Positions 1 to 64,000 of a stretch of DNA of 64,000 bases are shown one piece after another (position 1 is the first letter of the stretch; each line of letters begins with the position of its first letter). The translations under genes were made by a program, and so were the position numbers. Where the stretch lies: the IMG/VR virus record IMGVR_UViG_3300050821_008818, positions 7,364 to 71,363 of that record, one strand, 5' to 3'. The notes under the pieces were generated by a model. That model had not been told where the DNA came from. It saw only the letters and a program-made list of their open reading frames with translations, and ran no database searches. The stretch is from a virus.

Positions 1-89
1 ATACCTACAGCCACGGAGGTCGCGCCGAAGGTCGTGCTGATGTTTTGCTGAGTACCAGCAAGACGGTTGTTAACTTCGTATTTAGCCAT
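1..89 (-). CDS. 5' part of a gene downstream of the portal (runs off the window)
   Basis: ATG at 89 preceded by GAAGG; open to position 1 (MAKYEVNNRLAGTQQNISTTFG...). Confidence 0.6.
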   Translation of the reverse strand, partial: MAKYEVNNRLAGTQQNISTTFGATSVAVG

Positions 90-127
90 TTAAAATCTAC
101 CTTCTTCCTTGAAATTCATAATTTAAT

Positions 128-1519
128 TCACTTCGTTGGCTTCCTTGCCCTAGAAGGCCTAGCCGTTGGTTTCGGGGCCGCCTTAGGCTGATTTTGCGCC
201 TTCGGCAGCTCGGTATCATCAATCTGAGCAGATCCGCGAGCCGCCATTATGGCGATTTGCACATCAGCGTAAGTCAAATCTGCAAACTCGTTGTCCAAGC
301 GCTCCATTCCCTGGGTTTCTCGGTATTCGTTTGGCGTAAGAGCATTATTCTCGTACTCCATCTTGTATATTTCCGCATTTTCATGCTCGTCCTCGCGCTC
401 GATACCGCGGAACTGGAATTGCAGCTGCGAGAAGCCTAGCTTAGTATGAATCGCCTCGCGGGTTATGTGCGATTCAAGCAAATGCGCACAGGGCTTAATG
501 GCCTGCTCGCGATCGCGGTCTTCGGCAACCTCGGACGTGTTGCGATTGAGATCTCGCTCAACACCGAGGTTTTGAGGACTGATATCAAAAGCGGCCGCTA
601 ATTCTCGGTGCAAAAATTCCTGGTACTTGAGATAAAGGCCGTTGTCTCCTTCTGGATAAAGTCTCAGGACATTTGGACCTCGTGACTTACCGGCGCTATC
701 AAATTCCGTCATGCCCATGAGAGGCATTAGTCCCTGGCCCTCGACCTCATTTCTCCAATACTGACGAAACGCCATTAGCATTTCGGTCGACGCGCCGCTG
801 CCTAGATCCAACGCAATCGATGGACGCGCGTTCGTCGCAACGTTGCCAGCGAATTCGCCGACGCCTAGAAGGCGCGATATCGTATTAAACGCAATCTCGA
901 CCGGACCGCGACCAAAAGGAGTTGAAGAACTAGGATTTGGCCTAATATACATCAGCTCGTCGTTGCGAAGCAAAACTTGCTGACCAATTCCGTTTCCTAC
1001 AAAGTTCCCATACCCAACGATTTGGATATAACGCGCCTCGTTCGAGCCCCCAGCCCAACCGGGGAAAATCTGTATTGTAAGTCCGTCAACCGGCCACATC
1101 CACAGCGGACGCAATGGATCGCCGGAAAGCTGCATCTCGACAGCGCCTGCACCCATAAGAATGTCTTCGACGACCTGCTCCGTAAATGTGCGAAAACTGT
1201 CATCGATATTTGGGTTGTCCAAGCAGTAGGCGGCAATCTCTGCCTGCCTCTCTAGCTCGGAATTCATCTCGATGCCCTTCAGTGGGACTATTTCCCAGTC
1301 TAGAAGGGCGATTGGATTCTTGACCGTATTAATCGCGCGGCGCGTATAGGGCTGCTGACCAAACCATCGCAAATTTCTAGGCGTCGGCTTGAATGCAATG
1401 CGTCTAGCGGTGCCAACTTGCCCCACCTGGACAAGATTAGGATATACGATTGTATCGCGTGCCGGCTCTTTACGATTGCGTCCTGGTCGCTTGCCTTTGA
1501 AGAAATCGAGGACGCCCAT
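128..1519 (-). CDS. phage portal protein
   Basis: 463 aa; portal-like segments (AINTVKNPIALLDWEI, NPSSSTPFGRGPVE, ELAAAFDISPQNLG, LTPNEYRETQG); lies downstream of terL. Confidence 0.85.
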   Translation of the reverse strand: MGVLDFFKGKRPGRNRKEPARDTIVYPNLVQVGQVGTARRIAFKPTPRNLRWFGQQPYTRRAINTVKNPIALLDWEIVPLKGIEMNSELERQAEIAAYCLDNPNIDDSFRTFTEQVVEDILMGAGAVEMQLSGDPLRPLWMWPVDGLTIQIFPGWAGGSNEARYIQIVGYGNFVGNGIGQQVLLRNDELMYIRPNPSSSTPFGRGPVEIAFNTISRLLGVGEFAGNVATNARPSIALDLGSGASTEMLMAFRQYWRNEVEGQGLMPLMGMTEFDSAGKSRGPNVLRLYPEGDNGLYLKYQEFLHRELAAAFDISPQNLGVERDLNRNTSEVAEDRDREQAIKPCAHLLESHITREAIHTKLGFSQLQFQFRGIEREDEHENAEIYKMEYENNALTPNEYRETQGMERLDNEFADLTYADVQIAIMAARGSAQIDDTELPKAQNQPKAAPKPTARPSRARKPTK

Positions 1520-1524
1520 TCATA

Positions 1525-1707
1525 TTAGCCAGTCAATAGCGGTAAGAGTTTAGAAACAAGGAAAATCATCACGCACGCGAAGACTATCACCTGCACAATT
1601 TTGGTAACTAACGGGTCCGGCGAAAACCGCTCGGCAACCCAAATAATGATTAACGCCACCACAATGACGACAATAATAGGCACAATCAAAGCTACTAAAC
1701 CACTCAT
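1525..1707 (-). CDS. small two-TM membrane protein
   Basis: 60 aa, two hydrophobic segments, abuts portal start. Confidence 0.6.
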   Translation of the reverse strand: MSGLVALIVPIIVVIVVALIIIWVAERFSPDPLVTKIVQVIVFACVMIFLVSKLLPLLTG

Positions 1708-1883
1708 ATCGCTTCTCTCTTGGAGAAAAAAATTAATCCCGCAAACTCGTCCATATCAGCTCTTTTTTACTCTCTTGGAAGAGGTCGCCATCTTCCGTGA
1801 CAAATCATCATCAGTACGCCGAGGAGGGCGGCCATATCTCAACCAAATCCGCTTGCCTGCACGGCGAGTCGCAGCAACACTCA

Positions 1884-2108
1884 TTAACTAAGGTTCGTAA
1901 TCTGCGTGTTGATTGTCGTGATATTACCGGCATCTCCAGCACCTGGCGTGAGGATATCATTGACGAGATACGTCAGCTGCGTTATCATTTCAGTACAATG
2001 CAATTGCAGCTCAGAAATCATGCCGGTGATATCGGCACCCATAAGCTCAGCCTGATTTTTGCCGGCGGCAGAAATCGTCAGGCCGGCCAGAGTTGTCTTA
2101 ACTCCCAT
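1884..2108 (-). CDS. hypothetical protein
   Basis: 74 aa, GGAG RBS upstream. Confidence 0.55.
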   Translation of the reverse strand: MGVKTTLAGLTISAAGKNQAELMGADITGMISELQLHCTEMITQLTYLVNDILTPGAGDAGNITTINTQITNLS

Positions 2109-2146
2109 TTTGTGTTACTCCATCTAGAAATTAGGATTTACTTAAA

Positions 2147-2482
2147 ATGAACCTTGCAGAAATCACCGCCGAGATTGCCGCCCTAGAAAAGCGCCTCGAG
2201 CTGCTACGCGCCGCCCGGATGGCCTTGCAGGCACTGGAGCCAGAAATAGAGAAGGGCGTACGTCTACTATATCCTGACATGGTGCCTGAGAGAGCCACGG
2301 GCATCTCAGCGGCCATACGCGAGCTTATTGCCGATAAAGGACCAATGACCAAGGCCGACATCGATAGGGCCCTCAGCGACCGCTACAGCCTCGGGAAAGG
2401 ATCAGTATCAGGCGCGCTGCAGGCTATGAAGGTCCGGGGAGCGGTGGCGCGCACCAGAGCAGGGAAGTGGACGGTTAAATGA
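2147..2482 (+). CDS. coiled-coil plus winged-helix DNA-binding protein (antisense moron)
   Basis: AGGA RBS; N-terminal heptads; C-terminal GPMTKADI...SVSGALQAM...GKW winged-helix pattern. Confidence 0.6.
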   Translation: MNLAEITAEIAALEKRLELLRAARMALQALEPEIEKGVRLLYPDMVPERATGISAAIRELIADKGPMTKADIDRALSDRYSLGKGSVSGALQAMKVRGAVARTRAGKWTVK

Positions 2483-2484
2483 AC

Positions 2485-4899
2485 TTATGTTGGGCATAAC
2501 GCAGGACTCGGAATGCTCGATCCGCCAGAATTAACGGCAGTTACCGTAGCGTGAATGGTATGTCCAACGTCGGTTGATTGTAATGTATAGGTCGATGCCG
2601 TCGCCCCGGTGATGGCAATGCTAGTGTCATCCCAAAACCACTGATATGTGAATGAAGTGGGATTGCCTGACCAGGTTCCATTCGACACCGATAAGGCATT
2701 ACCGACGATTAAAGTTCCGGTAATCACCGGAGGCGCGCTATTAACCGGAATTGTAACTGCAGCAGTCACCTTTCTGCAAGATGGAGGCGGCGGGGGAGCG
2801 ACGCCCGCTGTTCCATTTGGCTGATTGACGCTGCCTCCATTGGGCAGCACGGCTTGCCACAGTGAGCCGTTCCAAGTGAACGGCATAAAAGAACATGTGT
2901 TTGGAAGAACGCCCGGATCAACAGCCTGATTCGTATTGGAAGGCCAATGAAACGTGTTTGTCGAGGTTGCGGTCTGGCAGATGATAAACCCTAGAGACTG
3001 ACCAGTCACCGTCCCATTCGCGATAGTCGGACTAGGCGAGCTTCCCGCACTTAAGCTAAAGAATTGTTCTTTGCCGTTTGCTGGATTGAAAGCTGGGTTA
3101 ATCGTCGGTGGGACGGTGAAGATCCCTTCCGCCGAGTCGGCAAATATGTTCCCGCTGCTTACGATCGGTATGGGAGGAAGGTTGTTATAATAAACCTCGC
3201 CTGCCAATGGCGGCCCCGCGCTTGGTGTGCCAGTTATGGTGCACGTGGATGCCTGGTTGCAGAAAAACTTCGTGATGGTGAATTGCTTGCCAGCCGCTGC
3301 GCCGGTACCTGTCAGGACTTCACCAATTTCTATGGACTGCGTTATGCCGGATGAGAACGGAACCGATAAACTCGTTGCGGTCGGTGCAGGACTTGCAGCT
3401 ACGATGTAGGTAATTTGGTTGTAGTGGTTCGTTATGCCGCCAATCCCTGACGTCACATTAAACACGTTATTTGTAAACGTTTGGTTTGGCGTCCACCATG
3501 AGCCACCAGTGATGGTCTCATAATTGGCACTCAGCGCTGGGTTGCAATTGAATGTGTTACCAGTGTAAACCTGGGTCTCGGCAAATAACTGGCACTCCCC
3601 CGTAAATGTGGCACCAGTAAAATTGGCAATCTTTATTCCGGTGCCCTGAATCAAATTTTGATAGGTACCTCCATTAACATTAAGTGTTGGGATGATCTTA
3701 TCAAACTCCGAATAGCCATCACCTCGAGAATCAAGCTGGTAAGTTCCACCTGACAAATTGACGGTTTGAGTCTGGCCGGCAAAAATCCCCGTTGCGGTAA
3801 CGCCGGTCACCGTGATATTAAGGCCGCCTGAAATAGAGATCGTACCGCTAACTTGGCGAGCGGACGCATTCTGACTGCCCATCCAAGTGAGAAATGTCCC
3901 GCCCATGAATGTGATATTATGGGCAAGATGCATGTTAGTCCGGTCGAGGTCCAACATGCGCGGCGCGCCTGTGGTCACTCCATATACCGGTGTCGCATCG
4001 AGCCAATCAGTTAGATAAGCGTATTTCAAAGGATTCTGGAGAGTCACCGCTCCAGTAGCGGCATTTATGGCCGTGACGGTGTTGAATTCGAAATACCGCG
4101 GATTAGGCGGATAGCTAGGGGTGCCTTGCGCATCAAAACCAAAGATTAGCACGTCATCACCAACATGAAAATTGCTGGTGTCCGTTGCCGTTATCATGGT
4201 AACCGACGAGGCACCTATGGCCGCAGTCTGTATAAGCTGGCCACTCGTATTCGTGGAGGGATCAAAGGGACCATCTCCAGCATTTGAGAAGAGGTCCCCA
4301 CCAAAGGACATAGCAGTGCCATCGATCTGATAGCCAGCATTCGAAGTCATGTTGATAAAACTGGCGCCGGTGGCGACAACATCAACGTTCGTGATGCCCT
4401 TCAGCCAGTGCGTCGAATTTAGGCAGTATGCCCCAGCTGGAACATTAAAGGTGTATTTTGTCGGATTCTTGGTGATCAGGAAATTGCGGGCGTTTATGAA
4501 AGCAGAAGTAGTATCAGTGCAGACCTGCGCCAGTCCATTGGTGACAGTCGTCAAGGGCGTGGTGGAAAGAATCGCGTTCCCCCCAGACACAGCTGTTATC
4601 GTGTAATGAGCCCCTAGCCCGTTGCCAAAAGATGAACCACCATTGTAGAGCGATACAACCTTCCCGACATCGGCGGCTACAAACTGGTGACTTGGCGATG
4701 AAAGGGTTGTTCCATTGTTCGAAACGTCGCTAAGTTGGATGGCATCAGCTATCGCGCCATAATCAGTCACAACGTTGATTGATGGCTGTGTTTGCGCCCA
4801 AGCGGGCGTGAACAGCGCCAGGCCGAGCACAAATCCAATGATACGAGCAATCAATTTCAGTCTCTTGGGGTAAAGAGTTTCAGGATAGCGATGACGCAT
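2485..4899 (-). CDS. exported right-handed beta-helix (pectate-lyase-fold) protein with C-terminal Ig-like domain; true start probably near 4854
   Basis: signal peptide ending LALFTPAWA; INVVTDYGAIAD and DTTSAF pectate_lyase_3-type motifs; C-terminal PVITG...GTWSG.PTSFTYQW...GATASTYTL Ig-like motif. Confidence 0.7.
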   Translation of the reverse strand: MRHRYPETLYPKRLKLIARIIGFVLGLALFTPAWAQTQPSINVVTDYGAIADAIQLSDVSNNGTTLSSPSHQFVAADVGKVVSLYNGGSSFGNGLGAHYTITAVSGGNAILSTTPLTTVTNGLAQVCTDTTSAFINARNFLITKNPTKYTFNVPAGAYCLNSTHWLKGITNVDVVATGASFINMTSNAGYQIDGTAMSFGGDLFSNAGDGPFDPSTNTSGQLIQTAAIGASSVTMITATDTSNFHVGDDVLIFGFDAQGTPSYPPNPRYFEFNTVTAINAATGAVTLQNPLKYAYLTDWLDATPVYGVTTGAPRMLDLDRTNMHLAHNITFMGGTFLTWMGSQNASARQVSGTISISGGLNITVTGVTATGIFAGQTQTVNLSGGTYQLDSRGDGYSEFDKIIPTLNVNGGTYQNLIQGTGIKIANFTGATFTGECQLFAETQVYTGNTFNCNPALSANYETITGGSWWTPNQTFTNNVFNVTSGIGGITNHYNQITYIVAASPAPTATSLSVPFSSGITQSIEIGEVLTGTGAAAGKQFTITKFFCNQASTCTITGTPSAGPPLAGEVYYNNLPPIPIVSSGNIFADSAEGIFTVPPTINPAFNPANGKEQFFSLSAGSSPSPTIANGTVTGQSLGFIICQTATSTNTFHWPSNTNQAVDPGVLPNTCSFMPFTWNGSLWQAVLPNGGSVNQPNGTAGVAPPPPPSCRKVTAAVTIPVNSAPPVITGTLIVGNALSVSNGTWSGNPTSFTYQWFWDDTSIAITGATASTYTLQSTDVGHTIHATVTAVNSGGSSIPSPALCPT

Positions 4900-4988
4900 A
4901 GAATGATGAGAATGCCGAGAAAAACCACGATGAAGAACGAAAATATACCGGTGTCAACCTGCGGCGCGTAGGTGTCGGCAATCATTAC

Positions 4989-6080
4989 TTACCCAGTTGC
5001 ATTATTTGCACTAACATAATTAACTACCGCTGGCACCGTGCTATACATCTGACCGGCAACACCATCGCCATACCAATTGTTGCCGATGTCTATCATGGTA
5101 TTAATCCACTTGCCGGCAGGCGGAACTCCAGCTACTATTCCGATATGAGCGAGATTAAAAATATTATTCGCTATGATAACGCCACCGAATGGGTTTGGCA
5201 CCGCACCAGCAGGCCAGAAACCAATGGCAGCCTGGGAGCATCCATCGATCGAATTCCACCCTATTTGCATCTGGCGAGTGTTGGCTCCAGCTTGGAGATT
5301 GCATAAAACCCCATATTGATGAGTGGCGATTTTGTTATTGAGAATGCTAATCGCACCGCCGCCGGTCCATTTAATTCCAATCGGACCTGTGAGGCTAGCC
5401 CCGAGAAGCACGCAATTAGAAATTACGCTATCGCCGGAATCTGGCCAGTCATGGTTCTCACAGACAAAGGCAGCTTGAGAATGGAAGAACGAATCAACAC
5501 GATCGATTACGAAAAATGCAGCCTTGGCAAGATGAATGCTGGTTGCCGCATTCGTAATTTGCATGTCCCTAAAAACTGAGCTACTGTTGCCGTATATCGA
5601 AGTGCCGCCCGTATTTGCACAGGTGACGCTAATTGCCTGTGTGCCCGCGGTGGCTGACGAGGCATAGGAAATAGCTAATTCACTCAGCTTGACAGGGTTT
5701 TGAGTATTAATATCAATCCCGTCTATGCCTACATCGGGCTGAAGAATTGTTGAACCGAAATCCCCATAGAAATGAAGAGACCCAATTATCTGAAGAGTTG
5801 AAGCTAGCCGATATTTTGCAGCTGGCGCATAACACCTTCCTATCCGACCGGATACAGCTTGGCCAAACATGGCCTGGAAGGCTGGCGCATCATCAGTTGT
5901 GCCGTCTGCTATAGCTCCGAAGTCCCGCACGTTAAGACATGATGGGCTTGAACTAGATGCGGGTGGCGTAACCGGTGGAGAGCTTGAACTAGATATACCG
6001 CTATCCACAAAATTCCCCGACGGGTCAACGGTGATAAAATTGCCGGGCTTAATGCCCTGAAGCGTAACAAATGCTGTCAA
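4989..6080 (-). CDS. pectate-lyase-fold beta-helix protein (tailspike/depolymerase-like)
   Basis: LNVRDFGAIADGTTDDAPAFQA motif followed by PbH1-like repeats. Confidence 0.75.
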   Translation of the reverse strand: MTAFVTLQGIKPGNFITVDPSGNFVDSGISSSSSPPVTPPASSSSPSCLNVRDFGAIADGTTDDAPAFQAMFGQAVSGRIGRCYAPAAKYRLASTLQIIGSLHFYGDFGSTILQPDVGIDGIDINTQNPVKLSELAISYASSATAGTQAISVTCANTGGTSIYGNSSSVFRDMQITNAATSIHLAKAAFFVIDRVDSFFHSQAAFVCENHDWPDSGDSVISNCVLLGASLTGPIGIKWTGGGAISILNNKIATHQYGVLCNLQAGANTRQMQIGWNSIDGCSQAAIGFWPAGAVPNPFGGVIIANNIFNLAHIGIVAGVPPAGKWINTMIDIGNNWYGDGVAGQMYSTVPAVVNYVSANNATG

Positions 6081-6081
6081 A

Positions 6082-6195
6082 TCATCGACTCTTGCGTGAA
6101 TAGATTTTCTTGGACGGAATGACCTTGAGCCGCAACCGCTTCACAGCCTTGGCAATCGGGTTGCGCCTCTTACGCAAACACAAAATTCGGCGCAT
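6082..6195 (-). CDS. 37-aa basic peptide, ArfA-like
   Basis: hand translation MRRILCLRKRRNPIAKAVKRLRLKVIPSKKIYSRKSR; below the ORF-track cut-off. Confidence 0.45.
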   Translation of the reverse strand: MRRILCLRKRRNPIAKAVKRLRLKVIPSKKIYSRKSR

Positions 6196-6394
6196 AAATT
6201 AGCCCTGCATATTTCAAGTCTGTGCGACGGATATGCAGGGCTCATAAGCGCACCCGTAAGGCCTGGTGAGAAATGCCGTACACGCTAACGCTTACGTGTA
6301 GGCAATACTCCAGTCAATCGGCACAATGCCAATGTTCCTAAGATCGACCCGAAGAAACAGGCAATGGTAAGTAAGACGAAGCTCATTGGCACCA

Positions 6395-6559
6395 TCAGAT
6401 CAGAGCCACATCGAAGAGTTGATGGAACCGGGCTATCACCCGAGCAATGTCCTCTTCCCCGAAATAATCCGGGTTCGATGGCGAAATACGAGCCATGTGC
6501 TCATCATACTGACCCAACTCTTCGCGGATTGCCATTGCTATTGCTTCGTCTAAGTCCAT
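6395..6559 (-). CDS. 54-aa hypothetical protein
   Basis: GAGG RBS; MDLDEAIAMAIREELGQY...FDVALI; TGATG overlap with the next small ORF. Confidence 0.5.
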   Translation of the reverse strand: MDLDEAIAMAIREELGQYDEHMARISPSNPDYFGEEDIARVIARFHQLFDVALI

Positions 6560-6563
6560 ATTT

Positions 6564-6716
6564 TCCTCATGCAAACACGAACTGCGGTGCGTCTACTTCC
6601 AGCTCCAAATTTCTCTCAACGTAATTCCTAGGAGTATCGCCCCAAGGAAAATGCCGGTTATCATCTCGATCATGATGCCAATCTCCTCATGCAAACACGA
6701 ACTGCGGCGCGTATAC
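6564..6716. repeat. 33-bp direct repeat (31/33 identical) duplicating the 3' end of terL
   Basis: TCCTCATGCAAACACGAACTGCGGYGCGTMTAC at 6564-6596 and 6684-6716. Confidence 0.9.
6593..6673 (-). CDS. 26-aa single-TM minigene between the repeats
   Basis: GAGGAG RBS; MIEMITGIFLGAILLGITLREIWSWK. Confidence 0.5.
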   Translation of the reverse strand: MIEMITGIFLGAILLGITLREIWSWK

Positions 6717-8015
6717 CGCAACCATCAGATCTGATAGCGCCCAGACAAGCGCATCGCAAGCATCTGGTGAGCCCGAGCCCAGAAAACCGGTGCTCGACAT
6801 CTGACACATCTGGTCCTCGAGCGAGGAAAGATCGCCGATATGCGAGACGCGGCCCTGTTCGTAGAGAGCGGCGACTGGTTCTGCTCGGGCGATCTTTCCT
6901 CTAGAGGCTATAACTTCACGATAGGCTATATTCGAATCCGCGGTGCGTATCGTATGCTCTACAAGAGCACCGCCAAAATTACGTTCCGCGATAAGACGAT
7001 CAGCGCGAAACTCATGGTAAGCATCACAGGCCATTCTAGCCCAGCCAGCGGGCGAAAGCTTGCATGATCGATCAGCAAGTACGTAGCCACGCCCATCTGT
7101 GCCCAGAGCAGCAACAACAATACCGATAGCGTCAGCAGCTTCGTCATCCATACTCCTTGCGCCGCTGGGATCCACAGCTACAACGACGCGCTGCATTCCT
7201 GGCAGTGTTACCTTGCGGCGAGCTATGTCAATAGTATCACGCGTCCATAATGCGCCGGGAACATCGTCTAAAATCTCAGCATTTAGCTCCTGCCGGCCTA
7301 GGCGGGTGCCGTCGTACCGCTTCACAACTTGCGAGAAAAAGCTTGGCGCCAAATTCGCCTTGTTTTGGATCGTCGAGCCGCGCGTCGTAACAGTGGAAGA
7401 ATCTACGAGAATGCGTTTTAGTATAGGAATTGGTCTAGGCGTTGTTGCGACTATTTGCCGCGGATGTTTTCCCAGTCTTAGTCCGAATTGAAGCTGGTCC
7501 CATGTAGCTTCAGCGTATTGCCATTTAGCCAGCTCGTCGCACCACGCAAGTCCGTGTTGAGGGCCTCTAAGCTGATCCGGCTCCGTTGCATTAAAGAGTG
7601 TAGCTCTGGCTCCATTTGGCCAAGTGAGGCGTCGCTTACTCGGTTCATATTGAGGTCGAAATGATTTAGGGTGGACTGAAAGGATTCCAGACTCTCCCTC
7701 AACGCAGACATCTCGTGCATCAGCCGCTGTTTCTGCGACAATCGCAATGTGTCCATATTCGGTTCCTTCGAGTGGAGTAGGTCCGCATACCAGCTGGCGA
7801 ACTGCTTCGGCGGCCGCTCTAGTCTTACCGAATCCTCGTCCGGCCAGCAACAGCCAAGTGAGCCAATCACCGGGCGGCAGAAGCTGATTGGGCCTGGCGT
7901 AGAAGGACCAGTCGTATTTTAGCTGCTCGGCCTGGTCTTCAGTCAGAAGTGAGAGTATAGCTTCTCGCTTCGCAGCGGGTAGCTGCGTCAGAGATTCGAG
8001 CAGAGAAAGTGTCAA
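6687..8015 (-). CDS. terL: terminase large subunit
   Basis: Walker A AGRGFGKT, Walker B AWCDE, TTP coupling motif, nuclease VAVDPS and PDACDA. Confidence 0.95.
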   Translation of the reverse strand: MTLSLLESLTQLPAAKREAILSLLTEDQAEQLKYDWSFYARPNQLLPPGDWLTWLLLAGRGFGKTRAAAEAVRQLVCGPTPLEGTEYGHIAIVAETAADARDVCVEGESGILSVHPKSFRPQYEPSKRRLTWPNGARATLFNATEPDQLRGPQHGLAWCDELAKWQYAEATWDQLQFGLRLGKHPRQIVATTPRPIPILKRILVDSSTVTTRGSTIQNKANLAPSFFSQVVKRYDGTRLGRQELNAEILDDVPGALWTRDTIDIARRKVTLPGMQRVVVAVDPSGARSMDDEAADAIGIVVAALGTDGRGYVLADRSCKLSPAGWARMACDAYHEFRADRLIAERNFGGALVEHTIRTADSNIAYREVIASRGKIARAEPVAALYEQGRVSHIGDLSSLEDQMCQMSSTGFLGSGSPDACDALVWALSDLMVAVYAPQFVFA

Positions 8016-8016
8016 A

Positions 8017-8364
8017 ATGAACCCAGCCAGGGATATAGGTTACACTACCATAAAAGGCGCCTTCGGTCTTCCTATTGGTGTAAACTTTCTGCAGCGCGAA
8101 AGCGGTGCGCTTCCAAAGTTCGTAACCATTTCTACGGTCTGTCTAGAAAATGGCCACCTAGAGGATCCGCTTGGTATCTGCGAGCCGGAACACGGATATG
8201 AAACTATGGTGTTCCTCGAGGACTGTACATTCTTCGCCTTGCACACTGCTAAATACAAAACTCGCAAGGCCGCCAAGGCCGGGCATGAAACTATCGTGCA
8301 AAAAATCCTTTCCGGAGAATTGCCTCTGGCAATTCAGATAGGCCACTATCACGCTTGGGATTAA
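8017..8364 (+). CDS. hypothetical protein, antisense between terS and terL
   Basis: 115 aa; ISTV...YETMVF...AKAGHETIV resembles a common small phage family. Confidence 0.5.
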   Translation: MNPARDIGYTTIKGAFGLPIGVNFLQRESGALPKFVTISTVCLENGHLEDPLGICEPEHGYETMVFLEDCTFFALHTAKYKTRKAAKAGHETIVQKILSGELPLAIQIGHYHAWD

Positions 8365-8380
8365 CAGGAATTAAAGCGTC

Positions 8381-8665
8381 TCAGCCACTCTTCTTATCCG
8401 CCCGAGACCGCCTCTTGCGTTCTGCAGCAGTCATCGGCTTGGCGCCCTTGGCCGGCCGACCACCGCGAGGTTTAGTGACATCCTTGGGTTTCGTGACATC
8501 GTCTATTTTCGTGACTATTTTCGTGACAGGTTTCGTGACATCCACGAAAAGGACGCGGCGTGGCAGTTCTGGAAATGGGTCAGTCATAACTATTTCAGCC
8601 CCAGCAAGCCAAGCCCAAACGAACTCTTCCGGTGTGAAATAAAGGTAGTCACCACGCTGTAACAT
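8381..8665 (-). CDS. small basic DNA-binding-like protein
   Basis: VTK repeats then RGGRP...MTAAERKRRSR. Confidence 0.55.
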   Translation of the reverse strand: MLQRGDYLYFTPEEFVWAWLAGAEIVMTDPFPELPRRVLFVDVTKPVTKIVTKIDDVTKPKDVTKPRGGRPAKGAKPMTAAERKRRSRADKKSG

Positions 8666-8931
8666 GGCAGCCTTAAGCTTAGCAGTAACTATTTTTTATT
8701 TAGCGTAAAAATGGGGGGACATGGCGCTTTCGAGGCCACCGTCACTGGAGATATCTCCTGTGTGTGTGTAACAATATGTGACTATCACAGCTTCGTGACT
8801 ATGATAACCCACATCACGAAGACCGCGAACGACAGCAAAAGGCCAATTACATCAACAAGCAGCTTCACGAAGTCCGACCTCGATAATCCAATGATATCAA
8901 TGGCCTGTTTTGGCATTATCTCGGGGTAACG

Positions 8932-9396
8932 CTACCCAGACTTCTTATCCGTTGTTATTGCTGGTATATCTACTGTCTGCATATCAGGAGACTCAGGCTG
9001 AGAATCAGTCTCTAACCGCGCCTGCGCTTCCTCAATACGTGAACGAATCAAGTCTACCGCACTCACATCCCGAACATCAATCGGCCCACCATCAGCACCG
9101 GTGTGCTGCAGGCCCACGTCCTCTTTCCAACCCATGCGGCGCGCGGCATAAAAGCGAGCGGCATCAAGACGAACACGCTCGTCCTCGGCCTGACCCATCG
9201 ATTTCTTAATCGTGTTGCCAGCCAGCATGTCAAGCTTAAACTTACCATAGTCAAGCTCTTGCCGAAAATACTTGTACAGCGTTAACTTGTCTATAGCCAT
9301 AAACCCAGCGATATCAGTCTGTTTTAGACCGTAACCCGCAGCTTCCTCGACCAATTGCCGCTGTTTGGGTGTGGGTTTAAACTCTCTGCCACGCAT
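8932..9396 (-). CDS. terS: terminase small subunit
   Basis: N-terminal HTH (GLKQTDIAGFMAIDKLTLYKYFRQEL), HTGADGGPI motif, upstream of terL. Confidence 0.8.
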   Translation of the reverse strand: MRGREFKPTPKQRQLVEEAAGYGLKQTDIAGFMAIDKLTLYKYFRQELDYGKFKLDMLAGNTIKKSMGQAEDERVRLDAARFYAARRMGWKEDVGLQHTGADGGPIDVRDVSAVDLIRSRIEEAQARLETDSQPESPDMQTVDIPAITTDKKSG

Positions 9397-9561
9397 TACA
9401 CACCAATTAGAAGACTAAAGCCGCGCGCAGAGGTTGAAAGTCCGCGCGAAACATCTTACCCATCCTACCCCGGAATTGCATCACGGATCATAATATAAAC
9501 ACTGAGAACGAATAACAGACCAGCAAAAATAACTGGTAATAATAATACTGCCTCATCTCGC

Positions 9562-9753
9562 CTACTCATCAATTTCGGGAGGATAATGAACCGCCATCAA
9601 GAAATCTATGTCAAGATCTGCCCAGTGAATTAATCCATAGCCCGCACACTTGGGGCATGCGCTGAATATGAGCGCCATGCACATATCGGCAATGTGTCCG
9701 CGCCCCTCGCAGCGATCGCATTGCACTAAATCAGAAGCCCCCGGTCTAATCAT
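9562..9753 (-). CDS. DnaJ-type zinc-finger small protein
   Basis: CDRCEGRG and CPKCAGYG. Confidence 0.55.
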   Translation of the reverse strand: MIRPGASDLVQCDRCEGRGHIADMCMALIFSACPKCAGYGLIHWADLDIDFLMAVHYPPEIDE

Positions 9754-9760
9754 CTAGTTT

Positions 9761-10105
9761 TCAAACCAATGGCCGCGCTGAGACCCAAGCATTCACAGTG
9801 GCATTATATGGATTTTGGATAATGTTTACCCTCAGGTGGTTTACATGCGGCCCACCGCCGCCACCCCCAGTGCGAGTGCCAGAATCAGTCGGCAATGGTG
9901 CGCTTTCGAAATCAAAATTCGACCATAATGTTCCATCTATGGAACCTTCAAGGCTAAGTATAAGACTTACTTCACTTGGATGAACGCCGTTGCCGCTCCA
10001 GCCAAAAATCATTCCCACATCAGAATTATCACCAACAGTAATTGCGGCCCCCGGACCGATTGCTGTTGCATTAATCAAGCTTTGGCCCGAAAATACTTGA
10101 GGCAT
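9761..10105 (-). CDS. hypothetical beta-rich protein
   Basis: start reassigned to MPQVFSG; LEGSIDGTLW motif. Confidence 0.5.
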   Translation of the reverse strand: MPQVFSGQSLINATAIGPGAAITVGDNSDVGMIFGWSGNGVHPSEVSLILSLEGSIDGTLWSNFDFESAPLPTDSGTRTGGGGGGPHVNHLRVNIIQNPYNATVNAWVSARPLV

Positions 10106-10681
10106 CTTACCTATCCCTTCGGAACAGCTGCGCCTATACAATACGCTGCAGCCACGCGATATTGCGTATGAGCGTTAATGATCGCCGCTGCAGCATAGCA
10201 GGAGTCAAAGCTTTCCATCGGCAGCTTATCAATACCCCCAGCTGCAGCAATTATGACCAGGAACACCTGCATTATTTGATTCCCCCGCCTTCAAGGCTCC
10301 TAGCTAACAATCTGGCATGATAGTGTCGTCCGCGTGATGTCGATGCTAGGATGACAAAGATCAGCAAAAATATCGGAGTTAGCAACCAATTGATCACCGT
10401 ATTACCACCACATCTTGACTGATCGCTTCCCCTGTCAGACCGCGCCAGCTAATCGCCTTATCAACAAATATCCATTCCCAGGCCTGCTCTTCCGTCTTGC
10501 ACGAAGCTTGCAGTTTACCATCCTTGTCTAGCACTTCCCAATGATTACTCTCAATCTGCTTGATTGTTTTCATCTATCTGAGCCAATTCCATAAACTCCA
10601 CACGATCAAAACTTCGGCCCAACTGAAGGCTAGAATCCATCCAAATATGCTCACGGTAACGAAAATGTCTTTCCTGGTCAC

Positions 10682-10828
10682 CTAACGCACACGCCTTCCG
10701 TCTTTATTTGACTTGCCTGCCTTATCAAGCGCGATTGCGACCGCTTGCTTTTGTGGCGTGCCGGCCTCTTTCTCGATCTTAATATTCTCGCTTACCGTCT
10801 TTTGGCTGGAGCCTTCTTTAAGTGGCAT
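10682..10828 (-). CDS. 48-aa conserved small phage protein
   Basis: [34 protein letters not shown]; a pattern I recall near packaging genes. Confidence 0.6.
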
Positions 10829-11305
10829 TATCTACCCCAAAATCTTATAAGCGGTTGATGCCGCAAGGAAAGCCAGAATTACCATACGCCCAAATACCAC
10901 TCCAAGCTGGTCCAATTTCGGCGGCAAGGAGCTATGCAGCCGCAATTCCATCCATATCGCAATTAGAACTAACCAAATCGCGGTCAATCCACATCTCTCT
11001 GTAGGTCAATATGGCTCTTCAAGTCAGGCATGAAGATATTGCCAACTAGAGCGCTACCATGCCTTCGTCCGATCATGTAGCCGATTGCAGCGATTACAAG
11101 GTCGCTTAGTATCAGTAGAATAATCACTGCCATTTGGTCACCTATGATTCACTAAGTTTCACACCTTCTATTTGCTCCATCATTGCCTTGAAAACCTTTT
11201 CTGCAATGAAGTTAGAGTCGCTCACCCAATCACGAGAGTCCCGCACCACCTCGGCGCCAGCCCTGATCATCTCAGGCGTAACAGTAATATGTACGTCAGT
11301 ACGGA

Positions 11306-11773
11306 TCACTTATCTCTCTCAATAAATAGATCGGTGCATCCCTTAGGTATCGGCGTGATCTGCTTGCCATCGCGGTCGTAGCAGGTATTAGCAGCATTAT
11401 TATAATTCGTGATATCAGTCTCATGGGTCAGCTTGCGGCTACGACGCACATGGGGCCGATCTGGCATATATGCAATATGATCACGACCCCAAAGCTCTTC
11501 CGCGCGTTCGAATTCAAACTCATATGGAGCCCGCCGCGGCTGTGGAGGACTCTGGGGGCGCATCTCTATTTGGACAACCTCGCTGTGATTCTTGCTACTC
11601 TCAGTAAAGGCCCATATTCCGAGTGTCAAGATGGTTGCGAGCCCAGCTAATATTACAACTGCGCGCTTGAATCCCCACCCATTCATGCGGGAGTTTTCCA
11701 AGTCATTTTCCCATTCCTCCCTTATGAACCGCCCCCGCGAAGAATTTATCACCGCGATACCAGCCATGCACAA
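11306..11773 (-). CDS. single-TM membrane protein (true start probably internal)
   Basis: hydrophobic AVVILAGLATILTLGIWAF. Confidence 0.5.
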   Translation of the reverse strand: MCMAGIAVINSSRGRFIREEWENDLENSRMNGWGFKRAVVILAGLATILTLGIWAFTESSKNHSEVVQIEMRPQSPPQPRRAPYEFEFERAEELWGRDHIAYMPDRPHVRRSRKLTHETDITNYNNAANTCYDRDGKQITPIPKGCTDLFIERDK

Positions 11774-12020
11774 CCACTACGCGACCAACCTCAATCGGTG
11801 AGCCAATATGATCTTCAGACTTCGCGGCTGAAATATTGACGACCAATTGTTTGCCTGGAGAAGTCTCAATCGCAATATTTTGGGCATCGATCCCAATGAT
11901 CACACCTGAAACCATCTCTGGATATGCTTGCGCTTGTGCATAAGGAATCGACGTGTCTCTAAAATCCCCAGCTATAACAGTAAAGGCTAAGATGATCAGA
12001 AGAACTTGTAGCATCTTCAA
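11703..12020 (-). CDS. exported small OB-fold-like protein
   Basis: signal peptide; beta-rich VSGVI...VGRVVVVHG. Confidence 0.55.
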   Translation of the reverse strand: MKMLQVLLIILAFTVIAGDFRDTSIPYAQAQAYPEMVSGVIIGIDAQNIAIETSPGKQLVVNISAAKSEDHIGSPIEVGRVVVVHGWYRGDKFFAGAVHKGGMGK

Positions 12021-13552
12021 TTCACCCCGAATATCGAGAGCACCTTGTATGCACCAACATAGACGCGGCCATTTGCAACCAGAGGCACCGTGTTTGGACT
12101 AGCGCCGGAGCCGACAAAACCAAATGACCAAGCGCCAGCATTAGCCGAAAATAGCTGGGTCAGACTGGAGTTGAAAGCATATAGAACCAGTGGATCTTCC
12201 TTGGCAACAGCCCAGATTATCTGGCTTCCGGCTGTGGTACCATTAGAAGAGACAGCAGTGAAAAACCCAGCCTGAATGCCAGTCGTGATAGTGACGTTAA
12301 ATTCTAGCGGGATCGTAGTCGTGGTAACCTTGCGTGTTTTGAGAACTGTTCCAAAGCTGGTAACAACTCTTGGCAGCCCATCAGAACCCATGAAATAGCT
12401 TTCACCGCACCAGCAACCGCCAAGACCGGTGACAGTTGTAATCTGCGCTAATGTGTCGCGGTTGAGAAGATAGAGAATGCCATCCTTTCCACCAGCCACA
12501 GCCAAATGCGGACTGGTTCCGGCAGCATCAGGCAGCAACATCATACCGCCGGCACCAAAGTCATTATCAGCGGTATCAAGGGTGCCAGGATTTGGCTCAG
12601 TGAAAATATGGTTTATCGCGAACGTGGTGCTGTTTAGACTGAGTGCGCTTTCCTGAACGCTAGTCGTGCCGTTGTAAGTTCCAGAGCCGCCATTGCCGGT
12701 CGTGAAGAATATAGTCCCCGGAACACCAGCCAGGCCATAGCCAGACATCCAAATCGTGGCCATGTAATAGCCGCCAGTGTTTTGGGTGTCAGTCAGCTCG
12801 TTGGCCGCGAGTGGTGCCAACGTATTGACTTTGTAGCCGATTATCCAGCCTCGGGTAGATCCCGGCGAATCATCACAAAAGCTTGTGAACGCGACATAAA
12901 CATTGCCATCCTGCAAAAGCAAGGCGACACGCTGGCGCGCTGTTGACGCGTTGAAGGTGTACTGGGTCGAATCAGTCAGAGTATGCGACGCCGTTATCGT
13001 AACCGGAGCCACAACATCGGCAAGTGTCGTAACATCGATTGCGTGAATCTGATAGCTCGGCGTCGCTCCGAGATAGGCAACCACATACATTGTGGGAGGC
13101 GAAGTAGAAGTATCAATGACAGGAGTGGAGTTGATACCTACGTTTGGCCCATTGTTGGTGCATCCTAGTGGAGTAGCTCGAGGAGCGCCAAAATTCCGGC
13201 TGTTCAGAACATTCCCAGTATCCGCATCAATGGAATAGACTGTATTGTTTTCAGTTACGGTATAAACTACGTTATGAGGCGCGCCAGAAATGAAAACGTT
13301 ATTAAGATACAGCGGTTCTGCATCGATCTGATCGTCGACAACAACAGAATGCTGCAAGGCAAAGGCTGCCGGAAATGACGTAGCAGTTAAGAGCGTCTCG
13401 TTGCTATTCCATCCGGTACGCAGATTGTCATTATGGTAGGTGGTTACATTTACCGTTGAAGGCGGAGGCGGCGGCGGAGAAACACACGCGTAAACCGCAA
13501 TCGCGCCACCAAGTAACAAGAATGCAATAACAATGCACCATAAGCTCTTCAT
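12017..13552 (-). CDS. exported PQQ-like beta-propeller protein
   Basis: signal peptide, poly-Pro linker, VTTYHNDNLRTGWNSNET, GINSTPVID, GGKDG, PLVANGRVYVG. Confidence 0.7.
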   Translation of the reverse strand: MKSLWCIVIAFLLLGGAIAVYACVSPPPPPPSTVNVTTYHNDNLRTGWNSNETLLTATSFPAAFALQHSVVVDDQIDAEPLYLNNVFISGAPHNVVYTVTENNTVYSIDADTGNVLNSRNFGAPRATPLGCTNNGPNVGINSTPVIDTSTSPPTMYVVAYLGATPSYQIHAIDVTTLADVVAPVTITASHTLTDSTQYTFNASTARQRVALLLQDGNVYVAFTSFCDDSPGSTRGWIIGYKVNTLAPLAANELTDTQNTGGYYMATIWMSGYGLAGVPGTIFFTTGNGGSGTYNGTTSVQESALSLNSTTFAINHIFTEPNPGTLDTADNDFGAGGMMLLPDAAGTSPHLAVAGGKDGILYLLNRDTLAQITTVTGLGGCWCGESYFMGSDGLPRVVTSFGTVLKTRKVTTTTIPLEFNVTITTGIQAGFFTAVSSNGTTAGSQIIWAVAKEDPLVLYAFNSSLTQLFSANAGAWSFGFVGSGASPNTVPLVANGRVYVGAYKVLSIFGVN

Positions 13553-13990
13553 TAGAGATCAGCCGATTTGTCTGTTCCAGCGTAGCTGGTAACTTCCATG
13601 CCTAGGCAAATTTCAATGATAATAGGCGTAGTCCAAGTCATGATTCCAAATCCCTTAATTCCCTAGCACGATTTGACTCAGCTACCGCAATCCTGACCTG
13701 CAATTCCATGCGCAGCAGCAGCACTCCAATATCGTGCTGATTCTTGAAATCAGATATCATATAGTCGTATCGTGCTTTTATCTCTTGACGCTTACGGTGC
13801 GTATCTAAGCCAATCGGATCTCCCGGACACAATTATTTGCCTTCCGGCGCGGGAGTGCTTCCCTGCATCATATACGCAACTACTGCAACTGTTATCTCGT
13901 CCGCTAGCTGCTTTTGCACATCCTCAGGCCATACTGAGCAATCCATTTCAGATTTCTGGATAGCGTCTAAAATGTAATCTTCCAATAAGA

Positions 13991-14245
13991 TCATTTCTTT
14001 GGCTCTAGCATATCACGAAGATTGAAATATTCACGGGCCATAACGCCGCTCTCATGCTCTTCGGTGAATGGCACCTGCGAGAGATAATAGGAAAGCATAC
14101 CATCCTGCATCGAGTCATGAGATATCTCACCATCCAAATCGAAAGGCTGAGGCGCTCCCTTGCCTTGATAGACATATCGCGTCTTTATGTGGCGCGTATC
14201 CACCTGATTGAATGGCTGATCCTTTAGCATCCCAACCATGGTCAC
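13991..14245 (-). CDS. hypothetical protein
   Basis: 84 aa, overlaps stop of upstream ORF, GAGGAG RBS. Confidence 0.5.
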   Translation of the reverse strand: MTMVGMLKDQPFNQVDTRHIKTRYVYQGKGAPQPFDLDGEISHDSMQDGMLSYYLSQVPFTEEHESGVMAREYFNLRDMLEPKK

Positions 14246-14451
14246 TCCTCTATCCGAACAGGAACCCGAAGGCCATACTCAGAAGAAATAATCCTACGGC
14301 TCCCGATACAAATGTCTTCCAATGCTCGCGGCTGGTCATTGGCCACCTCTCCCTCGCAACAATGAACTATTCCAGTACCACCACAATCAGCACATGGATA
14401 TGGCGACTGGTGGCAGCTATTACCAGTCCCATGGCATCGATAGCATTGCAT
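14242..14451 (-). CDS. DnaJ-type zinc-finger small protein
   Basis: CYRCHGTG and CADCGGTG. Confidence 0.55.
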   Translation of the reverse strand: MQCYRCHGTGNSCHQSPYPCADCGGTGIVHCCEGEVANDQPRALEDICIGSRRIISSEYGLRVPVRIEE

Positions 14452-14486
14452 TAGGCAAACTATTTTCCCCTAGCTGCATTATGTCA

Positions 14487-14514
14487 TTGACATTTCAGCA
14501 AATATGCATATATT
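14487..14514 (+). promoter_or_regulatory. sigma70-type promoter of plus-strand island
   Basis: TTGACA-N16-TATATT. Confidence 0.6.
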
Positions 14515-14718
14515 AGTATTATAGACAGCAGGGAGGGACAGGAAGAGTTTCGCCATGGGCCGCGCGCTGCAGCGCAATGTCAGCGACCCATAGCGAAGCC
14601 CGTAACCACTCGAGCAAGACGGCGGCTGGGCAGACTGTGCCAACTATCACGCATCAGCTAGTGCTCACGCGTGACCGGCATGGAGCCGCCGAATACATCA
14701 AACAGGAGAAACTCAACC

Positions 14719-14904
14719 ATGCTAACACTTTCCGCTCTTGAAGAGATCATAAGCAGCTTTGTCGACATAGTGATGAAGAATCATCCGGATTTGGACAAAT
14801 TCGATCTTGCTTACATGATGGAAGAGATTGCTAATCAGATCAAGGAAGGGCGCTGTCCTTCATGCGGCCAGCATAAACCAGCTCATAAACCAAACGAGTG
14901 CTGA
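14719..14904 (+). CDS. hypothetical protein
   Basis: AGGAG RBS; MLTLSALEEII...CPSCG. Confidence 0.6.
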   Translation: MLTLSALEEIISSFVDIVMKNHPDLDKFDLAYMMEEIANQIKEGRCPSCGQHKPAHKPNEC

Positions 14905-14923
14905 TTAGACCGTAAATGAACAT

Positions 14924-14967
14924 TGACGCTAGCCTCTGTCGCCTCCGGGCGGCAGACACGAGCGCCA
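14924..14967 (+). repeat. divergent copy of the intergenic hairpin repeat
   Basis: TGACGCTAGCCTCTGTCGCC-TCCG-GGCGGCAGACACGAGCGCCA. Confidence 0.7.
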
Positions 14968-14992
14968 AGCTCGAAACCAAAGGAGAGAGACG

Positions 14993-15226
14993 ATGAACTA
15001 TGAAGTTAGTGAGGCTCTCGGATATATCTCGACAGATAAGGTTGAACGCATAGCGCGAGGGCACGAGCGAAGATTTGGCAAATCCATGCTCTTGCTAAAA
15101 ATTAGCCGCTCATGCGAATCCTTCGCAGACACTCGCCTGAAGGTATTCGATCCTGAAACTGGCAGCTCAAGCCTGTGGGATTGCAGCGGTTGGCGAGTAC
15201 GTTGCGTTAGGAAACACGCGCCATGA
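14993..15226 (+). CDS. hypothetical protein
   Basis: AAGGAG RBS; ATGA overlap with next gene. Confidence 0.6.
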   Translation: MNYEVSEALGYISTDKVERIARGHERRFGKSMLLLKISRSCESFADTRLKVFDPETGSSSLWDCSGWRVRCVRKHAP

Positions 15227-15426
15227 CCCCCGCGTCACTCAAAGCATGGCGTGAGCGGCTATACGGAACAGGCTATGGGACACGCAGCAAACAAAAGGCT
15301 GCGAAATCTCTTGGCCTGTCCCAACGCGCCTATGACTCATATGAAGCCGGCGAGCATCGGATACCGCGATATATCGAGCTTGCCTGCAAGGAGCTAAGGA
15401 GATCAGCTAGATCTCTTCCGATATAG
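15223..15426 (+). CDS. XRE-type HTH protein
   Basis: MTPASLKAWRERL...AAKSLGLSQRAYDSYEAGEHRIPRYIELAC. Confidence 0.75.
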   Translation: MTPASLKAWRERLYGTGYGTRSKQKAAKSLGLSQRAYDSYEAGEHRIPRYIELACKELRRSARSLPI

Positions 15427-15659
15427 GCTCACCAGAACCTCAAGCAGCCGGCGTTCGGCTATTTCTACCTCGTTATGCACTGGCGCCCCCGCAAAATATG
15501 CAGCATAAATTTGCGCGGCTTCCCTCCTCGCATTGTTAATCGATATGGATATTTCGATCGGCGCCGTCACTTTCTCGACCATATGCCAATCCAAAGACAT
15601 ACGCACATAACTAATGGCACAATCGTGTCGCGGTGCGCGAGCATGAACTGCGTCATTTT

Positions 15660-15842
15660 CTAAAATACATTTTTGTCAAATACCAAATCAACGAGACGCA
15701 GTACATCATCGTCGCGACCAGCACGAATGAAATCACCTGGAGTGCTATTGCTAAGCAAATAATGCGGCTGCTCAAGCCAGAGCTTAATCTCGTCGTCGCT
15801 AAGGAATTGCGCAAGCTTTTCCTTTACACAGTCATCAGACAT
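15660..15842 (-). CDS. stand-alone MbcA/ParS/Xre antitoxin C-terminal domain (DUF2384-like)
   Basis: EIKLWLEQPHYLLSNSTPGDFIRAGRDDDVLRLV fits W..P...L...P..L...G....V. Confidence 0.65.
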   Translation of the reverse strand: MSDDCVKEKLAQFLSDDEIKLWLEQPHYLLSNSTPGDFIRAGRDDDVLRLVDLVFDKNVF

Positions 15843-16308
15843 TCGGAGGGCACATTTTAGCTAAAAGCTTCTTGCCTTCATGCGGCGTAGTCTTGCGATA
15901 TGCTTCGTCCATGAGGCGAATTTCCTCGGCACTTCGATGCTGACAGATTGTAGCAAGGAATAGCTGCCCATAATCTGGCGTAAGCTCGCGATAAAGAGAA
16001 TCAATCTTGCGAAAGATATCGTCTCGCTTCTCATGATAGGGTAGCGTATCTGTTACCAAATTATTATGTATATCTCTAAATAATGGATCATCGCTTTCCT
16101 CATAAATCTCATGAATAGGCAATGGGTCCTTAAGTAAATATACCTCATCGAAAGTAAAGTGATATTCTTCTATAGGCAATTCCATCAAATCATCATGCAG
16201 CCTGAAAATCTTATTAAGGGTTATTTCAGGCCGAACGCGAATTGACATAATGTTCACCTTTTGTTCCAAATTTAAGCAAATTTTTAGGTGATATAAATAA
16301 CCGCCCAT
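15835..16308 (-). CDS. hypothetical protein (AT-rich)
   Basis: open 157 codons; start probably MSIRVRP. Confidence 0.5.
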   Translation of the reverse strand: MGGYLYHLKICLNLEQKVNIMSIRVRPEITLNKIFRLHDDLMELPIEEYHFTFDEVYLLKDPLPIHEIYEESDDPLFRDIHNNLVTDTLPYHEKRDDIFRKIDSLYRELTPDYGQLFLATICQHRSAEEIRLMDEAYRKTTPHEGKKLLAKMCPPNV

Positions 16309-16464
16309 ACCTCTCTTAGAAAGGCGCGCTCGCGAAGCATCATTGCTGGGCGGATTAGGCTACCCCAGAAGTCAGGGGTGTTTCCCGTAACTTTTACAGC
16401 TTATGTGTGTGTGTTTACGATGCCAGCGTCTGACGCCTGGGGTATCTGATAAACTATACTTCCC

Positions 16465-16493
16465 CTATTATATATATCACACTACTGCTGCAA
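16465..16493 (-). promoter_or_regulatory. candidate late promoter (PR'-like)
   Basis: TTGCAG-N17-TAATAG on minus strand just downstream of the Q-like gene. Confidence 0.55.
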
Positions 16494-16531
16494 CTTGGCC
16501 AAAAGATACGCATATTACCAAAATTTAATTA

Positions 16532-17077
16532 TTAATCCGCAATGAATAGGCCATATAGTTGCAGCATCGCGCTTTCATACCGTCTTTTCGCAGTATCATG
16601 AGACAATCGCGTGTCCCAAACTCTCAGCATCCGATCGGCGATCTCAGTAAAGAAAAACCCACGCGCGCGAAGCCAAATTATCCGGAAATCTTTCTTTTCT
16701 ATCGTGGCGCACCACCCCATAACGGTTTCCCAGTCGGCAATTTGCTCTCGACTAGGCGTAAATCTAACCTTAACTTCTTCTGCGCCGTATTCCGACCATT
16801 CTTTAACCGCCTCTCGCCATACCGCGTGACGCAATGGACGCACCCCTTGGAACCGGCTGTCAGGATCGGAAAGCGCGCGATCAGTCATGCAGGCCGTCCA
16901 AATACGGCGCTCAAATTCTGCCGGTATACCGGGATTAGCCAGATCATCTATAAATGCATGCAGATGAGACCTGGCAATGCGATTGCGATTGCGTCTCATT
17001 CCAGGCGGACGACGCTCGCGCCATGCGCTACCAGAACAAACCATAGTGTCATCGCGAAGCATCTTGCTTTTCCTCAA
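16532..17077 (-). CDS. late transcriptional regulator/antiterminator-like protein (DUF6362-like)
   Basis: C-terminal sigma4-like HTH (RIIWLRARG..FTEIA...SHDTAKRRYESAM); last gene of the early-right arm. Confidence 0.6.
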   Translation of the reverse strand: MRKSKMLRDDTMVCSGSAWRERRPPGMRRNRNRIARSHLHAFIDDLANPGIPAEFERRIWTACMTDRALSDPDSRFQGVRPLRHAVWREAVKEWSEYGAEEVKVRFTPSREQIADWETVMGWCATIEKKDFRIIWLRARGFFFTEIADRMLRVWDTRLSHDTAKRRYESAMLQLYGLFIAD

Positions 17078-18036
17078 TACTTCACATGCCTCAACAACTG
17101 CCGGTAAATCACGTCTGCCCAGTCCCCGTGCTCCTCCGGAATCCGCACATCTACGGATATCAACTTCCGCGCAAGCCGCTTCGCCAACGCGTAAGCAGAT
17201 CCTTGGCCGATAAACTTCTCGTCATTGTCGCCAAATATCGTGATGGCAACACCATCCGGCGGTTCCCAGTGTTCTAGCCCGTGAGCGCATACAGCCGCCC
17301 AGCATGGGATTCCCGTCAGCTCCGTGGCCGCTAACGCGGTCTCTATTCCCTCCGCGATACCAAGCCCTGTTGGAACCCAGCCTCCTAGATAGCTAATTGC
17401 AGAAATCGGCGCCAAACGAATTGCGCTACCCTTGGGCATTGAGCCCGCGCATAGCTTCTTTGGCTGCGGCACCTCGGCCTTATGCCCGTCATGCGTCAAA
17501 TAGGTACGGTGAAGATTACAAACCGCACCGTCAACGGCAATAACAGGCGCAACCATAGCCGGGTGAAATGTCTGAGTCCCATCGCCGTGGGAATAGGATA
17601 GCTCTGGATGGTACTTTAAACAGGGAGGGATGGCCCGTAGGGGCCCAAGTCTGTTTTCTAGGTACTGCCACACCGGATCTCCACGAGTTACCGGTCCAGC
17701 GGCCTGTAAAATAGAATTTAGCATTCTGCGATTGTCTTGGCCTGGGTTAATCATAGGCTTGGCTGCTTTCACGTTTGCTGCGATCGGCTCAATTCGCCTG
17801 ACTGCTTCCTTAAAATCCCTGCCCAGAGCCCGCTTAACGAATTCGAAGCCATCGCCGGCACCACATTGGTTGCATATCCACTCGCCATTCCCGCGGTAGT
17901 CGGTGAAGCGAAATCGATCCGTGCCGCCGCAAAACGGACATGGCCCGTGCTTGCCGTTAAGCAGTTTCAGGTCCAGACCAAAATGCGGTAGGATTCCCTT
18001 CCACCGGTTGCGGAACTGCTCTTTGTGCGGAAGCAT
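17074..18036 (-). CDS. primase with zinc-binding domain and Toprim domain
   Basis: HGPCPFCGGTDRFRF...CNQCGAGDG; IAEGIETALA; IFGDND; start reassigned to MLPHKEQ after GAGGG. Confidence 0.9.
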   Translation of the reverse strand: MLPHKEQFRNRWKGILPHFGLDLKLLNGKHGPCPFCGGTDRFRFTDYRGNGEWICNQCGAGDGFEFVKRALGRDFKEAVRRIEPIAANVKAAKPMINPGQDNRRMLNSILQAAGPVTRGDPVWQYLENRLGPLRAIPPCLKYHPELSYSHGDGTQTFHPAMVAPVIAVDGAVCNLHRTYLTHDGHKAEVPQPKKLCAGSMPKGSAIRLAPISAISYLGGWVPTGLGIAEGIETALAATELTGIPCWAAVCAHGLEHWEPPDGVAITIFGDNDEKFIGQGSAYALAKRLARKLISVDVRIPEEHGDWADVIYRQLLRHVKY

Positions 18037-18158
18037 GGTGGTCCCTCGCGCGCGCATATAGAATATATCAATATATATTCTAAGATAGTACCTATTCCTG
18101 ATACTACCGTACTGTAAGGTAGACAGTATCAGAAGGGGAGGGTCAAGCTTGAACGTAG

Positions 18159-18557
18159 TCATGCGGCTAAGGGCTCGCCTTTATCAGCGATGCCCAATAT
18201 GTCTGGGAAATCACTGTTTGTGATAAACCCAGCATAAAAAGCCATAGCTATGTTAAGGACATAAACACGCGCTTGGCCTGCTTCCCATGTTCGTCTAGCA
18301 CCAGGCGGCAGTGGAAGGGCAAAGGCTATTTGATGCTGTACTGCATCGCCACTATTAGCGCCAATAGCTTTTGCAAACACACTACAAAACTCGCGATATT
18401 CATCATCTTTGCCATAGCCAGGAGTGTGAACTTTTTGCCAACTAGCATAAGGTCCGAACCGTAAAACAAGAGATTCATAAAGAAGTTCGCTCGCGATTTT
18501 CGTCCAGATTGTGGTTCTCAAGATGATACTCCGTTGTTGCCAGCTCTCGTATTCCAT
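18159..18557 (-). CDS. hypothetical protein
   Basis: 132 aa in operon frame. Confidence 0.5.
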   Translation of the reverse strand: MEYESWQQRSIILRTTIWTKIASELLYESLVLRFGPYASWQKVHTPGYGKDDEYREFCSVFAKAIGANSGDAVQHQIAFALPLPPGARRTWEAGQARVYVLNIAMAFYAGFITNSDFPDILGIADKGEPLAA

Positions 18558-18931
18558 AGGTCGCGAAGGGTGACGGTGACTCCCTTGGTTGGATTACTAC
18601 CGCGAATGCATTCCTTCCTAGCATCAAGTCGATGATATGCACGCCTGGCGGCTCTCTTAAGCCAAGCAGTCTCAATAACAAGAGCCCCAGGGAGATCGCC
18701 GAATTTGAAGGTGTAAAAACCTGACTTTGATACTTTGATTCCGGAGGGATACCACTTGCCATCGCGACCCATACATTCGTATTCGACATAAACGTGTCCT
18801 AGTCTTAACGCGGGTTCATCCCATTTTACTTCGATATGCGCTGTTTCATTTGAAAATAGTTCTTTCACCCATTCCTCAGCTTTGGCGCCTATTGGTAGGT
18901 CTATGTCAAAATCAGGCTCGCGTTTAGTCAT
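18518..18931 (-). CDS. PD-(D/E)XK-like nuclease-fold protein
   Basis: G.KAEEWV...HIEVKWD...VYVEYE...PSGI. Confidence 0.6.
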   Translation of the reverse strand: MTKREPDFDIDLPIGAKAEEWVKELFSNETAHIEVKWDEPALRLGHVYVEYECMGRDGKWYPSGIKVSKSGFYTFKFGDLPGALVIETAWLKRAARRAYHRLDARKECIRGSNPTKGVTVTLRDLWNTRAGNNGVSS

Positions 18932-19995
18932 GCGGGGATTTCGTTTCCCCAAACCGTCCAGCCCTCTACAGGCTCACGCGCAAACAATTCGAGATATGGC
19001 CCTAGCAAAAGGCGCTCAATACGTTTCCGCGCCTCCCCCGGCTTGACGCTGTGCTCGCCGACTGGTGATAGGATGACTTGAGGCACATCTTTGGCTATGC
19101 GTTGCGGAGAACCGCGCGTTGCGAATAGGCAAAGTTCCGCATTTGCACGGGTCCAATAGCCCATCCCCGTGAAGATGCCTTCGCCGCTTTTATTCTGTTT
19201 TATCCATGCGAATCCTGCTGTCTTGTATTCAAAGCCCCAAGCCCTGATTACCTCTAGCGCCCCCGGAAGTTCCGGCATAACGGCCCACATAAAAAGCGCG
19301 CAGTCGTCTGCGGCAAGAGCGGCTACTGGCAATGCACAAATTGCTTTGACTGATGATGTGTCATAATAGCGCTCGGCGCTGCGTTGCTTGCCCTTGCCGC
19401 TATAAACCTTGAATTCCCATGGCGGATCTGCATAGATAACTGCGAATTTCTCGCCAGCCATGGCGAGTTCTCTTAAGTCACCAGATTTGGCCCCCTTGTC
19501 AGCTCTAGCCTCATAGGCTGCCCGCTTATTTTTTATTTCGCCATCCTTAAGCATGCGGAGCACGGCGCTGACCGTTGCGTCGCCACCGGATTCCTGTATA
19601 CTTGTTGCAATGGCTTTGAGTTCTGGTTTGGGAATAGCGGCAATCTTTTGAAGGCGCGAACGATTGGTGCCCGGAATGCCAGTCTCTGTCTTGCCAAAAA
19701 CATTTACCGCAGCTGGTAAATGTTTTCCGCGACCTGGGCCATGACGTTTAGGTATCGCCCTTATTTCCTCCCCAATGCGCGCGTTAGCAGCAAGAACGAC
19801 AAGCTCGGCCTTGTTTTTTACCTCGGCAACATCTTGGAAGAGAATCTTTAAGGCCTCGGCCGCATCAGCGAGCTTGCGAATCTGTTTATAGCTTTTTGCA
19901 GAATCTAATTCGCGTTCCATATTTGCAAGCGCGGCGACGGCCTGTGGGATAGTCACGAATTGTTTTCTATTGGCAGAAGGTATCATCGCAGTCAT
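18928..19995 (-). CDS. MT-A70 family N6-adenine methyltransferase with N-terminal helical domain
   Basis: VIYADPPW, LFMW, WGFEYKT, GMGYWTRANAELCL, HSVKP, LELFAR, GWTVWGNE. Confidence 0.9.
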   Translation of the reverse strand: MTAMIPSANRKQFVTIPQAVAALANMERELDSAKSYKQIRKLADAAEALKILFQDVAEVKNKAELVVLAANARIGEEIRAIPKRHGPGRGKHLPAAVNVFGKTETGIPGTNRSRLQKIAAIPKPELKAIATSIQESGGDATVSAVLRMLKDGEIKNKRAAYEARADKGAKSGDLRELAMAGEKFAVIYADPPWEFKVYSGKGKQRSAERYYDTSSVKAICALPVAALAADDCALFMWAVMPELPGALEVIRAWGFEYKTAGFAWIKQNKSGEGIFTGMGYWTRANAELCLFATRGSPQRIAKDVPQVILSPVGEHSVKPGEARKRIERLLLGPYLELFAREPVEGWTVWGNEIPA

Positions 19996-20463
19996 TCAAA
20001 GTGCCTCAACCATAGCCTTTCTTGCGGAAGGCTTCACATATGTTGTGCAATCAAAATACCTGATAATTGGATCATACACCGCGGCCGCAGGCTCATCACC
20101 AGGCGGCGCAACCAGATCTAACGCAGCGCCAATAATGCTTGCTGCACTATTATCATTGAGTCGCGTGATTGAATGACGTAGAGTATCAATGCTGACGCCA
20201 TGCTGCAGTGCTAGCGAAATGATTATCGACGCGTCGCGGATAACATCGGCCATTGGGCTTGATGGTCGTGCTGAGGCAACGAATATCTCATAGATGGTTC
20301 CTGCGTCGCTCTTAGAACTGCTAACGAAATAGGTGGGTGAACGCAATGAATTCGGCGGCCATTTGAACGTTAGAGTTTCAGACTGTCTCCTATTCGGAGG
20401 CGCCTTTCTGACGCTCAAGGAGCCATTGTTGCCATTCACGATATGATACTGTTCTTCCGTCAT
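19996..20463 (-). CDS. stand-alone TSCPD-like domain (class II RNR C-terminal type)
   Basis: IYEIF...ISLALQHGV...ASIIGAALD. Confidence 0.65.
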   Translation of the reverse strand: MTEEQYHIVNGNNGSLSVRKAPPNRRQSETLTFKWPPNSLRSPTYFVSSSKSDAGTIYEIFVASARPSSPMADVIRDASIIISLALQHGVSIDTLRHSITRLNDNSAASIIGAALDLVAPPGDEPAAAVYDPIIRYFDCTTYVKPSARKAMVEAL

Positions 20464-20782
20464 TTAAGTTCCTCACACCTTCTTGTATGATCTTGCTACA
20501 AAGCCTTCCAATCGACACGCCTTGTGAGGCTGCCGAAGATTTAAGTTGGTCGTACGCCTCCCCTGGAATGCAAACAGGCACTGTTAGCGGCGCCTTCCAA
20601 TTAGGATTGTCATTCATTGCCATACCGCCGCGACGCAACGCATGGTGTATGGAGGCCGGCGTTCTATGCTTAAGAACAGTCGATGAAATACCCTTCGCAC
20701 TCATCCCGCGGACCCATGAGTCTCGAAGTATTTTCAATTCTAGATCTGTCCAAGGTCTCCAATGGGCGGACCTCATAATCAC
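20390..20782 (-). CDS. GcrA-like N-terminal HTH fused to RHH-like C-terminus
   Basis: WTDLELKILRDSWVRGMSAKGIS; LTVPVCIPGEAYDQLKSSAASQGVSIGRL. Confidence 0.5.
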   Translation of the reverse strand: MIMRSAHWRPWTDLELKILRDSWVRGMSAKGISSTVLKHRTPASIHHALRRGGMAMNDNPNWKAPLTVPVCIPGEAYDQLKSSAASQGVSIGRLCSKIIQEGVRNLNDGRTVSYREWQQWLLERQKGASE

Positions 20783-21015
20783 ATGCCTTTCGCCAATCGC
20801 ATTTGCTCGATCAAAAAGGCCCGTAATTGTTCCTTAAATGGCGCAAGGTCTCTAAGCACGCGCGCGGCCTGCAGGGTTTTCTCGCGTGAAAAGTCTTTAT
20901 CGTCTAGAATTAGACCGCTTTCAGAAATAAAACGCGCGATGATGTCTTGGCCTTCGGCCATCAGTTCAAGATGCGTGGCTAATTCGGCGAGGGACCATTT
21001 GCGTGTTGCCATCAC
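20779..21015 (-). CDS. hypothetical protein
   Basis: 78 aa, coupled to neighbours. Confidence 0.5.
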   Translation of the reverse strand: MMATRKWSLAELATHLELMAEGQDIIARFISESGLILDDKDFSREKTLQAARVLRDLAPFKEQLRAFLIEQMRLAKGM

Positions 21016-21021
21016 ATGGGC

Positions 21022-21303
21022 TCAAGGGAATGCTATGCGGCTATATTCGCGTACACGATAGCCGTGGTGGAGATACAAGTCTGCAAGGTGCATGGCGCAG
21101 CATATCTTAAACCTTGCCTTATCACGCTTATCATCGTCTACGTCGTATGCATTTAATTTGGTTAATAAGCCAAGCTCTCTTAACCTACGCAGATGCTGTC
21201 CAATTGTCTGCGGTGCTATGTTGTAGAATTTAGCAATTTGCACATAAGTTAATCCTTCCGAATACAACTCTGCCATCTCTTCAGATTGGTCATTAGTCAT
21301 CAT
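21022..21303 (-). CDS. HTH protein
   Basis: ELYSEGLTYVQIAKFYNIAPQTIGQHL. Confidence 0.6.
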   Translation of the reverse strand: MMTNDQSEEMAELYSEGLTYVQIAKFYNIAPQTIGQHLRRLRELGLLTKLNAYDVDDDKRDKARFKICCAMHLADLYLHHGYRVREYSRIAFP

Positions 21304-21757
21304 TGCAGAGACTCCAGATTTTGACGGTAGTTCGCGCAATTGGCGCATAGGTTTTCTGAGCTGCAAGAAGCGAAATTTGAGCATCGTCATAAAAGACGAC
21401 GCCATTCATTGCGTCCTCCAAAATTTTGATTATGTTGGACGTATCGCTCCTTGTTTCCTTCCAATAGGTCGTTATCTTCTTCTTGGGCGACCAAGATTTC
21501 GGAAATAGAAATTCCGCATGAACAGACATTGCAAGCGGACCGCCGAGCGGTGAGAGATTATCAGTCGTCATTGCTAGCCATGCATAGTGTTTCACCGATT
21601 GCATGTAATCGGCTTGCTTTTCGGGGGTGTACCTCAGCTTGCCTCCCGGCTTACGTTTGCTAGGCGGAATATTTTCAGGCCTGGCAAACGGAACGGCCTC
21701 GCCCGGCACCACGAATTCAATTAGCGGCGGACGAGGACAGAGAAAATCAGTTACCAT
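21293..21757 (-). CDS. rusA: RusA-family Holliday junction resolvase
   Basis: VPGEAVPFARP; SDTSNIIKILEDAMNGVVFYDDAQI. Confidence 0.9.
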   Translation of the reverse strand: MVTDFLCPRPPLIEFVVPGEAVPFARPENIPPSKRKPGGKLRYTPEKQADYMQSVKHYAWLAMTTDNLSPLGGPLAMSVHAEFLFPKSWSPKKKITTYWKETRSDTSNIIKILEDAMNGVVFYDDAQISLLAAQKTYAPIARTTVKIWSLCNDD

Positions 21758-21786
21758 TCAGCAGCCGCTCCAACTCAGCAGCAAGC

Positions 21787-22221
21787 TTAGTCCTTTCGTC
21801 GGCCTTCATCCAAAGGTGTGCCGCTGAGCGCGCCAATCGACGAATAATCAAACGAAGGATCCAGTTTTTTAATCTGCCTAGCCAACGCGGCCAGGGCCTC
21901 TCGAAGATCGTCAATAGTGATGTCATTAGTCTGCTCCTGCCGATGCCACACATCAGCGGTTCGTTTCGACATTGCACTGACTGCGCTTCTAATTGCGTCC
22001 ATCTCCAGGGACGAAACTTTGTTGCGCGAATAAGTCTCTCCATAGAAAAGTTCCTTGACTCTATTTCGGGAAAATATCCCAAAATGAGATAGGCGCATGT
22101 AGGCTAGATTAATCGCTTCCTTGCTTCTTACGTTCTTGTAGTTTCCTAACTGTCGAACCAAAAACGACGCCTCGGAAAGGGGTGTCCCAAAATCCTTTCC
22201 ATCCAACGCAAAATTGGCCAT
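21787..22221 (-). CDS. CII-like regulator
   Basis: position after PR; FSRNRVKELFYGE HTH-like segment; GGAG RBS. Confidence 0.5.
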   Translation of the reverse strand: MANFALDGKDFGTPLSEASFLVRQLGNYKNVRSKEAINLAYMRLSHFGIFSRNRVKELFYGETYSRNKVSSLEMDAIRSAVSAMSKRTADVWHRQEQTNDITIDDLREALAALARQIKKLDPSFDYSSIGALSGTPLDEGRRKD

Positions 22222-22342
22222 CTCCAAAATCCCCTGTGTCAAGTTGCGGGCATGGAAAACGCAACTCAGCAACCCCCGGAAGACGACGACGGTGACCTAT
22301 GGATTTCATTGTCTGAGGTAACCGTTTTGATTTTCAAGAAGG

Positions 22343-22504
22343 CTAGCGGCGAGCGCGAGTTACCGCATTCGCCGAAACCAAGGACTTATTGGAAACGTAC
22401 CTTCGATAGCCGGCATCCCCGATCAGCCAGACAGTGGCGATGGCGACGCCGATAGGACAAAAGTCGTGGAAGCTATGAGCCCAGTTTAGAAAAGCTTCTG
22501 CCAT
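22343..22504 (-). CDS. 53-aa hydrophobic peptide at the cro position
   Basis: AAGGGGGG RBS; MAEAFLNWAHSFHDFCPIGVAIATVWLIGDAGYRR... Confidence 0.45.
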   Translation of the reverse strand: MAEAFLNWAHSFHDFCPIGVAIATVWLIGDAGYRRYVSNKSLVSANAVTRARR

Positions 22505-22532
22505 GTGAACCCCCCTTAAAAGGATTGTGATA

Positions 22533-22560
22533 AAAGTACTACGGTTTTAACCCATGTCAA
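22533..22560 (-). promoter_or_regulatory. PR-like early promoter
   Basis: TTGACA-N16-TACTTT divergent from cI. Confidence 0.6.
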
Positions 22561-22572
22561 GAAATATTAAAG

Positions 22573-22601
22573 TTGGCCGCCAACATGACACGCCGTAAAT
22601 T
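22573..22601 (+). promoter_or_regulatory. PRM-like promoter giving a leaderless cI mRNA
   Basis: TTGGCC-N17-TAAATT ends 5 nt before the cI ATG. Confidence 0.55.
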
Positions 22602-22606
22602 GCGTC

Positions 22607-23053
22607 ATGGATGAAGAATCGGAATTAACTCGCAAGGCTGAGGAAATAGGAGAGCGCATACGCACGTTTATGCGCCATAAGGGTATGACTCAGGAGCAGC
22701 TAGGCGCAGCTCTAGGATTAACCGCCAATGCTGTGGCTCAAATTTTAAGCGGAAAGGGAACCGTCCAATGGGCCAAATTGTCCAACTTTGCGGACGTGCT
22801 CGGGGTTGAGCCTAACGATATTTTAGGCTTCCCTCCACGAGGCCGGGATTTGCTTATGGGTGCTGTGGAGGGCATGCTGCTCGCCCTAAATTATTCTCAC
22901 GTTGAGGCGTCTGAAATCGCGTTAATTGTTCTAAGAGTGTTAGACACACCCTCAGGCGCTCATCTAGACACTGCGTCTCCCAAGCATACTGGGAAAGTAA
23001 TTTCTGAATTTTTAATTCGGCAATACGTCGATGCAAAACGGCGGCAGACGTGA
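22607..23053 (+). CDS. CI-like XRE repressor (no S24 peptidase domain visible)
   Basis: IGERIR...GMTQEQLGAALGLT.NAVAQI..G...LADVLGV. Confidence 0.8.
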   Translation: MDEESELTRKAEEIGERIRTFMRHKGMTQEQLGAALGLTANAVAQILSGKGTVQWAKLSNFADVLGVEPNDILGFPPRGRDLLMGAVEGMLLALNYSHVEASEIALIVLRVLDTPSGAHLDTASPKHTGKVISEFLIRQYVDAKRRQT

Positions 23054-23213
23054 CACGCACGTGCATGTTGCTTTTGCTCCAAAACGTCACCCCGATCCGG
23101 GTATGACGACATTACGCGCAGATGACACATGTGTGTCATTTTAAAAAGTGACAAATTTGTTAGGGTCACCTAGCTAAGCCAAAGATCGTTAACTGTCACC
23201 TTTAAAATTGTTG

Positions 23214-23241
23214 TTGCCAAATAATTTTTTTGGGGTATAAC
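23214..23241 (+). promoter_or_regulatory. PL-like early promoter
   Basis: TTGCCA-N16-TATAAC; TGACA/TGTCA half-sites upstream, including palindrome ATGACACATGTGTGTCAT near 23122. Confidence 0.6.
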
Positions 23242-23270
23242 GTCTCCGTCACTCAGATGGAGAACGTACT

Positions 23271-23594
23271 GTGCGTACTGAAACAGAGCGACGCATCCTA
23301 GCAACAATCGAGGCACGTGCCCGCGCCGTGGCAATCGATAACGTCAAGCGACGTGCTCGGCATTACGCCCTCTACCCTTCCAGCCTTGAAAGCATAAAGC
23401 CCGGACTCTCGCTACTGCGTCCGCGCGGAATCGTCAACCAACTTCAGAGTATCACCGAGGTCGAATTGCCGATTGAGCGCTACTTCGGTTTCGGCGGAGA
23501 AATCCGCGCGGTCAATCGCAGGGGTGCGATGCTTTATGCGCGTTTTTCACGGCTCCTTGCTCACAAGGCGCGCAAGATAGCCAAGGTCGCGTGA
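23271..23594 (+). CDS. hypothetical protein
   Basis: GGAG RBS, GTG start. Confidence 0.6.
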   Translation: MRTETERRILATIEARARAVAIDNVKRRARHYALYPSSLESIKPGLSLLRPRGIVNQLQSITEVELPIERYFGFGGEIRAVNRRGAMLYARFSRLLAHKARKIAKVA

Positions 23595-23782
23595 TGAACA
23601 AATTCCGTGTGCTTCGAAACGGAAAGTTCGTTCGAGAAATCGAAGCAGAAAATCTTGCGGAAGCTCAGAAAAAAGCCCCCCGCTTAATTGATGGACGTAG
23701 AGGTAAGGACGGCCATTGGATGGCATATGAGTGGCAAAAGCTCGAAGGCAGCAAGGGATGGATTTGGATAGGAAGTAGATGA
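23591..23782 (+). CDS. hypothetical protein
   Basis: overlaps upstream stop; its TGA starts repeat 1. Confidence 0.6.
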   Translation: MMNKFRVLRNGKFVREIEAENLAEAQKKAPRLIDGRRGKDGHWMAYEWQKLEGSKGWIWIGSR

Positions 23783-23849
23783 CGTTTCGGCCTGCCGCTA
23801 CTAGCCCGGCGGCAGTACGAAGCACCATGCTTCAGAAAGTAGGGATACT

Positions 23850-24200
23850 ATGAGTGCTATTACACAACTAACTTTAGCTGCTTTATTGGCTTCAACTATC
23901 ACCGCATCTGCTTGTCAGATTGAGGTCGTAGACAATGCTGCCTTTGGCTGGGTCCGCTCGCGTCCAAACCTATATGCGAATCAGTTGTGGAAACTTGGCG
24001 CTGGCGTGAAGGTCGTCTACTGCGGCCGGTCAGCAATAGACGATCGCAACATCGAATGGCGGTGGATTGCCTTTGCTTATGCTCAAGAGCAATGGCCGCA
24101 TAAGGGCTGGGTTTCGGCTCGCATTCTTTCGCCAGACGTTCCCGTAATCACACGGCGCGCGCCTCCGCAGGATCCTTCTTTTGAGGAAGGTGGCGAGTAG
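23850..24200 (+). CDS. exported SH3b-like protein
   Basis: signal peptide; VRSRP...L..G.KV...W..I...GWVSARIL. Confidence 0.65.
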   Translation: MSAITQLTLAALLASTITASACQIEVVDNAAFGWVRSRPNLYANQLWKLGAGVKVVYCGRSAIDDRNIEWRWIAFAYAQEQWPHKGWVSARILSPDVPVITRRAPPQDPSFEEGGE

Positions 24201-24338
24201 CACAAATGACGTTTCGGCCTGCCGCCGCGGTGCTGAGGCGGCAGTGCGAAGCGCCCGTGATGGAGTGAGGAAATGCGTGGATAGCGGGATTGGCGACGCC
24301 CACGACGCTTTTTACTAGCAACTCAGAAAAGAGGAAAA

Positions 24339-24653
24339 ATGACCATTCGTATAATAGCATTTGTTTTAGTAGTCACGGCAATGTTTGCCTTCGGAATGAC
24401 TGCGCACGCTCATGGATGGGGCGGCGGGGGCGGTGGCTGGCATGGCGGTGGTGGAGGCTGGCACGGCGGCGGAGGCTGGCATGGTGGTGGAGGCGGCTGG
24501 CATGGCGGCGGAGGCTGGCATGGTGGTGGAGGCGGCTGGCATGGCGGCCATGGTTGGCATGGCGGAGGCTGGCATGGTGGCGGAGCCTGGCACGGCAGCA
24601 GCTGCTGGTATTGGGACGAATATGAAGGAGAATGGCGGCGTCGCTGCTATTGA
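24339..24653 (+). CDS. exported Gly/Trp/His-repeat peptide
   Basis: GAGG RBS; signal peptide ending AHA; (GGGWH)n; terminal Cys pair. Confidence 0.75.
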   Translation: MTIRIIAFVLVVTAMFAFGMTAHAHGWGGGGGGWHGGGGGWHGGGGWHGGGGGWHGGGGWHGGGGGWHGGHGWHGGGWHGGGAWHGSSCWYWDEYEGEWRRRCY

Positions 24654-24773
24654 CGTTTCGGCCTGTCGCCTCGAGCGGCAGAGCGAAGCGCCAGAAATGG
24701 AGCCGAGGCCCCGTCAATGCGCGGATGAAAGTCGGGAACGGCCCGCGCCGCTTCACTAACAAAGGAGTGTACA

Positions 24774-24953
24774 TTGACTAAGGAAGATATGATCCAACAG
24801 CTACCATCGCATGGACGCTGGCGGAGCTACTTAAGGAACTGGACAAACGCCTATGGCGATACGAATGGCTGGGATGGACATATCATGTCTATCTGGCCGG
24901 ACTTCTGGCGGCGCTGCCACAAGGCCAGCCCGAGGAAACTTTCAAAGGCGTGA
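24774..24953 (+). CDS. 59-aa hypothetical protein between repeats 3 and 4
   Basis: AAGGAG RBS, TTG start; MTKEDMIQQLPSHGRW...LSKA; TGA starts repeat 4. Confidence 0.55.
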   Translation: MTKEDMIQQLPSHGRWRSYLRNWTNAYGDTNGWDGHIMSIWPDFWRRCHKASPRKLSKA

Positions 24954-25164
24954 CGTTTCGGCCTGTCGCCTAGCCATTTGGCGGCAGTGCGAAGCGCCAG
25001 AAATGGAGCCGCCCGCAAGGGAGCCCGGTTTCGCCGCGCCGCGGATCGGTTAGCGGCGACGCTTCGTGAAGCGCCAGAAAATGGAGCAGGTGCTGCAGGT
25101 CGCTCCTGCACAATGCGCGGATGATCGCCCGCGACGCTTCACTATAAGCCATGATGGGTGGAAA

Positions 25165-25356
25165 ATGAGCCACAACGATTTCAGCGAAACGGAAATCAAA
25201 CGGATCGAATCCGCGCTCCTTGATGCTTTAGAGGAGATTGGCTTTAGCTCGGAAGATTTCATGCTTGATGAAATGCGGGTGCTGGCCATGGCTGCAATCC
25301 AAGCGGTTACGATGGAGTGCGGACGCTGCGATCCCGGGTTGTATAGCAATGACTGA
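25165..25356 (+). CDS. hypothetical protein
   Basis: start reassigned to MSHNDF downstream of the repeats. Confidence 0.5.
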   Translation: MSHNDFSETEIKRIESALLDALEEIGFSSEDFMLDEMRVLAMAAIQAVTMECGRCDPGLYSND

Positions 25357-25576
25357 TGCTGAACGGGTTATGATACTGCTCACGGCAATCCGTTGCATTC
25401 TATCGTTGGATGATCAGAAGGACGTGCTTCGTTTGAAACTTATCAAGTCCGTACTTTTCGAGGCGGTGCAACAGTGCGCGCGCGGCCATTTTGGGAACGA
25501 CTGGAATGCTGGCAACCCTATTTGCACTTTAATACGCGCAATCGAAGAAGAGGTTGCTATGAGGGAGGTGGTTTAA
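25349..25576 (+). CDS. hypothetical protein
   Basis: MTDAERV start overlaps upstream stop. Confidence 0.5.
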   Translation: MTDAERVMILLTAIRCILSLDDQKDVLRLKLIKSVLFEAVQQCARGHFGNDWNAGNPICTLIRAIEEEVAMREVV

Positions 25577-25776
25577 TGAAATTTAGATTCACATTTTTTA
25601 CCATAACCGCCTGCCTAGGGATACTTGTCGGATACCTTTGGGGCTATCACGATGGCGACAAACACGCAGCCTGCTGGCACTCAGATCTCGAGTCGTTCCA
25701 AATGCAGGAAATACCGGCCCCTGGAACTGATCCATTCCCTAAAGGTCCTGACATAGAAAGGGGTGACCCATTGTGA
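25576..25776 (+). CDS. single-TM small protein
   Basis: GGAGG RBS, TAATG coupling. Confidence 0.55.
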   Translation: MKFRFTFFTITACLGILVGYLWGYHDGDKHAACWHSDLESFQMQEIPAPGTDPFPKGPDIERGDPL

Positions 25777-26429
25777 TCACTTCACAAGAGACTGGCGAAA
25801 TCGCCGCCGCAATGGCGAAAGCCCAAGAGAAAATCGAGAACCCAACAAAACACAAGACAGCAAAAGTCAGGAGCGATAAGGGCAATTACGATTACATGTA
25901 CACCGATCTTGCGGCCGGTCTAGAGTGTATTCGCCCCGTGCTATCAGCCCAATCAATCGCCGTGTTCCAGGTCCCAACGACTGACCGAAATGGCAATATA
26001 ATTTTGTTAACGCGGCTTATTCATTCGTCAGGACAATGGGTTGAGGGCGAATATTTCGTCTGCAAGACCGGTGATCTGCTTACGAAAGAAGGTACCGTAG
26101 ATCACCAGAAAAGAGGATCCGCCCTAACCTACGCAAGGCGCCATTCATTATTTGCAATTGTCGGCATTGCTGGCGCTGATGACGATGATGATGGGAAGAG
26201 CGCTAGCATTAGCAGCAATGGTGATCGGGTGCAACGCATTGAGAGCCAACTTGTATCTAATGATCAGGCAAAACTAATCCGTGATAAGATAGCTGCAGCC
26301 GGCGCAGACGTGGCGAAGTTTCTTGCGTTTTTCAAAGTGGATTCGGTTGTAAATCTTCGATCCAGCCAGTTCCGCGAGGCCATGACTTTGCTCAGCGCTA
26401 AGAAAATTTCGGCGAAGGAGGCGCCATGA
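25773..26429 (+). CDS. ERF-family single-strand annealing protein
   Basis: Y.YTDL; TRLIHSSGQW; GSALTYARRHSLFAIVGIAGADDDDG. Confidence 0.9.
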   Translation: MITSQETGEIAAAMAKAQEKIENPTKHKTAKVRSDKGNYDYMYTDLAAGLECIRPVLSAQSIAVFQVPTTDRNGNIILLTRLIHSSGQWVEGEYFVCKTGDLLTKEGTVDHQKRGSALTYARRHSLFAIVGIAGADDDDDGKSASISSNGDRVQRIESQLVSNDQAKLIRDKIAAAGADVAKFLAFFKVDSVVNLRSSQFREAMTLLSAKKISAKEAP

Positions 26430-26746
26430 CTTTCAGGACTATAGGAGGATTCGTTTTACGCATTGTCGGCGCATACGTCCTAGCTGAAGCGGGATCGCTC
26501 ATGAATACCGCAGCAATGTCTGCGAATGGCGGGAAAATGCCTTATTGGGCTGACTGGGCTATTCAGGTTCCGGAAAGTCCGACACATGTTCATGAAACTG
26601 TGAAAGAAATGAATTTGTGGCCTCTCTGCGATATCATATTCGGATCTGTGAGTATAGGGGACGTGTTTGTTTTTTTTGCTGCTTATCTCTTTGCTAAAGC
26701 AATCGTTGACCTTGCCAGATCAGCTTGGAAATGGAGTTTTTCGTGA
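26426..26746 (+). CDS. membrane protein (DUF5317-like)
   Basis: N.AAMSANGGKMP...LWPLCDI...SIGDVF. Confidence 0.55.
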   Translation: MTFRTIGGFVLRIVGAYVLAEAGSLMNTAAMSANGGKMPYWADWAIQVPESPTHVHETVKEMNLWPLCDIIFGSVSIGDVFVFFAAYLFAKAIVDLARSAWKWSFS

Positions 26747-27366
26747 TGGAAATTTTCCATTGCGAGCAGGGCTCCGACGAATGGTTCGCGGTCCGCATGG
26801 GAATACCGACAGCATCGAACTTCGCAGCTGTTTTAGCGGGCGGCAAGGGCGGCGACGCAAGCAAAACGCGCCAGACATATCTTTACAAACTTGCAGGAGA
26901 AATTATCACAGGCAGGCAACCTTCGGAGGGCTTTTCGAATATTCACACCGAACGCGGGCACGCCATGGAGAACGACGCGCGACAGTTCTATGCATACATG
27001 AATGATGTTGAGCCCAAGCAGGTTGGATTTATCCGCAACGGCCGCAAGGGAGGCAGCCCGGACGCGCTGATAGGAGAGAACGGCTTACTAGAGATAAAGA
27101 CTAAGCTTCCACATCTCATGATAGAAACACTTCTGAAAGGCGAATTTCCGCCCGCGCACAAAGCGCAGTGTCAGGGAAATATATGGATAACGAAGCGCGA
27201 ATGGATCGACCTATTTGTTTACTGGCCAGCCATTCCGCCATTCATCATTCGTGCGGAACGCGACGAGAATTACATTTGCAAGCTGGAAAACGCGATCGAT
27301 GAGTTCAACTGGGAGCTTGACGAGGTAGTAACTAAGGTTGTGGCTGTGGGTGAGTTTTCGTTATGA
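26746..27366 (+). CDS. YqaJ/lambda-exonuclease family protein
   Basis: QGSDEWFAVRMGIPTAS; RGHAME; SPDALI; LEIK; QCQG. Confidence 0.9.
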   Translation: MEIFHCEQGSDEWFAVRMGIPTASNFAAVLAGGKGGDASKTRQTYLYKLAGEIITGRQPSEGFSNIHTERGHAMENDARQFYAYMNDVEPKQVGFIRNGRKGGSPDALIGENGLLEIKTKLPHLMIETLLKGEFPPAHKAQCQGNIWITKREWIDLFVYWPAIPPFIIRAERDENYICKLENAIDEFNWELDEVVTKVVAVGEFSL

Positions 27367-27457
27367 TAGATCCTCAACTCGCCGGCATCGGCGTAATGAT
27401 TTTTAGCCTTCTTGCTGGGCTGGCTCTTTGTATCTGGACTATTGGGAATGCTGGGAA

Positions 27458-27859
27458 ATGAGCCGCGCACTCATAGTTATCAATAATTCAGGACATAACT
27501 CGTCGCGCTCACGAGCGATTGATTGGGTAGTTAAGGCGCCACTTGGAACACGTGTTGAATTCAAGGGTCCTAGGCGCACACTACCACAAAACGATCGCAT
27601 GTGGGCGATGCTAACCGATATTGCCACGCAAAAAGAGCATTTCGGCAGACGCTATTCGCCAGATCAATGGAAGGCGATTTTCATGCACGCTATCGGCCGC
27701 GAGATTCAATTCATCCCAACTATGGCAGGCGATGAAATTATTTCATGGGGCCTTAACTCGTCGGATTTATCCAAGGAAGAGATGAGCGATTTAATCGCGT
27801 TCATGCAAGCTTGGGGTGATCAATTAGGAGTCATTTGGCATGACAAAACTGAGGTATGA
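27458..27859 (+). CDS. NinB/YbcN-like recombination protein
   Basis: RTLPQNDRMWAMLTDIA; SSDLSKEEMSDLI. Confidence 0.85.
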   Translation: MSRALIVINNSGHNSSRSRAIDWVVKAPLGTRVEFKGPRRTLPQNDRMWAMLTDIATQKEHFGRRYSPDQWKAIFMHAIGREIQFIPTMAGDEIISWGLNSSDLSKEEMSDLIAFMQAWGDQLGVIWHDKTEV

Positions 27860-28055
27860 CATGGGCGCGTATTCTATTGGAGAGGTCTTCGAAAAGCTGC
27901 AGCAAGAGAATACATCGCTCAAAGCGCAGCGTGATGATCTTCTCGAGGTGGCGAAGGCTCTCTTCTATTGGATTCCGCTTTCAGATAGCGAAGGATACGC
28001 ATTAGCTAAACGGCTAGAAGCCGCCATAGAGAAGGCCGAAGGTCGCGTATCATGA
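27840..28055 (+). CDS. hypothetical protein
   Basis: QRDDLLE...AAIEKAEG, a common small phage motif. Confidence 0.55.
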   Translation: MTKLRYDMGAYSIGEVFEKLQQENTSLKAQRDDLLEVAKALFYWIPLSDSEGYALAKRLEAAIEKAEGRVS

Positions 28056-28130
28056 TGCTTTTTTACTGTGCGCTCATTCGCTATCTTGGCCCAGTTATCA
28101 TCGTCATGCTATACTGGTTCTCGGTGAGCA

Positions 28131-28487
28131 GTGACGCGTAAGGAGTTCCCGACAAAGGTTCGCGTTGCGGTCATCAAGCGAGCGACGAAGAATTTCGTAA
28201 TCTATTGCGAAGGATGCGAACTGCCAACTAAGGACTTCCAGATTGATCACGTAATTCCGGACTCGCAGGGCGGACCTGCAACGTTAGAAAACGCGCAGTT
28301 GTTAGGACGGTGCTGCTATTCGGCTAAGAATTCTGGCGACACTAGGAAGGCAGCAAAGACAAAGCGAGTTGAAGCAAAGCACCTTGGCGCCGATCCACCA
28401 AAGCAGCAGATCAAATCAAGAGGATTTCGGAGGGCTGAAAGGAAAGAAAAGTTGCCAGTACCGCCAGTGCGGCAGATCTACCAATAG
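28131..28487 (+). CDS. HNH endonuclease
   Basis: CEGC...IDHVIP..QGG...LEN.QLL..CC. Confidence 0.8.
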   Translation: MTRKEFPTKVRVAVIKRATKNFVIYCEGCELPTKDFQIDHVIPDSQGGPATLENAQLLGRCCYSAKNSGDTRKAAKTKRVEAKHLGADPPKQQIKSRGFRRAERKEKLPVPPVRQIYQ

Positions 28488-28667
28488 GAATTTGAAGAAT
28501 CACCCAGGCGGTCCCTCCTTTCCGGCAGCCGGAGCGAGAACACGGGCTATTGTTCAAGGCAATACAAGACAGAGTTCGGTTGGACCGCTTGGGCCGGCAA
28601 GGCCGGGCATACTCATTACCGTGAAACTCTGTAAATTCTCGCAACTAGATTATGGAAGGAATTAAAA

Positions 28668-29099
28668 ATGGCAGGCAGTCTCAACAAGGTACTTCTAATC
28701 GGCAACGTAGGCCGAGATCCAGAAGTTCACCACACCACCAATGGCAATATGATCGCTAGATTTTCTCTCGCAACGTCCGAGACATGGCGAGACAAGGCAA
28801 CCGGCGAACGCAAGGAGCGAACTGAGTGGCACAATGTGGTGATCTTCAATGAAAACTTAGGCAAGGTCGTCGAAGCGTATGTGAGGAAGGGCTCTAAATT
28901 GTACCTAGAGGGCCAATTGCAGACGCGCAAATTCCAAGACCGCGATAGCGGCAGCGACCGGTACACCACAGAGGTTGTCTTGCAGCGGTATCAAGGAACG
29001 CTTGCCTTGCTCGATAGCAAAAATGAATCGTCTGGCTCGTCGCAGGCGCCAGATACGCGAAGCTCGGCCGATATCATTGGCGACGATTTGCCATTTTGA
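28668..29099 (+). CDS. ssb: single-stranded DNA-binding protein
   Basis: [19 protein letters not shown]; ERTEWH; acidic tail DDLPF. Confidence 0.97.
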
Positions 29100-29256
29100 G
29101 GAGATAGCTATTGATGTTTATTTTCAATCTAGGGTGCGGAATTGGCGCTTATTGGATATGCGAAGAGACAGGCGTCTATGTGATGGCATGGGAGAATATC
29201 GACGACTGCATAGCGGTGCAGTTTGTACCGCCTATGGCTGAGGCTGAGGAGCACGC

Positions 29257-29748
29257 ATGTCAGTTTTGAGCGCCCAATCAATCCGAAGTCTTTGCATGAT
29301 CTATCCCGAGGGCTTTTCGGACCGGCCGCTGATATCGCCATTTGTCGAGCGCGGCACGGCCAACGGGCGATCATATGGCCTATCTGCATGCTCGTATGAT
29401 GTCAGAATAGATCATTTCCTCGTGCTCCGGCCAGGGCATTGCGCGCTTGCCAGCACAATGGAGCGCTTTATTTTCCCGGACGATGTATGCGGCCATGTTC
29501 GTGATAAATCTAGCTTAGCACGTAATTTTGTCAGCGTATTGAATACGCATTTCGATCCCGGCTTCGAGGGCTTTGCGACCATCGAGATCATCAATCATGG
29601 TTCAAGAACGATGACATTTCAAAAAGGCGATCCGCTTTGCCAATTCGTGTTCAGCTCGCTCGACGAACCAACGTTGTTCCCATACCGCGGGAAATATTTC
29701 AACCAAGAGCGCGGTCCGCAAGAGGCGAGATATGAGGAGGCGAAATGA
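29257..29748 (+). CDS. dcd: dCTP deaminase
   Basis: SYGLSACSYDVR; DKSSLAR; DPGFEG..TIE; Y.GKY.NQ. Confidence 0.9.
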   Translation: MSVLSAQSIRSLCMIYPEGFSDRPLISPFVERGTANGRSYGLSACSYDVRIDHFLVLRPGHCALASTMERFIFPDDVCGHVRDKSSLARNFVSVLNTHFDPGFEGFATIEIINHGSRTMTFQKGDPLCQFVFSSLDEPTLFPYRGKYFNQERGPQEARYEEAK

Positions 29749-29945
29749 CCAAGGAAGAACTCTTTGAGGCGATGGAGAATTGCATGATCGCACTTGGCCA
29801 TAATGCGCCGTGGAGAGAGCGCGCGGCAGTTGCATTCTATGCCATCCGCGCAAAGGGGTGCGCCGTGGTGGATCGGCATGAACTCGAGATTTTAAAAAGC
29901 ACTTACGGATTCAATCTGCCAGATCTTACGGAACCGCAGGAATGA
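29745..29945 (+). CDS. hypothetical protein
   Basis: GAGGAGG RBS, ATGA overlap. Confidence 0.55.
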   Translation: MTKEELFEAMENCMIALGHNAPWRERAAVAFYAIRAKGCAVVDRHELEILKSTYGFNLPDLTEPQE

Positions 29946-30265
29946 AAGCACTGCGGCCCAAGGAAGTTGCAGAGCGTTGGAAATGCAGTGAGCGTCATGT
30001 TTACAAGTTAATCGCAAATGGGTCATTGGACGCTTTTAGAATTGGGGGTAGGCTCTGGCGCATCACAGAAGGTGCCGTCGAAGAGTTTGAAAAATGCCAC
30101 CCAAGTTCAGGGCTGTCCTCTTTAGGGGACACTTTTATGCAGCCTGGCGAGACCGCGGCGAAACTCGTCGAGTCTCCCTCCGCACCCAAAGTCGTGAGAC
30201 TGCCGAGCAGGCGTTACGCGGTTTTGCCGAGCAATACGAAATTTCCAACCGGCCGCAAATCATAA
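29942..30265 (+). CDS. xis: excisionase (HTH_17-type)
   Basis: LRPKEVAERWKCSERHVYKLI..G.L.AFRIGG..WRI; precedes integrase. Confidence 0.8.
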   Translation: MKALRPKEVAERWKCSERHVYKLIANGSLDAFRIGGRLWRITEGAVEEFEKCHPSSGLSSLGDTFMQPGETAAKLVESPSAPKVVRLPSRRYAVLPSNTKFPTGRKS

Positions 30266-31116
30266 CAGTGGAGTTTTGCTGGGATGGGTATCGCGAGACG
30301 CTTAAGGGCAGACCTGCGTTTCAGACTATGGGCTTTGAAGGGCGCTCTATTTTGCCTTTCTTTGGCACTATGGCCACGGACAGTATCAGGGATGACACTT
30401 GCCTGGCTTACGTATCTGAACGAAGGGCCAGAGGCCGTAAAGACGGAACTATATGGACGGAACTGGGACGATTAAGAAGCGCGCTAAAATGGGCGGAGAG
30501 AAAGAACCTGATAGCCAAGGCGCCTTTCATATCCCGCCCGGCTATGTCACCACCACGGGATTTGCGCTTAAGCCGGGAACAAGCTTTGGCTTTTCTATCT
30601 TCATCCATCACCCCGCACATACGACTGTTCACCGTCTTGTCAATGACAACGGGTGCCCGCGCTGGAGCCTTGCTTGGCTTGACATGGAACCAAGTGGACT
30701 TCGAAAGGCGTATCATCCATCTTGGGACGAGCGGCCAGAGTCCAAAAGCTAAAAGGCGCCCCGTAGTTCCGATTAACCAAACCCTAATGGCAGCCCTCCA
30801 GGAGGCCAAAAGAGGCGCGCTGACAGACTTTGTGGTGGAGTGGAGTGGTAGACCAGTCAAATCAGTCAAGAAGGGCCTGGCAGCCGCCGGAAAGCGTTGT
30901 GGTCTACCGTGGGTCACTGCTCATGTGTTCCGGCACTCCGCCGCCTCATGGATGGCTGAAGCCGGTATCAGTATGGATCGAATTGCCAGCTTCCTCGGGC
31001 ATAGCGACAGTAGAATCACCGCCCGTGTATATGCTAAGTTTTCGCCGGATTATCTGAGGGACGCGGCCGAGGCGCTGGAGATTGAGACAATTCACGAGAT
31101 AAAGGTGGCGAAATGA
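30094..31116 (+). CDS. int: tyrosine integrase
   Basis: TGAR, KAKR, HVFRH, LGH, VYAK catalytic set. Confidence 0.95.
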   Translation: MPPKFRAVLFRGHFYAAWRDRGETRRVSLRTQSRETAEQALRGFAEQYEISNRPQIITVEFCWDGYRETLKGRPAFQTMGFEGRSILPFFGTMATDSIRDDTCLAYVSERRARGRKDGTIWTELGRLRSALKWAERKNLIAKAPFISRPAMSPPRDLRLSREQALAFLSSSITPHIRLFTVLSMTTGARAGALLGLTWNQVDFERRIIHLGTSGQSPKAKRRPVVPINQTLMAALQEAKRGALTDFVVEWSGRPVKSVKKGLAAAGKRCGLPWVTAHVFRHSAASWMAEAGISMDRIASFLGHSDSRITARVYAKFSPDYLRDAAEALEIETIHEIKVAK

Positions 31117-31328
31117 TCGCCGATGGTTTTTGGTGGCGCATTGGATTGTTTGTATTGTCAGTGTTGCTCGCTGCACATTTTTGGGGACAATAAAATATGA
31201 CTTGCGGAGTGCTCCGGTGTTCAAATGAACAGTACACAGGGACATACAAAGGACAAAACGGCACCAGATGCACAACAAAATGGACAGGAAGGCACCAAAA
31301 GCCCTTAGATTCCAATAGAACCACAATT

Positions 31329-31373
31329 TTGGTAAGGGAGAGGTCGCCGGTCCGATCCCGGCCCGCAGCATCA
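31329..31373 (+). other. attP core: 3' half of a tRNA-Thr(GGT)
   Basis: TTGGTAAGGGAGAGGTC-GCCGG-TCCGATC-CCGGC-CCGCAGC-A-TCA about 210 bp after int; no tRNA 5' half; GGACA repeats upstream may be arm sites. Confidence 0.8.
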
Positions 31374-31398
31374 TAAGAAACAAGAAAGTAGACAACTG

Positions 31399-31779
31399 AT
31401 GAAATCACCTTGGGGTGTTCAAATGAACATTGATGTTGCTAGCGATATTCTCGCGCTAGAGCGGCGCATCGTCGCGCTTGAAAAATGGAAGGAATGTCGT
31501 TTCGATGAAATAGAGGAGCGCATCGCCGCGCTTGAGGATAGATTCGATAAAACGGCCATTGAATTTGCTAATCGCATCGCCGCGCTTGAGGATCATGTCG
31601 AAACGATTGATGCAAAATTGGAGTCCCTGATTCTAAAAACAACATCGACTGAGTGGGGACGGAAGATAGAAGAGCGCATCGACGCGCTTGAGATGAAGGT
31701 AGCTAATGAATGGGCCGCGGCCATTGTCATGAAAGATTTTGAAGGACGCATCGCCGAACTAGAGGGCAGGGAGGCGTAA
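31399..31779 (+). CDS. coiled-coil repeat protein
   Basis: five RI.ALE-type repeats encoded by CGCATCG.CGCGCTTGA-like units. Confidence 0.65.
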   Translation: MKSPWGVQMNIDVASDILALERRIVALEKWKECRFDEIEERIAALEDRFDKTAIEFANRIAALEDHVETIDAKLESLILKTTSTEWGRKIEERIDALEMKVANEWAAAIVMKDFEGRIAELEGREA

Positions 31780-31855
31780 TCCAACAAAAATTTGCCCATC
31801 TCCAAACCTCTTCATTTTAAAAAGGTCTCCTAGGCGTAGCAACGCAGAGGAGACA

Positions 31856-31996
31856 ATGAAGAAAATATTTATTTGTATAATCGTTGGGATCGCTCTCTTA
31901 TGGCCATATCCTGTAATTGTCTATTACCCGATCGTGGGGATACCAATATTCATAATAATGGTGGCGTTAGCTATGAGTACCAAAGAGAGATGGTGA
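31856..31996 (+). CDS. 46-aa membrane peptide
   Basis: GAGGAG RBS; MKKIFICIIVGIALLWPYPVIVYYPIVGIPIFIIMVALAM. Confidence 0.55.
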   Translation: MKKIFICIIVGIALLWPYPVIVYYPIVGIPIFIIMVALAMSTKERW

Positions 31997-32303
31997 AAAT
32001 GGATATATTCGATTATTGGAATATTGCGCTGCTTGTTTTCGTTTTTATTTGGGGATTTCTTTGTGGGATTCATGCCAGAGGGAAGACGAATTAAGATCTC
32101 ACAATTTGCTCAAGGCGCGTTCAAGTCGCGGGTAAGTAATATTTGTTTCTGGGACTTCTCGAGGTTTCCTGATTTTTTTCGCCCGCTCAGCAATATCAAG
32201 CACGATTGCCGCAAGTGCGTTCATCTCGTTCTCTTCGGTAGCGGAATCGCCGTCATTCGTGCATGTGGCGATCGCGCATGCGACAGGAATGATTTTGCGC
32301 AGA

Positions 32304-32885
32304 TCACGCTCGAACTTGTTCCGGAATGTATGAACCTTCACATTTGTCATGACCCAGCTCCTCGAGCCAAATCTCAATCGCGCCCTCAACCCGAGCGAAT
32401 AGGATGTCCTTGCTAAATCCATCATTTAGAACGCGCATGTCAGCTCGCCAATCTTGAACTTCTGAAATATGCGCGTCATATGTCCCGGGAAATGCAGGCC
32501 GGCGTATTTCGATCACCGCACCATTGCGCTTGTGAATCGCCCACGCTTCGTTAATAAAGCGGCAATCATCGACGACAACAAGATCGTATTTGAGCGCTTC
32601 CCGGCGCCAGAGGCTTACCCAAAAATCAGGATGAATGGCACGCCCCCATTCCGTTCCGAGTGTCTGCATTGCAAAGCGAGGCGTAGTACCGGACAGGATA
32701 ATCGCCGGCATCTCTTTGAGCGCGCCATCTATCTGCTCTTCGGAAAGCCCGATCGCACGCAGCATGTTCTTTATCGGATCAGCGAACCTTATAAGCTTAT
32801 AACCGCGCTCGATGAAATATTGAGCCGCCGTGGATTTGCCGGCACCTATTTTGCCCTTGAGACCAATTACCTTGGGAAAATTCAT
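32304..32885 (-). CDS. deoxynucleoside monophosphate kinase
   Basis: IGLKGKIGAGKST; FADPIK; TPRFAMQTLGTEWGR; DDCRF.NE; HISE. Confidence 0.9.
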   Translation of the reverse strand: MNFPKVIGLKGKIGAGKSTAAQYFIERGYKLIRFADPIKNMLRAIGLSEEQIDGALKEMPAIILSGTTPRFAMQTLGTEWGRAIHPDFWVSLWRREALKYDLVVVDDCRFINEAWAIHKRNGAVIEIRRPAFPGTYDAHISEVQDWRADMRVLNDGFSKDILFARVEGAIEIWLEELGHDKCEGSYIPEQVRA

Positions 32886-32887
32886 TT

Positions 32888-33124
32888 CTAGCGCCCTGCA
32901 AGTGCGGCGTCGATCATGCCCCACCAAACAACCCTAGGACACGAATCTTCCCACCATTCCCCTCCAGCATCCCACCCGGCAAGTTCCATATTTTCTGTCG
33001 GCTCACGCATAGCCTTTACTGCAGCGACTGCTAAAGTTTCATAGGGGTAAGGGCCAGATGCCCAAACGGTAGTGTCGTCTATTTCCTCAATTGCTTTGGC
33101 CACACGCTTAACCATCTCGTTCAT
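32888..33124 (-). CDS. hypothetical protein
   Basis: MVKRVAKAI...AMREPT..M...MIDAAL, a common alphaproteobacterial phage family. Confidence 0.65.
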   Translation of the reverse strand: MNEMVKRVAKAIEEIDDTTVWASGPYPYETLAVAAVKAMREPTENMELAGWDAGGEWWEDSCPRVVWWGMIDAALAGR

Positions 33125-34125
33125 TTTTTCTCCAATTGCTGCGCCGTAACAGTGGTTCTGTATCTTTCCCCGTAATCTTTATGGAATGCGATCGCTGTCA
33201 TACTCCGACCGCAAATAGGCCCCGCACCATATCCCTGGCGTTTATGCCAAGCGTCAGGAGGACAAAGCGTCTCAAATGCTTCAACGATAGCGCCGCCCTT
33301 GCGAAATTTATCTATGTGATGGGTGTGTCCGACGAGCGCATAACGATAGTCTGATTCCCCCCATTCCCTTGGAAAGTCTCTCGCCATTATCTCGGGAGCA
33401 TTCTTCGGTCTGGCATTGTTGCCATGATATGAAACAATGAAGTTTTTCCCGAAAGTCCACTTCCAAAAGTGGCCCGGATCGCAATTGATTTGGACGCGCG
33501 GCTCATTGTGAAACCATGACCAAAGGCCCAAAGCAAGCCATGGGGTGCTAAACTCGTCGTGATTGCCTGGGAGGAATTCAACTTCAATCTCTTGATACTT
33601 TTGCAGTGCAAGCTCAATCATTGAGAGCGCGGAGATTAAGGCCGCATGGCATACCCTAGAACGCCGCGTATCAACATCAACTTGCGTCCCTGCCGTAGTC
33701 GTTCCACCGGCAGTATCAAAGTGGATGAAGTCGCCAAGGCCAAGAATGAATGCTTTTTGAGTAGCCGGCATGGAATTAACAAGATCACACATGGCATCAT
33801 GGTGCATGCGTTCCGCTATCTTGGTATCCCAATTTGCAACCTTGGTTTCAAACGCGTCGGCATATCCTCCGAAATGAGCATCACCAATGATGAACCCGAC
33901 GGCAAGGTCGTCAATAACGTGCTCTGGTGGCGGAGTAAGCTCTGCTCTTCCCTTGTACTCTTCAAAGGTCTGTTTTAGAGACTCAATTGCTAGACTAACG
34001 AGATCGGCATTTGGCGCATAGCGTGGCCATTGCCTTTCAACTCGACCGTCGGGACCGGTTTGAACCGTCACCTTTTGCAGAGCGAAACCCGGCGGCGGAG
34101 CGAACTCAGATTCGGCTTCAGGCAT
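33121..34125 (-). CDS. calcineurin-like metallophosphoesterase
   Basis: GDAHFG, LGDFIH, PGNHD, YHG, GHTHH. Confidence 0.85.
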   Translation of the reverse strand: MPEAESEFAPPPGFALQKVTVQTGPDGRVERQWPRYAPNADLVSLAIESLKQTFEEYKGRAELTPPPEHVIDDLAVGFIIGDAHFGGYADAFETKVANWDTKIAERMHHDAMCDLVNSMPATQKAFILGLGDFIHFDTAGGTTTAGTQVDVDTRRSRVCHAALISALSMIELALQKYQEIEVEFLPGNHDEFSTPWLALGLWSWFHNEPRVQINCDPGHFWKWTFGKNFIVSYHGNNARPKNAPEIMARDFPREWGESDYRYALVGHTHHIDKFRKGGAIVEAFETLCPPDAWHKRQGYGAGPICGRSMTAIAFHKDYGERYRTTVTAQQLEKK

Positions 34126-34131
34126 TAAGCA

Positions 34132-34302
34132 TCACTTTAATGGTGAGACCAAGTGAGGTATATGATAATAACGAACACCGCGATGATGAACGTAGTGATG
34201 ATGGGTGTGATGTGGCGAATAAGAAAATAGAAGCCATCCGGCATGCAATGGAGTTACCGCAAAGAATATAATTATCAATAGGGTTATGAGAGCAAAGTGC
34301 AT
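34132..34302 (-). CDS. 56-aa exported His-rich peptide
   Basis: hand translation MHFALITLLIIIFFAVTPLHA-GWLLFSYSPHHTHHHYVHHRGVRYYHIPHLVSPLK; TGATG coupling. Confidence 0.55.
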   Translation of the reverse strand: MHFALITLLIIIFFAVTPLHAGWLLFSYSPHHTHHHYVHHRGVRYYHIPHLVSPLK

Positions 34303-34640
34303 CATAATTTAACGTCGGTTAGCCCCCCCCGTTCGCGCTTTAGCATCTCTTTCAATTCCTCTATTTCAGCTGACGCCCTGTTTAGCCTCTCGACCGCCTG
34401 GGATAATTGATTGTTGACCAGCACATGAATGGTGTCCAGCTTCTCATTGGTATTGTGGCTAGTTTCAACGAGCGTTGTTTTGACCTCCGCAACCTTCTGA
34501 GCTGCCAAAACCGCAAGGCTTGCTGCTTTTATCGCATTCTTGTTCGCAATATAGCCAGCCCATATGCTGGAAAGTGTCGGCGCCATTGCGGCGCCCGCAA
34601 TCGTGGCCAAGGCCAAATATGGCTGTAGTTCGATTGTCAT
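34302..34640 (-). CDS. membrane-anchored coiled-coil protein (lysis-cassette accessory)
   Basis: GGAG RBS; N-terminal TM; LDTIHVLVN. Confidence 0.55.
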   Translation of the reverse strand: MTIELQPYLALATIAGAAMAPTLSSIWAGYIANKNAIKAASLAVLAAQKVAEVKTTLVETSHNTNEKLDTIHVLVNNQLSQAVERLNRASAEIEELKEMLKRERGGLTDVKL

Positions 34641-34686
34641 GTTATGCTCCAGAAATACATCAATCGCATCCCAGAAATCCACCGTT

Positions 34687-34953
34687 CTAGCTCTGAAAAT
34701 TTCCGTCTGGTCCGATCCTGGAATTTGTAGATGGAACCCATCCGCCGGCCCCATCCGGGACAACATGTTGCGGAGCGGTTAAGCTATTGATCTGAATAAA
34801 CGAATCCAGCACCTTCTTGGCGATCAGGGCGGCGGGAAAGGTTGCGCCCGCAATCTGAAGTATTTCGTCCAGGGTCCCGATTTCCTCTTTGTACTTCCCG
34901 TGCGCGAGGTCGAGTAGAAATGTGCTCGCAATTTCAGAAGGGGATGTGCTCAT
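34687..34953 (-). CDS. hypothetical protein in lysis cassette
   Basis: 88 aa. Confidence 0.5.
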   Translation of the reverse strand: MSTSPSEIASTFLLDLAHGKYKEEIGTLDEILQIAGATFPAALIAKKVLDSFIQINSLTAPQHVVPDGAGGWVPSTNSRIGPDGNFQS

Positions 34954-35029
34954 TTAGATATCCAATAGCCATAGGCAATTATGGCGAAGAGGATAACGGC
35001 CGCCATAAGCGGCCAAGATCCATCACCGC

Positions 35030-35257
35030 TCACTTGATAATCGTCTTTCCATCCGGGACGACTACAACCGTCTTCTTTGTTTCCGGCATAAGAGTAGCAA
35101 GCATGCCGGCTACTGCGACCATAACTGTCGAGATGCCCTGAACCAATGTCGGATCATTCGGAATTATTTTCATAGCAACCGCAACAGATGCGATACCCGC
35201 ATATGTACTAGGCTCTCTCATGCGCTCGAGGATATAAGTAATTACTGGATTATCCAT
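35030..35257 (-). CDS. putative holin
   Basis: ERMREPSTYAG, two TMs, follows the lysin. Confidence 0.65.
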   Translation of the reverse strand: MDNPVITYILERMREPSTYAGIASVAVAMKIIPNDPTLVQGISTVMVAVAGMLATLMPETKKTVVVVPDGKTIIK

Positions 35258-35278
35258 AATTCTACCTTTTGTTTGTGG

Positions 35279-36154
35279 TTAATGCTGCACGGGAGCTTGT
35301 ATTTTCCCGAGCAGATCGGCAATTTCAGCTACCATAGCTTGAACAGTTGGCTGCAGTTGCGCGATTTTGGCATCAATGTCCGCCCGTTGCGCGATAAGCG
35401 CCTTGAGCTGATCGATCGACGATGTTAAATGAGCTGGAGTTGGGGTTGCCTGAGTATTAGGCGCCGCAATTGGTTCCGCCGGATCATCCCAAGCTTCATG
35501 GATTGGGGCGGCGGGTGCAATAACCGGCGGCTTCCTATTCATGACAAGGCTTGCAATCAGCATTACTATGCCGGTTCCAACCGTCATTAAAATATGGCTG
35601 GGCTGGACATCCTTGAGAAGATATTGGAGTAGTGGAGCTAGCGCAACGAGAGCCCCGCCAACTGATGCTGCTGCTATGTTTGGAGCAGCCGGCGAGGGGG
35701 CAGGAACAACCTTTGGTAGGGCATCCATATGGTCAAGCAGCGCATGCGCATAGGTTATTCGACGGTCGAGTGCCGCCGCTGCTAAATTTGGCCGCTCATA
35801 TTGCACCATAACATTTGCAGTAAGTGTCTCTAGAGACTTCTTCCCAGCGACTAAATCAGTCCACAAACGAGGATAATCACGTTGGCATTCGGTTTTGAAA
35901 AATTGAGCTTGGACTTGCAGCGTATTCCAATTCGGGAGACGTTCAAGCTCCGTCAGCCGGCTCAGTCTCCATTGCATGACACCGTCGGACCCATGATCTT
36001 TAGCCCCAAGAGTCAGGGGGCGCAGCAAGTTCTCTTGCCACCCGTTGCCGCCTACCGCGCAAGCGCTTGGGAGCGGAAGCGGTCCAGGACCAGCCATAAG
36101 TGCTTGGATGAAGACGCGTCCACGAGCAAGAATATCTGACTGAGTGTCGGGCAT
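35279..36154 (-). CDS. putative endolysin (phage tail-lysozyme-type domain plus C-terminal TMs)
   Basis: GN.WQE...G..QW...R...L.VQAQF...YERP. Confidence 0.7.
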   Translation of the reverse strand: MPDTQSDILARGRVFIQALMAGPGPLPLPSACAVGGNGWQENLLRPLTLGAKDHGSDGVMQWRLSRLTELERLPNWNTLQVQAQFFKTECQRDYPRLWTDLVAGKKSLETLTANVMVQYERPNLAAAALDRRITYAHALLDHMDALPKVVPAPSPAAPNIAAASVGGALVALAPLLQYLLKDVQPSHILMTVGTGIVMLIASLVMNRKPPVIAPAAPIHEAWDDPAEPIAAPNTQATPTPAHLTSSIDQLKALIAQRADIDAKIAQLQPTVQAMVAEIADLLGKIQAPVQH

Positions 36155-36173
36155 ATTTCCTCAAATATTGAAT

Positions 36174-36210
36174 AAATCCCGCACCGCCAAAGCGTGACGA
36201 TGCGGGATTT
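36174..36210. terminator. hairpin, possible bidirectional terminator
   Basis: AAATCCCGCA...TGCGGGATTT. Confidence 0.5.
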
Positions 36211-36219
36211 AATTATTAG

Positions 36220-39200
36220 TTATGGATGGTAGGTGAGAACCAGCACGCCTTGGGCACCAACTGACCCTCCAGCGCCATTAGCAGATGCGGCCGCTCCGCC
36301 ATAAAGACCACCGGCACCGGCAATATGAGTTCCGCCGCCGCCGTTTCCACCGCCTCCGCCGCCGGAGCCGGCACTGACGGAGGGCCACTCATTGCCGTTG
36401 CCGCCATTACCGCCAGCTGAGGATGTTGTACCATTGCCGAAGCCACCACCACCGCCTCCGCCAGCAGTTCCGATTGCTCCGGGGGCAGCTGTGGAAGTTG
36501 CGCCTGTGCCGCCGCCACTCCCGCCTGAGTTGTTGCCACCGGCTCCGCCATTGCCACCGGTGCTCGCGGTTGCGCCTATCGTGCCGCCGCCACCTCCTCC
36601 GCCGCCACCGCCGCCATAGCCTGGCGTAAGATTATCACCGTTTGCCCCGCCAACACCATTTGGGCCTCCAGCGCCTGCGCCTCCTGTGGTTCCTTGACCA
36701 GAAGAGACGATATGCGAGGTAGACCCACCGGCGTTACATGTACCGGTGCCGCCAGTGCCGCCTGTGCCACCCGAGGGGTTGGTGCCGCCACCACCTCCAT
36801 GAGCAATGAGCGAAGAGGTATTCCATGTGGTGTTGGTTCCGGAACCAACGCTACCCGCCCCAATGGTATAGGAAACGGTTGTAACGCCGGGAGTGGCAAC
36901 AGTGAAGTTACTGATCTTGCAGTATTCGCCGCCGCCTCCGCCGTAGCCAGTAGTTCCGTTTCCACCGCCGGCCCCAATTCCTTCGATTGTGTTATTGGAG
37001 TTGTTCCAATCCGGCGGAGAAGTCCATGTGGTGCCAGAAAGGAGGGCCTGCTGGCAGAATCCGCCTGCAATTGAAGTCCATCCAGCCTGACAGCTTGGCG
37101 GAGCAATAGCGGCAGCTGCTATGGATGGCGTCGGATCTCCAACCCAAGTACATGAAAGCGGTGGTCCGGCTGTGCAGCTAAGTTGCGGCACAATGACCTG
37201 TACTGAAGCAGGAGCTGAAGTGTCACATGTGACTGTGTAAGTTGTAGTTACCAATGGCGTGACTTGCACGCTTCCAGAGGTCGCTCCACCAGTTGAGAAG
37301 TTTGTCCCTGTGCAAGCAGACGCATTGACCGAAGACCACGAAATTGTGGCTGCATTGCTTGGAACCGCCGTCACATTCGACATTATCGATGCTGACGAAC
37401 TGGCATTCACAGTAACCGTAGCGGTTGCTGGCGTAGTCGCCCCACCAGCATCGCACGCGACCGAGTAAGTCGTTGTGCTAGTTGGGCTGACCACAAGAGT
37501 TCCCGACGCGGCATTGCCGGTCGAAAAGCCAGTTCCTACGCAGCGTGTACCATTTGAGGACCATGCCAGTGTGCTGTTATCTCCCGAAAGCACCGCCGGC
37601 GAACCAATGTTTGCAGGATCAAAGGTGGTCGTTGGTCCCCACGCCGTGAACCCAGATGGAGGGGTTACAATATTAAATGTGGGGCCGGTATTTAAAGAGA
37701 GCGATTCACCATTTACCGCGCCAACGTCTGCCGTAATAAAATACGGCCCAGCATTTAAACCGGCAATTGAATACCCTCCAGTGTTCGTCGCTGGATTCTG
37801 ATTAGCTATAACATCGTTGTTCCATCCACCGCCTTGAGTGATATTTTTCACCCAAAGTTTATTATTCGTGAAATCAACCGCGAAACCGATAACATCGTTG
37901 GCAACTCCTGTTACGAAGTTCGTATTGGTGTGCGCATTGTTTATAAAGATATTGCCATTATTCCACTCCCAACCAATTCCGTTTAAATCAACGCCAACAA
38001 AATTTGTCAGGCTTTCCGACGAATTGGCAATTCCTACCATCGTGTTTGCTGAACTAATTCCGGTTCCGAGCTTAACCTCGAAATAGGCTTGTGCCGGAGC
38101 AGCTCCTGAAGAAGTCGTCGAACGAGATGCTCCAATCGATGCGCCGGTAGAATTAGTAAGAACCGAATTCATCGATATCGTGGGCGGCGTAGCGGAGAGA
38201 CTCGCCGTAACTGGGTTTACAGTAATCGTAGTGCTTGCTGGAGTCGTCGCGCCTCCATTATCGCACGCCACGCCATATGTGGTTGTAGTCGTGGGAGTAA
38301 CCAAAAGCGATCCCGACGGAGCATTCCCAGTCGAGAAATTTGTCCCTACGCACCTAGTTCCATTGGTGCCCCATGTGAGCGTGGTGTTTTGCCCATTGAG
38401 AATTGTATTAGAACTAGCGGTCAAGGTGGCTGTTACTGCCGATACGTTGACAGTGACACTCGAATTAACCGGAGTTCCTCCGCTATCGCATGCAATGCTA
38501 TATGTGGTATTAACAGTAGGATGGACTACAAGAGTTCCATTGGTGGCATTGCCAGTCGAGAAATTAGTCCCTACACATTTTACCGTAGCGTTTGATTGCC
38601 ATGTAAGCGTATCGGCACCACCGCTGATGACAGTTGGGGAAGACGCGGTCAAGGTTGCGTTCAATGCGGAATTTACCGTGACCGTTTGACTTGCTGTGGC
38701 CGCTACCCCACCAGCATCGCAGGAGATACTATAAGTGGTTGTAGCGGTTGGATTAACCACCAATGAACCTGAAGTCGCGTTATTGGTATTAGTAAATCCG
38801 GTGCTAATACAGCGGGTAGAATTCATAGAATTCCACATTAGTGTGCTGGGTTGACCAACATTGACGGCTGTGGGAGTTGCCGACAGCATGGCCGTCGGCA
38901 TATTAAGAACTTCTACACCGTCTATCTTTGCATTGGCATCTGTATGACCTGCAACGGCAGTTAAGGTAATAGTAATCTTTCCAAACGAGTCAGCGACTTG
39001 GCTGAAGCATTCAACAACTGCTTTGTTTTTAGCTCCGGCCGTTGCAAAAATATCAAAGTTTGAAAGAACCGTTGTACCATTCAATGCGATATTGAAGACG
39101 CGCGCACCGATAGCAAAATCAGGAGCATAATCTTCCGTAAAATGGAGTCTCACCGAATAAGCCTTGCCAGGCGTCAATCCATCTACCGTATACGTGAGGG

Positions 39201-40923
39201 GATTATCCCAACGTTCCGTGCGATAAACGGCTGTGGGAGCCGGATTCACCACCAAGCTTGTATCAACAGTACCAGTTGGATTATTATTTGCTACGTTGCC
39301 ATGGACCACCGTAAAGTGAGTATCAGCAATAAATGATGCTTGCGGTGGAGCACCGGTTACCGCCGGGCCACCGGAATTTATGCTTGCCGGACCCAAACCA
39401 GGGCAGGGCGGCAACGGAGATATTCCGCACCCTGAAGTCGCAACATTGAACGCGCCCACGTTAGGAGGGCTCGGAGGAGACAGGCCATCCGGAGTCATGA
39501 ACGCAAAGTGAGAGGTTATCAGAGTCGCGCCGGAACCTAGAGCTGGCGATCCACTCTGCGGATGCATATCTCTCGGACTGCCGTTGAGATTTGCAACGTT
39601 CGGGTTAACCCCCAAAAGAGGATTCGCGGCCGCTACGGCAAGACCGCCCTGAAAGCTAGCTCCGCCGCTGACCGTGTCAAAAGACTCATTATTCGTGATC
39701 CCAGTAGCGTTGGCGCCGACGACATTGTAAGCGGCTTGAGAACCCGTCCCTAGCCGGATTGCCAAATTGTTTTGCAGTGTGCTTAACGTGCCGTTTTGAT
39801 TCCAGCCGGGGATGCCGAGTGATACGATGCCGGCCGATTCAAATTCCTTACAGCCGCGATTCGTTACCACTGTGGGATCTAAACAGTTATTTACAAGCGT
39901 GTTGTTTTCGAATACCACATTACCGGAGGTGTATTGTAGAATACCCTTTCCACCTGTGTTATAGACATAATTAAAGGCTACAAGTCCCTTCCCAGTGTAT
40001 TGTACATGGGGGGCATTTTGGCTATCGTTCCAATCGTCAAGGATAATCCCCTCCCCATCGGTATGGGGATTGGTGCCGTTATTGATGCTGGCAGTCTCGC
40101 CGCCGTCGTGGATCACATTGCCTAAGATCTGTACGACATATGTATCACTCTCCCACGTTCCTGTTCCCGTAGTAGCTTTTTCTTCATAAAAATTAACACC
40201 TGATGTGTGGTTGCCATTTACCCCGGAAAAGTCATATACCTCGTTTGCAATAAGATAATCATGATCATTCGATCCAGACGTCCCAAGAACACCAGCGCCG
40301 CACCCGTGAAGAATGCTGTTCATAACGATATGATGGCTGCTGTTATTTGCAAACATCTGGTTACAGGAATATGTGTTTGTATTAGTTTCTTTGTAACCGG
40401 TGTACCCCTGGATGTTGTGACCGTCTATTTCAAATCCATCTAATGCAATATACGTGGCATTAAGATTGATCGGGTTATTGGCGGTTGAACCGATGTAACA
40501 ACCATGGTTTACCGAGCATACATAGGTGATGAAACCGTTTGCTTGGTTGGCAGTTCCACCGCGGCTAAACGTTGCTGTGGTGGTTTTATTATAGGCGGTC
40601 CAACCGCTTGAGCCGAGGGTCGTCTCTGTTGGCGTAGTTCCCAAAACATTGACGCAATCACCACCGGTTAGTGTAGTTCCTGTAGCCCCGATGCTTGTGG
40701 CTGCATCTGCGCCCCATGGTGTAGCGCAATTAGAGGCGCCATATGGATTTGTCCCGGCAGAAGCGCCGCAAGTAGCCGTGTCAGCGCCGGCCGGCGAAAC
40801 ATAGAAATTGCGGGTGCACGTGAGCGGAGAGGTATAGTGCGCTGGCGCAGCCGTGGTTGCAAAGGCCTGCCCGGAAAAAAGAAAAGCACCAAACGCGGCA
40901 CCAAGTAAAGCCTTGAAATTCAT
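36220..40923 (-). CDS. giant multidomain protein: signal peptide, beta-helix, malectin-like, Ig-like repeats, SPRY-like, Gly-rich tail
   Basis: MNFKALLGAAFGAFLFSGQAFA; FYVSP; TDGEGIILD; VYRTERW...VRLHF.E...GARVFNI...FDIFA; repeated LTW.S..C.GTNFSTG; YFEV...DVIGFAVD. Confidence 0.8.
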   Translation of the reverse strand: MNFKALLGAAFGAFLFSGQAFATTAAPAHYTSPLTCTRNFYVSPAGADTATCGASAGTNPYGASNCATPWGADAATSIGATGTTLTGGDCVNVLGTTPTETTLGSSGWTAYNKTTTATFSRGGTANQANGFITYVCSVNHGCYIGSTANNPINLNATYIALDGFEIDGHNIQGYTGYKETNTNTYSCNQMFANNSSHHIVMNSILHGCGAGVLGTSGSNDHDYLIANEVYDFSGVNGNHTSGVNFYEEKATTGTGTWESDTYVVQILGNVIHDGGETASINNGTNPHTDGEGIILDDWNDSQNAPHVQYTGKGLVAFNYVYNTGGKGILQYTSGNVVFENNTLVNNCLDPTVVTNRGCKEFESAGIVSLGIPGWNQNGTLSTLQNNLAIRLGTGSQAAYNVVGANATGITNNESFDTVSGGASFQGGLAVAAANPLLGVNPNVANLNGSPRDMHPQSGSPALGSGATLITSHFAFMTPDGLSPPSPPNVGAFNVATSGCGISPLPPCPGLGPASINSGGPAVTGAPPQASFIADTHFTVVHGNVANNNPTGTVDTSLVVNPAPTAVYRTERWDNPLTYTVDGLTPGKAYSVRLHFTEDYAPDFAIGARVFNIALNGTTVLSNFDIFATAGAKNKAVVECFSQVADSFGKITITLTAVAGHTDANAKIDGVEVLNMPTAMLSATPTAVNVGQPSTLMWNSMNSTRCISTGFTNTNNATSGSLVVNPTATTTYSISCDAGGVAATASQTVTVNSALNATLTASSPTVISGGADTLTWQSNATVKCVGTNFSTGNATNGTLVVHPTVNTTYSIACDSGGTPVNSSVTVNVSAVTATLTASSNTILNGQNTTLTWGTNGTRCVGTNFSTGNAPSGSLLVTPTTTTTYGVACDNGGATTPASTTITVNPVTASLSATPPTISMNSVLTNSTGASIGASRSTTSSGAAPAQAYFEVKLGTGISSANTMVGIANSSESLTNFVGVDLNGIGWEWNNGNIFINNAHTNTNFVTGVANDVIGFAVDFTNNKLWVKNITQGGGWNNDVIANQNPATNTGGYSIAGLNAGPYFITADVGAVNGESLSLNTGPTFNIVTPPSGFTAWGPTTTFDPANIGSPAVLSGDNSTLAWSSNGTRCVGTGFSTGNAASGTLVVSPTSTTTYSVACDAGGATTPATATVTVNASSSASIMSNVTAVPSNAATISWSSVNASACTGTNFSTGGATSGSVQVTPLVTTTYTVTCDTSAPASVQVIVPQLSCTAGPPLSCTWVGDPTPSIAAAAIAPPSCQAGWTSIAGGFCQQALLSGTTWTSPPDWNNSNNTIEGIGAGGGNGTTGYGGGGGEYCKISNFTVATPGVTTVSYTIGAGSVGSGTNTTWNTSSLIAHGGGGGTNPSGGTGGTGGTGTCNAGGSTSHIVSSGQGTTGGAGAGGPNGVGGANGDNLTPGYGGGGGGGGGGGTIGATASTGGNGGAGGNNSGGSGGGTGATSTAAPGAIGTAGGGGGGGFGNGTTSSAGGNGGNGNEWPSVSAGSGGGGGGNGGGGTHIAGAGGLYGGAAASANGAGGSVGAQGVLVLTYHP

Positions 40924-40942
40924 AACAAATTCCCTTATAAAA

Positions 40943-41239
40943 TCAAGCCGCAACAGCGGCGTCTGTAGATTGAACACGCCAAAGTGCGTTCGAAAAATAC
41001 ACAGGAACACCGGTTCCCAATCCAGCACCCTCACCGACCTTTCGCCCGTTAGTGGCGTAGGCTCTCATGCCTTCACTTCCCGCTGGAAGCGTGGCAACTG
41101 TGAATGTATTGAGGCCTTGAGAATCGAGAATGTCCTGAGTTACACCACGCAAGACACCGGGGGTAATAGCTCCCACCGTATTGTCTGCAAGCGACGTTCC
41201 TATTTCTGTCGTAAGAGCTGCATATGTTTTAAGCGTCAT
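40943..41239 (-). CDS. small virion-associated protein
   Basis: ADNTVGAITP..LR N-terminus; TVATLP...AYATNG...WR C-terminus. Confidence 0.6.
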   Translation of the reverse strand: MTLKTYAALTTEIGTSLADNTVGAITPGVLRGVTQDILDSQGLNTFTVATLPAGSEGMRAYATNGRKVGEGAGLGTGVPVYFSNALWRVQSTDAAVAA

Positions 41240-41253
41240 CTAATCGTTTCCTA

Positions 41254-43014
41254 TTAACCAAATTCAATCACAACAATCAATCCGTCGCCGCCTGGTTGTC
41301 CCGGAATGCTAGGTGCGTGCGCCGAACCGCCGCCGCTTCCATTAGATCCTATTGTTGGATTTCCACCAGGAACATTACTACCAGCTGCGCCGCCGCCCGC
41401 CCAGAATGATGAGCCTCCGCCTCCTCCTTGATTGCCACCGGTTGGATATTCACCGGCGCCACCCTGCAACCACAAATTTCCAGCAAGGCCCGTTCCGGGA
41501 AGAGTGTCGGCGAAGCCGGAAGGCCCCCATCCTCCAGGACCGCCGGAAGCCTGGCAGTAAATTCCAAATATGGTAGCACCGCCGCGATATCCGCTTAGTG
41601 TCGGTACTGTCTGCTGGGCGCCACCGTGTCCTATTGTAAAGGCAACAGAAGCCACTCCGACCATAGACATGAATGTAAATGCTGTGCCTCCGCCCCAACC
41701 GCCAGCAGCATTATTTACTGGGCCAGCGCATCCCGCAGATCCGCCGCCACCCGTCGCCAACACGATAGCTGAACGCGTGCCAGTGGTTGGAACATATGTT
41801 CCTGAATATCCAACTGTGAACGGTGTGAGGAACTGAACATTAAGGAGGGAAAGAGTTAAACCATTTCGGATATTGGCAAGGAGTTGCGCCCATGTCTCAA
41901 CGCGGTGATGAGTATCAGCTGCGCTGTAAAAACCAAACAGATCTGTATTGGCGATGATCGGCTGATCAACCAAACCTGGCAAATACCAATTGACGACGGC
42001 ACCTCCAGTTACGTTGATGCCTTCTCCAGAACTTGCCGATAGAGACCCGACTGCCGTAGCAATCTTTGAGTTCATCAGTCGATAAGAGGTGCCATCCCAA
42101 TTCAGGTGCATCATAAAATTGCCAGGAACGTCGCCGCTGGCAATTGCTGCTCCTGATGCATGAATTACGGAATAAGGACCTAAAAGACCGGCCGAACCTA
42201 CGATCGTAATGACCATAGCGCCGGTATTGGTAAAGTTTATCCTTCTGACGAACAAATTAGCAGGCTGCGTAGAAGGAACGGGGATAGGCGAAACGACTAT
42301 CCCGTTACCTGCTCCAGCATCGATGCACTGCCAATATGTACCTTGCTGAACCCAGTAGGGAAGCTGCGGCAATTTTACGAGAATGAATGGCGCCGCCGCA
42401 TATTGCGATATCTGTGCACTCGTCAGCTGTGTCGCACCATTGGCGACGGTAACAACCCACATCCCGACATAGCCAACATCGGGAGCTGGTGTAACTTGGG
42501 TTCCTGCGGTTGCCGCGACACCAGCTTTTGCGACTAGGCTTATGAGACCTTGCCTCAAAGTAGGCTGGGATACGCCGGAGCCAGCGGGGCCACTAAATGG
42601 AATAAGCGGATTTGCAGAATTGAAATAAGGCAGCACCTGAGTGCCGGTATCTTGTTCTGAGAACGCCGCTTCGATCAAATAATTGATCGCCTGTCCTGAT
42701 GTCCCGGGCGGGATTAGCGTGAGATTGACAGCATCAAGGCTAATGCCTTGTTTGATTATCTGATGAACAGTATCAAGTGGAAGTGAACTCCAGGAGGTGC
42801 TATCTACCGGCTCAAGCTGATATATTGAACCAGGATTGATCGTCACCGCGAGGGATGCTGGAATTGTTGGAATACAGCTTAGGCCATCTACTACGGTGCT
42901 TGTTCCGAGGATACCCTGCGCGAGATAGCCCTGCGCTATCATCTTCGCTTTCTCGGCCCCCAACCAAGTGGTAGCTGTAGGTTGCTCGGTCGGGTAGACA
43001 GTAGTCCTATCCAT
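41254..43014 (-). CDS. tail fibre protein
   Basis: MDRTTVYP baseplate-attachment-like N-terminus; Gly-rich C-terminus ending GGDGLIVVIEF. Confidence 0.75.
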   Translation of the reverse strand: MDRTTVYPTEQPTATTWLGAEKAKMIAQGYLAQGILGTSTVVDGLSCIPTIPASLAVTINPGSIYQLEPVDSTSWSSLPLDTVHQIIKQGISLDAVNLTLIPPGTSGQAINYLIEAAFSEQDTGTQVLPYFNSANPLIPFSGPAGSGVSQPTLRQGLISLVAKAGVAATAGTQVTPAPDVGYVGMWVVTVANGATQLTSAQISQYAAAPFILVKLPQLPYWVQQGTYWQCIDAGAGNGIVVSPIPVPSTQPANLFVRRINFTNTGAMVITIVGSAGLLGPYSVIHASGAAIASGDVPGNFMMHLNWDGTSYRLMNSKIATAVGSLSASSGEGINVTGGAVVNWYLPGLVDQPIIANTDLFGFYSAADTHHRVETWAQLLANIRNGLTLSLLNVQFLTPFTVGYSGTYVPTTGTRSAIVLATGGGGSAGCAGPVNNAAGGWGGGTAFTFMSMVGVASVAFTIGHGGAQQTVPTLSGYRGGATIFGIYCQASGGPGGWGPSGFADTLPGTGLAGNLWLQGGAGEYPTGGNQGGGGGSSFWAGGGAAGSNVPGGNPTIGSNGSGGGSAHAPSIPGQPGGDGLIVVIEFG

Positions 43015-43028
43015 TAAAAAACCTCAAT

Positions 43029-43052
43029 AAAAAACCCGGCGCGATAGCCGGG
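43029..43052 (-). terminator. intrinsic terminator inside late operon
   Basis: CCCGGC-TATCGC-GCCGGG-TTTTTT on minus strand. Confidence 0.7.
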
Positions 43053-43078
43053 CTTGTTGATTAATTTTAGAAAATTGA

Positions 43079-45049
43079 TTAGAATTCGATCGCTGTAATC
43101 TTCACATTGACAACTTGGGCAGTGAAGGAAGCTGAATTAGATTCAAGAGCAATATCTAACCAAATAGCGACACCCACACTTAAGCCAGTAACTATGGCAT
43201 GAGTCGCAAATGAATTGACAAAATTCTGGCCATCATATGTGCATTGCTCTGTAGTACTTATTTGCGTTCCAGTTACAGCAGCTCCATTAACTGGCGCCGT
43301 TCCAGTTCCGCGCCTAAGCATGAGAAAGGCACCCTGTCCCTGACAAGCGGCAGTTGGAGAAAAAACTCCACCTGTAGCGACTACTAAAATTCTACCGGTA
43401 ACCGATGGGGTTATGGATGCGGTGCTGCCAATTCCCATCATTACGAAGGCCGACGCGCTAGTCGTTCCAGCTGGGCTCGTATTTCCGGAATCAACGAAGG
43501 CCGCCGCCACCGAGGCTCCTGCCGTGACATTGCCTGACGCATCAGTTAGCAGTGTGCCGGCCCCGTAGTGGCTTAATTGCAGCGTACCTCCTATAACGGA
43601 TTTGGTTTCCGCGGTGGCTGGGAAATTCCCGAGGAACTGCTTGGTTGTGCCGGAACCGCCATCAATCATACTAGCAGTAACATTGTCGTTAAGATCGTTA
43701 CCGATAATTGCGTAATTGTTTGAGGTTCCAGCAGCTATCTCGATTCCATATTTTTGGGTCGCGGCCGAAGTTGGCGACTTACCAATCCTGCACGTCCGAA
43801 TATCGAAGCTGTTTACGTTGGCCGCAACCTTAATTCCCGAGAGTGTGCCAGATGCCGATGTTGAGTTTCCGCCGATATAACAACCATCAAAAAGAGAATA
43901 GGTGCTGGCAGTGGCTTGCAAATTTATACCGGAAAGCGCATTGTCGAGAATCTGACATCCGTGGAGTTGCGCACTCGTAATCGTACCGGTAGTACCGAAA
44001 TTCACACCGTTGCCACTGTTCAGTGATGAGCGCAAGGCGCTAAACCTAACTCCTTGAACAGTTCCGCCGGCTGCGGGGTTGAGATAGATGCCGTCATTCG
44101 TACAACTTGCCACAGCGGTGTTATTCACCGTAAGTCTTTGAACGGTAGTAGTTGCCGGATTTACAATGATGCCATATCCTGTCGAAAGAAAATGGCTGTT
44201 GTCCACCCAGCATGAATCTGTAGCTAGAAGCTGAAGCCCATAGAGAGGTTGGGTCGAGGTCGAGTAAACGAGCACCTTATCAAGGAAATGATTATTGCCG
44301 CCGTTTATGACTATGCCAGTGCCCGTCGTCACTTCCGGATTTTTGACTGTGACGCTATCCAAAACAACATTGGTTGATGCAAGCATATTCACGCCGATAA
44401 ATGTGCCCTCTATCTCAACTCGAGAAAGAGCAACAATCGACACGTCATTGAGTTTGATTGCGGCCCCGGCCGTGTTGACTACCGACGACCAAATGGAGAG
44501 ATCGGAAACAGAGAGATAGCTGAATAGAGTTGAGCCATTACCGAAGCTTATCGTATCTAATGTCGTCGAGCTTTGTTGTATAACACTTACGCCAATTCCG
44601 GCGCCCATAAGACGGACGCTACTTTGGACGATTGGAATTGTGCCACTGACGAGATATATACCAGGCGGGAAATAGATAATTCCTCCAGTTGCAGGAAGGG
44701 CTGATATTGCACTATTAATCGCTCCAGTATCATCAGCAATACCGTTTCCAACCGCTCCATAACCTACTACATCAATCCACGGCTTGGGTCCCTTGACGGA
44801 AAAATTACCGGGGAGAATAGGTGGGACTTGCGTAGAAGTTAGATGAGCAGCACCGTCAAGTGTCGCGATTCCGTTCGGCGCCCCCAGGGTTGTTAGATTA
44901 GGAATACCCAGGAGGCTCAACCAGTGTGCATTATCAATCTGAGCAAGTACGGTTGCACTATAAGCCGAGACAGCTGACGCAGGAAAAGATTGCGCAAAGG
45001 CGGAGTTAAGATCAGCCGACTTTAAAAGCTGTCCCTGTTGCCAGATCAT
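43079..45049 (-). CDS. tailspike/depolymerase (pectate-lyase-fold beta-helix)
   Basis: DVVGYGAVGNGIADDTGAINSAI...GGIIYFPPGIY. Confidence 0.8.
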   Translation of the reverse strand: MIWQQGQLLKSADLNSAFAQSFPASAVSAYSATVLAQIDNAHWLSLLGIPNLTTLGAPNGIATLDGAAHLTSTQVPPILPGNFSVKGPKPWIDVVGYGAVGNGIADDTGAINSAISALPATGGIIYFPPGIYLVSGTIPIVQSSVRLMGAGIGVSVIQQSSTTLDTISFGNGSTLFSYLSVSDLSIWSSVVNTAGAAIKLNDVSIVALSRVEIEGTFIGVNMLASTNVVLDSVTVKNPEVTTGTGIVINGGNNHFLDKVLVYSTSTQPLYGLQLLATDSCWVDNSHFLSTGYGIIVNPATTTVQRLTVNNTAVASCTNDGIYLNPAAGGTVQGVRFSALRSSLNSGNGVNFGTTGTITSAQLHGCQILDNALSGINLQATASTYSLFDGCYIGGNSTSASGTLSGIKVAANVNSFDIRTCRIGKSPTSAATQKYGIEIAAGTSNNYAIIGNDLNDNVTASMIDGGSGTTKQFLGNFPATAETKSVIGGTLQLSHYGAGTLLTDASGNVTAGASVAAAFVDSGNTSPAGTTSASAFVMMGIGSTASITPSVTGRILVVATGGVFSPTAACQGQGAFLMLRRGTGTAPVNGAAVTGTQISTTEQCTYDGQNFVNSFATHAIVTGLSVGVAIWLDIALESNSASFTAQVVNVKITAIEF

Positions 45050-45052
45050 TTG

Positions 45053-46015
45053 TTATCCCAAAAGACTTAAATCGAGAAAGAAATCAAAATCGAGTGTCCC
45101 GGCCTTAATAGGCGGGGGCGCAATATATACCCAGCACGTCACACCGGCTGCGCGTGTGGCCTCGATCGTGTCGTAAATATCTTGATTGGTGACTGTTCCC
45201 TGAATTTGCGATAAATCCGCAAGAGCAAACGCGCCACCGGTTCCAAATAATCCGTATAGGTACCCAAACCCGTTCGAGAATCCTTTGCTAAATGCTACCC
45301 CTAACATCGCAGAAGTAACACCTTGCGGTACGCCCCAACCGCCAGAATAAGAATCAAAACCAGCAAGGCTCGGAATGCCGGCACCAATTGGCTCGACTGC
45401 CGTGATAAACATGGTGTACGGTAAATCGGCACCCCATGCGCCACCGGCGTCAAATGCAAATAGAACGCCCCATCCTCCGCTATCTTGCGGATTCATTGGC
45501 TCGAAAATGGTTACTTCGGTTTGCGTTAGGTCCTCGACAGCCTGCTCAACGCCATGGCGGGTGACCTTCTCGCGGAAAATTTCCTTCTGAATGGTCGCGA
45601 TTAACGAGGAATCTGTCTGACTTGGCTTGCGCTTAATGCGAAGACCAAAGAAATCATAGGCTGAAAGATCGAGGAAGAAGTCCGACGACGTCGTTAGGCG
45701 AGTTTGATTCTTGACGTATTGAAATAGGGAATAGATCCATGCAAGTCCGTCACCGAGTCCGCCTTTGATTGCGGTTATAAATGATGCGTCTAGAACGTTG
45801 AATGAACCGTCGTTCCACCACCCGGTAGGGAGCAACCGCGTTAAGCGGCTGACCATATCGTTTGAATTGCCAGTTGCAATCGGCGGCGCAGGTGGCGCAA
45901 CCAATGGCCCGGGCACAAGAGCTGAGGCCGGAAATGGCGGCCAGACTTCCGTGGACCAAACAAGAGCCTGATATGGGCGCCGCCGGTTTTCCCAAAATGA
46001 ATCCGGTGCAGCCAT
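45053..46015 (-). CDS. baseplate wedge protein (gpI-like position)
   Basis: follows baseplate J; QTRL.T...FLDL...DFFG. Confidence 0.7.
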   Translation of the reverse strand: MAAPDSFWENRRRPYQALVWSTEVWPPFPASALVPGPLVAPPAPPIATGNSNDMVSRLTRLLPTGWWNDGSFNVLDASFITAIKGGLGDGLAWIYSLFQYVKNQTRLTTSSDFFLDLSAYDFFGLRIKRKPSQTDSSLIATIQKEIFREKVTRHGVEQAVEDLTQTEVTIFEPMNPQDSGGWGVLFAFDAGGAWGADLPYTMFITAVEPIGAGIPSLAGFDSYSGGWGVPQGVTSAMLGVAFSKGFSNGFGYLYGLFGTGGAFALADLSQIQGTVTNQDIYDTIEATRAAGVTCWVYIAPPPIKAGTLDFDFFLDLSLLG

Positions 46016-46020
46016 TTATT

Positions 46021-47157
46021 TCACACGACCGTTAGTGTGCCAATCTTGACCACATTGCGAAGAGTTCCGACGAGATCGATAGTGTTGCCGTTAATCGAAA
46101 GTGGCGATATGTTCAGCACACCAGGTGTTGCGTCGAAGATCACTTGCGCAAGGCGATTGTAATAAAGCGGCTGCCCGAGTGGCAATGTGTTAACGTAATC
46201 CAACACTGCCGTACTGACGACGCTAACGACAAAACCATGATCATATCCGGCTACGGATGTAAGAATAATACCGATATTCGCGTATATAATTACGGGCGGG
46301 AAAACGCCCCACATTACGCCACCAGCGCGAGTTGCTCCAACAGCAAGAGCCGCATTGGTTATAAAAGTTGCATTTGGTGCGCCGGTCCCGTCGTCGACAG
46401 TGACAGTCAGGAACCCTGGATTGGCGGTAAGATCAGCGTTAACGTTTTCAAGCACAGTCACTTGCGCGCCAAGCTGCGTAGTTGTGACGGAAAACTCAAT
46501 CGCTGCAACCGTTCCCTTGCTCAGAGCGGCGATAAATCCAATGAACCTGCTGCGGTATGCGGCGTCAGTTTCAGATGCGAATCCGTTAGTGAAAGCTATG
46601 GCATTAACAACTGTGTCAATGCCAACAAGTGGCGTCGTGATCTGGCTTAGCGCCCCAGCAACAACGTTTCCAGCCGTGCCAACTGTAGTGCATTGCACGG
46701 GAACAGTAATGCTTGCGATGTTCGCAGGCATGTTGTAACCGGCTATGGGAGTTCCTACGTAATTGGGATTGCCCAGATCGACCGTGACTGTGAATGTTGC
46801 GGTGCCATCAATGCTTTGAATCGTCGCGCCGATCGGAATAAATGGCGCGTTCGTTCCGGCAGTATTTCGCGAAAACGTAACCGTTCCAGTAGCTGACTGT
46901 GCACCAAGACGCAAAAAATTCCAATCGGCCATCCAGCTGTCTAGATCGGAACCCTGCGACGTCGATGCACGCGTTAGTTGAGCTATCTGGAGAGCTAGCG
47001 CCTGAAGCCAAAGCAAAATTCCGCTGAAGCCTTCAGCCAATGCCCTAAGGCTTGAACCTATCGAAAAATCAAGAATAGTGTTCGCGCGGCCTTGTATCCC
47101 CGTCGCGATGTTCGTCACGATCGTGGTAAAGGATTTTGTCGGTAGAATCGCCATCAA
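46021..47157 (-). CDS. baseplate J-like protein
   Basis: GS.LRALAE; ATGTVTFSR; G.AGNV; ETDAAYRSR. Confidence 0.9.
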   Translation of the reverse strand: MMAILPTKSFTTIVTNIATGIQGRANTILDFSIGSSLRALAEGFSGILLWLQALALQIAQLTRASTSQGSDLDSWMADWNFLRLGAQSATGTVTFSRNTAGTNAPFIPIGATIQSIDGTATFTVTVDLGNPNYVGTPIAGYNMPANIASITVPVQCTTVGTAGNVVAGALSQITTPLVGIDTVVNAIAFTNGFASETDAAYRSRFIGFIAALSKGTVAAIEFSVTTTQLGAQVTVLENVNADLTANPGFLTVTVDDGTGAPNATFITNAALAVGATRAGGVMWGVFPPVIIYANIGIILTSVAGYDHGFVVSVVSTAVLDYVNTLPLGQPLYYNRLAQVIFDATPGVLNISPLSINGNTIDLVGTLRNVVKIGTLTVV

Positions 47158-47160
47158 ATC

Positions 47161-47189
47161 TTGACTTCTTTGATATGAGCAGATAATTT
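47161..47189 (+). promoter_or_regulatory. sigma70-type promoter of tRNA-like RNA A
   Basis: TTGACT-N17-TAATTT ends 6 nt before the RNA. Confidence 0.7.
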
Positions 47190-47195
47190 AAAATA

Positions 47196-47363
47196 GTTGG
47201 GTTAAATGGCGTGACCGATAGACTTGGTTTGCTCTCTAGAAATAGATCATGAGCAATAAGGGGCGGTAATCGGCGCTCGATCCAGAGCGACAAAGTGGAA
47301 CGGATCTGATACCACGGCGGAGGCTTGGGCGGTTCAAATCCCCCAACATTTAACCCAACACCA
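47196..47363 (+). ncRNA. tRNA-like RNA A (168 nt, CCA-ended)
   Basis: 13-bp perfect terminal stem GTTGGGTTAAATG/CATTTAACCCAAC plus ACCA; T-loop GTTCAAATC; internal hairpins. Confidence 0.75.
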
Positions 47364-47726
47364 TCAGACCGCGATCGTAAGAGAGAGCTGCTGGCTACTT
47401 CCAGCCGAAGTGTAACCAATACTGATGATAAACAGGCCGCCAGGCTGCTGAACCACGCTAATCGTCGGCGCGGGATTGGGTGCTACCGAAGACTCCAAGG
47501 CAATTTGCGAACGCACAATGCTTTCTAGAAATTGCGTTGTCATCGGCCGACCTATCTTTTGCGGTAGGCCGGCGCCGTAATCTTGGTGGAATACATATCC
47601 ACCGACGACCGTGAACAAACGGCGCAAAATTCGCTGGCGTGCATAGATGTCGCCATCTACAAGCGCAAGATCGTGACTGGGGGACAGTTTATAGTCGGTA
47701 TCCCATTCAAGTGAAGGTTCTGGCAT
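47364..47726 (-). CDS. baseplate wedge protein (gp25/Mu gp46-like)
   Basis: RQRILRRLFT..GGY.FH.DYGAGL; between spike and J. Confidence 0.75.
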   Translation of the reverse strand: MPEPSLEWDTDYKLSPSHDLALVDGDIYARQRILRRLFTVVGGYVFHQDYGAGLPQKIGRPMTTQFLESIVRSQIALESSVAPNPAPTISVVQQPGGLFIISIGYTSAGSSQQLSLTIAV

Positions 47727-48995
47727 TTAGCAGTACCTCCAGGACGCACCATTATAAGCCACCGGACAATTTACTGCCGTTGCGCCTCCGCCGGTTGGAA
47801 TAGCATTGAACGCTGCTGCCGCATTAGAAACTGTGTCGCTACAATAAACCATCATCCCTCTTTGTGGGGATGCAATGCCTGCTAATCCTGCAATAGTGTA
47901 GACGGGAAGTTGTATCCATGACGTTGCGACTGCAGTATCAGTTGTAAACCCTTGGGTAACCGTAAGACCCTGAGTTGCTTGCGCAAGTCCGCCCGCACCA
48001 TCTGATGCCACCTCAAAAGCGCCAGTGCTTAAACCACCCAAAACGCTTGCGAGTCCCGAGACGCCAAGCGTGCCGGTGACATTGGTATTCCCATTATGAA
48101 GAATGCTTGATGCTGCATCGGTGATCGATGTTCCGGCCGTACGCGTATGGGTTGTGCCCGCAGTATCACTAATTGAAGTGGCTGCGGTGCGAGAATGTGC
48201 AGCTGACGTGTTTGTGATAATCCCGTTGACGAGATCAAGAACGATAGAATGAGAAGAACCTCCGCCAGATGCCTTGTGCGTTAATGTCTTTGCCAATAGA
48301 TCAAGGATCATCGTGTGCGTGTTGGTTCCGTCAGTAGAGGAGTGTATTACGCTATTTTTGGTTGACCTTAATCCACTCGAAAATCCGGTGCTAAACGCGC
48401 TACTGTCTGACTTCGGATCCATCGTTATGGAATGGGAGATTTGAGCCCCATCTGACGCCGTGTGCGTCATCTTCCCGCCCTTGCCATTCGCCTTCGTTGC
48501 AGCGGCGGCATAATTTCCCGCTGTCGCACTATGGCTCATGTTAGGCTGAGTATTATCAGTCTGCCCGTCGGCCTGCTTTTGTGTTGTCGCGGTTGATAGA
48601 GAACCGTCCATATTCATCTTGAGGGAAGAATTGAACTTCGTAATGTGAACATGCTCGCCTGATTGGGCTTGCGGAGGCATGTCAACGTCAGAATGAAGAC
48701 GCGCGGCAATCTTGCCGCTTTCGAAATCTCCCTCTTGATATCGAACTATAACCTGATCGCCAGTCGTCTTGCCGTCGCCTGGCACGAGTCCGGTAACCGT
48801 CCCATAGTTTGGGCCCGCCAAATGAGTTTCAATCGGAATTTGCCCGGATTCTAATTGCTCGGGCTGAAACATTACCTTGGCAGTGTAAGTTTTAGGATCG
48901 TAACTAGTTACTAGCCCGATGCGCTCATGTCTCCGGCCGGCCGCCCAGTTCTCAATGCACCGATAAATCATCGGCTCGAGATCGGCGACAGTCAT
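47727..48995 (-). CDS. baseplate spike (gpV-like) with extended C-terminus
   Basis: GLVTSYDP....AKV...PE OB-fold start; GDQV.V. Confidence 0.8.
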   Translation of the reverse strand: MTVADLEPMIYRCIENWAAGRRHERIGLVTSYDPKTYTAKVMFQPEQLESGQIPIETHLAGPNYGTVTGLVPGDGKTTGDQVIVRYQEGDFESGKIAARLHSDVDMPPQAQSGEHVHITKFNSSLKMNMDGSLSTATTQKQADGQTDNTQPNMSHSATAGNYAAAATKANGKGGKMTHTASDGAQISHSITMDPKSDSSAFSTGFSSGLRSTKNSVIHSSTDGTNTHTMILDLLAKTLTHKASGGGSSHSIVLDLVNGIITNTSAAHSRTAATSISDTAGTTHTRTAGTSITDAASSILHNGNTNVTGTLGVSGLASVLGGLSTGAFEVASDGAGGLAQATQGLTVTQGFTTDTAVATSWIQLPVYTIAGLAGIASPQRGMMVYCSDTVSNAAAAFNAIPTGGGATAVNCPVAYNGASWRYC

Positions 48996-50041
48996 TCTGC
49001 GCTGCGTCCCTCGCCGGCAGTCGCTGCATTGATTATCATCGTGTAGCCGCCCATGCCGAATGAATGCTTAATCTCGTCAATCTGATATTGCTGATCGAAC
49101 GGGCCTGTTCCGGAAAGCTGAAGAGACATTGAGACGTCGATCGACGTGTCCCCAACGACTTCAGCCTCAAGGTGAAAGGTATGGCGCGTCATCTCTTGCG
49201 CCCTCATTTTTGCAAAATTCTGGATTTGATCCTGCACGAAAGCAGGAATATGATAGGAGGTAGTTGTTTTGCCACCAGTACCTTGCACGGTTGCGGTATT
49301 CTCAAGCATTTTCTTTTTGCGAGAATGCCAGCTTTTCGCAGTTGTTTCGTTAGTCTTGGCAGCCTGCGCATTGTAGGAGATGGTAAGATGCAGGCAGTCC
49401 GAAATCATTGGACTGCCAGGAGTTGGCGGGACATAATTGAGGGAATAGCTGCCGCCAGAACTGCCCTGGCTCACGTAGTTGAGAGAAGTTCCCTTGACGA
49501 ACCAGCGAGCGCCATCTAGTTCGGCGAGTTTATGGATAACTGATGCAAAACTTTGGCCGTCCGTAAGTTTCGCGTATTCATCTTTCAGGATTCGGCCGGC
49601 CTTAATCATTCCTTCGCCGACTTGCGCCTGAAGGCCAGCACGCTGCGCCAAGTCCTGAACGATATCGGTTGTCTTCTTATTTACCCATTTTTCGGCTGAC
49701 TTCATTTCGTGCAGTTTGGCCGAGCTGTCGCGACCCGTCGCGGTAATTACGCGCTGGGTAAAATCGAAACTGACGTTGTCCAACTCTCCCTGAACTAAGG
49801 TAGAACCGTTTACGATGATGCTAGCACTTGTTTGGCTGCCGCCGGCGAGTGCGCTAAGAGCGCCTCCATCCATCGGCAGATTTGCGGTGAATGTTGCGCT
49901 TCGCCGTGTCGCCGTTTGACAAACTTGGCCACTGGTAAGCAAGAACTGGCCGCCGCAAACCAGATAGGCGGTGTGCGGCTTAACGCCAGTCGAGATCGCC
50001 AAATTACGCCCCCAAGATACCGCTCGTATCCGTAGTGTCAA
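48992..50041 (-). CDS. baseplate hub (gpD/Mu gp44-like)
   Basis: TGRDSSAKL; YQIDEIKHSF..GY; position before spike. Confidence 0.75.
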   Translation of the reverse strand: MTLRIRAVSWGRNLAISTGVKPHTAYLVCGGQFLLTSGQVCQTATRRSATFTANLPMDGGALSALAGGSQTSASIIVNGSTLVQGELDNVSFDFTQRVITATGRDSSAKLHEMKSAEKWVNKKTTDIVQDLAQRAGLQAQVGEGMIKAGRILKDEYAKLTDGQSFASVIHKLAELDGARWFVKGTSLNYVSQGSSGGSYSLNYVPPTPGSPMISDCLHLTISYNAQAAKTNETTAKSWHSRKKKMLENTATVQGTGGKTTTSYHIPAFVQDQIQNFAKMRAQEMTRHTFHLEAEVVGDTSIDVSMSLQLSGTGPFDQQYQIDEIKHSFGMGGYTMIINAATAGEGRSAE

Positions 50042-50246
50042 AAAGAGCCGGTATAGCTATTTGCGTCAGTCCGTTGATCCACGGATCGACAAGATTATTT
50101 TCCTTAGCCAGCACGGGCCAATACATGGCATTGCCAAGCTCTGTCGCAGCAATATGAAACAAAGTCGTGTTTGAAACCAGAATAGTCCGGAACGGAACGG
50201 CCTCTCCGACATAAGGTTGAGCGACGGTTGCCATTTGAACAAACAT
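50004..50246 (-). CDS. LysM-like/gpX-like baseplate protein
   Basis: TLFHIAATELGNAMYWPVLAKENNLVDPW...IAIP. Confidence 0.7.
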   Translation of the reverse strand: MFVQMATVAQPYVGEAVPFRTILVSNTTLFHIAATELGNAMYWPVLAKENNLVDPWINGLTQIAIPALFDTTDTSGILGA

Positions 50247-50256
50247 TCCTTATATA
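50228..50256 (+). promoter_or_regulatory. sigma70-type promoter of tRNA-like RNA B
   Basis: TTGCCA-N17-TATATA ends 5 nt before the RNA. Confidence 0.65.
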
Positions 50257-50261
50257 AAACT

Positions 50262-50445
50262 GGTGAGCGGCGGCGTGGAAAGCAGACACGCCTTGATAAT
50301 TTAGCAATCAAAGCCGCACCTTGAAGAGCGACGGGCCTTTAACCCGGAAGTGCGGGGAGTTGGTGTACCCCCTGCGGCACGACAGATGCTAAAGGCCGCG
50401 GTAGCTCAGAAGAGGTAAGCCGGGATAGCGTCCGGCCCGCTCACT
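50262..50445 (+). ncRNA. tRNA-like RNA B (~184 nt, no encoded CCA)
   Basis: GTGAGCGG/CCGCTCAC terminal stem stacked on GCCGG-GATAGCGT-CCGGC; D-arm-like GGCGTG-GAAAGCAGA-CACGCC. Confidence 0.65.
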
Positions 50446-50756
50446 TACCCGGTTATCTCAATATTCAGCACCATACGGCCGATGACGCCGCGAAGATCGG
50501 ATAGCGTTTGTTCGTCTTGGGCGCTCGTTAGAAGGGCAAGGAGGCCATTAACCGTGTCTCCGGGCATCTTGGATCCCTGAAACGTATCAAGGGCGCCAGC
50601 GGCGGTTTTTTCGGCCGCATCAATGGCCATAGCTAGCGTTGAAGCTTGCTGAAGTAGCGCGCGACGAATTGTTACGCTTGCCGACAGGTATGACCCCATA
50701 GCCACAAGCGCCGCATTAAGATTTGAGACGCCAGTCGTAACGGAGGAAGGGATCAT
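50445..50756 (-). CDS. tail/baseplate-region hypothetical protein
   Basis: 103 aa, overlapping upstream stop. Confidence 0.6.
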   Translation of the reverse strand: MIPSSVTTGVSNLNAALVAMGSYLSASVTIRRALLQQASTLAMAIDAAEKTAAGALDTFQGSKMPGDTVNGLLALLTSAQDEQTLSDLRGVIGRMVLNIEITG

Positions 50757-51199
50757 AGCCCAACCAAGCTCATTCCTGTGGCCATGTCCGCCCCCAAAAG
50801 CTGATCAATTCCCTGCGTAATCGCGCCAAGCGCGCCAGACATAGTATCAACAGCCACGACAACCGTTATATCGTAATGCCACAGCTGAGGGTAACGCTCC
50901 GGCTTTGCCGTAAAATGAGAGACGATAACCGTCCAGAAATTTCCGCCCCAAACGAGAGGAACCGGCGCCCCGGATACACGCAAAGCGTCAAGCGCACGAA
51001 CATTCTCTCGAGCGTCCGATCCATAGAATGTTCCGGACCAGGAATAGTCGTCATCATCAGGGCCAAGAGTATCAATAACACGCGAGCCGCCTGGCAGCTT
51101 GTGAATTGCCATAGCTTGCGCGCCGCCGAGATGAATATCATGCGGCGTCGACCACTCGTCGAAGGAAATTCCGCCAAGGGTGAGAGTATCAGTGGCCAT
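50753..51199 (-). CDS. tail tube initiator (gpU-like)
   Basis: HKLPGGSRVIDTLGPD...WSG.F...LDALR..G.PV.L.W. Confidence 0.7.
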   Translation of the reverse strand: MATDTLTLGGISFDEWSTPHDIHLGGAQAMAIHKLPGGSRVIDTLGPDDDDYSWSGTFYGSDARENVRALDALRVSGAPVPLVWGGNFWTVIVSHFTAKPERYPQLWHYDITVVVAVDTMSGALGAITQGIDQLLGADMATGMSLVGL

Positions 51200-51200
51200 C

Positions 51201-51911
51201 TCAAATCAGCATCCCATTTTCTCTAGCAAACTCGATTGGATCTTTTGACCACTTGGTGCCATTGCATTTAGCACACAACCACTGAAGATTGCGCGGCCAA
51301 TTAGAGCCACCCCGCACTAATGGAATGATGTGATCTATATGGCCCCTCCCGCGTAATTTCTTACGGCAGTATGCGCAGCGGTCTTTTTGAAGAGCACGAA
51401 TAGATGCTATATCAGCGGCGGTGTGAGTTCCGGGCGCAAGCAATTTCCTCGCGCGTCTGTTGCGAACTCCTTCCGCCTTTTTGTCAGCATTGTTCTTGCG
51501 GTACTTGGCGGCATAAGCCTTTACCTTGTCAGGATTAGCCAATCTCCACGCGGCCGCCAGAGATCTTACCCTGTCAGGATTAGCCTTTTTCCACACTAGA
51601 TTACGTGCGTTAATCTCATCCGGATTGGCTTTGTAATGTCCGCGTCTTTGGGCATTGTATTTATTAGCATTAGCCTTCCACCGTTCGGTATCTTTGGCTT
51701 TCTCCCTGTCTGCGTTAGCCTTACGCCACTTGGCATAATAATCCGGATCAGATTGCCGCCGCGCGGCGGCACGGGCCCTCTCCTTTTCCGCGTTGGCTTT
51801 GTACCACTCATCATAATAGGTTGGATTATTCTTGCGCCATTTGGCAGTACGGGCTCGCGCATTGGCTTTCTTAATCTCTTGCCGTTCAAGAGAATCTCGT
51901 GCAATTTTCAT
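51201..51911 (-). CDS. HNH endonuclease with basic W/Y-R-K-x-N repeats
   Basis: CAYC...HIDHIIPL.RGGSN...NLQ.LC.KCN..K; start reassigned to MKIARD. Confidence 0.85.
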   Translation of the reverse strand: MKIARDSLERQEIKKANARARTAKWRKNNPTYYDEWYKANAEKERARAAARRQSDPDYYAKWRKANADREKAKDTERWKANANKYNAQRRGHYKANPDEINARNLVWKKANPDRVRSLAAAWRLANPDKVKAYAAKYRKNNADKKAEGVRNRRARKLLAPGTHTAADIASIRALQKDRCAYCRKKLRGRGHIDHIIPLVRGGSNWPRNLQWLCAKCNGTKWSKDPIEFARENGMLI

Positions 51912-51924
51912 TATCAGAATATGG

Positions 51925-54108
51925 TTAAGCAGTGGCTGTTTGTCGATCTGCTCCTGCGAAAGTGTGATAGCCGTCGAAGTAAGCTGCACCTCGGCTATGC
52001 TCGCTCGACTTCAAGATGTGAGTAACACTGTTAGAGGCTATCATTTTCCCATCAAGATATACTGGGTTGTGGATGTTTGCTTGAACAGTCTGCTGACCCT
52101 TGTACGAAGGAGCATGCGGCTGGGTCGACATATATTTCCTATAGGCCCCTGAATTATACGTCGACCAGTCTCGATAACCACCGGCCCGCCGATGCATAGC
52201 AAGCGCAACCCGGGCGTTTGTCGCCGGATCGTACAAATCTTCGTTACTACTCAAGCCAAATTGTCGGCGCCTTTGAGGCCCCATCGCACCAAGCATGTTA
52301 ATTTGCCAAAGCCCGTAAGAATTGTCACCGGTCCTAAAATTGGCATTATGCGCTAGAGGATTGCCGCCTGATTCCGGCTGAGCGAGTGCTGCAAACGTGC
52401 GCGCTTCCTCATCAGTTGCGCCTTGGGCTTTCATAAGATCATAAGCTTTTGCAACGTTATAGGCGCCCCCTCCGGCCTGGCCGCCATACGACGCGTTAAT
52501 GAGACCGCCACCGCCTCCTAACCCGCCCCCGCCGAAGCTCGCCTTTTTAAGCAGGCCACCAAGGGTTGTGATCCAATCCGAAATCATCTGGCCGATACCA
52601 TGAAGCCATTCCGCAAATTTTGTGATCGCATCCTTAATGGTGTTGAATCCTGTCGATACCGTATCCCAATTGAGCGCAGCTAATGCTGTTATCGAGGCGA
52701 TCAACGCGCCAACCAAACCACCAACGGCCGCTCCTGGTGGTCCGAACAGCAGCCCAATTAGCGATCCTGCACCAGCTCCAATGCCGATGGCCCCAAGCTG
52801 TGCAAACAGTTTACCCAAACTTTGGATGAGTTCAGGATTTGAATTCGCAAGGGAGCCTATCGATGTGAACATAGAAGTGAGGTTTTTCATCACAGGCATC
52901 GCGGCCAACATGAGTGGCGCACCAATCGCCGACAACATTGACTCGAATTGATCGCTAAATGCCTTCTTAACACCTACCGGGTTGCGAGTGGTAAAATCCT
53001 GGTAAGCTTGCTCAAGTGGCTTAACCTGGCCCGCGAGTCCAAGATCTTTTGCTATCTGATCTCGGAACCCCTTATCGCCAAACATTTGTATCATCTTGGC
53101 GGCATTTCGGTTGGGCGCTTCCTTGCCTAGCATGTTCTGATATAGCGCTTCGTCGCCGCCTGCAGCCTTCATCATATGAGGATAGACAATTTCCTTAACC
53201 CAGCCCGGAAGGTCCCCCATATATTCTAGCGAGCCAAGTATCGCGCCCGGCTGAAGTTGCAACTTGCCACCGCCGAAGCCCGTCTTTGTCGTTTTAGACA
53301 TATCCAACAAGCCGGCCTTTTCCAAAGCAGCCGCCTGTTGCTTTGAGAGAGTCATTGTTCCCTGCTGCAATTGCTGCAAGGTCTGCATAGCGGTGCCAGC
53401 ACGAAAACCACCAAGATCCGCCATTGCAACAGCGGCTGGACCGAAGGCCTCTGGCTTCAAATTCATCCACGCCGTGCCGCCGGTCTTCGCAAATGTCTGG
53501 AAATCTTGCGGTGTCAACTTGCCGCCAAACGCCGTGATATATGAAAATGCCTGATCGGTTAATTGCTGTAGCTTCTTCGGATCAGTGGAAATACCTTTCA
53601 TTTCCGCCGAACGCAGTAGCTTATAATAGGCGCCTGATTGATCGCTACCAAGCGCATTAGATATTAGCGCGTCAGCCATCATTGCACGAGGTGCAAGCGC
53701 TGCTGCCGCAGCCTGGCTACCAGTGACCGAACGAAGCTCATTAACTGTTTTCAGATATTCCGAAGCCGTCGAAGTCGGAACAGCCTTGGCTACTCGCTCA
53801 AAATAGTCGGCTTGAAGTTTCAGGACATCGTTAAGGACCACACCGGACCGCTGTAGTTTATCTTGCTGGTTAAGCAGCTCAGTTCCCTTGTCAGCAAGTT
53901 TGGTCAAACCAACAACAACTGCAGTGCCAGCCGCTGCGCCAAGGGCGGAGAAAGCAGCCTTACCGGCTGCACCCATTTTCTCAAAACTATTTTCTAGATT
54001 TCTAATCCCCCCTGAGAGCTTAAACATATCCTCGCGAATCACATGCAGAACGGGACTTATCGCGTTCATCATGCTGATTTTTGTGGCCATTTCGTAAAGT
54101 ATAGACAT
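51925..54108 (-). CDS. tape measure protein with C-terminal lytic transglycosylase domain
   Basis: Ala/Gly-rich helical protein; ESGGNP.AHN...SYGLWQIN...LYDPATNA. Confidence 0.85.
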   Translation of the reverse strand: MSILYEMATKISMMNAISPVLHVIREDMFKLSGGIRNLENSFEKMGAAGKAAFSALGAAAGTAVVVGLTKLADKGTELLNQQDKLQRSGVVLNDVLKLQADYFERVAKAVPTSTASEYLKTVNELRSVTGSQAAAAALAPRAMMADALISNALGSDQSGAYYKLLRSAEMKGISTDPKKLQQLTDQAFSYITAFGGKLTPQDFQTFAKTGGTAWMNLKPEAFGPAAVAMADLGGFRAGTAMQTLQQLQQGTMTLSKQQAAALEKAGLLDMSKTTKTGFGGGKLQLQPGAILGSLEYMGDLPGWVKEIVYPHMMKAAGGDEALYQNMLGKEAPNRNAAKMIQMFGDKGFRDQIAKDLGLAGQVKPLEQAYQDFTTRNPVGVKKAFSDQFESMLSAIGAPLMLAAMPVMKNLTSMFTSIGSLANSNPELIQSLGKLFAQLGAIGIGAGAGSLIGLLFGPPGAAVGGLVGALIASITALAALNWDTVSTGFNTIKDAITKFAEWLHGIGQMISDWITTLGGLLKKASFGGGGLGGGGGLINASYGGQAGGGAYNVAKAYDLMKAQGATDEEARTFAALAQPESGGNPLAHNANFRTGDNSYGLWQINMLGAMGPQRRRQFGLSSNEDLYDPATNARVALAMHRRAGGYRDWSTYNSGAYRKYMSTQPHAPSYKGQQTVQANIHNPVYLDGKMIASNSVTHILKSSEHSRGAAYFDGYHTFAGADRQTATA

Positions 54109-54118
54109 GTGTCTGCCC

Positions 54119-54147
54119 TTGACAATTAATTAGGCGGTGCTTATATA
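54119..54147 (+). promoter_or_regulatory. sigma70-type promoter of antisense moron
   Basis: TTGACA-N17-TATATA ends 6 nt before ATG 54154. Confidence 0.7.
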
Positions 54148-54153
54148 CACCAC

Positions 54154-54300
54154 ATGACTAAGAACCCGAGACTATCGATAACATTTACCAAGCGACAGCT
54201 TGTCTTTATTGAGCGGGAGGCTACTAGGCTTGGTATCACGGTTGCGGAGACCGTTCGCCGCATCGTTGATTTTCACATAGAACGCAAGGAGAAATCATAA
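54154..54300 (+). CDS. 48-aa ribbon-helix-helix protein
   Basis: MTKNPRLSITFTKRQLVFIEREATRLGITVAETVRRIVD; TAATG-coupled to next gene. Confidence 0.7.
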   Translation: MTKNPRLSITFTKRQLVFIEREATRLGITVAETVRRIVDFHIERKEKS

Positions 54301-54533
54301 TGAAAACTTTTATCGCAATCGCGCTTATCTTAGCCGTCCTGCATAGCAGCTCATACGCCAAAGAATCTTGCCCCGAATTCAAGGGGGCTGATAAGGTCAT
54401 CTATCATACATGCAAATCTCGTTGGCCAGACGATTTCCACATGCTCAAATACTGCATAGACAATCAGGAAGAAGCCCTTTCCGATCTAAAGAAAAGGTTT
54501 TGCAGTGTCACAAAGGATGAGGAAAAACTCTGA
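54300..54533 (+). CDS. exported small Cys-containing protein
   Basis: signal peptide; C...WP.DF.M..YC...Q..A. Confidence 0.65.
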   Translation: MKTFIAIALILAVLHSSSYAKESCPEFKGADKVIYHTCKSRWPDDFHMLKYCIDNQEEALSDLKKRFCSVTKDEEKL

Positions 54534-54793
54534 TGACCAAAATGAGAACTTCTATTGCAATCGCGTTTGCGCTCGCAACGCTGATCAGCACACCAATCCG
54601 CGCCGGCGGCTGGTACGACGGATACGGTGGCGCCTGGCACTCCGACAGTACGGGGTACGGCGACGACGGTATGCTGCATTATGGCGGTGAGCGGCCCTAC
54701 GGAAGCGAAAGGAGCGGCCATTTGAATGGGCACCGTCACCGGCACTGCTGGATCACTTACGATGAAGGCTATCAGATCAGGATTTGTCGATAA
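54533..54793 (+). CDS. exported Gly/His/aromatic-rich peptide
   Basis: signal peptide; GGWYDGYGG...HRHRHCW...RICR. Confidence 0.6.
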   Translation: MTKMRTSIAIAFALATLISTPIRAGGWYDGYGGAWHSDSTGYGDDGMLHYGGERPYGSERSGHLNGHRHRHCWITYDEGYQIRICR

Positions 54794-55044
54794 TGCGCTT
54801 CTGGTTTAGTGTCCCATTCATCCGCCGTACTCGTATTGGCATCAGCGTATCGGACCGCGAAATCGCGCGAGCATTTCACCGTAATCCGCCAACGCCTACT
54901 GAAATGGAACAGCGCGCAATAGAAGAAGCGATAGTCGACGCAAAATCAAAGGCATTTGCCGCGCGCTGGTCGCCATGGGTAGCCTTTGTTATGTGGGTGA
55001 TAATTTTGTGGACAATATGGCATGCGATCCTATGGCTTTTTTGA
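54784..55044 (+). CDS. small membrane protein
   Basis: MRFWFS...RIGIS N-terminus, C-terminal TM. Confidence 0.55.
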   Translation: MSIMRFWFSVPFIRRTRIGISVSDREIARAFHRNPPTPTEMEQRAIEEAIVDAKSKAFAARWSPWVAFVMWVIILWTIWHAILWLF

Positions 55045-55494
55045 AAGAGCCTTAATACCAAGCGCCGCCGCTAAGCTCAAATGAAGGGAATGACTTATTT
55101 CCTCGTGAATTTCATGCTCCTTGGCGCGCGCTGCGCCGGCAAGAAATGACCTCGGCGGAATGCGGCTGGTTCCTAGTTCTTGATAGACTGCTATCTTGCT
55201 ATTCGTTCCGACATAACAGGCGTGTTCGAGATCAACAACGGTGTGCTCGATAGTGTCTCTTATGTGAGTCCCATCTCGCAACAATGGTTCATTGGCTGAG
55301 TAGCCAAGGTGTTCGCGTTGCATCTGAGTTGACTCCGCAAGCTCCGGCCAGCCATAGTCATACGTCCCGATGACGCGTTTAGCTTCTTCCTCAACGATCT
55401 TGCCGGCATGCTCGAGTGCCTCGTGCTCCCACAGAAGATATCCGGCCTCAAACCCTGCCAAAGACGCTGCAAATTCTCCTATGCTATGAGCCAC
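55030..55494 (-). CDS. tail completion protein (HK97 gp10/virion-morphogenesis-like)
   Basis: WPELAEST; YQELGTSRIPPRSFL. Confidence 0.75.
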   Translation of the reverse strand: MAHSIGEFAASLAGFEAGYLLWEHEALEHAGKIVEEEAKRVIGTYDYGWPELAESTQMQREHLGYSANEPLLRDGTHIRDTIEHTVVDLEHACYVGTNSKIAVYQELGTSRIPPRSFLAGAARAKEHEIHEEISHSLHLSLAAALGIKALSKKP

Positions 55495-55687
55495 GTTCGT
55501 CCATATCTTTCCAGCGCAGTTGGCGCCAATCGAACTCGCCGCCCTCTAATTCGCCCATAATCACAGTCCATGCTATGACATCGGCAGTCATGCCGCATTC
55601 AACCATCGACCACGCAACGTCAAACGGGACACCGCCCTTAATCAAGCCGAGTGCCTGGCGGGTCGCGGTGTCCTCACTAAGTTTTTT
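55484..55687 (-). CDS. -1 frameshift extension of tail assembly chaperone
   Basis: A AAA AAC at 55687-55681; -1 frame reads LSEDTATRQALGLIKGGVPFDVAWSM...ELEGGEFDW. Confidence 0.75.
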   Translation of the reverse strand, partial: KKLSEDTATRQALGLIKGGVPFDVAWSMVECGMTADVIAWTVIMGELEGGEFDWRQLRWKDMDERGS

Positions 55688-56082
55688 GCTTCTTCTACTA
55701 TATCGGCTGGAGGCTCAACGGTTGTCATGAGTTTCGAAAATGCCGTCGCGGCGGCTTCCATTCCTTCTTCGTCAAGCCGATCTAGGATAGCGTCTAGCTC
55801 TTCGCGGTTTTTGGGAAATGGTAGAGGATTTTCGTCGATCTCTCGTACATGTGCGGCTAGAACTAGACGCCAATTGCGAGGTATAGACGACTCGTCACCG
55901 GTATCCGGGTTAGTGACTTTCGTAACGCCCTGCAGGTCTGATGTGAGCCCTTGGATTTTCTCCATTTGCGACTGTTTTAGCCGCTGAACGCTAATAAGGC
56001 GCCCCCACTTGTCAGCAGATTTTTCTTTTTGCTGATAGCGAGCTGCACGCGCTAGAAATTCGTCGCTCTTTGTTTCTGTCAT
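55642..56082 (-). CDS. tail assembly chaperone
   Basis: follows tube gene; ends just after slippery site. Confidence 0.75.
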   Translation of the reverse strand: MTETKSDEFLARAARYQQKEKSADKWGRLISVQRLKQSQMEKIQGLTSDLQGVTKVTNPDTGDESSIPRNWRLVLAAHVREIDENPLPFPKNREELDAILDRLDEEGMEAAATAFSKLMTTVEPPADIVEEAKNLVRTPRPARHSA

Positions 56083-56519
56083 TACGCGATCTGCACCCTG
56101 TCAGAAGCCTTACCAGTTAGTGTCATCGTGACCGGCTTTTTACGATCAACATCACCATGATCTGAGAGGCGGAACACAAACTTAGTGTACTGGTAGTGTG
56201 ACACTGTACCGTCGGGGTTATTGATCGTTTCGTTAAGATAGCCGGGGGACAGTGCCAATCCGGCATTGAATTGCTTGTCGAGATTTATGATGAAATTCTC
56301 AAGCGCCGGAGTTGTGCGTGTGATAGTCATCGAGATGGACCACCCAGCAGGCACATAATCAAACCGCGGAACGGCGTTATATGGCTCCGATGAGATATCG
56401 TGATAGTGAGGGGTGATCTTGACATTCTGAACATCGCCGAGATCGACAGTTGACGCTGTATTCCCGTCATAATAGATGAAGGAATAATCAACGCCAATGC
56501 CCATTGTATTGGCGGACAT
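56082..56519 (-). CDS. tail tube protein
   Basis: 145 aa directly after sheath. Confidence 0.7.
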   Translation of the reverse strand: MSANTMGIGVDYSFIYYDGNTASTVDLGDVQNVKITPHYHDISSEPYNAVPRFDYVPAGWSISMTITRTTPALENFIINLDKQFNAGLALSPGYLNETINNPDGTVSHYQYTKFVFRLSDHGDVDRKKPVTMTLTGKASDRVQIA

Positions 56520-56559
56520 TTATATCTCCTAAAATAAATTTTACGGGAATGACGGGAAA

Positions 56560-58149
56560 TTAAACTATGAATGCAGCCGGGGGCGGAGTCGTTTGCACGG
56601 TAACCGTGACGATACCCGCGGGACCTCCGGCAATTTTCACGACGATGTATCGAATGACGTTCAGGAAGGCGACCGTCCAATAGATGAACAGATAGCCTCT
56701 AGCCTGTAAGCTCAACGGGTTGTTATTTAGATCACACTGAACCGCCCACGAGTCGATCATCCCCTGCCCGCTGCTGCCAGATTCCGGCGCGGCAAGTTGT
56801 GCCGATAAGCCATCAAATAGCGCCTTCGCTTTCGCGCGAGTGGGATCGTTAGGCTTTGAAGACTGTAGCTGACCAACCAGAGCACCAACCGCAGTTGACT
56901 GCGCAGTTGCCGCAAGAAAATTGATCATCGTGGAATATTCAATGCCTTGCGCAGCGGTGTTTGAAGACATATTGCGTCCGGTGCCAAAGGCGAAATAGTT
57001 TCCGCCCCATGTCGTAGGCGGCCCGATAATGAGATCGACGCCACCAAGTTCAGCTATGGAAAGCTCAGCATTGGAGTAGGTTTGGCCGGTCTGCGAGCGC
57101 TGCGTCGCTGAGATCCCACGCAACACCTTGTTAAGAGGCGACTGCTCGGGCGACTGATTGCCGACAATCCCAAGGCCGAACGCGGAAGGATTGATAAGAC
57201 GCGAAATCTGATTCTGATTGTCGTAGAATGTGGGATAATCGCCGACAATGAGCCAGCTTGAGAAGCTGTCAACTCCTGCAGAAACACGCGTTGCAACAGC
57301 TCCGCTAATCGTATCGCCTGAGACAGTTCCGTGAACCGCCAACATATTCTCGGAAAGCGCAAAGCTGTCGATGATTGCGTACTTAGTGGAGTCGGTCAGA
57401 TCGCAACAAGTGAAGGCGCGCGCGCCAGAACTGCGAAGAGCGTACATTCCCTTTCGAGGCGAGGTGTCCACACCAATAAGAGTTGCATCGGTAATAGTTG
57501 TCGTTCCGTCATTTCCTCCAGAAAGGGTGACTGGGGCTCCAAGAATTGGTGCAGCGACACCGGCGCCAGCCGATGCCGTTACAATCATAGAAGGGCCGCG
57601 CTGGGAATTACCGTTATTGATTGCCGCGGCTGCAGCTACCCAGAAAGCGTTACCAGCGCCAGTGATATTGTTGAATTGTTCCGGCGCGCGTCCAGGCATA
57701 GAAACAATCAGCATGCTCGAATTAGCGAGAGTGCCGGAGACTATATTGAACTGGATGGCGTTGCCAAGCACGCCGGTATATTTCGCGGTTATCGTGATAC
57801 ACGTCGATTGTATCACCGCCGATGCGGCGACGTCAGTGCCGTCCGTTACCCTAACGCAATTGTAGCCAATCGCACCGCCGACCTGAGACGAGGCCCAGAT
57901 ATAAGAGGCGATGTCGTACTTGTATCCAAGCGCACCGCGGCTTGTCGGAACGCCAAGAGCAAACGCCGCATCATTCGGCTTTGAAGCTGGGATAATCGCG
58001 CCAACAGGTCCCCACGATGCGACTCCAACAAGACCAACTACATTAGTAGGTACACCCGCAAGAAATGGCGAGGGCGGAATAATATCGACGTATACGTTGG
58101 GTACATTTAACGCAGCTAGATTGTATTGACCGTCAAGAAACGTCGGCAT
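56560..58149 (-). CDS. tail sheath protein
   Basis: VP.VYV.I; G.VG.ASWGP; LSGGNDG; V.CD.NNNP. Confidence 0.85.
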   Translation of the reverse strand: MPTFLDGQYNLAALNVPNVYVDIIPPSPFLAGVPTNVVGLVGVASWGPVGAIIPASKPNDAAFALGVPTSRGALGYKYDIASYIWASSQVGGAIGYNCVRVTDGTDVAASAVIQSTCITITAKYTGVLGNAIQFNIVSGTLANSSMLIVSMPGRAPEQFNNITGAGNAFWVAAAAAINNGNSQRGPSMIVTASAGAGVAAPILGAPVTLSGGNDGTTTITDATLIGVDTSPRKGMYALRSSGARAFTCCDLTDSTKYAIIDSFALSENMLAVHGTVSGDTISGAVATRVSAGVDSFSSWLIVGDYPTFYDNQNQISRLINPSAFGLGIVGNQSPEQSPLNKVLRGISATQRSQTGQTYSNAELSIAELGGVDLIIGPPTTWGGNYFAFGTGRNMSSNTAAQGIEYSTMINFLAATAQSTAVGALVGQLQSSKPNDPTRAKAKALFDGLSAQLAAPESGSSGQGMIDSWAVQCDLNNNPLSLQARGYLFIYWTVAFLNVIRYIVVKIAGGPAGIVTVTVQTTPPPAAFIV

Positions 58150-58165
58150 TTAAAAAAATCCCAAT

Positions 58166-58188
58166 AAAAAAGGCGCCGCGAGGCGCCT
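58166..58188 (-). terminator. intrinsic terminator before sheath gene
   Basis: AGGCGCC-TCGC-GGCGCCT-TTTTT on minus strand. Confidence 0.75.
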
Positions 58189-58193
58189 GTGCA

Positions 58194-58222
58194 TTGCAAT
58201 TTGAAAATATCTTAATTAATCT
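58194..58222 (+). promoter_or_regulatory. sigma70-type promoter of tRNA-like RNA C
   Basis: TTGCAA-N17-TAATCT ends 9 nt before the RNA. Confidence 0.65.
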
Positions 58223-58231
58223 CTTTAGACA

Positions 58232-58324
58232 GGCCATGACCCTTGGAGGGAGATGCGGCGGCTCTAGTGTGAGCCAACACACCCGTATAAGTGCTTGTGG
58301 GTTCAATTCCCACCATGGCCACCA
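58232..58324 (+). ncRNA. tRNA-like RNA C (93 nt, CCA-ended)
   Basis: GGCCATG/CATGGCC acceptor stem plus ACCA; GTGGG-TTCAATT-CCCAC T-arm; non-canonical D and anticodon arms. Confidence 0.8.
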
Positions 58325-58332
58325 CAAATTAC

Positions 58333-58518
58333 TTATTCTTTTTCCGGCTCAGCTGGTTGGTCAGCCGGTACATACCGGAACGGATTGTCCGGAGCCTTAA
58401 CCTGCGTTACGAAATGATGATGGTGTTCCATTACCTTTTCAATCTCAGCAGGATCGGAGATCGTCGAGCCACGCGCATAATCCCAAAAGGGGACCTGGAC
58501 CACGAGATGAATATCCAT
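58333..58518 (-). CDS. small structural-region protein
   Basis: HLVVQVPF..YARG..I.D. Confidence 0.6.
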   Translation of the reverse strand: MDIHLVVQVPFWDYARGSTISDPAEIEKVMEHHHHFVTQVKAPDNPFRYVPADQPAEPEKE

Positions 58519-58521
58519 GAT

Positions 58522-59364
58522 TTAATTATCCAATTGACGGGCAACTGTTACAGTGCCGGTTACAGTATCTTTTGTTGAAAGTGTATTCGCTACGGCGGTA
58601 ACTTCGACGCCGGGGAATTGCTCAATTGTCGCATACTCAGCGTCCACAATCATGTCGCGCCGGTATACCGTCAGCGCTTCCCATGTATCAATCACATTGG
58701 TGCGGTTGTAGACTAAAATCATTTGCGAAGTGTCGGGCAATGATACGCGGACATTGGCCGACAGAGACACGCTTACCGCGCTGGCAATCACCGTCCGAGC
58801 GGCTGGAGTTGGCGCCCACACGGTCACCATAATACCCTGGCGTTGGCGATGTACAACGCGCCCCAAAGTTGCCTGCGAGCCAACCCTCGCCACCACATAG
58901 GTAGCGCCGACAATCGTTAGCGTGTTGCCTAATAGAGACGAAGAGGGATAATTTACCTGAATATCCGCAAGCAACGCAGAAAGAATCGCGGCTGACGTTA
59001 CGCCCGTCCGGGAAAATGCATATTTGTTGTCAAGGACCACCGCGCAGAACTCAGTAGATCCAGGCGTCCCGGTGAGTGTTACAGCCGTACTAGCGACAGA
59101 CACCGTCATTCCGTGAACTGGCGGAACGATGGTGTAAAATTCGTCTAAAATCTGAAACGGAGTCGCCGTGGCGCCAGCCATCGGAAAAATCGAGACATTC
59201 GATATTCCGGCAGCCATATCCGCATCGAGCTGCGCCGGTATAGGCCAGCCGGGAAAGATGCGAACTTGCGCGCCGCTAATACTAGGTTGGCTAATTCCGT
59301 TCGGATAAACCGCGGTTGACACAAGGGACGCAATGGCGTTCGACACATCATCAATGTCCGCCAT
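58522..59364 (-). CDS. neck/tail terminator-like protein
   Basis: position between head-closure and sheath genes. Confidence 0.55.
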   Translation of the reverse strand: MADIDDVSNAIASLVSTAVYPNGISQPSISGAQVRIFPGWPIPAQLDADMAAGISNVSIFPMAGATATPFQILDEFYTIVPPVHGMTVSVASTAVTLTGTPGSTEFCAVVLDNKYAFSRTGVTSAAILSALLADIQVNYPSSSLLGNTLTIVGATYVVARVGSQATLGRVVHRQRQGIMVTVWAPTPAARTVIASAVSVSLSANVRVSLPDTSQMILVYNRTNVIDTWEALTVYRRDMIVDAEYATIEQFPGVEVTAVANTLSTKDTVTGTVTVARQLDN

Positions 59365-59368
59365 CGCC

Positions 59369-59755
59369 TTATGCTTCCAATCTTATTCCGATAAGCTGAT
59401 AACCAAGCGGCGCCCAAGCGGTCATGCTAATTTGATATCTAACACCCTCATCGTCGACGAGAATGTCCCGATCTTTAATCGTGCCTTTTGTTATAGCGTT
59501 CGCCGGAAAATAGATCGCCCATTGTCCGGGACCGGGCGCATCAGCTGGCAGCAATCCTTGGCCTTTGACTCTGCCCATACCCTTAGCTTGAATAGTGCAT
59601 GGGATTCCTGTTGCGATGACTGTTTCGCCCTGCGTACCGCTTCCCGCGCCTTGAGCCATTCCAGAATATCCCAGAAGCCCGATGTTTGGCGAACCTCCAG
59701 CTACAGTTTCAGAGCGATGGACGTCGACCGTGCGCGGATAAAGAAACGAGGTCAT
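59369..59755 (-). CDS. head-closure-like protein
   Basis: 128 aa beta-rich; IKDRDILVDDEG.RYQI. Confidence 0.6.
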   Translation of the reverse strand: MTSFLYPRTVDVHRSETVAGGSPNIGLLGYSGMAQGAGSGTQGETVIATGIPCTIQAKGMGRVKGQGLLPADAPGPGQWAIYFPANAITKGTIKDRDILVDDEGVRYQISMTAWAPLGYQLIGIRLEA

Positions 59756-60663
59756 CAGAACATCGTCTTAGCTTTGAAGGGATCGAGAACTTCTCTGGTC
59801 TCATCATCCATGACCGACGCGCCGAATCGCTCAATTTTGCTGTTTCCGGCGGCCAATGACTTTATTTGTCCTGACAGCGCTCCACCGGTCGCAGAAATGC
59901 CAGCAGCTATCGCGATAGTGGCCGATACAATCGGATCAGGCGGATTTATATATCCGGCAACGTAGCGCACGCGAACGTCCGAATAATAGGCCATTAGCAG
60001 GCCAGCCGGGACCCATATCTCAGCGGTAGCATTTGACCAAGAACATTGCGCAAGTGGAATCGGTATCCATTGCGGTGGCCCTCCAAACGTCTGCACGGCC
60101 GCCAGTAGATTCATTTCCTGATAAAGTCCTCCCACCTGGTCGCTCCGCCTGCCATACGCATACCGGCCGAGTAGTGAGAGAACGTTGACCATCGGTCCTT
60201 TGGCGGTTCTGATGATCGAACGCTTGCTCGGGCAATTTCGTTCTTCGGTGATCGTTAAACCTGTCTGCGCTAAAGCCCCTGAAGAATGAGAAAATTGCAC
60301 GCTGCCTAGAGTAACCTGATTGTTACCAATCGTTGACACTACCAGGCATGCTTCTCGAAGTGTTGAACTAGAATTATCAAGGACTAAAACTTCACCAACA
60401 GTATCCGACTTAATGAGCGCCGGTGCGACTGTGGCCACGACGTTCGTTCCAGGCGATATCGGGCCGGAAATAGTAAATGTCAGTTCCGGCGTTGCGGACA
60501 CCATCGAGCATGGGTTGCCGTTGGCATCGATATTATAAAGAAGCCCCTCCGGCCGTCTCAGATAAGCATCAACAAACGCACTCGCCTGCGTAGCCAAGCT
60601 AACAGTGATAGGAGGCGTAATGCCATACCCATCCGTGATATTGGCGAGATAATTTGAGGCCAC
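59755..60663 (-). CDS. head-tail adaptor with inserted domain
   Basis: ASAFVDAYL.R; V.Y.AGY..PP..I..A. Confidence 0.65.
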   Translation of the reverse strand: MASNYLANITDGYGITPPITVSLATQASAFVDAYLRRPEGLLYNIDANGNPCSMVSATPELTFTISGPISPGTNVVATVAPALIKSDTVGEVLVLDNSSSTLREACLVVSTIGNNQVTLGSVQFSHSSGALAQTGLTITEERNCPSKRSIIRTAKGPMVNVLSLLGRYAYGRRSDQVGGLYQEMNLLAAVQTFGGPPQWIPIPLAQCSWSNATAEIWVPAGLLMAYYSDVRVRYVAGYINPPDPIVSATIAIAAGISATGGALSGQIKSLAAGNSKIERFGASVMDDETREVLDPFKAKTMF

Positions 60664-60664
60664 A

Positions 60665-61063
60665 TTATGTGCCGTTCAAAAGACATGCAAATCCGCTTAC
60701 CGTCGCTGTCGACCCGCTAGTATTATGGATAGCGACTTGAAACGATTGGAACGGAAGACCGCTCGTCATATTGTTCACATTAGATACGTTCGCCGCTAGC
60801 ACTGTTGCCACCGGAGCTGTTTGTGGAATAGTACCAGCCGCATCAATAAACGGCAGAACTTGAATGGTCCCAGCTTGCGTCAAAGTCACTGCCGCGGCGA
60901 TTGATTTGAAGCCATCAGCATAGATCACAGGGCTTGTCCATGTGACGGTCGTAAGGATCGTAGCTGGAACCCCAAGCAGGGCGCTAAGATCGGCCTGTGC
61001 TACAGGACCTTGCGCAACAGGCTCCCAATATTGAGATTCAAGCTCTGTAACTAGACGGGACAT
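60665..61063 (-). CDS. head-associated hypothetical protein
   Basis: 132 aa beta-rich, after capsid. Confidence 0.55.
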   Translation of the reverse strand: MSRLVTELESQYWEPVAQGPVAQADLSALLGVPATILTTVTWTSPVIYADGFKSIAAAVTLTQAGTIQVLPFIDAAGTIPQTAPVATVLAANVSNVNNMTSGLPFQSFQVAIHNTSGSTATVSGFACLLNGT

Positions 61064-61348
61064 TTAGGCTACCTTCACACCGGCGGGAATATGGAGTTTC
61101 GACTTTGAAGCCAGGCCGTATTTGATCATGTACTCGCCAAGATTTTTGTCGACTTCTGCGCGGCCAAATTTAAATTCGACCATTAAGTCAATGGGCTCGT
61201 TTTTCTTGTTCACCCATTCGGATGACGGCAAATCCTGACCCTCGAGGTGACGCGCGGGAGAAACAGACATAAAAAAAGACGGCATCGCTGCCGCCTTGGA
61301 GCCGTTGTTGTAGACGATCATAAATGCCTCATCGATACAATTCTGCAA
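61064..61348 (-). CDS. hypothetical protein
   Basis: VEFKFGRAEV...GEYMI..GLA. Confidence 0.55.
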   Translation of the reverse strand: MQNCIDEAFMIVYNNGSKAAAMPSFFMSVSPARHLEGQDLPSSEWVNKKNEPIDLMVEFKFGRAEVDKNLGEYMIKYGLASKSKLHIPAGVKVA

Positions 61349-61413
61349 TAAATAACAATACGGAGCCGATCACGAATAAACCGGCTCCGATTAGTGCTAA
61401 TGTATGACTCAAC

Positions 61414-62451
61414 TTACGGACGAATCACTTGCACAAGGCGATGAGCATATCCAAAGCCTTTGACAATAAGAGCATCAAATACGATACCAACATACTGACC
61501 TTGCAAGCCGGACAGCAACCCGAGCTGGAATAGACGCGGCTGTAGATTACCGTCACCACCATGGACCACCGGCATTTCGATGTCCTTTTCGGTGACGATG
61601 ACCGCGTAGTAGCCCTTCTGTCCAGCCGGAACAGCCGAGAATCCGTATGCTGTGTTTCCGGCAGCAGTAATAGCCGCAGACAGGAACGGATCGGCAATCA
61701 GCGGTATCGGTCCAACCTGGGTCTGGATGGTACGCACCCATACGCCAGCGGTCACCTCGATCTTGTCGAAGGTGATCTGTGCGGCCTTGGCCTCACGATC
61801 GATATAGTCGCCAAGGATCGGATCGATATAGATCGCGGTCGGCTTGATGACGTAGGTCGTGTTGGCGGCCATCTGCGCAACCTGCGCCTTGATACCGTCA
61901 ATGATCGATGCGCCCTGCGCAACCGAACCGGTAGTCGTAATCTGCGTCAAAGCAGACACATACTGGGTTGTCGTTGGCGTAGTAAGCGACGTATCAGTTC
62001 CGGTCCAGACTGCGTTGGCCGAAAGAACAACGATTGAAGAAACGATATCCTCAATGTCCTTGGCCTCGACATAGGCGAACTGGCCTTGCTGGCGCGTGAC
62101 GTCGACGTCAAACAAGCTCAAGTTGGTTTGGTTCGTCAAGGCTTTTATCATGGCGGCCCTTTCAATTCTCGTCGGGCCGGTAGGAGTAGGCGTGATATTA
62201 CGCGGATCCGTAAAGGCAGCCGTTGCAATTGCCGTCTGCTCGAAATAACGATGCGGATGGCCGGTTGCAGGTCGTCTGTCAACACGTTGTAAAAAAATAG
62301 AGGTACGACGGATAATGTCGTAAATCTCGGATTCGTATTTGTTAATTTCGATAGCACCATTGCCAAGGAAATCTGCCGCAGCAGTAATTCTCTTCAATAT
62401 TGCGGCCTGTTCCTGAGGATTCAGGAACGCGGCAGGCGTCTCTAATGCCAT
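61414..62451 (-). CDS. major capsid protein
   Basis: 345 aa after scaffold/protease; GGAGG RBS; size and position fit an HK97-fold capsid. Confidence 0.8.
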   Translation of the reverse strand: MALETPAAFLNPQEQAAILKRITAAADFLGNGAIEINKYESEIYDIIRRTSIFLQRVDRRPATGHPHRYFEQTAIATAAFTDPRNITPTPTGPTRIERAAMIKALTNQTNLSLFDVDVTRQQGQFAYVEAKDIEDIVSSIVVLSANAVWTGTDTSLTTPTTTQYVSALTQITTTGSVAQGASIIDGIKAQVAQMAANTTYVIKPTAIYIDPILGDYIDREAKAAQITFDKIEVTAGVWVRTIQTQVGPIPLIADPFLSAAITAAGNTAYGFSAVPAGQKGYYAVIVTEKDIEMPVVHGGDGNLQPRLFQLGLLSGLQGQYVGIVFDALIVKGFGYAHRLVQVIRP

Positions 62452-62465
62452 GTTCGTTCCTCCAC

Positions 62466-63845
62466 TCAGATTATGCCGACGCGACCAAACTCACTTTTGA
62501 GCATGATCTTTTGGTTGGTTGTAAGATTGCCCTTGCTCAAAACTTCGTCCATCTTGGCAACGGAGAGTTTCTCGTCTCCCTCAGGCAGTGTCAGGCCAGA
62601 ACGAGCGAGTATTGAGCTTACCATCGGAGATACAGTCTTTCTCTCCGGCGGAGGGCTCGCAGCCTGCGCCGCAGCTTTCAAATCAGAAATCTGCGTTTCA
62701 GCTGCAGCTAGTTTGTCGAGTACCGGTTTCATGGCGGCCTCGACGGCTTTTGTAACGTCCTCAGGCGTCATGTCGTCGGTTCCTTTGTTGTTTGATGCTT
62801 CCATCGGGTAATCGGTATCGCGGAAAATATGCGGAATCTTACCCATTGCAGCCGATGCGCGCATATGCCCAACCATCTTCTTGAGCGTAATCACATGGCC
62901 CTGTTGAGGGTGCATGCCAACTCCAGCTGCTTCCATTGCAGCATGGCAAGCTTCGAGGGCCAACGCGTGTGGTTCTACTCTGTCGATAACAGGCGTCGAC
63001 GCTTCAATTTGCGGCGGCGCTTTCTTCAGCTCTTCAACAGAAGCAGCTAGGCTCGTCACCTGCGCAGCAAGGCCGTCGAGGAGCGCCTTAAGCTCTTCGT
63101 TCATGTCATCATCCTTTGCGGCCGATGCCGCTAGTGACGTTGTTTGATAGGCTGCCTTATCCTTTCGGAGGATAGCGGCGCCCGTGAACGCCAGCTCAAT
63201 GATTCTGAGAATGTCCGCGCCTGGATCTTCGACTAGAATCCGTTCAGCTTCGAATGAGAAGCCAAGCGCAGATTGTAGCGACTTGATGCTAGCGGCCACC
63301 TCTGGAAAATCAGCGGCGTAAACAAAGCCTTCGATCTCTATCGCGTTGCCAACAATGTTGGCTGATGTGATAATCCCGATCTTAGCTTGCGTATCGTGCC
63401 CGGAAAACATCGGGCTAAAATCAACTCCCATGCCGAGTAGCGAACCAAGCGCTTTCTCAGCGGCCTCCCTCGTAACAATGATTCGACGACTACCGGAACC
63501 ATGCGGAGGCTCGCTAGATGGTTCGTCGATCCGCGTCAGGATGCCGGAGAATGCCATCTTATTAGGATGGTCTCCATTGGAAATATTGAGCGACATGGCC
63601 TCAATGACCATTGCCGCTTTCATTTTGTGCCAGTCATCGGTATCGACACCCAACTCATGGGCTCGCTTTATAATGCGCGAGCGCGCGGACGACCTCTCTT
63701 CAGGCGTAAGATCCTGCGTGCGATCAACCATGTCCCATGCTAAGCGTGTGTGATGCTCGTCATTAATCGGCAGTTTGCGCTTGCCTGGCACAGCAAAATG
63801 CTCTTCCGGCAACGCATCGCGTGCCGGCTTATTCAGTTTGGACAT
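62466..63845 (-). CDS. prohead protease/scaffold with N-terminal DUF6582-like domain
   Basis: RDALPEEHFAVPGKRKLPI.DEHH.R.A; H...KIG.I; LGFSFE; FTGAAIL; coiled-coil C-terminus. Confidence 0.7.
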   Translation of the reverse strand: MSKLNKPARDALPEEHFAVPGKRKLPINDEHHTRLAWDMVDRTQDLTPEERSSARSRIIKRAHELGVDTDDWHKMKAAMVIEAMSLNISNGDHPNKMAFSGILTRIDEPSSEPPHGSGSRRIIVTREAAEKALGSLLGMGVDFSPMFSGHDTQAKIGIITSANIVGNAIEIEGFVYAADFPEVAASIKSLQSALGFSFEAERILVEDPGADILRIIELAFTGAAILRKDKAAYQTTSLAASAAKDDDMNEELKALLDGLAAQVTSLAASVEELKKAPPQIEASTPVIDRVEPHALALEACHAAMEAAGVGMHPQQGHVITLKKMVGHMRASAAMGKIPHIFRDTDYPMEASNNKGTDDMTPEDVTKAVEAAMKPVLDKLAAAETQISDLKAAAQAASPPPERKTVSPMVSSILARSGLTLPEGDEKLSVAKMDEVLSKGNLTTNQKIMLKSEFGRVGII

Positions 63846-63854
63846 ATGATTAGA

Positions 63855-64000
63855 TTATTCCCTAAGAAGCTCTGTCAGAATCTTCAGAGCAGCGTCGATA
63901 CGATCATCTGCCGATTGTTCAGTTGCATCTGGCAGAAACTGCTTGATCTCACGCAATCTCATTTCTATCGCGTGAAGTGCGCCGCCATAGGCGCTCAGAA
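63855..64000 (-). CDS. 3' part of a gene upstream of the protease
   Basis: open frame ...ALHAIEMRLREIKQFLPD...ELLRE-stop. Confidence 0.5.
   Translation of the reverse strand, partial: LSAYGGALHAIEMRLREIKQFLPDATEQSADDRIDAALKILTELLRE

Follow-up and report, generated by a model that had tools for sequence, protein, structure and literature searches.

What does a short, repeated intergenic element do in the early operon of an uncultured phage, and does it do so as RNA? The question arises in the window, that is the whole stretch of 64,000 nucleotides analyzed here, which derives from a 71-kb IMG/VR record and is contained in sequencing runs labelled soil metagenomes. The region in question is a lambdoid-style early operon that lies between a Cro/CI-type HTH gene and the ERF and YqaJ recombination genes. 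From 23780 to 25165, intergenic units lie between small plus-strand genes, and every unit opens with TGACGTTTCGGCCTG, the TGA of which is the preceding ORF's stop codon at 23780, 24651 and 24951. The first part of a unit is a hairpin that we call M1, and the second part is a structured element that we call module 2. The original prediction had placed copies of the latter at about 24261-24316, 24698-24757 and 25082-25143, with a degenerate one at 25004-25066. A covariance model (R1), built from an alignment of 46 hand-checked copies (A2), matches at all four places and finds exactly these four copies in the window, with no further match up to E=1. The places therefore stand, whereas the 5' limit had to be moved, as the module begins 13 nt further 5', at GAAGCGCC. 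The features of the units, with P1, P2 and P4 denoting helices of module 2 described below, are:

23780..23823, plus strand: M1 hairpin of unit 0, detected as find_repeats family D7 and by folding; opens with the UGA stop of ORF 23591-23782
23819..23833, plus strand: minimal module 2 of unit 0, consisting of the P1 hairpin alone (GAAGC-ACCAU-GCUUC), 16 nt 5' of ATG 23850; seen by reading the sequence, with no R1 score
24207..24253, plus strand: M1 hairpin of unit 1; in-frame UGA two codons past the true TAG stop of ORF 23850-24200
24248..24313, plus strand: module 2 copy 1 (cmsearch 41.2 bits, E 3.4e-9), followed by ATG 24339
24651..24690, plus strand: M1 hairpin of unit 2, with the UGA that terminates ORF 24339-24653
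24685..24756, plus strand: module 2 copy 2 (cmsearch 63.9 bits); TTG start 24774 lies 17 nt 3' of the module
24951..24996, plus strand: M1 hairpin of unit 3, with the UGA that terminates ORF 24774-24953
24991..25067, plus strand: module 2 copy 3a, degenerate (cmsearch 38.3 bits); P1 and P2 kept, AAUG and P4 sequence replaced
25068..25142, plus strand: module 2 copy 3b (cmsearch 67.0 bits), in tandem with 3a and without an M1 of its own; P2 loop GAAAA; followed by ATG 25165
23850-24200, 24339-24653, 24774-24953 and 25165-25356, plus strand: four small cassette genes served by the units, without Pfam or PHROG family

A repeat search of the window recovered the start of M1 four times (family D7: 23780, 24207, 24651 and 24951) and the end of M1 together with the start of the module three times (family D8). 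The motif GCGAAGCRCC occurs 3 times where 0.49 occurrences are expected, a count reached by 0 of 100 shuffles. The 11-mer AATGCGYGGAT alone, with one mismatch allowed, stays within chance (3 found; 78 of 100 shuffles reach 3), and single-sequence folding of the units gives weak z-scores of -1.1 to -1.6. Because of these last two results the window by itself is suggestive rather than conclusive, and the evidence therefore comes from its relatives.

Among these relatives (loci are given L numbers), R1 yields 59 matches at E<1e-6, 58 of them distinct, in 41 sources that are all metagenomic, with up to four copies per locus, the majority of them between genes. Scanning viral contigs with a pattern yielded 61 stretches, nine of which proved on inspection to contain true copies while the others were chance matches in coding sequence; an exact 18-mer scan of metagenomes returned 69 stretches, and a 3'-anchored pattern added two contigs. 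As 47 of the 58 copies came via a pattern that fixes the 5' core, the apparent conservation of this core is inflated; GCC-AG(N)AA-UGG is still kept in most of the 11 pattern-independent copies. A scan with a 3'-anchored 14-mer, designed to lessen this ascertainment bias, gave one new real copy (L381) among the matches listed. Searches of cultured phages and plasmids gave no match for the 1.6-kb region and, for a 70-nt copy, only partial matches at E of 2 or more. No real copy was present among at least 120 stretches listed for a degenerate 17-mer over genome contigs. No host emerged from pattern searches of sampled genomes: those of 401 genomes of the phylum Acidobacteriota produced one chance match, in the centre genome itself, and those of 401 genomes of the class Alphaproteobacteria produced matches in seven, all without P4 and inside apparent coding regions, with at least five sharing a conserved flank. 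The bearers of module 2 are a group of uncultured soil phages.

Aligning the 58 distinct copies bears out the proposal of conserved junction nucleotides with varying loops: the core is conserved and the variable parts are unalignable. The core reads GAAGCG-CC-A-GNRA-U-GG-AG(C)-(variable, 7-48 nt)-AAUG-CGCGG-AU...GC-CCGCG-A-CGCUUC-AC and forms three helices, namely P1 (GAAGCG:CGCUUC), the mini-hairpin P2 (CCA-GNRA-UGG) and P4 (CGCGG:CCGCG). A variable arm follows P2, after which a conserved AAUG leads into the P4 hairpin; the junction strands are AG(C), AAUG and A. The 14 pairs of P1, P2 and P4 are paired in 98.4% of 804 cells, compared with 30-50% for slid controls. Changes on both sides occur at 6 pairs versus 0.9 in shuffles, and 0 of 500 shuffles reach 6. 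P4 is the main carrier of this covariation, with compensatory changes at four of its five pairs (in window copy 1, which also has a GUGA loop in P2 and the 3' strand CGCUUU, P4 is CGUGG:CCACG). P1 is paired in 99.1% of cells and contains two doubly changed pairs, both from a single copy (L016:4269-4327, CGAGCG...CGCUCG). The covariation rests on few sequences because the stem sequences are almost invariant. For P2, covariation is absent among the aligned copies, and the support comes from loop variation of the GNRA type: GAAA in 53 copies, and GUAA, GCAA, GUGA and GAAAA in one each. In L357:614-709 and L381 the P2 loop is exchanged for longer inserts with CCAG...UGG retained; the insert in L381 (near 8230-8355) is roughly 45 nt long and holds CAGAAAUG-type hairpins.

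Which helix closes the module? The original prediction had paired TGGAGC with a downstream GCTTCA to enclose a three-way junction. Such a helix is possible (96.0% paired), but it shows 0 double changes, cannot coexist with P2 and loses its end pairs in 5 and 6 copies, respectively. Rather, the best-supported closing helix is P1, and UGGAGC:GCUUCA is probably an alternative conformer. The three-way junction survives for some copies but not in general, as hairpin formation by the variable segment is unreliable; indeed, we rejected a constant hairpin in the variable arm (mean z -0.42 over 46 copies, with 13 of the 46 below -1). A three-way junction with UGGAGC:GCUUCA is best seen as the conformer to be expected from modeling while M1 is closed.

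Two further candidates were rejected. A pseudoknot between the variable arm and the P4 loop gave duplex energies no better than those of shuffled loops (48 copies, p=0.97; 17 long-loop copies, p=0.49), and only the lengths of the two elements are anticorrelated (rho -0.44). A leader peptide or coding module does not keep its frame, with AUG-to-AUG distances modulo 3 distributed 16/16/14. Separately, we noticed that the variable arm contains CUAG in 15 of 46 copies, mostly as the palindrome (U)CCUAGG (for example L016:5473-5539, L305:2739-2810 and L311:614-682), which is possibly a loop-loop or dimerization motif.

The upstream half of the unit proved equally regular. A two-tier M1 hairpin is present in 35 of 38 copies (mean z -3.2), with a lower stem of 5-7 bp (CYUUCG:CGAAG(CG)), a 2x2 internal loop and an upper stem of 7-13 bp that is highly diverse in sequence. 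The M1 of unit 0 displays this two-tier architecture with the lower stem CGUUUC:GAAGC(A), a 2x2 internal loop and the upper stem CCUGCCGC:GCGGCAG (-28.4 kcal/mol, z -3.24). The first paired base of M1 lies directly 3' of the preceding gene's stop codon. In 23 of 33 copies the UGA of M1 terminates, in frame, an ORF that is 40 or more codons long, compared with 13 of 66 control frames; the other 10 end no long ORF, and in several of these a same-frame stop occurs a few codons upstream.

Because one and the same GAAG(CG) strand serves both P1 and the M1 lower stem, the two helices are mutually exclusive. This shared strand and the start of M1 at the upstream stop codon, both of which had escaped the original prediction, together suggest a conformational switch. 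In nearest-neighbor ensembles (n=35), the predicted probabilities with M1 attached are 0.13 for P1, 0.23 for the UGGAGC:GCUUCA helix and 0.36 for P2; for an RNA that starts at G1 and thus lacks M1 they are 0.68, 0.05 and 0.56, respectively. The probability that the SD is unpaired rises from 0.40 with M1 to 0.53 without it (n=25, Wilcoxon p=0.001), a modest effect that is large in about 6 of the 25 copies. Window copies 1 and 2 have a low predicted P1 probability even without M1 (0.10 and 0.07).

The position of the module relative to genes points in the same direction as its name in the earlier work, which had it placed just before RBSs. Among the 57 copies with enough flanking sequence, 37 are followed within 80 nt on the 3' side by an SD together with the beginning of an ORF that spans 40 codons or more, at a median distance of 20 nt, versus 5 of 57 in the antisense control, upholding the proposed placement; the remaining 20 have no SD and ORF within 80 nt. 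The modules have the same orientation as the genes, and the spacer between module and start codon is 44% A and 11% U. A scan of 22300-25800 detected no promoter-like sequence on the plus strand, and the window units lack any terminator-like site. The copies without M1 include tandem second copies (window 3b, L011 and L026). When five M1-less copies picked by eye were scanned for promoters, L011 displayed TTGACA-17-CATATT (10 of 12 matches), ending 6 nt 5' of G1, and L329 a promoter-like site 13 nt 5' of G1; L305 and L344 gave none. L344 and L357:932 are preceded by a terminator-like hairpin instead of M1.

Several neighboring elements deserve mention in their own right. In L348, a tRNA gene (8014-8085) lies immediately 5' of an M1-module unit. 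A third conserved element (...AUAUGCGGACA.CGC...GCACUGCUAGCCGCG.UGC.GCGG) lies 3' or 5' of module 2 at places without a gene (L065 after 2209, L313 after 98, and upstream of L304:1627-1704). At gene-less junctions (L016 near 5040-5068, L320 near 3430-3460 and L301 near 6857-6909), module 2 precedes (UAGA)GCGRAACGAUCA, which in turn precedes the UGACGUUUCGG of the next M1; here CGAAACG can pair with CGUUUCG, forming one more competing helix.

Taken as a two-part intergenic unit with M1 as its upstream half and module 2 as its downstream half, this arrangement leads us to favor, tentatively, the reading that module 2 acts in cis within the leader, as a switch or insulator by which the expression of shuffled early-gene cassettes is coupled or stabilized. 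With M1 closed, P1 would be open and CGCUUCA would pair instead with UGGAGC or with the SD; once the M1 lower stem opens, P1 would form together with the GNRA hairpin. We infer the direction and the effect of the switch as follows. At termination, the ribosome extends over about 12 nt beyond the A-site codon on the 3' side. Since the pairing of M1 begins right at the stop codon, a ribosome terminating at the UGA would have to unwind the M1 lower stem, and the next leader would thereby be switched to its P1 form. Transcripts that start at the module, for example after promoters, would take the P1 form directly. This form, as a base-paired 5' end or an insulating fold that frees the RBS, may then stabilize or activate the downstream gene whatever cassette lies upstream. 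The proposed mechanism resembles translational coupling of coat and replicase in MS2, where the ribosome opens a long-range RNA pairing: in both, a ribosome would free a helix-held strand near the region that it translates and alter initiation downstream. Unlike the MS2 pairing, the units described here are portable, repeated and common to unrelated genes and phages, and their effect on initiation is a prediction.

Some of our own results speak against a leader switch. Plain strand exchange needs no conserved junction, GNRA loop or P4. The predicted effect on the SD is modest, P1 is weakly predicted in window copies 1 and 2, and hairpin-only forms occur at the same genes. Moreover, there are M1 UGAs that end no long ORF, copies without an SD and ORF, and M1-less copies without a promoter (L305 and L344).

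A rival explanation invokes RNA processing. Hairpins cut by RNase III have a stem of about two helical turns, often with an internal loop. In phage T7, the polycistronic early transcript contains RNase III sites, which are internal-loop hairpins between genes, and M1 is like them in being a repeated intergenic hairpin with an internal loop just before RBSs. M1 could be an endonuclease site of the RNase III type, or module 2 could be a self-cleaving ribozyme or an RNase P-type substrate, with a cut just 5' of G1 that would yield monocistronic mRNAs starting with P1 and upstream mRNAs ending in the upper hairpin of M1. We consider this unlikely, for reasons that have to be set against some appealing points. 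The T7-like shape, two stems around an internal loop, recurs in 35 of 38 copies, and the copies next to promoters start at or near G1, so that cleavage would yield the same 5' end. Small size, a conserved junction core, tandem copies and a phage context are together a signature of small ribozymes; module 2 shares all of these (its tandem copies being window 3a/3b, L011 and L026), as well as the multi-stem junction, the variable arms and the length of 60-120 nt, and the two bases that follow P1 are AC in 44 of the 58 copies. By contrast, no sequence likeness to the T7 sites was seen, and those sites lack an attached junction module. The stems of module 2 are conserved in sequence, unlike those of known ribozymes, and minimal hairpin-only variants occur. 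The only RNA-library trace of the locus, a single identical 241-nt contig (24887-25127) from one metatranscriptome run, crosses the M1/module border and is uncut across 24990/24991; this counts weakly against cleavage, as the contig may be DNA carry-over and is uninformative on ends, strand and level.

Comparison with catalogued RNAs points the same way. Rfam 15 gave 0 matches at gathering thresholds in the whole window, and in 16 related loci (138,256 bases) it gave only two tRNA genes, neither of which overlaps a module. When E was relaxed to 10 for 23700-25250, only Prion_pknot, gyrA (13.6 bits) and Xoo8 (12.4 bits) appeared, far below their thresholds. At this cut-off there was no match to any ribozyme or tRNA model, including those for the twister, twister-sister, pistol, hatchet and HDV-like ribozymes, which Rfam contains. 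Nor was there one to a hammerhead, in which three stems surround the core CUGANGA ... GAAA ... UH; CUGANGA is absent from the junction, and the original prediction had likewise not matched the module to a hammerhead. ARAGORN found 0 tRNA genes in the window, and the Rfam tRNA model matched no module. We also rejected a metabolite riboswitch, since the downstream genes encode diverse small proteins without Pfam or PHROG families rather than the members of one pathway.

A trans-acting factor might instead read the module. HK022 put and lambda nut boxB are small structured antitermination RNAs that lie early in phage operons, where a site shortly 3' of an early promoter lets RNA polymerase pass terminators, and the boxB loop is GNRA-like. 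By analogy, module 2 could be a binding platform for a phage antiterminator or RNA polymerase in the manner of nut or put, or for an RNA-binding regulator that recognizes the invariant core containing GGAG/GGAU, a proposal to which we assign a low probability. It would account for stems and a junction that are near-invariant across phages with unrelated flanking genes, for a GNRA hairpin as in boxB-type sites, and for the copies that directly follow promoters or terminator-like hairpins (L344 and L357:932). Yet nut and put sites occur once per operon, whereas here several copies of a different architecture are found per operon, each linked to a stop-codon hairpin. The GNRA loop also varies (GUAA, GCAA and GUGA), unlike a loop that is read in its sequence. 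M1 lacks a U tract and is thus not an intrinsic terminator. Neither a terminator nor a cognate protein was identified, and no protein family or candidate partner is common to most loci: the widest family, present in 11 of 41 sources, is a small cassette gene.

The genes served by the units are indeed varied. The two commonest downstream families are small proteins found in 11 and 8 of the 41 sources. The former (MTQFHEGQEVEV...WRKAKIV...FPDGSRAVFDAEHIR) comprises 21 ORFs without Pfam or PHROG match (for example in L348, 8237-8485, L351 and L065), which are frequently tandem paralogues and frequently the first gene 3' of module 2. In the window, 24339-24653 encodes a 104-aa protein with a signal-peptide-like N-terminus that consists almost entirely of G(n)WH repeats, seen as 7 repeat copies in the DNA; this gene accounts for the weak Prion_pknot matches in Rfam and has an 88-aa homologue in L047. 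Elsewhere in the window, a 34-nt direct repeat (...CGCATCGCCGCGCTTGAGGA..., family D3) occurs in five copies spaced 54-102 nt apart at 31452-31767, probably inside a coding region.

A comparison with L047, a close relative with the same gene order, shows how these genes come and go. L047 contains two genes that are absent from the window, each with units on either side, such that whole genes are gained or lost exactly at module borders. Minimal hairpin-only forms occur at the same genes, namely in unit 0, in L047, where GAAGCGCC-UA-GCUUC takes the place of window copy 1, and in one DNA variant. L047 also carries a deletion derivative in which the 5' half of an M1 is joined to the 3' end of a module. 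Between L047 and the window, orthologous modules are wholly different in their variable parts, beside an adjacent gene that is closely alike by eye. In a soil DNA run, a variant joins 24255 to 24336 via 18 other letters, and further joins at conserved cores are present in DNA runs.

These observations recall the PeSL elements of T4-type phages, which Comeau and colleagues reportedly described in 2014 as mobile regulatory cassettes. They raise the prospect that the units are DNA-level linkers, that is repeats at cassette borders that promote homologous recombination as PeSL do, with the RNA fold incidental or generic. The gene differences at module borders between the window and L047, the M1-to-module deletions in L047, the soil DNA variants joined at conserved cores, and the divergence of variable parts even between orthologous copies beside look-alike genes would all fit. 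So would the accessible text of Arbiol et al. 2010, according to which PeSL cassettes drive shuffling (PMC2839356). As described there, PeSL are likewise short regulatory repeats beside small non-essential ORFs without known function in plastic early regions, and close phages differ at the repeats by insertion, deletion and replacement. By contrast, that text describes a PeSL as a sigma-70 promoter plus a terminator stem-loop (PMC2839356), while the units here consist of a multi-helix RNA core, a GNRA loop and a competitor hairpin linked to the stop codon; a promoter-terminator cassette of the PeSL type was rejected, as the window units contain neither a sigma-70 promoter nor a terminator. A mere DNA linker would also leave unexplained the bias in strand and in position relative to genes, the restriction of loop variation to GNRA, the compensatory changes, and the G-U pairs, which the opposite strand would render as A-C. 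Recombination may, in turn, result from the repeats rather than be their function. We regard a chiefly DNA-level role as improbable.

The leader switch or insulator that we prefer would add an element to what has been described for phages, as far as the literature is accessible. No known motif catalogue in the accessible text describes module 2; the 15-nt core was not found in the papers searched, and the 11-mer appeared only in unrelated papers. Fremin et al. 2023 list 10,006 unnamed RNA candidates predicted in viral sequences (PMC10690425). Its main text, as accessible, does not describe module 2, and its candidate lists are in supplements outside our comparison (PMC10690425). The proposal of an undescribed cis-regulatory RNA is supported in part: strand specificity, the position before SDs and starts, GNRA-type loop variation, compensatory pairs and the lack of an Rfam 15 match speak for it, and its novelty is subject to those supplementary lists. 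Of the mechanisms named in the original prediction, a put-like antiterminator, a protein-binding site and a ribozyme, we favor none.

It is conceivable, if rather doubtful, that M1 and module 2 together represent a new class of portable RNA device, either a termination-sensing switch that would signal to the next cassette that its upstream neighbor is under translation, or a self-cleaving or nuclease-guiding insulator that gives each cassette one defined mRNA 5' end. If true, such a device would parallel, in nature, the ribozyme insulators or bicistronic designs of synthetic biology, to which it may add a natural insulator part. If upheld, our preferred reading would establish an uncatalogued and fairly widespread family of structured RNAs, whose compact fold of a GNRA hairpin and a conserved junction could be probed for catalysis or factor binding. 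For phage evolution, it would constitute a second case, this one based on RNA, of mobile regulatory cassettes akin to PeSL. It would also account for the way in which phages maintain the expression of unrelated accessory genes, once these have been acquired, within a polycistronic early operon: each cassette would carry a standard leader that always folds alike and is tied to the end of the preceding gene.

What the first reader, a model, noticed from the sequence alone, without database searches (positions are those of the whole stretch)
50262..50445. tRNA-like RNA B: altered elbow loops and switchable core
Seen: 8-9-bp terminal stem, D-like and T-like arms with non-standard loops (GAAAGCAGA, GATAGCGT). 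In the core, TAAAGGCC pairs with GGCCTTTA while overlapping TGCTAAA can instead pair with the loop TTTAGCA; CCGCAC/GTGCGG offers another alternative. No encoded CCA. Inference: tRNA-shaped scaffold with a conformational switch.
Basis: partly seen in the sequence, partly recalled or inferred. Interest (0 to 1): 0.78.

Follow-up and report, generated by a model that had tools for sequence, protein, structure and literature searches.

The report
Phage-borne tRNA-shaped small RNA gene
The flagged stretch is a small tRNA-shaped RNA gene with its own promoter, inserted backwards between two phage baseplate genes, and it belongs to a large family of such RNAs in phages of several bacterial phyla that is absent from the standard RNA family library and whose function is unknown.

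Summary

It is a 220-nt cassette (about 50229-50448), promoter plus RNA gene. It is absent from all 7 close relatives, where the two flanking baseplate genes overlap.

It belongs to a family: 120 distinct complete copies from viral, metagenome and prophage DNA. All share a covarying 7-bp closing stem, near-invariant D-like and T-like arms and a non-conserved 33-185-nt centre.

Five indirect tests put the RNA on the window's + strand, antisense to the phage operon:
- co-orientation with adjacent tRNA genes;
- -10 boxes placed upstream;
- folding energy;
- neighbour gene strand;
- T-arm hairpins inside the centre.

Contigs from two metatranscriptome runs hold the element.

ARAGORN and Rfam 15 find nothing. 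No protein partner is linked. Function is unknown. The proposed conformational switch is unsupported.

The parts
50228..50233 (+). -35-like hexamer TTGCCA of the RNA's own promoter; it lies at the left edge of the inserted cassette
   Evidence: Sequence. TTGCCA-16-TTATAT / TTGCCA-17-TATATA was listed among the joint -35/-10 matches. The + strand small-gene cassette at 54120 uses the same geometry and the same CTTATATA box (my reading). The generic sigma-70 scan did not list it, because the -10 lacks a T at position 6.
50250..50255 (+). -10-like hexamer TTATAT (overlapping TATATA at 50251-50256); the predicted start is about 50262
   Evidence: Across the family, a -10-like hexamer lies 3-9 nt upstream of the 7-bp stem in 37 of 113 sense flanks against 5 of 115 antisense flanks.
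50262..50270 (+). 5' strand of the closing (acceptor-like) stem, GGTGAGCGG; the family-wide 7-bp stem is 50264-50270
   Evidence: pair probabilities 0.72-1.0; covariation.
50272..50292 (+). D-like arm GGCGTG / GAAAGCAGA / CACGCC, following linker C50271
   Evidence: pair probabilities 0.989-0.995; near-invariant in the family.
50293..50417 (+). Variable central domain: a small hairpin plus a long irregular arm.
   Evidence: No similar centre was found among the other 119 members.
50418..50436 (+). Conserved A, then the T-like arm GCCGG / GATAGCGT / CCGGC
   Evidence: (stem covaries; U, G, C, G of the loop are invariant).
50437..50445 (+). 3' strand of the closing stem, CCGCTCACT; no CCA follows
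50229..50448 (.). Inserted cassette (promoter plus RNA gene) relative to close relatives
   Evidence: In L004 these 220 nt are replaced by 3 nt. L005, L006 and L007 are likewise uninterrupted.
50445..50756 (-). 103-aa baseplate-module ORF; its stop codon abuts the RNA's 3' end on the other strand
50004..50246 (-). 80-aa gpX-like ORF (matches the C-terminal part of phrog_21362). Its new ribosome-binding site and start codons lie on the reverse strand of the RNA's promoter

Best explanation
Window 50262-50445 (+) is a gene for a small, stable, non-coding RNA of about 180 nt with a tRNA-like upper half.

Its parts, in order:
- a 7-9-bp acceptor-like stem formed by the two ends;
- a short linker;
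- a D-like hairpin;
- a lineage-specific central domain in place of the anticodon and variable arms;
- a 5-bp T-like hairpin stacked directly on the closing stem.

It lies on a 220-nt cassette that brings its own promoter (TTGCCA-16-TTATAT, predicted start about 50262). The cassette was inserted, antisense, between two translationally coupled baseplate genes of a temperate phage. On the other strand, the promoter region supplies a new ribosome-binding site and start codon for the downstream baseplate gene.

It is one member of a large phage-borne family.

Inferred, not shown:
- About a third of members start transcription at the first base of the stem from their own promoter. The others are co-transcribed with tRNA arrays or phage genes and cut out by tRNA-maturing enzymes (RNase P at the 5' end, a 3' trimming pathway, possibly CCA addition).
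- The conserved upper half is a handle that mimics the tRNA acceptor/T-arm/elbow for a host factor shared across bacterial phyla. It also gives stability, while the variable centre is cargo.
- In prophages it is probably expressed like a moron during lysogeny.

The biological role is not known. A decoy or competitor for enzymes that recognise the tRNA upper half, for example tRNA-directed defence nucleases, is my leading guess (roughly 0.3).
For: **Real structure.** The closing stem and the T-like stem covary. On 85 members 99.2% of cells pair, 10 of 17 pairs change on both sides, and 0 of 500 shuffles match. The outer three closing-stem pairs use all four Watson-Crick types.

**Family size.**
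- 15 viral loci hold the T-arm motif.
- 25 viral loci hold the D-arm 25-mer.
- 5 loci occur among species genomes.
- 127 of 151 matches parsed as complete elements, giving 120 distinct copies of 90-250 nt.

**Strand is + in the window.**
- (i) All 11 ARAGORN tRNAs within 410 nt of an element (7 loci) are on the sense strand, with gaps of 11-16 nt in three loci. Overall 12 tRNAs are on the same strand and 3 opposite, in 9 of 120 loci.
- (ii) A TAnnnT hexamer lies 4-8 nt upstream of the 7-bp stem in 29 of 113 sense flanks against 5 of 115 antisense flanks, peaking at 6 nt. Joint -35/-10 matches number 11 of 113 against 0 of 115, and include the window.
- (iii) The sense strand folds better in 22 of 27 members (Wilcoxon p = 0.006).
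- (iv) Homology-validated neighbour ORFs: 55 on the same strand against 19 opposite.
- (v) By my reading, canonical T-arm hairpins inside the centre occur in 7 loci, all sense. One centre holds a whole tRNA scoring 32 bits on Rfam tRNA (L158).

**Insertion.** The cassette is absent from 7 of 7 close relatives at this junction. The covariance model finds nothing in the 6 relatives searched.

**One copy per genome.** The window has 1 hit at 78.9 bits. Each of 5 bacterial genomes has one strong hit. The 3 of those contexts with PHROG matches look like prophage.

**Temperate context.**
- An integrase lies at window 30094-31116.
- Full-length members occur in 4 cultured temperate-type phages at 56-75 bits.
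- Three of these lie beside a cI, repressor-like or integrase gene. The fourth, POI1126, lies in an unannotated gap near the major capsid gene.

**Weak hint of an RNA product.** Contigs of two metatranscriptome runs from two studies hold 160 and 148 nt of the element with 0 differences. Both stop at 50275/50276 without a loose end, where a DNA contig runs on.
Against: - No strand-specific read, RNA end or processing event was seen. Contigs carry no strand, DNA can contaminate RNA libraries, and contig ends may reflect graph branching at the family's shared modules.
- The window's -10 box lacks the usual final T, and the generic scan did not call this promoter.
- G-U against A-C counts in stems give only a weak strand signal. 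In the first 27 members there are 13 G-U against 9 A-C when read on the sense strand. In the T stem of 120 members there are 7 against 2, with a parsing bias towards G-U.
- The energy test did not control for a constant offset from the conserved arms.
- The stems are almost purely Watson-Crick, which would also suit a DNA-level element.
- Two members sit inside protein genes in the sense direction. L042 has a 145-residue insert in a TerL gene and L046 sits in a primase linker. Excision by tRNA-processing enzymes would cut those mRNAs, which fits a selfish element better than a useful gene.
- The D- and T-like loops do not match tRNA loop consensus, so recognition by tRNA enzymes is conjecture.
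Confidence: 0.7

Rival explanations
1. It is a selfish mobile element rather than a useful gene. The conserved ends serve mobility at the DNA or RNA level (MITE-like, intron-like or SINE-like), the centre is hitch-hiking cargo, and the tRNA-like shape serves copying or excision.
For: - Presence/absence differs among near-identical phages, and a divergent relative sits at another junction of the same operon in L004.
- The identical element has a different left flank in a DNA run (run X2 record 13).
- Related centres appear in unrelated flanks: L047/L160 and L057/L065.
- Direct repeats of the target flank two insertions: 12 nt in L004 (read from the sequence) and 37 nt in L047.
- Two members are inserted in frame inside TerL and primase genes.
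- No protein partner is linked: the largest neighbour cluster covers 6 of 120 loci.
Against: - There is a single copy per phage or genome, not the many copies of a MITE.
- The outer closing stem varies in sequence, unlike terminal inverted repeats.
- The flanking repeats differ in length, and each covers an overlap between genes that must be kept, so selection can explain them.
- The 71-kb record has no reverse transcriptase.
- The strict cross-phylum conservation of hairpin loops, and promoters placed exactly at the stem, point to a functional RNA product.
- This rival is not exclusive of the main reading.
Confidence: 0.17
2. It acts only in cis on the minus-strand baseplate mRNA, as a processing site, stabiliser or insulator between the 103-aa and 80-aa genes.
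For: All flanking genes are on the minus strand. The minus strand folds as well as the plus strand.
Against: - Family members have no fixed gene context.
- Most are oriented so that the sense strand is the tRNA and neighbour-gene strand. The window is one of the minority in reverse orientation.
- Relatives function without it, with overlapping genes.
- The -10 boxes are on the other strand.
Confidence: 0.04
3. It is a decayed or highly aberrant tRNA gene, or a tRNA-derived attachment-site remnant.
For: The geometry is tRNA-like. Members lie in tRNA arrays. In phage Persinger the element lies 12 nt from the integrase gene. tRNA-like pieces occur in some centres.
Against: - The non-tRNA loops are conserved across phyla, so they are under selection and not decaying.
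- There is no anticodon arm.
- ARAGORN finds 0 at default settings among 120 members, and the Rfam tRNA model does not hit the scaffold.
- The outer closing stem varies freely, unlike an attachment site tied to one host tRNA.
Confidence: 0.05

Closest known systems
Transfer RNA (Rfam RF00005), especially long-arm class II tRNAs
   Same: It has a 7-bp closing stem, a 2-nt linker, a stem-loop in the D position, and a 5-bp stem-loop in the T position abutting the 3' strand of the closing stem. Genes sit in phage tRNA arrays at tRNA-like spacing.
   Different: The D-like stem has 5-6 bp with loop GAAAGCAGA and no GG. The T-like loop is 8 nt, AGUAGCGC or GAUAGCGU, not GTTCRANYC. There is no anticodon arm; in its place is a 33-185-nt variable domain. 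No CCA is encoded. ARAGORN and RF00005 do not detect it.
Bacterial Y RNA-like YrlA (Rfam RF02553)
   Same: It is a non-coding RNA whose ends pair into a stem and which carries a tRNA-mimicking module. YrlA is also reported in phages (PMC4201824; I saw only the search listing and the start of the abstract).
   Different: RF02553 does not match. The only weak hit, 26 bits against a cut-off of 69, lies on true tRNAs in L085. The record has no Ro60/TROVE gene and no recurrent neighbour. In YrlA the tRNA-like loops are canonical (recalled, not tested here).
Stable RNAs 'species 1 and 2' of the phage T4 tRNA cluster (recalled from memory; no call)
   Same: These are phage-encoded stable small RNAs of unknown function that lie in a tRNA gene cluster and are matured with the tRNAs.
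   Different: No sequence or structure comparison was made here. This is a lead only.
ROOL and GOLLD RNAs (recalled from memory)
   Same: They are phage or prophage-borne structured RNAs of unknown function, often next to tRNA genes.
   Different: They are several times larger. No Rfam match to them was found at this locus or in the family members scanned.
Phage morons (promoter plus gene cassettes inserted between late genes)
   Same: It is an autonomous promoter-bearing cassette inserted between two adjacent late genes, present or absent among close relatives. A protein-coding cassette of the same style lies at 54120-55044.
   Different: The cargo is a structured RNA and not a protein gene. 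No terminator was found after it.

Membership tests
tRNA (RF00005) | 7-bp acceptor stem formed by the 5' and 3' ends | tested here: met
   Position 7 from the junction is Watson-Crick in 107 of 120 members and position 8 in 85 of 120. All 7 pairs are 99.0% paired in 85 members.
tRNA (RF00005) | T arm: 5-bp stem with a 7-nt GTTCRANYC loop | tested here: not met
   The 5-bp stem is present and covaries. The loop, however, is 8 nt: AGTAGCGC in most members and GATAGCGT in the window.
tRNA (RF00005) | D arm with conserved GG in the loop, and an anticodon arm with a 7-nt loop | tested here: not met
   The D-like loop is GAAAGCAGA. The centre is 33-185 nt with no conserved arm.
tRNA (RF00005) | Detected by tRNA finders or the Rfam covariance model | tested here: not met
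   ARAGORN finds 0 in the window and 0 of 120 members at default settings. Rfam gives no hit in the window. Among 20 member loci, only L158's nested tRNA is hit.
Y RNA-like YrlA (RF02553) | Match to the family model, and linkage to a Ro60 (TROVE) gene | tested here: not met
   No element is hit at E <= 1. TROVE is found in 0 of 1 record. No recurrent neighbour protein exists.
tmRNA | tRNA-like domain plus a tag reading frame, detectable by ARAGORN | tested here: not met
   (-m): 0 found.
Retron msr/msd RNA | Reverse transcriptase gene immediately downstream | tested here: not met
   RVT_1 is found in 0 of 1 record. No shared neighbour lies within 7 kb.
MITE / REP-type repeat | Many copies per genome with sequence-conserved terminal inverted repeats and a fixed target duplication | tested here: not met
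   The window has 1 hit. Each of 5 bacterial genomes has 1 strong hit, and two have a further weak hit. The outer stem varies. The flanking repeats are 12 and 37 nt.
Group I / II self-splicing intron | Match to intron models; interruption of a gene that is restored by excision | tested here: not met
   There are no Rfam intron hits. In the window the flanking ORFs are separate genes in relatives. The TerL case (L042) is an in-frame open insertion. Splicing itself cannot be tested with these tools.
Moron-type cassette | Own promoter, inserted between adjacent phage genes, variable among relatives | tested here: met
   Promoter activity itself is not testable here.

The most novel reading that the evidence does not exclude
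The family is a portable tRNA-mimic carrier. A conserved acceptor/T/D-like upper half gives precise excision, stability and access to a universal tRNA-binding host factor. It presents interchangeable RNA cargo, from simple hairpins to a whole tRNA. It spreads as a promoter-plus-RNA cassette among phages of several bacterial phyla. Its role would be counter-defence: decoying or titrating immune nucleases or toxins that recognise the tRNA upper half. Alternatively it would be the first SINE-like, RNA-shaped selfish element described in phages.
Probability: 0.25. Interest if true: 0.9.

Novelty: new variant of a known kind. Interest (0 to 1): 0.78.

Why it matters
Phage non-coding RNAs other than tRNAs are poorly charted. 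Here one short architecture keeps identical 25-nt stretches in prophages of four phyla: Verrucomicrobiota, Acidobacteriota, and Alpha- and Betaproteobacteria. It is frequent in metagenomes and rare in bacterial genomes: 5 hits among the species genomes, and 0 of the 150 other genomes of one order.

Such conservation of loops, without any linked protein, implies a partner common to all bacteria. That makes the family a ready probe for how phages exploit the tRNA-handling machinery.

Four cultured phages carry it, so the question can be tested directly. It also shows that unannotated gaps and some 'hypothetical proteins' in phage genomes are RNA genes: the Orimi01 and PotUPM1 members overlap annotated CDS.

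Tried and rejected
- **Split gene or intron.** phrog_21362 (321 positions) matches the 148-aa ORF at its N-terminal part and the 80-aa ORF at its C-terminal part. This suggested one gene interrupted by an intron. I rejected it because relatives without the element keep three separate, overlapping ORFs.
- **Coding potential.** No frame is preferentially open in 28 elements.
- **Minus-strand RNA.** This was my first working orientation; argue against it.
- **Antisense targets.** A search for matches to the window's element elsewhere in the window (short-word BLAST) gave only chance 9-14-nt matches.
- **tRNA detection at lowered ARAGORN thresholds.** This gave 23 scattered hits on both strands, which I took as noise.
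- **Linked protein.** None was found within 4 kb or 7 kb.
- **Ro60, reverse transcriptase and RtcB.** None is found in the record. The record is estimated 69% complete, so absence is not proven.
- **Primase case (L046).** Homologues are too distant, at about 24% identity, to fix the insertion borders.
- **Read laying.** The two RNA runs showed no cover on the flanking genes.
- **Generic promoter scan.** It did not list the proposed promoter.
- **Literature.** Four text searches (one search was a syntax slip) found no description of this family.
- **PMC10690425.** I read passages only. It catalogues 8,495 candidate structured RNAs from IMG/VR.

Full report
**1. What is at the coordinates**

The window is part of a 71-kb IMG/VR virus record. 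Around the finding, every long ORF is on the minus strand and belongs to a tail/baseplate module:
- tape measure protein, 51925-54108;
- an HNH endonuclease, 51201-51989;
- a gpU-like 148-aa ORF, 50753-51199;
- a 103-aa ORF, 50445-50756;
- an 80-aa gpX-like ORF, 50004-50246;
- a hub-like protein, 48992-50041;
- gpV-, gpW- and gpJ-like proteins further on.

The finding fills the 198-nt gap between the 103-aa and 80-aa ORFs.

The + strand folds to -77.0 kcal/mol with a z-score of -3.2. The - strand folds to -77.7 with z -3.7. ARAGORN finds no tRNA or tmRNA in the window. Rfam 15 gives no match at gathering scores. In 49500-51200 it gives nothing relevant at E <= 10.

**2. It is an insertion**

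Eight loci encoding relatives of the 148-aa protein were fetched. Seven are close enough for DNA alignment.
- In L004, L005, L006 and L007, the 103-aa ORF and the next ORF overlap in the usual ATGA manner. Window 50229-50448 (220 nt) corresponds to 3 nt there.
- L002 and L003 carry a different 147-nt insert at the same junction. I read it as a small hydrophobic ORF.
- L008 carries about 730 nt with ORFs.

Other junctions of the same operon carry other inserts. This operon is therefore a mosaic of small cassettes.

At first, a phrog_21362 match split over two ORFs suggested an interrupted gene. The relatives show three separate genes, so I dropped the intron reading.

**3. It belongs to a family**

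The insert at another junction in L004 shares a 24-nt stretch with the window element, with compensatory changes in its stem.
- Searching that motif gave 15 viral loci.
- These revealed a second conserved module. Its 25-mer gave 25 viral loci and 5 loci among about 186,000 species genomes: Chthoniobacteraceae, Sulfitobacter, Comamonas, an acidobacterium and a Methylocella MAG.
- Of 151 matches, 127 parsed as complete elements and 24 were cut or unparsed. That left 120 distinct sequences of 90-250 nt.
- The covariance model later recovered most unparsed and several divergent members.

Common plan, written on the strand that is + in the window:
- a 7-bp closing stem, whose inner four pairs are mostly GCGG/CCGC and whose outer three are free;
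- a CG linker;
- the hairpin GCGUG-GAAAGCAGA-CACGC;
- a centre of 33-185 nt with no conserved sequence;
- an A;
- a 5-bp hairpin with loop AGUAGCGC (GAUAGCGU in the window);
- the 3' strand of the closing stem.

No CCA follows.

On 85 aligned members, 99.2% of cells pair, 10 of 17 pairs change on both sides, and no shuffle or slid control comes near. The D-like arm was the search pattern and parsing required pairing, so these figures are partly selected. The outer stem pairs and the T-stem identities were not selected for sequence, and they carry the covariation.

**4. Which strand**

The flanking genes argue for the minus strand, and I worked in that orientation at first. Five independent lines point to the + strand.
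- **tRNA neighbours.** ARAGORN finds 15 tRNAs in 9 of the 120 loci. All 11 that lie within 410 nt of an element (7 loci) are on the sense strand. Three sit 11-16 nt away, as neighbours in an array do.
- **Promoter boxes.** A -10-like hexamer lies 4-8 nt upstream of the 7-bp stem in 29 of 113 sense flanks, against 5 of 115 antisense flanks and 4-8 in control windows. The peak, at 6 nt, puts the start at the first base of the stem. With a wider -10 definition the figures are 37 against 5. Joint -35/-10 matches are 11 against 0.
- **Folding energy.** The sense strand folds better in 22 of 27 members. I did not control for an offset from the conserved arms.
- **Neighbour genes.** ORFs validated by cross-locus homology are on the sense strand 55 times against 19.
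- **T-arm hairpins.** Canonical T-arm hairpins occur in some centres in the sense direction only, by my reading. One centre (L158) holds a full tRNA at 32 bits.

G-U against A-C counts are only weakly in favour. The window is thus one of the minority of members that lie antisense to their neighbours.

**5. The window's own promoter**

Upstream of the stem lies TTGCCA (50228-50233), then 16 nt, then TTATAT (50250-55). The generic scan missed it because the -10 box has no T at the last position.

The + strand cassette of three small genes at 54120-55044 has TTGACA-16-TTATAT with the same CTTATATA box (my reading). This resembles the CTTGAC/CTATAT promoter consensus of Alphaproteobacteria, which I recall from memory.

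The -35 box coincides with the left border of the inserted DNA. The cassette is therefore a complete transcription unit. On the other strand, the same bases provide AAGGA and two in-frame ATGs for the 80-aa gene.

**6. RNA evidence**

One sequence search found 8 runs, and I laid four of them.

Two metatranscriptome runs from two studies each hold one contig that lies wholly within the element, at 50275-50434 and 50276-50423. Both have no differences and both stop at the same left place without a loose end, where a DNA contig continues. Contigs have no strand, DNA may be present in RNA libraries, and contig ends may reflect branching at the shared modules.

The DNA runs add two observations:
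- another family member with a 73-nt centre in a 64.6-kb contig;
- the identical element with a different left flank.

**7. Copy number, hosts and context**

- The model R1 finds one hit in the window: 50264-50443 +, 78.9 bits.
- Each of the five bacterial genomes has one strong hit, and two have weak second hits that are divergent members.
- None of the 150 other genomes sampled from the order of one carrier has a hit.
- Of four bacterial contexts queried against PHROGs, three look like prophage: repressor, helicase loader, DnaB and tail proteins. The one L052 ORF queried matched nothing.
- The record has an integrase.
- Four cultured phages carry full-length members at 56-75 bits. In PotUPM1, Persinger and Orimi01 the element lies beside a cI, integrase or repressor-like gene. 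In POI1126 it lies in an unannotated gap near the capsid gene.
- No protein family recurs near the element. The largest cluster covers 6 of 120 loci.
- The record has no Ro60, reverse transcriptase or RtcB.

**8. Mobility**

- Presence/absence differs among close relatives.
- The same element occurs with different flanks.
- Related centres occur with different stems and flanks.
- Flanking direct repeats of 12 nt (L004) and 37 nt (L047) duplicate gene overlaps.
- Two members lie inside genes. In L042, residues 284-428 of a TerL are an in-frame, stop-free insert relative to phage C75C1 TerL, and the insert starts with this element. In L046 the element sits in a primase linker.

The mechanism of movement is unknown.

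**9. The switch**

The two alternatives have probability 0.0 and cost 5.4-7.6 kcal/mol when forced. They lie in the non-conserved centre, and no other member has a similar centre. The switch is therefore neither supported nor testable by comparison.

**10. Verdict**

This is a real, structured, phage-borne small RNA gene of a large family that Rfam 15 does not hold. It is tRNA-like in its upper half and is not a tRNA. Strand and promoter are well supported by indirect tests. The RNA product is hinted at. Function is unknown.

The Methylocella MAG (L052, genome G005) is flagged unpublished. It contributes:
- one of the five genome hits;
- one row in the counts;
- one of the four contexts queried.

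Noticed in passing
window 54109-55044 (+): This is a + strand cassette inside the minus-strand structural module. It has a promoter-like TTGACA-16-TTATAT at 54120-54147, followed by three small ORFs (77, 86 and 86 aa). At least two have signal-peptide-like N-termini, and none has a Pfam match. It looks like a classical moron.
   Followed up: partly
window 51201-51989 (-): An HNH endonuclease gene overlaps the end of the tape measure gene. Relative L008 lacks it: there the tape measure gene runs straight into the gpU-like gene. It is therefore a free-standing mobile endonuclease insertion.
   Followed up: partly
L042:3433-5646 (+): This terminase large subunit gene has a 145-residue in-frame insert between its two homology blocks. 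The insert consists of a family member followed by two further palindromic, stem-closed elements. One of them may be a distant relative that lacks a centre.
   Followed up: partly
L158:935-1094 (+): This family member's central domain holds a whole tRNA-like gene (Rfam tRNA 32 bits at 987-1066; ARAGORN calls tRNA-Ala with a 5-nt insert). L115 and L079 have tRNA D-arm and T-loop pieces inside the T-like stem.
   Followed up: partly
L002:2311-2422 and 2733-2881; L005:2831-3026; L006:3967-4190 and 4727-4809: Other gene junctions of the same baseplate operon in relatives carry unrelated short inserts. Several encode tiny hydrophobic or acidic ORFs on either strand. These junctions are hot spots for cassette gain.
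   Followed up: no
L179:1501-1594 (+) and L178:1501-1648 (+): These divergent members sit in the same bacterial genomes as canonical ones. In L179 both loops differ together: the D-like loop is GATGGA and the T-like loop is AATCAAGC. This hints that the two loops interact.
   Followed up: no
window 24425-24541 (+): Five staggered, overlapping copies of a 39-nt glycine/tryptophan-rich coding repeat (GGCTGGCA... units).
   Followed up: no
L184 (Pseudomonas phage Orimi01) 1299-1528 and L181 (PotUPM1) 1328-1528: The RNA overlaps CDS annotated as hypothetical proteins in the public records. These are probably over-called ORFs.
   Followed up: no
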